From: Naegleria gruberi
Taxonomy: Eukaryota
Assembly (NCBI GenBank): GCA_000004985.1
Contig: GG739055.1
Direction: 5' to 3' (one strand)
Length of the DNA: 8,721 nt
Shown: piece after piece, positions 1 through 8,721 of the stretch
How positions within the stretch are numbered: position 1 is the first letter of the stretch
How the letters are laid out: each line of letters begins with the position of its first letter
Notes under the pieces: model-generated
Told to the model about the DNA's origin: nothing
The model's database searches: none
What the model saw: only the letters and a program-made list of their open reading frames with translations
Program-made: the position numbers and the translations under genes

Positions 1-4
1 CTAG

Positions 5-950
5 AGAGGTATCTTGACTTTGAAGTATCCAATTGAACACGGTATTGTTACCAATTGGGACGATATGGAAAAGATCTGGCATCACANCTTTCTACAATGA
101 ATTGAGAGTTGCTCCAGAAGAACATCCAGTCTTGTTGACTGAAGCTCCTTTGAATCCAAAGGCTAACAGAGAAAAGATGACTCAAATTATGTTTGAAACT
201 TTCTCAGTTCCAGCTATGTATGTTGCTATTCAAGCTGTCTTGTCCTTGTATGCTTCTGGTAGAACTACTGGTATCGTTTTGGACTCTGGTGATGGTGTCT
301 CCCACACTGTTCCAATTTATGAAGGTTATGCTTTGCCACACGCCATTTTGAGATTGGATTTGGCTGGTCGTGACTTGACTGATTACTTGATGAAGATTTT
401 GATGGAAAGAGGTTACTCATTCAACACTACTGCTGAAAGAGAAATCGTCAGAGATATCAAGGAAAAGCTCTGTTATATTGCTTTGGACTTTGAAGCTGAA
501 ATGAAGGTTGCTGCTGAATCATCATCTGTTGAAAAGTCATACGAATTGCCAGACGGTAATGTCATTACTGTTGGTAACGAAAGATTCAGATGTCCAGAAG
601 TTTTGTTCCAACCAAACTTCATTGGTATGGAAGCTGCTGGTGTTCATGAAACTACTTTCAACTCCATTGGTAAATGTGATATTGATATCAGAAAGGACTT
701 GTACGGTAACGTTGTCTTGTCTGGTGGTACTACTATGTTCGAAGGTATTGCTGAAAGAATGACCAAGGAATTGACTGCTATGGCTCCAGCCTCCATGAAG
801 ATTAAGGTTGTTGCTCCACCAGAAAGAAAGTACTCTGTCTGGATTGGTGGTTCCATCTTGGCTTCATTGTCCACTTTCCAACAAATGTGGATCACAAAGG
901 AAGAATATGAGGATGCCGGCCCAGGTATTGTCCACAGAAAGTGTTTCTAA
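5..950 (+). CDS. ACT1: Actin, 5'-truncated partial CDS (the window starts inside the gene). It reads ...[66 protein letters not shown]...[32 protein letters not shown], with stop TAA at 948-950. The single ambiguous base N at position 87 is an extra base that shifts the frame: codons are aligned to position 5 upstream of it and to position 90 downstream. The ORF-track call 33..950, starting at a TTG, is an artefact of this.
   Basis: Translation matches canonical actin nearly residue for residue across about 305 aa. Strong yeast-like codon bias (TTG Leu, AGA Arg, GGT Gly, CCA Pro, GCT Ala, AAG Lys), as expected for a highly expressed gene. No in-frame stops except at the N-induced shift. Confidence 0.95.
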
Positions 951-1060
951 ATCTATCAGATTTGAACAAAATAAAAGTTGTAAAACAATTAAATTATTTA
1001 TTAAAACAAATTGGCTTTCTTTTATTTTCTATTCAGCCTGAGAATATATGCCACAACTTA
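951..1060 (+). terminator. Probable actin 3' UTR and polyadenylation region: AT-rich, with AAATAAAAG, TATTTATT and ATATATG-like elements.
   Basis: Lies immediately downstream of the actin TAA. AT-rich with A-rich and UA-rich motifs typical of yeast 3'-end processing signals. No ORF is present. Confidence 0.35.
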
Positions 1061-1090
1061 TTTTACATCGAAGAGACACTAGTTTCCAAT

Positions 1091-1115
1091 GACACTGAAG
1101 AACCTTTTCAGTGTT
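1091..1115. repeat. Perfect 8-bp-stem hairpin (ACACTGAA / TTCAGTGT) with a 7-nt loop GAACCTT. A degenerate inverted copy (ACACTGAA-AAGGTTC-TTTTCTGC) lies at 1227-1249.
   Basis: Direct inspection: 1092-1099 is the reverse complement of 1107-1114. The 8-mer ACACTGAA recurs at 1227-1234, followed by the reverse complement of the loop. Confidence 0.5.
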
Positions 1116-1386
1116 ATTGATAAATTAACCCAACTAATCAGTATTTGTTAGCAATCGCTCCAACTTTTAAAATAATAGAGGTCCACATTGTAATATTCCA
1201 CAACATTATAGAGTTATTTATCATTAACACTGAAAAGGTTCTTTTCTGCTTTTCTTTCTTCGTGTATCATTTTACTACAATTTTAAAGCAACTTGCCAAC
1301 ATTCTCCAAACCTAAAAGGAAATGGAACTCAGTTCTAAAATGAAATTAGTCAATTAGGTCTGTATTTTTCAAACATTGATGGGGTA

Positions 1387-1459
1387 TTTCAGGTGTTGTA
1401 GTGGTCTGCATGTGTTGAAGAGGTCTGACACGGCGGAGGTTCAATTCCTTCCCTGATAT
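1387..1459 (+). pseudogene. tRNA-like 73-nt element, possibly a degenerate tRNA gene or tRNA relic. The acceptor stem pairs 6 of 7 (TTTCAGG with CCTGATA). U8 is present. The D-loop is AGTGGTCT. The T-arm GGAGG-TTCAATT-CCTTC matches the B-box consensus GGTTCRANTCC. A T4 run follows 7 nt downstream (1466-1469). The anticodon stem cannot form canonically: the only stem available is 5 bp with a 10-nt loop.
   Basis: Stem-loops inspected by hand. Length and spacing fit standard tRNA numbering exactly. Positions 27-31 and 39-43 are non-complementary, so I call it a pseudogene or relic rather than a functional tRNA. Confidence 0.35.
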
Positions 1460-1559
1460 TTACTCTTTTGCTTAGCTCCTAAATTGCTTACTCATTATAG
1501 AAATAAGGCAAATCTCTGTGATTTCAACTCTTTTGTTTTTAAATAATGAGTACATAATT

Positions 1560-3551
1560 TTATTGTTGTTGTTTTGGAGGTTTATAACCAAAGGCACCCA
1601 TAATCTTCAACAAATTTTGATAAACGAGATCGTTTGGAACAGCACAACCACAAATCATATCACAGTGAATCTTTGTTTCCATTGTTCTTTCTTGAGCATA
1701 TCCAAGCCATCTCTTTGGTTCAACACCACATTCTTCACATGCCTTGATAATGTCCTCCTTTGTGGCATTAACAGTTTGTAAAACAATACCCCAAGGTGTG
1801 ATTTTCTTTTCAAGGGTGAGCTTTTTGAAAACTGGAACATCCTCTGGTTCATCCTTTCCAGCTATTTGTGCCCATTGCATTTGATCAGCAGCAGTCAACT
1901 TCATGCACTTGATAATAAGTGGTGGTTCTTGACCTAATGATTTACAAATAGCTCTAATAAATCTGATTGAGTTATTCCATGCACCTGCAGTTGAGTTCCA
2001 TCCAGAGGTATTGACAGTTGTTGTTCCTCTTCTAGGAACCATCATATCTTTTTGACAACATGTATCAACTCCAGCGTCCCATTGAGAACTCAAAAATTTT
2101 GCCATTTGAATTTGTAAAGTCAATAATTGAGCCAAGACAGATGTTTTGAGTTCATCATTAATTCTAGAAATTACATCTTCAACAGGATATAATGATGCAA
2201 TTAATTCCCACTTGGTTTGCAATTCTCTTCCTTTCAATAAATTCATCAAAAATTGAAGAGCATCATCAAGACCTCCTTGTTGTTGACTGTCAATGGTAAA
2301 TGCCTTTCTAACACTGAATTCACTAACAGCTAAAGAAGTGAATACAATTGAAGGAATGTCAAATTTAGAGTCAGTTGTCAAAGTTTCCTTGATATCATTG
2401 AAGAGGTAGTATTCTGGAGTAAAGAATCTAGTAGCAAGACCGCTCTTATCAATCTTGGTTGAAATTGAAGCAACAAATGGATTGAATACATTTTGTAATC
2501 TTCCTCTCAATTTTCCTGCTTGTTCTACGGCCTTGTTATATTTCTTAAAGTGCCACAAACTCTTGTGTAATTGTTCTTTTCTCTCCTTATGGGTAAGAGT
2601 CTTGTAAACAGCAGTTAAGGTATTCTTTCTTTCTGGATAACCACCCTTTCTGTTACGATTCTTGAACTTGACAAATGATTCTTGTCCAATTCCACATAAT
2701 TTTTCCAATCTCTCCAACAAGATGTAATATTCTGTAATTGTTTTCATATCTTGAGTTGGATCAAGAGGTGGTTGTTCAGCTTCAGCCAAAATTTTGTTAA
2801 TCACATCAAATTTGATTGCTGGTAATGGAATTGTTGGTTTGAATGATTCTTTCATGTAAGAGGCTTGTGTTTGAGGTGTTTCGGTAACACCTGATTCAAT
2901 GAAATTATTGAGTGATTCCATTCCACTTCCATTCATAGCTTTCCAGCATAGTAATGACTTGATCTTTTGAATAAGTTGACCTCTAGCAATAATGAGTGCA
3001 GAATATTCTTCATCTTGACATTCTTCCATTTTCTTTTCAATCCAAGTCAACCATTTGAATAACATGAAGGCAGCATTTTGAGGCATATATCTACCTTGAA
3101 CAATCATTCCAGGAATGTGCTTGAAATAAATGTCAGAAATTTCCTTTTCTAAACGACTAAGTTTCTCTTGTTTGGCTTTGTCCATAAAATCAAACAAATC
3201 TGTAGGGCTCATTTTCAAAAACTTTTCTTTCAATTTCAAATCACTAGGATTCTTTATGGTCTTGGTTGAAAAGGTATAATAGTCAGAACATCCCAATTTG
3301 TCTTCAACATTATCGAAAAAGACCATCAAATGGTAATATGATGGAAATCCTTGATATTCTTGTTTAAAAGGATTATAGGAACTATGATTTTTATAGTAAT
3401 CATAACTAGGACGATATTGTTCACTTCCTACAATTTTGGTAGATTCGGACCAAAATTTTCTACATTCCCTAACTTCTTTGTCAAGATAAGGAACAACTTC
3501 AAGAGGAATGACTTTAATTTCTTCAGTTTTTTGTTGTTGATTGTTGCTCAT
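1560..3551 (-). CDS. Hypothetical conserved protein of 663 aa. The N-terminus is MSNNQQQK. The C-terminal region has a Cys/His cluster (C-x2-C-x20-H-C-x3-C-x-C), the motif DAGVDTCCQ, and a polyQ tail. No family assigned.
   Basis: Uninterrupted 1992-nt ORF with balanced amino-acid composition and yeast-like codon use. ATG at 3549-3551 sits about 55-110 nt downstream of A-tracts (minus sense) at 3607-3620 and 3655-3661. No P-loop, kinase, RING or HKD motifs recognised. Confidence 0.85.
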   Translation of the reverse strand: MSNNQQQKTEEIKVIPLEVVPYLDKEVRECRKFWSESTKIVGSEQYRPSYDYYKNHSSYNPFKQEYQGFPSYYHLMVFFDNVEDKLGCSDYYTFSTKTIKNPSDLKLKEKFLKMSPTDLFDFMDKAKQEKLSRLEKEISDIYFKHIPGMIVQGRYMPQNAAFMLFKWLTWIEKKMEECQDEEYSALIIARGQLIQKIKSLLCWKAMNGSGMESLNNFIESGVTETPQTQASYMKESFKPTIPLPAIKFDVINKILAEAEQPPLDPTQDMKTITEYYILLERLEKLCGIGQESFVKFKNRNRKGGYPERKNTLTAVYKTLTHKERKEQLHKSLWHFKKYNKAVEQAGKLRGRLQNVFNPFVASISTKIDKSGLATRFFTPEYYLFNDIKETLTTDSKFDIPSIVFTSLAVSEFSVRKAFTIDSQQQGGLDDALQFLMNLLKGRELQTKWELIASLYPVEDVISRINDELKTSVLAQLLTLQIQMAKFLSSQWDAGVDTCCQKDMMVPRRGTTTVNTSGWNSTAGAWNNSIRFIRAICKSLGQEPPLIIKCMKLTAADQMQWAQIAGKDEPEDVPVFKKLTLEKKITPWGIVLQTVNATKEDIIKACEECGVEPKRWLGYAQERTMETKIHCDMICGCAVPNDLVYQNLLKIMGAFGYKPPKQQQ

Positions 3552-3705
3552 ATTGATAATTGTTGGCTTGAATTTTACGAGGGTGTTAGGAAGATCTTGT
3601 AAAAACTTTTTATTTTTTTTAAAATCAAAAAGGTTTTGAAATGCTGCGGTTGCGTTTTTTTCCTTTGGTGTATTTTTAGAAGTGCAATTGTGTTTCTTTC
3701 AAAGT
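3552..3705 (-). promoter_or_regulatory. Putative promoter of the 663-aa gene. Poly(dA:dT) tracts at 3607-3620 and 3655-3661. A TATA-like TAAAAATA (minus sense) at about 3671-3678.
   Basis: Lies immediately upstream (minus sense) of ATG 3551. The homopolymeric T/A runs are characteristic of nucleosome-depleted regions in yeast promoters. Confidence 0.4.
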
Positions 3706-3888
3706 CTAGTTGAATGTTTCACTTGGCGAAAGTTCAATAACATGGTTTTCAACTTTATTAAAACTTAACCATATTTGAGATATTGAAATTATACAGATGA
3801 TGTTGGACAACATATATTGGCTCAATTTCTTTGCAAGATGAAAAATCTCAATTTGAAAAAGAGTGCTTGTATTGGATAGAGTAATTCC
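3706..3888 (-). CDS. Possible C-terminal coding fragment (61 codons ending in a stop at 3706) abutting the assembly gap. It could be the 3' end of the large ankyrin/acidic gene, or of another gene inside the gap.
   Basis: It is the only open frame in this AT-rich stretch. Its frame relative to the gene above cannot be known because the gap length is arbitrary. Confidence 0.3.
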   Translation of the reverse strand, partial: GITLSNTSTLFQIEIFHLAKKLSQYMLSNIICIISISQIWLSFNKVENHVIELSPSETFN

Positions 3889-5597
3889 NNNNNNNNNNNN
3901 NNNNNNNNNNNNNNNNNNNNNNNNNNNNNNNNNNNNNNNNNNNNNNNNNNNNNNNNNNNNNNNNNNNNNNNNNNNNNNNNNNNNNNNNNNNNNNNNNNNN
4001 NNNNNNNNNNNNNNNNNNNNNNNNNNNNNNNNNNNNNNNNNNNNNNNNNNNNNNNNNNNNNNNNNNNNNNNNNNNNNNNNNNNNNNNNNNNNNNNNNNNN
4101 NNNNNNNNNNNNNNNNNNNNNNNNNNNNNNNNNNNNNNNNNNNNNNNNNNNNNNNNNNNNNNNNNNNNNNNNNNNNNNNNNNNNNNNNNNNNNNNNNNNN
4201 NNNNNNNNNNNNNNNNNNNNNNNNNNNNNNNNNNNNNNNNNNNNNNNNNNNNNNNNNNNNNNNNNNNNNNNNNNNNNNNNNNNNNNNNNNNNNNNNNNNN
4301 NNNNNNNNNNNNNNNNNNNNNNNNNNNNNNNNNNNNNNNNNNNNNNNNNNNNNNNNNNNNNNNNNNNNNNNNNNNNNNNNNNNNNNNNNNNNNNNNNNNN
4401 NNNNNNNNNNNNNNNNNNNNNNNNNNNNNNNNNNNNNNNNNNNNNNNNNNNNNNNNNNNNNNNNNNNNNNNNNNNNNNNNNNNNNNNNNNNNNNNNNNNN
4501 NNNNNNNNNNNNNNNNNNNNNNNNNNNNNNNNNNNNNNNNNNNNNNNNNNNNNNNNNNNNNNNNNNNNNNNNNNNNNNNNNNNNNNNNNNNNNNNNNNNN
4601 NNNNNNNNNNNNNNNNNNNNNNNNNNNNNNNNNNNNNNNNNNNNNNNNNNNNNNNNNNNNNNNNNNNNNNNNNNNNNNNNNNNNNNNNNNNNNNNNNNNN
4701 NNNNNNNNNNNNNNNNNNNNNNNNNNNNNNNNNNNNNNNNNNNNNNNNNNNNNNNNNNNNNNNNNNNNNNNNNNNNNNNNNNNNNNNNNNNNNNNNNNNN
4801 NNNNNNNNNNNNNNNNNNNNNNNNNNNNNNNNNNNNNNNNNNNNNNNNNNNNNNNNNNNNNNNNNNNNNNNNNNNNNNNNNNNNNNNNNNNNNNNNNNNN
4901 NNNNNNNNNNNNNNNNNNNNNNNNNNNNNNNNNNNNNNNNNNNNNNNNNNNNNNNNNNNNNNNNNNNNNNNNNNNNNNNNNNNNNNNNNNNNNNNNNNNN
5001 NNNNNNNNNNNNNNNNNNNNNNNNNNNNNNNNNNNNNNNNNNNNNNNNNNNNNNNNNNNNNNNNNNNNNNNNNNNNNNNNNNNNNNNNNNNNNNNNNNNN
5101 NNNNNNNNNNNNNNNNNNNNNNNNNNNNNNNNNNNNNNNNNNNNNNNNNNNNNNNNNNNNNNNNNNNNNNNNNNNNNNNNNNNNNNNNNNNNNNNNNNNN
5201 NNNNNNNNNNNNNNNNNNNNNNNNNNNNNNNNNNNNNNNNNNNNNNNNNNNNNNNNNNNNNNNNNNNNNNNNNNNNNNNNNNNNNNNNNNNNNNNNNNNN
5301 NNNNNNNNNNNNNNNNNNNNNNNNNNNNNNNNNNNNNNNNNNNNNNNNNNNNNNNNNNNNNNNNNNNNNNNNNNNNNNNNNNNNNNNNNNNNNNNNNNNN
5401 NNNNNNNNNNNNNNNNNNNNNNNNNNNNNNNNNNNNNNNNNNNNNNNNNNNNNNNNNNNNNNNNNNNNNNNNNNNNNNNNNNNNNNNNNNNNNNNNNNNN
5501 NNNNNNNNNNNNNNNNNNNNNNNNNNNNNNNNNNNNNNNNNNNNNNNNNNNNNNNNNNNNNNNNNNNNNNNNNNNNNNNNNNNNNNNNNNNNNNNNN
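3889..5597. other. Assembly or scaffold gap of 1709 consecutive N.
   Basis: Run of N from 3889 to 5597. All X-containing ORFs across it (3863..5623 + and the central part of 3706..7494 -) are artefacts. Confidence 0.99.
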
Positions 5598-7494
5598 TGA
5601 CTAAATGTGTATCTTTAGAATAAATATTAAAACCATACTTTCCATCTTTCTGAATAGATTCATACTTGATAGCATATTCATCACCAAGAATAGTTTCTGA
5701 GAGAGGCCTTTCACTTTCTATCTGGTCAATAGATGAGGGATAGAATATAAAATCGTTATTTTCGCTAATTTCGATACCAATTTCACTTTCATCAGACCAA
5801 TCTGATTCATACCCATCGTCCTTTGGACTTTCTTCTTTGGTCTGATTTATATTGCTCTCCGATTGAATTCCAAACAATACTCTATCATTTGGATCATCAA
5901 ACTCAATTTCAAAGTCAGGATCATCTTCATCAGTGTCGTAATTAATTGACAACATGAGATTTTGTTCATTAATTTCAGTAACTATACTAGTAATGTTTTC
6001 AGAGCTAATCTCCTTCATTGAAAGGGAAGATAAATGATTCTTTAGAGCTTCTTCATCAATTGAACTTTCCTTAAAACATCCATTATATGCATTGAAAGCT
6101 ACCAATATAAAATTCTTCAAACACAAGTCCGTCATGAAAAATTTGCAAATTTCAGATGTTAAATTGAATAATTCAATGCAAAGTCTTTCTATTTCCTGTT
6201 GCATAATTGCCTGTGATGATGGACTAATAATGGTATCAAATCTATAACTTCCTAAAATGACTTTCGTCAATCCATTAAAAAATGCTTTGGGAATTATCAT
6301 TTCCTTTCTTTTCTTGAATTTAGGTTCATATTCATTACCTTCTCCAGCCTCGAATGCTCTCTTCTTGTTGTTTTCTTCTAGTCCTATACGTTTTCCAATA
6401 CGAACTGAAGGATAAACATCTATGAAATCATGTCTAGCTTGTACTATTTCTGTATCCTTCAATAGATCAGTAATGTTTTTGGATAATTCTTTTTCAGTTT
6501 CTACACACTGTACCCAAGGATCTTCACTGTCAACATTATGAATTTTAGATCTTATTGTTTTGATATCAATAAATTCCTCCTCTTCATCTTCATCACTAAC
6601 TTCTAACTCTTCATCAGAATCTGAAAGCCCTTCATCAATATAGTAATCTCTTTCTAACAACACATTCTTGTTGAGAGGGATTCCATTTGGACCCTTATCA
6701 ATTTGTAACTTTTCTAAATCGTCTTCCTCTGTTTCATCCAAATCAAAAATTTTCATGTTCGCCTCATCGAATATATTCTTATTCGATTCGACATGGTTTT
6801 CCAGATGTTCTTTGTAGGTTTCTTTCAATAGATTGTAAATCTTGTTGGAAGGCTCGTCTTTGGGTGCTGCAGTGTACATTCTGTATGCAAGAAGTGCGGG
6901 AGAGATTAATTGAGATTGAAATGGATTGGCTTTGTACTTTTCGATCAATAATTTCACAATCTCCACATTCTTTCCTCTAATTGCGTAATGTAAAATGTTT
7001 AGTCCAGCCCCATCTCTCTTGTAGCAAGCCCCGTATGAAGATACTATGTTATAGCTGGATGGCTCTCCTTCAAGAATTCCTGTTCTCAATAGAGTATCTA
7101 TTCTATTGTTTCCATTATCAGAACGATATTCCAGACACCACTTTACCAAGTCCAAATTTCCAATCCAAATAGCCAAGAATTGAAACGTAAATTCTGTTGA
7201 GAAAATTGGGATAAACTCTTCCCTTTCAAAATTCTTTCCTTTGGACAATTGATTCACGAATTTCATGCTTGTTACTTGTAATCCAATAGTATTTTCCAAA
7301 AAATCACATACCCAAACAGCAGCATTGATTTCACTATTTAAATATTTGATTTTCATACCTGAAAGGTATTGCACAATCCAGATCAAGTATTGTCTCGGAA
7401 TTAAACTACTATTGAAATAGTCCACTTCAATCCAATGACTTACCAATGGTAGGGACATGTACTCATCATTGGCTAAAAACTCTGCTATATTCAT
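5598..7494 (-). CDS. Large protein, N-terminal 632 aa, with its 3' end lost in the gap. An ankyrin-repeat region lies at about nt 6909-7104 (GAGLNILHYAIRGKNVEIVKLLIEKYKANP). Strongly acidic D/E tracts lie at about nt 6549-6624 (DEGLSDSDEELEVSDEDEEEEF) and nt 5860-5934 (DTDEDDPDFEIEFDDPND).
   Basis: Continuous ORF of 1897 nt from ATG 7492-7494 down to the gap edge. Carries the ankyrin consensus (LH.A...G..E.VK.LL). Low-complexity acidic linkers are typical of eukaryotic regulatory proteins. Confidence 0.85.
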
Positions 7495-7565
7495 ATTAAA
7501 AACATCACTCGGTCAAACAACCTTCTCAACATTTTGATTATCCCCAATTATTGACCCAATTAATT

Positions 7566-8000
7566 TCAACATGGTTCAAATAATTTGCCAAACAAATACC
7601 TAATACATGTCGATACTCTAACTGATCCAAAATATGAAAGATTATCCTCTCCGATGGCCAATCTAACAAGAAACTTTATAACCATATTGTCTGGAAATTC
7701 CACCAATTTATCAATCCAACCCTTGGTAATTGTAATAAAATCATCCTGTTCAATTATGCCTGTATAACCACCTTGTGTTCTGGTACGCAATTCTAAATCA
7801 TGAAGCCAAATATGTAATTCAAAACCAGCAGCTAATTGATTCCTCACCAAATGCTTCCAAAATACCTCCGTCTCAGTAATGTGGTAGAATGATGTACAAA
7901 CCGATCGAAATTGGAAAATGTTATTGTGGAGATGATACGGATCGTGACTGTATGAGGTGATGTGTAATAAAATTTCGGAAGGTAAATCAGTAAGGATCAT
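7566..8000 (-). CDS. F-box protein, 144 aa. The N-terminal F-box is LTDLPSEILLHITSY...RSVCTSFYHI...FWKHLV. It ends with TGA at 7566-7568.
   Basis: Matches the F-box consensus L-P-x-E-I-L-x-x-I-x-x-Y/L ... VCK/T-x-F/W ... W. ORF codon usage agrees with the neighbouring genes. ATG at 8000 is preceded by a TATAAT-like element (minus sense) about 30 nt upstream. Confidence 0.75.
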   Translation of the reverse strand: MILTDLPSEILLHITSYSHDPYHLHNNIFQFRSVCTSFYHITETEVFWKHLVRNQLAAGFELHIWLHDLELRTRTQGGYTGIIEQDDFITITKGWIDKLVEFPDNMVIKFLVRLAIGEDNLSYFGSVRVSTCIRYLFGKLFEPC

Positions 8001-8157
8001 CTTCTGAATTTTTTAATTAAAATGTTTTTGAAAATTATAAATTTTGAATGTGAAATATGTTAGACAGGTGGCCAAGCACTAACAAGACTCCATAAGATTA
8101 GAAAGGAAACAATCGGTTAGTTTCGTCTAAGCCATCATCAATTTCATCTAACTAAAT

Positions 8158-8589
8158 TTATTGTAACACTGTAATGTCAATCATTAAGACTCCATTAATA
8201 GGTTCAATAGCTGGTAAATTAGGAACAACCATGTTGCTACCAGCAATTGAAATCTTGTCAAGTTCTGCTTGATAGGTATTTGCATAGGAACGTAAATTTG
8301 TGAAAACAGTATTGTCATAGTCATCAGCAGCTCCAAATATTTGTTGCACTCCACATGAAACTTTAGCAACAACGTATTGCTTTTTACAATCAAATTTACT
8401 GGCAAGAAAACTAGTTAGCTCAGTGATGGAAATTGAATATGGAGAGGAAGAGAATTCAAGTTTCATGGTAAGGTGATTCTGTTCTTTTGTGTAGGATGTT
8501 GCTTTAATGGCCTTTGTTAGAGGGTTCCTAATGGCAGAACGGGAAATGATGTTAAAAGTGATAGAGAGAGTGATTGGACCTGTGTGCAT
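8158..8589 (-). CDS. Hypothetical protein of 143 aa (MHTGPITLSITFNIISRS...). No recognisable domain.
   Basis: 432-nt ORF with a good yeast start context (cataaaaaATG). Varied codon composition. No signal peptide or transmembrane segment. Confidence 0.6.
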   Translation of the reverse strand: MHTGPITLSITFNIISRSAIRNPLTKAIKATSYTKEQNHLTMKLEFSSSPYSISITELTSFLASKFDCKKQYVVAKVSCGVQQIFGAADDYDNTVFTNLRSYANTYQAELDKISIAGSNMVVPNLPAIEPINGVLMIDITVLQ

Positions 8590-8721
8590 TTTTTATGTTT
8601 AGGTTGGATTAGTATTGGGAATGAGAATTTATTTGAACTGGAAAGCATGTTGCCGATGATATGTTCCCAATTTGACTTTCTAGTTCGTTTTGCTTTCCAC
8701 TTTCTTTCAAATTAAAGTTTA

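What the first reader, a model, noticed from the sequence alone, without database searches (positions are those of the whole stretch)
1387..1459. 73-nt tRNA-like element with intact Pol III B-box but broken anticodon arm in a convergent 3' intergenic region
Acceptor stem (1387-1393 with 1452-1458, 6 of 7 pairs), U8, a D-loop AGTGGTCT and a textbook T-arm GGAGG-TTCAATT-CCTTC sit at exactly tRNA spacing (73 nt). A short T-run follows downstream. Positions 27-31 and 39-43 cannot pair. The only possible stem (1412-1416 with 1427-1431) encloses a 10-nt loop. So this is either a decayed tRNA gene, a tRNA-derived SINE-like relic, or a tRNA with an unusual insertion. In yeasts even degenerate B-box sites bind TFIIIC (ETC loci) and act as chromatin boundaries or transposon-insertion landmarks. 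Here it sits between the convergent actin gene and the 663-aa gene, antisense to the latter's 3' UTR.
Basis: seen in the sequence. Interest (0 to 1): 0.55.

Follow-up and report, generated by a model that had tools for sequence, protein, structure and literature searches.

The report
Decayed tRNA gene relic in Naegleria
This is a real but broken tRNA-derived sequence in a Naegleria (amoeba, not yeast) genome, whose anticodon arm is replaced by a second, diverged copy of its own D-arm, so it is most likely an ordinary dead tRNA gene.

Summary
The 73-nt element at 1387-1459 (+) is there as described. Its tRNA likeness is well beyond chance: Rfam tRNA model 26.2 bits, E=0.0014 in a 251-nt scan. 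That is below the gathering score of 29, and genuine Naegleria tRNAs score 62-65 bits. ARAGORN calls it only at a relaxed threshold, which gives 1 false hit per 5 Mb of random DNA.

The window is Naegleria, almost certainly N. gruberi, not a yeast.

New here: the "broken anticodon arm" is not point-mutation decay. It is a diverged tandem copy of the D-arm/A-box segment. Positions 1393-1408 and 1412-1427 match at 14 of 16 bases with a period of 19. Only 40 of 20,000 shuffles reach this score, and none of 97 real tRNAs does.

When I replaced only 1413-1430 with a genuine Naegleria anticodon arm in silico, ARAGORN called a normal tRNA at its default threshold. So the acceptor stem, D-arm, T-arm/B-box and the T4 terminator at +7 are intact, and only the decoding domain is lost.

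No counterpart exists at the related loci of N. fowleri or N. lovaniensis. The N. gruberi genome could not be searched for a parent gene or other copies.

Best reading: a rearranged tRNA pseudogene, possibly still bound or transcribed by the Pol III machinery. Interest is low.

The parts
1387..1459 (+). Whole tRNA-like element (73 nt), a rearranged tRNA gene relic
   Evidence: Rfam RF00005 full-length alignment, 26.2 bits, E=0.0014. ARAGORN reports it only at the relaxed threshold.
1387..1393 (+). Acceptor stem, 5' strand (TTTCAGG)
   Evidence: Pairs with 1452-1458, 6 of 7 Watson-Crick pairs. A1386-T1459 could add an eighth pair.
1394..1404 (+). A-box-like segment TGTTGTAGTGG (tRNA positions 8-19)
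   Evidence: Read from the sequence. It matches 9 of 11 positions of the TRGCNNAGTGG consensus, which I cite from general knowledge. U8, A14, G18 and G19 are aligned by the covariance model.
1393..1408 (+). Repeat copy 1: GTGTTGTAGTGGTCTG (the genuine D-arm region)
   Evidence: Self-alignment score 10 at period 19, reached by 40 of 20,000 dinucleotide shuffles. The pattern occurs only at these two places in the window.
1412..1427 (+). Repeat copy 2: GTGTTGAAGAGGTCTG, sitting where the anticodon arm should be
   Evidence: 14 of 16 bases identical to copy 1. None of 97 real tRNAs shows an internal repeat this strong; their maximum score is 7.
1412..1431 (+). Substitute hairpin: a 6-bp helix (1412-1417 with 1426-1431) and an 8-nt loop AAGAGGUC. 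No U33 and no recognisable anticodon.
   Evidence: Replacing 1413-1430 with a genuine Naegleria anticodon arm restores a default ARAGORN call.
1435..1451 (+). T-arm GGAGG-TTCAATT-CCTTC, which contains the B-box GGTTCAATTCC (1438-1448)
   Evidence: It is the only B-box consensus match in the window, against 0.03 expected.
1452..1459 (+). Acceptor stem 3' strand (CCTGATA) plus discriminator T1459
1466..1469 (+). TTTT run 7 nt after the 3' end, a position typical of a Pol III terminator
   Evidence: Genuine N. lovaniensis and N. fowleri tRNA genes carry T4-T5 runs 2-5 nt after their 3' ends. The flank of the initiator tRNA-Met gene, tcttcTTTTgctt, closely resembles ttactcTTTTgctt here.

Best explanation
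The element is a dead tRNA gene (a tDNA relic) in a Naegleria nuclear genome. An ordinary class I tRNA gene with a 4-nt variable loop lost its anticodon stem-loop. In that place there is now a diverged tandem copy of the neighbouring D-arm/A-box segment. This probably arose by slippage or template switching between the GTGTTG motifs at 1393 and 1412, or by a 19-nt duplication followed by a deletion. That step is inferred, not shown.

The acceptor stem, D-arm, elbow nucleotides, T-arm with B-box, and the T4 terminator all survive. If the Pol III factors still load, the product would be a tRNA-shaped RNA that cannot decode. Its predicted minimum-energy fold is a long central hairpin rather than a cloverleaf.

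The most likely present role is none. Residual TFIIIC or Pol III occupancy is possible but untested.
For: - The tRNA model aligns end to end at 26.2 bits (E=0.0014), with all its loss in the anticodon arm. Real Naegleria tRNAs score 62.4-65.5 bits on the same model.
- The relaxed ARAGORN hit is very unlikely by chance: 1 hit per 5 Mb of random DNA.
- Internal duplication: 14 of 16 bases at period 19, reached by 40 of 20,000 shuffles, and absent from 97 real tRNAs.
- Grafting a genuine anticodon arm into 1413-1430 alone makes default ARAGORN call a canonical tRNA in the same frame. The middle domain is therefore the only disqualifying defect.
- The 8-nt loop AAGAGGUC has no U33.
- The cloverleaf folds at -8.8 to -11.5 kcal/mol against an MFE of -18.6 for a non-cloverleaf. 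The z-score is -0.4.
- A T4 run sits where genuine Naegleria tDNAs have theirs.
- tRNAscan-SE found 924 tDNAs in N. gruberi, mostly dispersed, including 41 pseudogenes (PMC2888827 supplement 2). A stray relic in an 8.7-kb window is therefore unremarkable.
- There is no counterpart next to the 663-aa orthologues or the actin genes of N. fowleri or N. lovaniensis.
Against:
- The isotype is undetermined.
- The good preservation of both promoter boxes, the elbow and the terminator, next to a completely replaced anticodon arm, would also fit a retained non-decoding function.
- The near-exact conservation of total length (73 nt) after the rearrangement needs either two events or one neat replacement.
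- The repeat statistic is post hoc.
- Absence in N. fowleri and N. lovaniensis says little. Synteny with actin is not kept, and the proteins are only 53% identical.
Confidence: 0.72

Rival explanations
1. A retained, non-decoding Pol III element. The intact A-box and B-box recruit TFIIIC and TFIIIB. The site then acts as an ETC-like chromatin or transcription boundary between the two convergent genes, or it yields a stable tRNA-like small RNA (mascRNA-like in shape).
For: - The B-box matches the consensus perfectly and is unique in the window.
- The A-box-like segment is present twice.
- The elbow nucleotides and the acceptor/T minihelix are intact, and the rest of the body is tRNA-competent.
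- A T4 terminator is present.
- Homologues of TFIIIB and of two TFIIIC subunits have been reported in N. gruberi (PMC3369914).
- The element lies between the two convergent genes, beyond their AATAAA signals (the minus-strand signal is read).
Against: - There are no expression or occupancy data.
- No conservation is detectable in the two other Naegleria genomes.
- The predicted fold is not a cloverleaf and is no more stable than shuffled sequence (z = -0.4).
- The acceptor and D stems already carry U/U mismatches.
- ETC sites as described in yeast are usually bare B-boxes, not whole tRNA bodies (general knowledge).
Confidence: 0.12
2. A copy of a tRNA-derived repeat (SINE-like or another dispersed family) rather than a gene that decayed in place.
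For: - N. gruberi has an unusually high tDNA count (924) for a 41-Mb genome.
- The double D-arm structure could be the signature of a family.
- A MITE-like 28-nt inverted repeat lies about 145 nt upstream, so mobile DNA may be present in this spacer.
Against: - No flanking direct repeats, no A-rich or simple-repeat tail, and no tRNA-unrelated body. Only about 100 nt separate the element from the next gene.
- There is no second copy in the window or in about 250 kb of other Naegleria DNA.
- The terminator sits at the native tDNA position.
Confidence: 0.08
3. Chance resemblance: an AT-rich spacer that happens to contain a B-box-like hairpin and complementary ends.
For: - The score is below Rfam's gathering threshold, and default ARAGORN is silent.
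- The fold energy is no better than shuffles.
- In a larger Rfam scan the hit was lost to the speed filters.
Against: - E=0.0014 already counts all 4227 families. For the tRNA family alone over this window that is about 1e-5 (my arithmetic).
- The relaxed ARAGORN false-positive rate is 1 per 5 Mb.
- Acceptor stem, U8, A14, G18-G19, G15/C48, G53-T54-T55-C56, A58 and C61 all sit in register at canonical spacing.
- A terminator follows at the expected place.
- The graft test gives a default tRNA call.
Confidence: 0.05
4. A functional decoding tRNA of unusual shape. Either ARAGORN's 83-nt tRNA-His(GTG) with a 13-nt variable region (1377-1459), or a 73-nt tRNA with an 8-nt anticodon loop (quadruplet or frameshift type).
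For: - ARAGORN at its 95% threshold draws the 83-nt His(GTG) fold.
- A single substitution, A1419C, lifts that fold over the default threshold.
- An 8-nt loop on a 5-6-bp stem is formally possible.
Against: - The 83-nt fold has +1.0 kcal/mol. Its acceptor stem has only 3 Watson-Crick pairs, its D-stem has 1, it has three nucleotides between the acceptor and D stems, T at position 37, and a variable region that cannot form a stem.
- The 8-nt loop has A at position 33 and no purine at position 37.
- The score of 26 bits compares with 62-65 bits for real Naegleria tRNAs.
- The loop sequence is simply a copy of the D-loop.
Confidence: 0.03

Closest known systems
tRNA pseudogenes as flagged by tRNAscan-SE (41 reported in N. 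gruberi, PMC2888827)
   Same: Significant but sub-threshold similarity to the tRNA model. The internal promoter and terminator are intact. One structural domain is destroyed, so the RNA cannot decode.
   Different: The defect is not scattered point decay or truncation. The anticodon arm is replaced, with total length kept, by a tandem copy of the D-arm. The parent gene is not identified.
ETC (extra TFIIIC) sites of budding and fission yeast
   Same: A consensus B-box sits outside a functional tRNA gene, in an intergenic spacer between Pol II genes.
   Different: The organism is different (Heterolobosea). Here a whole tRNA-like body with an A-box and a terminator is present, not an isolated B-box. 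TFIIIC occupancy is untested.
mascRNA / MALAT1-type tRNA-like structures
   Same: Cloverleaf-like acceptor/T minihelix with a non-functional anticodon domain, on the same strand as an upstream Pol II gene (actin).
   Different: It lies 437 nt beyond the actin stop and about 410 nt beyond an AATAAA at 970-975. It carries Pol III promoter boxes and a T-run. There is no evidence that it belongs to the actin transcript.
tRNA-derived SINE heads
   Same: A tRNA-related sequence with A and B boxes and a degenerate anticodon region.
   Different: No SINE body, tail or target-site duplication. Only a single copy is visible.

Membership tests
Functional tRNA gene (Rfam RF00005) | Reaches the family's curated gathering score | tested here: not met
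   26.2 bits against a gathering score of 29. Genuine Naegleria tRNAs score 62.4-65.5 bits.
Functional tRNA gene (Rfam RF00005) | Anticodon arm: 5-bp stem, 7-nt loop with U33 and a purine at position 37 | tested here: not met
   The canonical register does not pair. The only helix encloses an 8-nt loop, AAGAGGUC, with A33. The segment is a copy of the D-arm.
Functional tRNA gene (Rfam RF00005) | Acceptor stem, D-arm with A14/G18/G19, and T-arm with GTTCRA loop at canonical spacing | tested here: met
   Acceptor 6 of 7 pairs, D-stem 3 of 4, T-stem 5 of 5. The conserved nucleotides are in register. The graft test gives a default ARAGORN call.
tRNA pseudogene / tDNA relic | Clear tRNA-model similarity together with loss of an element essential for decoding | tested here: met
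tRNA pseudogene / tDNA relic | An identifiable intact parent or paralogous tRNA in the same genome | not testable with these tools
The metagenome pattern scan returned mostly tRNA-Cys(GCA) genes whose organisms I did not identify, and none was close to the element.
ETC (extra TFIIIC) site | B-box consensus GGTTCRANTCC | tested here: met
   GGTTCAATTCC at 1438-1448, the only match in the window, against 0.03 expected.
ETC (extra TFIIIC) site | TFIIIC occupancy with little or no Pol III | not testable with these tools
   This needs ChIP data. Only the presence of TFIIIC-subunit homologues in N. gruberi is reported (PMC3369914).
tRNA-derived SINE | tRNA-unrelated body, 3' tail and flanking target-site duplication | tested here: not met
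   No flanking direct repeats and no tail. The next gene starts about 100 nt downstream.
tRNA-derived SINE | Many dispersed copies in the genome | not testable with these tools
   No copy in the window or in about 250 kb of N. fowleri and N. lovaniensis DNA. The host genome itself could not be searched.
mascRNA-like 3'-end processing element | Lies at the 3' end of the upstream Pol II transcript | tested here: inconclusive
   Same strand as actin, but 437 nt past the stop, with an AATAAA at 970-975. An actin paralogue transcript contig (L007) ends 38 nt after its stop codon, so it says nothing about how far the transcript runs. No RNA data exist for this locus.

The most novel reading that the evidence does not exclude
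The element is kept by selection as a non-decoding Pol III/TFIIIC module: a tRNA body with a doubled A-box/D-arm and an intact B-box and terminator. It would serve as a boundary or termination aid between the convergent actin and 663-aa genes, or yield a processed tRNA-shaped small RNA. That would be an ETC-like or mascRNA-like element in a heterolobosean, where none has been described.
Probability: 0.07. Interest if true: 0.45.

Novelty: new member of a known kind. Interest (0 to 1): 0.15.

Why it matters
It matters little as it stands. Dead tRNA genes are common, and N. gruberi is already reported to carry dozens.

There are two small points of value:
This is Naegleria, not yeast.
- It shows one way a tRNA gene can die. 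The anticodon arm is replaced by a copy of the adjacent D-arm while both Pol III promoter boxes and the terminator survive. A gene like this could still load Pol III factors.

If it proved to be occupied or expressed, it would be a first ETC-like site outside fungi and animals. Nothing here shows that.

Tried and rejected
1. Orthologous loci. I fetched the 663-aa homologues of N. fowleri (L001, L002), N. lovaniensis (L003) and an unnamed relative (L004-L006). None has a tRNA, a B-box match or similarity to the spacer, and actin is not the downstream neighbour there.

2. Nine actin loci of N. lovaniensis and N. fowleri (L008-L016). No tRNA lies downstream of actin. Only three true tRNAs were found, which I used as references.

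3. The N. gruberi genome itself. Exact-protein look-ups for the 663-aa and 144-aa ORFs and for actins P0028 and P0040 returned nothing, or only a 1.2-kb transcript contig. A search for a parent gene or other copies was therefore impossible.

4. Metagenome pattern scan for tRNAs sharing the acceptor stem and T-loop. It gave 120 or more hits. ARAGORN typed 47 of the 121 extracted matches as tRNA-Cys(GCA) and the rest as mixed isotypes. None was close to the element, so the scan says nothing about the parent. The viral scan with the 3' half gave no hits.

5. Isotype assignment. The 4-nt variable loop CGGC, U1-A72, TG at positions 8-9 and the AGTGGT D-loop recall the Glu/Asp/Gln/His/Cys group. That rests on memory only and was not testable, so I left the isotype open.

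6. ARAGORN's 83-nt His(GTG) fold. Rejected on its energy (+1.0 kcal/mol) and weak stems.

7. An 8-nt-loop quadruplet decoder. Rejected because there is no U33 or purine 37.

8. A C/D-box snoRNA reading (TGATGG at 1377-1382, CTGA at 1453-1456). Rejected because there is no Rfam snoRNA hit over the element, and the would-be guide region is the self-paired T-arm.

9. An inversion of the anticodon segment. The reverse complement does not form a better anticodon arm (checked by hand).

10. Tandem Repeats Finder did not report the 19-nt repeat, because two copies score below its threshold. My own shuffle test was used instead.

11. An Rfam scan of 57 kb at the E-value threshold dropped the hit through its speed filters, so it could not serve as a background control.

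Full report
**Observation.** The sequence at 1387-1459 (+) is TTTCAGGTGTTGTAGTGGTCTGCATGTGTTGAAGAGGTCTGACACGGCGGAGGTTCAATTCCTTCCCTGATAT.
- The acceptor stem, 1387-1393 with 1452-1458, has 6 of 7 Watson-Crick pairs and one T/T mismatch.
- T8 is at 1394 and the D-loop AGTGGTCT is at 1400-1407.
- The D-stem has 3 of 4 pairs.
- The T-arm is GGAGG-TTCAATT-CCTTC at 1435-1451.
- A TTTT run lies at 1466-1469.

The canonical anticodon-stem register does not pair. It encloses an 8-nt loop, AAGAGGUC.

**Is it more than chance?**
- At Rfam gathering thresholds nothing in the window is reported, and ARAGORN with default settings finds no tRNA.
- A sensitive scan of 1300-1550 aligns the Rfam tRNA model end to end on exactly 1387-1459 (+). 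The score is 26.2 bits against a gathering score of 29, with E=0.0014 for 251 nt, both strands and 4227 families.
- Three genuine Naegleria tRNAs score 62.4-65.5 bits on the same model.
- ARAGORN at its 95% threshold reports the locus. That setting gave one hit in 5 Mb of Markov-random DNA of Naegleria composition. In 248 kb of real Naegleria DNA it gave only the three true tRNAs and this element.
- The B-box consensus GGTTCRANTCC occurs once in the window, against 0.03 expected.

The resemblance to a tRNA is real, and the element is clearly sub-standard as a tRNA.

**Organism and context.**
- The partial ORF at 33-950 (+) is actin (Pfam) and is 100% identical to N. gruberi NAEGRDRAFT_55094.
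- The 663-aa ORF at 1560-3551 (-) has no Pfam domain. Its only homologues are hypothetical proteins of N. fowleri and N. lovaniensis at 53% identity, plus one unnamed assembly hit.
- The window is therefore Naegleria, almost certainly N. gruberi, and not a yeast.
- AATAAA lies at 970-975, just after the actin stop. On the minus strand another AATAAA overlaps the stop codon of the 663-aa gene (read). By inference the element sits in the spacer between the two likely poly(A) sites and in neither mRNA.

**What the middle domain is.** The segment at the anticodon-arm position is a diverged tandem copy of the adjacent D-arm/A-box segment.
- 1393-1408 GTGTTGTAGTGGTCTG and 1412-1427 GTGTTGAAGAGGTCTG match at 14 of 16 bases with a period of 19.
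- Only 40 of 20,000 dinucleotide-preserving shuffles of the 73-mer reach that self-alignment score.
- The degenerate pattern occurs only at these two places in the window.
- None of 97 distinct real tRNAs has an internal repeat above score 7, against 10 here.
- Tandem Repeats Finder does not list it, because two short copies fall below its threshold.
- The statistic is post hoc, but it explains why the loop has no U33 and no anticodon context: it is a copy of the D-loop.

**Is the rest intact?** I replaced only 1413-1430 with the anticodon arm of a genuine N. lovaniensis tRNA-Arg or tRNA-Met. Default ARAGORN then called a canonical tRNA in the covariance model's frame. The acceptor stem, D-arm, 4-nt variable loop (CGGC) and T-arm are therefore tRNA-competent, and the middle domain is the sole disqualifier.

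Genuine Naegleria tRNA genes are followed by T4-T5 runs 2-5 nt after their 3' ends. The flank of the initiator tRNA-Met gene, tcttcTTTTgctt, resembles ttactcTTTTgctt here. That supports an in-place tRNA gene with its Pol III terminator.

**Competing folds.**
- ARAGORN's relaxed call is a different, 83-nt fold: 1377-1459, labelled His(GTG), with a 13-nt variable region. A single substitution, A1419C, would lift it over the default threshold.
- That fold evaluates to +1.0 kcal/mol. It has a weak acceptor stem (3 Watson-Crick pairs), a D-stem with one Watson-Crick pair, and T at position 37. I reject it.
- The covariance-model cloverleaf evaluates to -8.8 kcal/mol with the 8-nt loop, or -11.5 with the 10-nt loop.
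- The MFE of the 73-mer is -18.6 kcal/mol, a long central hairpin rather than a cloverleaf. It is no more stable than shuffled sequence (z = -0.4).

**Comparative evidence.**
- Downstream of the 663-aa orthologues in N. fowleri (L002) and N. lovaniensis (L003) there is no tRNA, no B-box match and no similarity to the spacer. The neighbouring gene there is not actin.
- Nine actin loci of those species have no tRNA downstream of actin.
- This shows the element is not an ancient conserved feature. These species are too distant for a fair test of conservation.
- A metagenome pattern scan returned mostly tRNA-Cys(GCA) genes and nothing close to the element. A viral scan returned nothing.

**Background from the literature.**
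- tRNAscan-SE found 924 tDNAs in the 41-Mb N. gruberi genome. Of these, 84% were not clustered and 41 were flagged as pseudogenes (PMC2888827). That is about one tDNA per 44 kb, so a relic in an 8.7-kb window is unremarkable.
- Homologues of TFIIIB and of two TFIIIC subunits are reported in N. gruberi (PMC3369914). Residual factor binding is therefore conceivable but untested.

**Conclusion.** The best explanation is a rearranged tRNA pseudogene: a class I tRNA gene whose anticodon arm was replaced by a copy of its own D-arm. The likely route is slippage or template switching between the GTGTTG motifs, or a duplication followed by a deletion. That step is inferred. Both promoter boxes and the terminator were left in place.

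Confidence in this reading and its rivals:

| Explanation | Confidence |
|---|---|
| Rearranged tRNA pseudogene | 0.72 |
| Retained non-decoding Pol III/TFIIIC element | 0.12 |
| Member of a tRNA-derived repeat family | 0.08 |
| Chance resemblance | 0.05 |
| Unusual decoding tRNA | 0.03 |

Its "decayed tRNA gene" option is supported, and its yeast/ETC framing is not. This is a new member of a known kind, and its interest is low.

Noticed in passing
window 1098-1125 and 1216-1243: A 28-nt inverted repeat, 27 of 28 complementary, with arms 90 nt apart, in the spacer downstream of actin. The region folds into a long hairpin of -43.6 kcal/mol (z = -5.6, 0 of 200 shuffles as stable). It could be a MITE-like element or a hairpin-RNA locus. 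No copy was found in the fetched loci.
   Followed up: partly
window 1454-1473 and 1519-1538: A 20-nt direct repeat, 16 of 20 identical. The 3' end of the tRNA-like element plus its TTTT trailer (TGATATTTACTCTTTTGCTT) recurs 65 nt downstream as TGATTTCAACTCTTTTGTTT. It may be chance or a trace of a second tDNA end.
   Followed up: no
window 3889-5597 and position 87: A run of 1709 N (an assembly gap or mask) lies inside a long minus-strand ORF with ankyrin repeats (3706-7494). A single N lies in the actin ORF.
   Followed up: no
window 624-707 (+): A sub-threshold Rfam hit to mir-3533 (33.6 bits, gathering score 104) lies inside the actin coding sequence. It is almost certainly an artefact of that family's similarity to actin exons.
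   Followed up: no
L010 7987-8105 (-) and 8339-8410 (-): In N. lovaniensis a 5S rRNA gene (104.9 bits) and an initiator-type tRNA-Met gene lie 230 nt apart, about 1.6-2 kb upstream of an actin gene. Pol III genes do therefore occur next to actin paralogues in the genus.
   Followed up: no
window 1560-3551 (-): The 663-aa ORF has no Pfam domain and only three homologues in 5.8 billion proteins, two named Naegleria and one unnamed. It looks like a lineage-restricted protein of unknown function.
   Followed up: no
window 1386 and 1459: A1386 can pair with T1459, giving a possible 8-bp acceptor stem with T1460 as discriminator. ARAGORN drew this on the grafted constructs.
   Followed up: no

Follow-up and report, generated by a model that had tools for sequence, protein, structure and literature searches.

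AnkB of Legionella pneumophila and the ankyrin/PRANC proteins of poxviruses join an F-box-type Skp1-docking motif to ankyrin repeats; AnkB is ∼170 residues long, PRANC lies at the C-terminus, and neither contains a helical module or a histone fold. Naegleria and Willaertia are themselves hosts of Legionella. As a class, F-box proteins serve SCF ubiquitin ligases as substrate receptors (Kipreos and Pagano 2000, as cited in PMC8296547). We analyzed a locus at which an F-box and ankyrin repeats lie side by side in separate reading frames. The window, that is, the whole stretch of DNA under study, comprises in full one scaffold (8,721 nt) from the Naegleria gruberi NEG-M assembly, the one carrying NAEGRDRAFT_60081, and the argument starts from the following features:

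7566–8000, minus strand: F-box ORF of 144 residues, the N-terminal part of a family protein (F-box plus first helices of a helical module)
7842–7991, minus strand: F-box motif, ORF residues 4–53, LTDLPSEILLHITSY...VFWKHL, matched by Pfam F-box-like and F-box
7495–7565, minus strand: spacer of 71 nt between the F-box ORF stop and the ankyrin ATG, very probably a former coding linker
5598–7494, minus strand: ankyrin ORF, 632 codons visible before it enters an N gap, the C-terminal part of the family protein
6919–7176, minus strand: ankyrin-repeat region, ORF residues 107–192, from Pfam Ank models and a PDB profile search
3889–5597, no strand: scaffold gap of 1,709 N, hiding the last ∼13 codons, stop codon and 3' UTR of the gene

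The layout described in the initial annotation holds: a 144-aa F-box ORF at 8000–7566 on the minus strand (ORF list, Pfam), the 71-nt spacer, the different frames of the two ORFs, an in-frame TGA at 7515–7513 ahead of the ankyrin ATG (translation ...EKVV*PSDVFNM), and the disruption of the actin frame by an N at position 87. The ankyrin protein was there called large, and this does not stand: the 1262-aa ORF is an artefact of translating the run of N, and P0001, a near-identical copy on a 216-kb scaffold, ends 13 residues beyond the gap edge. On the evidence of sequence comparison, the two ORFs are very probably the N- and C-terminal pieces of one gene, broken in a linker, and neither closely packed genes nor exons on either side of an intron.

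The domain assignments of the two pieces are clear. The F-box ORF matches Pfam F-box-like (PF12937) over residues 4–53 with E = 5.6e-9 and 36.1 bits (cutoff 24.3), and F-box (PF00646) with 22.2 bits (cutoff 20.5). Residues 107–192 of the ankyrin ORF, whose peptide starts MNIAEFLANDEY, score 32.3 bits with Ank_5 (cutoff 27), 28 with Ank_4 (22.7), 26.6 with Ank (21.1) and 23.6 with Ank_3 (22.3); one or two repeats are recognisable, namely one clear repeat, GLNILHYAIRGKNVEIVKLLIEKYKANPF, and one weaker, and in the PDB profile search this block matched generic ankyrin repeats only. Both ORFs are fully open, over 432 nt and >1,896 nt, in DNA of 33% G+C. Three other long ORFs in the window are open as well.

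The public gene models give a different picture of the locus. NAEGRDRAFT_60081 merges three genes into a chimera and leaves out the F-box; NAEGRDRAFT_74889 (EFC37302.1; P0001, on the 216-kb scaffold) starts at an internal methionine, Met77, from which it is identical to the ankyrin ORF at 555 of 556 residues. Both public models of the locus are wrong; the F-box ORF is absent from all public protein models, and an exact look-up of the window ORFs in the protein collection returned none of them. Counts of F-box proteins, of ankyrin proteins and of intergenic distances in the N. gruberi genome would be misled by such models.

An exhaustive phmmer search with the F-box ORF retrieved long proteins in which the F-box and ankyrin parts lie in one chain. 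These are the N. gruberi paralogue NAEGRDRAFT_72102 (XP_002672802, 881 aa), N. fowleri FDP41_012724 (XP_044565649, 1047 aa), three Willaertia magna proteins (ABK040_015985, ABK040_012055 and ABK040_002009; W. magna lengths 837, 938 and 998 aa), and two metagenomic proteins of 557 and 914 aa from JGI/IMG and ENA metagenome contigs. Apart from the N. fowleri name, 'F-box domain-containing protein', the Naegleria and Willaertia homologues are annotated merely as hypothetical or uncharacterised, and a literature search found no paper mentioning these loci. Two further hits of the exhaustive search, P0003 and P0004, were discarded as unrelated repeat proteins. A word-indexed protein search with the F-box ORF gave no match, a result of little weight, as the index also missed family members present in its query alignment. 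In metagenomes, a scan with the repaired protein produced 147 pattern matches of which none was confirmed, and a search with a 21-mer beside the break produced no match.

The family is heterolobosean, and its layout runs from the F-box through a helical module, the ankyrin repeat or repeats, an acidic stretch and a histone H3-like fold to a short conserved C-terminus. The window shares with the Naegleria and Willaertia proteins, at 26–35% identity, conserved blocks in the same order over the whole length: the F-box, WID...FL..IS, YLFxKLxEP, FNxNLLxFL, IPRQYL, LQHLAxW, the GLTxLHYA ankyrin repeat, ANPF, the acidic stretch, the H3-like fold and a C-terminal ...IxWI motif. The difference is that these homologues are single polypeptides of 837–1047 aa, while in the window copy a frame change and a TGA break the chain.

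To put the comparison in quantitative terms, we used a family profile of 884 positions that was built without the window sequence. The F-box ORF matches positions 5–180 (86.7 bits, E = 5e-29) and the ankyrin ORF positions 219–823 (204.5 bits, E = 1.3e-64); P0001 reaches position 876 of 884, continuing past the gap edge as ...THLVKRLITNSQVDTQL. Matched frame by frame, the F-box frame covers positions 2–183 and the ankyrin frame begins at 178, with no position lost, and a MAFFT alignment is collinear across both ORFs. Because both ORFs match consecutive parts of one profile (E = 5e-29 and 1e-64), their adjacency is not due to chance. This speaks directly to the reading that a stand-alone F-box gene and an unrelated ankyrin gene are packed close together. 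Each ORF does have its own ATG and stop codon in the sequence as it stands, and the neighbouring same-strand spacer is also short, at 157 nt; the matched parts, however, are consecutive and non-overlapping, the spacer fills the positions between them, and every full-length homologue is a single chain. We consider two unrelated genes scarcely credible here.

Could the long homologues be fusions made by annotation? This seems unlikely, because two of them come from metagenome gene calls, and metagenome gene callers normally work without splicing; for the same reason, the reading frames of these two relatives are probably unspliced across the break point. A stand-alone short F-box orthologue, which the initial annotation had named in advance as part of the evidence that would overturn a fusion, did not appear among the full-length relatives: all of these are single F-box and ankyrin chains. 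The only short match to the F-box ORF is P0002 (138 aa), assembled from soil metagenome reads, and it is most likely a fragment since it stops ahead of the conserved YLFxKLxEP block. The homologue comparison thus bears out the proposal that the two ORFs are one protein whose joining requires, in the words of that annotation, an 'indel plus a stop error'.

The two lesions can be placed closely:

7570–7575, minus strand: frame-change site, from the MAFFT alignment with LFEPAMLLVREW, LFMPCMLKVRGW and LLEPAVKLVNSW and from the profile alignment, which switches frame at ∼180/178
7513–7515, minus strand: second lesion, a TGA in the ankyrin frame, from translation

At the first site the F-box frame reads ...YLFGKLFEP, with P at 7574–7572, and the ankyrin frame resumes as (T)MLKLIGS, with T at 7575–7573 and M at 7572–7570; a deletion of 1 or 4 nt and an insertion of 2 nt describe the change equivalently. 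The TGA that ends the F-box ORF (7568–7566) is created by this change of frame. The second lesion falls in the length-variable linker loop, corresponding to loop 188–197 of the AlphaFold model of the intact paralogue. Across the homologues in the MAFFT alignment the linker is 17–45 residues long and is the sole poorly conserved, length-variable stretch.

The spacer itself still resembles a coding linker. In the ankyrin frame, the spacer together with 7566–7575 reads TMLKLIGSIIGDNQNVEKVV*PSDVFN, within which PSDVFNMNIAEFL aligns with QIVFNTNLLNVI and DLFFNKNLLQFL in the MAFFT alignment. Included in this frame, the spacer adds 8.4 bits to the match with the family profile, a gain reached by 2 of 500 shuffled sequences, and in the other two frames it adds 3.8 and 0.7; it is on these 8.4 bits that the homology of the 27-residue linker rests. 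Base composition does not discriminate coding from spacer DNA here (G+C 0.31 in the spacer, 0.29–0.31 in other spacers and 0.33–0.36 in coding regions). The ankyrin ATG, at 7494–7492, occupies a non-conserved position within the motif FN-x-N-[IL]-x-x-F-L.

The AlphaFold model of residues 1–413 of the intact paralogue (pTM 0.71) is confident over 121–413, with pLDDT of ∼40–55 in the F-box part. In this model the break corresponds to a kink between two helices and the TGA to the next loop, both inside region 121–413. A Foldseek search with the model gave weak ankyrin-solenoid matches only (best E = 3e-3).

The initial annotation also raised a non-canonical short intron, and a joining of the ORFs by splicing, or by recoding in the form of a programmed frameshift with TGA read-through or selenocysteine insertion, deserves to be weighed against this evidence. 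N. gruberi has spliceosomal introns, and 35 GT/GC-AG pairs across the junction restore an open frame; the best of them keep LFEP and use GTTGAA...ATATAG (86 nt) or ...TTTTTAG (98 nt). Against the family profile, however, the read-through sequence scores 160.5–161.8 bits and the best of the 35 splices 132.9, so that every spliced product lies at least 28 bits below read-through, and no splice combines a consensus-like donor with retention of the conserved blocks. Homology resumes in the other frame with no profile position lost and no nucleotides left over, and the two metagenomic relatives, judging by the origin of their gene calls, are probably unspliced at this point. A GGTAAGT at 7444–7438 was rejected as a donor because family homology is continuous across it. 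For recoding, inspection by eye found no slippery heptamer X XXY YYZ at 7566–7580 (...UUU GAA CCA UGU UGA), and Rfam found no SECIS element in the visible sequence, the 3' UTR lying in the N gap. An Rfam match to mir-3533 inside actin was set aside as a known actin-derived similarity far below the gathering score. Taken together, an intron or recoding at this junction is very improbable.

Very tight gene packing, in which the downstream promoter would sit within the F-box coding sequence, was also put forward in the initial annotation. As the primary explanation it is likewise unsupported, with the spacer filling the profile positions between the ORFs; it is left standing solely as a secondary effect, should the lesions be real and expression of the two halves persist.

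Under the preferred reading, one gene broken in its linker, this scaffold interrupts the reading frame at two points within 60 nt of each other, both in the linker that follows YLFxKLxEP, where the protein is least conserved. The frame change at 7570–7575 at once creates the TGA that ends the '144-aa F-box protein'; the TGA at 7515–7513 then interrupts the continuing frame, and the ATG at 7494 is merely the next in-frame methionine, six codons further on. The 71 nt are neither an intron nor an intergenic region into which a terminator and a promoter have been squeezed. By analogy with F-box proteins, an intact protein would be expected to dock Skp1 and cullin through its F-box and to present the ligand of its ankyrin/H3-like part for ubiquitylation, and in the deposited sequence the putative docking module is severed from the binding part. 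On this reading, neither the 'F-box-only gene' nor the '71-nt intergenic region' speaks for unusual packing or odd promoters in Naegleria.

We lean slightly toward the view that the lesions exist in the organism. The strongest competitor, to which we give somewhat less than an even chance, is that they are consensus errors in a low-coverage scaffold and that the organism has one intact ORF of ∼815 codons. The scaffold is tiny, contains the 1,709-nt gap and has an N inserted at position 87, which puts actin out of frame. Only 57 nt separate the two lesions, and the gene is clean over its other 2.3 kb, as would be seen if poor quality were confined to one short patch; we estimate that neutral decay would place two random lesions this close only ∼5% of the time. 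In opposition to this view, the scaffold is accurate elsewhere, with the single difference from P0001 in 556 residues and three other long ORFs open, and neither lesion coincides with an N or a homopolymer run. The gene model on the well-covered 216-kb scaffold begins no earlier than Met77, and the F-box part is missing from all public models, which is not what one would expect of an intact 815-codon ORF at that place; this last argument is weak, because the predictor also skipped the F-box ORF on the window scaffold.

If the lesions are real, they may be recent and mark a disabled allele or young pseudogene, a state in which at most the 144-aa F-box fragment would be made and the ankyrin/H3-like part translated poorly or not at all. 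We regard a recently disabled copy or null allele in the organism as unlikely, if conceivable. The family is multi-copy and fast-evolving (the N. gruberi paralogues are ∼30% identical), which makes for redundancy, and a family member on an ENA metagenome contig also has an in-frame TGA, inside the conserved IPRQYL motif, beyond which homology resumes. Translation of the downstream part would also face an additional feature, read from the sequence:

7491–7532, minus strand: short upstream ORF of 13 codons in the spacer, starting at ATG 7532–7530

Its stop codon, TGA 7493–7491, overlaps the ankyrin ATG as ATGA, and this ORF would hinder scanning ribosomes on every transcript that begins upstream of 7532. 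Reinitiation following a 144-codon ORF such as the F-box ORF is inefficient in eukaryotes. On the other hand, neutral decay would not be expected to bring the two lesions together in the linker, and the flanking ORFs are both still intact.

An arrangement of two proteins that still functions in the organism is distinctly unlikely in our judgement; it would be a natural gene fission, with two transcripts and a downstream promoter at or close to the end of the F-box ORF. The metagenomic paralogues P0012 and P0017 agree at 164 of 166 residues up to LFMP and only ∼38% identical beyond; therefore the break coincides with a boundary between evolutionary modules, in the one stretch that is poorly conserved and variable in length. 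With the break at such a boundary, a tolerated natural split is conceivable rather than mere damage. Fission would cost just ∼26 linker residues, the ankyrin ATG, six codons past the TGA, has an A at -3, and the only other measurable same-strand spacer in the window (8001–8157, 157 nt) is short too. After the frame shift, a second lesion in the untranslated remnant would be neutral, which would explain the clustering. The position of this ATG, together with the openness of both flanking ORFs, fits either selection on two proteins or a very recent event. These points are set against four others: the break lies inside the continuous, confident helical region 121–413 of the paralogue model and not between domains; 71 nt is half the length of the neighbouring spacer; the spacer still resembles a coding linker, so that any fission must be very young; and no obvious role suggests itself for an F-box that lacks a substrate-binding part. 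Should the split prove genuine, the locus would offer a rare view of a gene undergoing fission at a module boundary.

Near its C-terminus the family has one further putative domain:

6067–6318, minus strand: histone H3-like histone-fold segment, ankyrin ORF residues ∼393–476, KKRKEMIIPKAFFNGL...ILVAFNAYN, from the family-profile match to H3

The family profile of this segment matches PDB histone H3 over residues 56–130 with E = 2e-7. Pfam Histone matches 2 of 6 family members (best E = 2.8e-4) but gives no hit with the segment in the window. Confidence is low in the AlphaFold model of the window's ankyrin ORF (mean pLDDT 49.7), and the AF2 helices of the segment, at 403–413, 425–452 and 460–473, have the short-long-short arrangement at low pLDDT (55–68). 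The segment aligns with the end of αN and with α1, α2 and α3 of histone H3/CENP-A, the H3 motifs PxxFxRLVxEI and DFKTDLRF having as family counterparts IPKRAFNRVINEI and DYKNEVLF; unlike in H3 and CENP-A, the fold is embedded in a protein of 800–1000 aa, after an acidic stretch, and lacks the H3 tail. A literature search found no described F-box/histone-fold protein in Naegleria, and the combination of F-box, ankyrin repeats and putative H3-like fold appears to be an unusual architecture for which we found no description.

The family occurs in Naegleria, Willaertia and environmental relatives and is an uncharacterised one, brought out by this comparison. If functional, its architecture suggests a ubiquitin-ligase receptor aimed at histones or chromatin. 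In a scenario that we hold to be quite improbable as a whole, the window would record a very young, tolerated fission at the pre-existing module boundary with both halves expressed, in a family whose F-box protein, by its H3-type fold, could pair with H4 or occupy an H3 site and so bring the ligase to histones or chromatin.

It is instructive to compare the locus with the known systems. Split genes, whether unitary pseudogenes, null alleles or draft-assembly artefacts, likewise appear as neighbouring ORFs on one strand that correspond to successive parts of a single homologue, with a short coding-like stretch between them; the window differs in that both lesions lie in one variable linker at a module boundary with the flanking ORFs intact, and a tolerated fission would look alike. 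As in the SCF receptors, an N-terminal F-box of ∼45 residues is followed by a protein-interaction module, which in this family is not WD40, LRR or kelch but one or two ankyrin repeats with an H3-like fold, Skp1 binding being putative. With AnkB and the PRANC proteins, for which the PDB profile search gave no sign of kinship in sequence beyond generic ankyrin repeats, the family shares a likeness by domain combination.

The F-box ORF and the ankyrin ORF of the window are one split gene. The arrangement reported in the initial annotation (a short F-box ORF, a 71-nt spacer, a downstream ORF in another frame and a TGA before its ATG) was confirmed in every element:

8000-7566, minus strand: F-box ORF of 144 codons, from the ATG at 8000 to the TGA at 7568-7566
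7495-7565, minus strand: spacer of 71 nt between the F-box ORF and the ankyrin ORF
from 7494, minus strand: ankyrin ORF, starting at the ATG at 7494, in a frame different from that of the F-box ORF

Residues 4-53 of the F-box ORF match Pfam F-box-like (E 5.6e-9, 36.1 bits, cutoff 24.3), and Pfam F-box scores 22.2 bits (cutoff 20.5). Four Pfam ankyrin-repeat models exceed their own cutoffs at residues 107-192 of the ankyrin ORF; only one or two repeats are recognisable in this part. Upstream of the ATG at 7494, the ankyrin frame reads ...NQNVEKVV*PSDVFNM, where the stop is the TGA at 7515-7513.

The F-box ORF served as query for an exhaustive phmmer search over 1.84 billion representative proteins; of its 11 hits, two were rejected as unrelated repeat proteins. 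The long homologues are:

P0010: NAEGRDRAFT_72102 of N. gruberi, 881 aa
P0009: FDP41_012724 of N. fowleri, 1047 aa
P0005, P0013 and P0011: Willaertia magna, 837, 938 and 998 aa
P0006 and P0017: metagenome contigs, 557 and 914 aa

In these proteins an N-terminal F-box is followed by the block WID...FL..IS....L.Y.G....YLFxKLxEP, which is the end of the window's F-box ORF (...CIRYLFGKLFEPC*). A linker of 17-45 residues leads from this block to the series FNxNLLxFL ... W...D....IPRQYLL.IV..FS ... LQHLAxW ... GLTxLHYA ... ANPF, which is the start of the window's ankyrin ORF (MNIAEFLAND...SHWIEVDYFNSSLIPRQYLIWIV...). The metagenomic homologues were called on metagenome contigs of JGI/IMG and ENA, where gene prediction normally involves no splicing; judging by this origin, they are probably continuous reading frames. 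The sole short match, P0002 (138 aa, 50% identical), was assembled from soil reads and ends before the YLFxKLxEP block, and thus carries no information on a stand-alone F-box gene. Beside these single-chain proteins, the idea that two unrelated genes are simply packed closely is scarcely credible.

To locate the break, we built a family profile from seven full-length homologues, leaving the window out. The F-box frame covers profile positions 2-183 and the ankyrin frame 178 onward, with no position skipped: homology runs to ...LFEP in the F-box frame (P = 7574-7572) and resumes as (T)MLKLIGS in the ankyrin frame (M = 7572-7570; compare LFEPAMLLVREW, LFMPCMLKVRGW and LLEPAVKLVNSW in homologues). 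Because no nucleotides are left over between the two frames, the frame change is an indel; EP-MLKLI, EPCMLKLI and EPTMLKLI (a 1-nt or 4-nt deletion) score equally against the profile. In the stretch that follows, ...VV*PSDVFNMNIAEFL can be aligned with ...EWNDQIVFNTNLLNVI and ...CQDLFFNKNLLQFL of the homologues, which makes the TGA an in-frame nonsense codon in a variable loop. The motif that contains the ATG at 7494 is conserved, but not at the position of this ATG. The 27 residues encoded by the spacer in the ankyrin frame add 8.4 bits to the profile score, versus 3.8 and 0.7 bits in the other two frames; among 500 shuffled spacer peptides the gain was 0.35 ± 1.3 bits, with only two attaining 8.4. 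The earlier proposal of a gene split by an indel plus a stop error is therefore borne out.

A short intron joining the ORFs, which the initial annotation had also considered, fared differently. Complete enumeration gave 35 GT/GC...AG pairs that delete the TGA and leave the frame open. None of their products exceeds 132.9 bits against the profile, compared with 160.5-161.8 for the read-through, in which the frames are contiguous, and the candidates that retain LFEP have a poor donor (GTTGAA). A perfect donor-like GGTAAGT at 7438-7444 (minus strand), encoding L-V-S in the ankyrin ORF, is not an intron boundary, as family homology is uninterrupted there. For recoding, no slippery heptamer was seen at the shift site, and Rfam found no SECIS in the visible sequence. 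It is thus very improbable that either process joins the two ORFs. The break is an ordinary frameshift and a nonsense codon, or errors mimicking both, in a redundant draft scaffold.

The structural setting of the break was evaluated on an AlphaFold model of an intact paralogue (residues 1-413; pTM 0.71, pLDDT 70-94 over residues 121-413). The equivalent of the frame change is a kink between helices 162-176 and 178-187, and that of the TGA is the following loop, 188-197, so that the split falls within an unbroken helical region running up to the ankyrin repeat. In the model, then, the split does not appear to separate obviously independent domains; Foldseek gave only weak ankyrin-solenoid matches. 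From an evolutionary view, by contrast, the break point is a module boundary: the metagenomic paralogues P0012 and P0017 are identical at 164 of 166 residues up to ...HHLFMP and ∼38% identical beyond, the drop coinciding with the motif of the window's frame break. This pattern suggests gene conversion or module exchange confined to the F-box half.

The window makes up the whole of one small scaffold in the NEG-M assembly. From Met77 on, its ankyrin ORF is identical at 555 of 556 residues to NAEGRDRAFT_74889 (EFC37302.1; P0001, 569 aa, 'predicted protein'), carried on a scaffold of 216,243 nt. N. gruberi has been reported to be diploid and heterozygous (Fritz-Laylin et al. 2010, cited in PMC9928731). 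The window most likely represents either the other haplotype of a region in the 216-kb scaffold or a redundant copy of that region.

Are the lesions real? It is quite possible that both exist in the scaffold sequence only: this is a short, redundant scaffold with a gap and an indel-type miscall at 87, and its two lesions lie 57 nt apart in an otherwise clean gene. Against this, it is otherwise accurate (one difference in 556 residues from P0001), neither an N nor a homopolymer run lies at the lesions, and the model on the well-covered scaffold has nothing upstream of Met77, with the F-box in no model, although this last point is weak since the predictor also skipped the window's F-box ORF. If the lesions are real, the recognisable linker indicates a young event. 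A disabled copy is then a tentative reading, and a functional fission a rather unlikely one. Clustering, intact flanks and a nearby ATG fit either a tolerated fission or an initial lesion after which the untranslated remnant changed neutrally.

A second broken copy occurs in the family. P0012 (L001, ENA ERZ27315067 k141_658607, about 800-830) has an in-frame TGA within the conserved IPRQYL*FVLEHF, past which another 75 codons of the same frame are still homologous; broken copies may thus be common. The lesion stops in P0012 and the window are TGA, in contrast to TAA at each of the window's three ordinary stops.

The public models miss this gene structure, for which three further features are needed:

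3889-5597: scaffold gap of 1,709 N
1560-3551, minus strand: 663-aa ORF, in the chimeric public model
8158-8589, minus strand: 143-aa ORF, in the chimeric public model

NAEGRDRAFT_60081 (EFC35717.1; P0018, 1402 aa), the model of the window scaffold, falls in the 90% cluster of P0001. This model begins at 8589 with the 143-aa ORF, splices ISIAG|MKIKYLN, omitting the entire F-box ORF and ankyrin codons 1-46, then crosses the N gap as an 'intron' into the 663-aa gene; the result is a chimera in which the 143-aa ORF is fused to most of the ankyrin ORF and on to the 663-aa gene. NAEGRDRAFT_74889, the model for the other copy, begins at the internal Met77. Exact look-ups and protein searches placed the F-box ORF in no public protein model, and it is unannotated on both scaffolds. 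The 663-aa and 143-aa ORFs gave no Pfam match at E<=1 except one at chance level.

The downstream protein had been called large: the ankyrin ORF itself stands, but its 1262 codons come from translating the N run, and the 1262-aa and 586-aa ORFs spanning the gap are artefacts. The P0001 C-terminus (...THLVKRLITNSQVDTQL) aligns with family C-termini, reaching profile position 876 of 884, so that the true stop lies ∼13 codons inside the gap, which hides those codons, the stop, the 3' UTR and possibly another gene.

Elsewhere in the window, the reported actin frameshift was verified: a single N at 87 acts as an inserted base (catcacaNctttctacaatga) and marks locally poor consensus quality. The actin gene is also truncated by the scaffold start. 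An Rfam mir-3533 match within it (624-707, plus strand; 33.6 bits, gathering score 104) is not an RNA gene and reflects that miRNA family's similarity to actin. The actin and 663-aa genes are convergent, and the 609 nt between them include a tRNA-like element (1387-1459, plus strand; Rfam tRNA 26.2 bits, E 0.047, below the gathering score of 29) with a good T-arm (GGTTCAATTCC). ARAGORN made no tRNA call there; the element is possibly what is left of a decayed tRNA gene.

Beyond correcting two public gene models, the analysis exposes an uncharacterised F-box/ankyrin/H3-like family. Its last-named part is:

6318-6067, minus strand: H3-like segment (ankyrin ORF residues ∼393-476), after the acidic stretch

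As a family profile, this segment has a PDB match to residues 56-130 of histone H3 (E 2e-7). Individually, two of six members match Pfam Histone (best E 2.8e-4), the whole P0009 protein does so at E 0.014, and the window's segment alone is below significance; besides the window, the segment is recognised in the family members P0009 (807-861), P0010, P0011, P0013 and P0017. AlphaFold places helices at 403-413, 425-452 and 460-473 of the window segment, a short-long-short pattern of only modest confidence. The conserved post-acidic segment thus appears, from profile similarity, to have a histone H3-like fold. Our literature search found no described F-box protein with an H3-type fold and no paper naming the loci discussed here. 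By analogy with the F-box domain family, the uninterrupted gene would be expected to encode a substrate receptor for a ubiquitin ligase of the SCF type.
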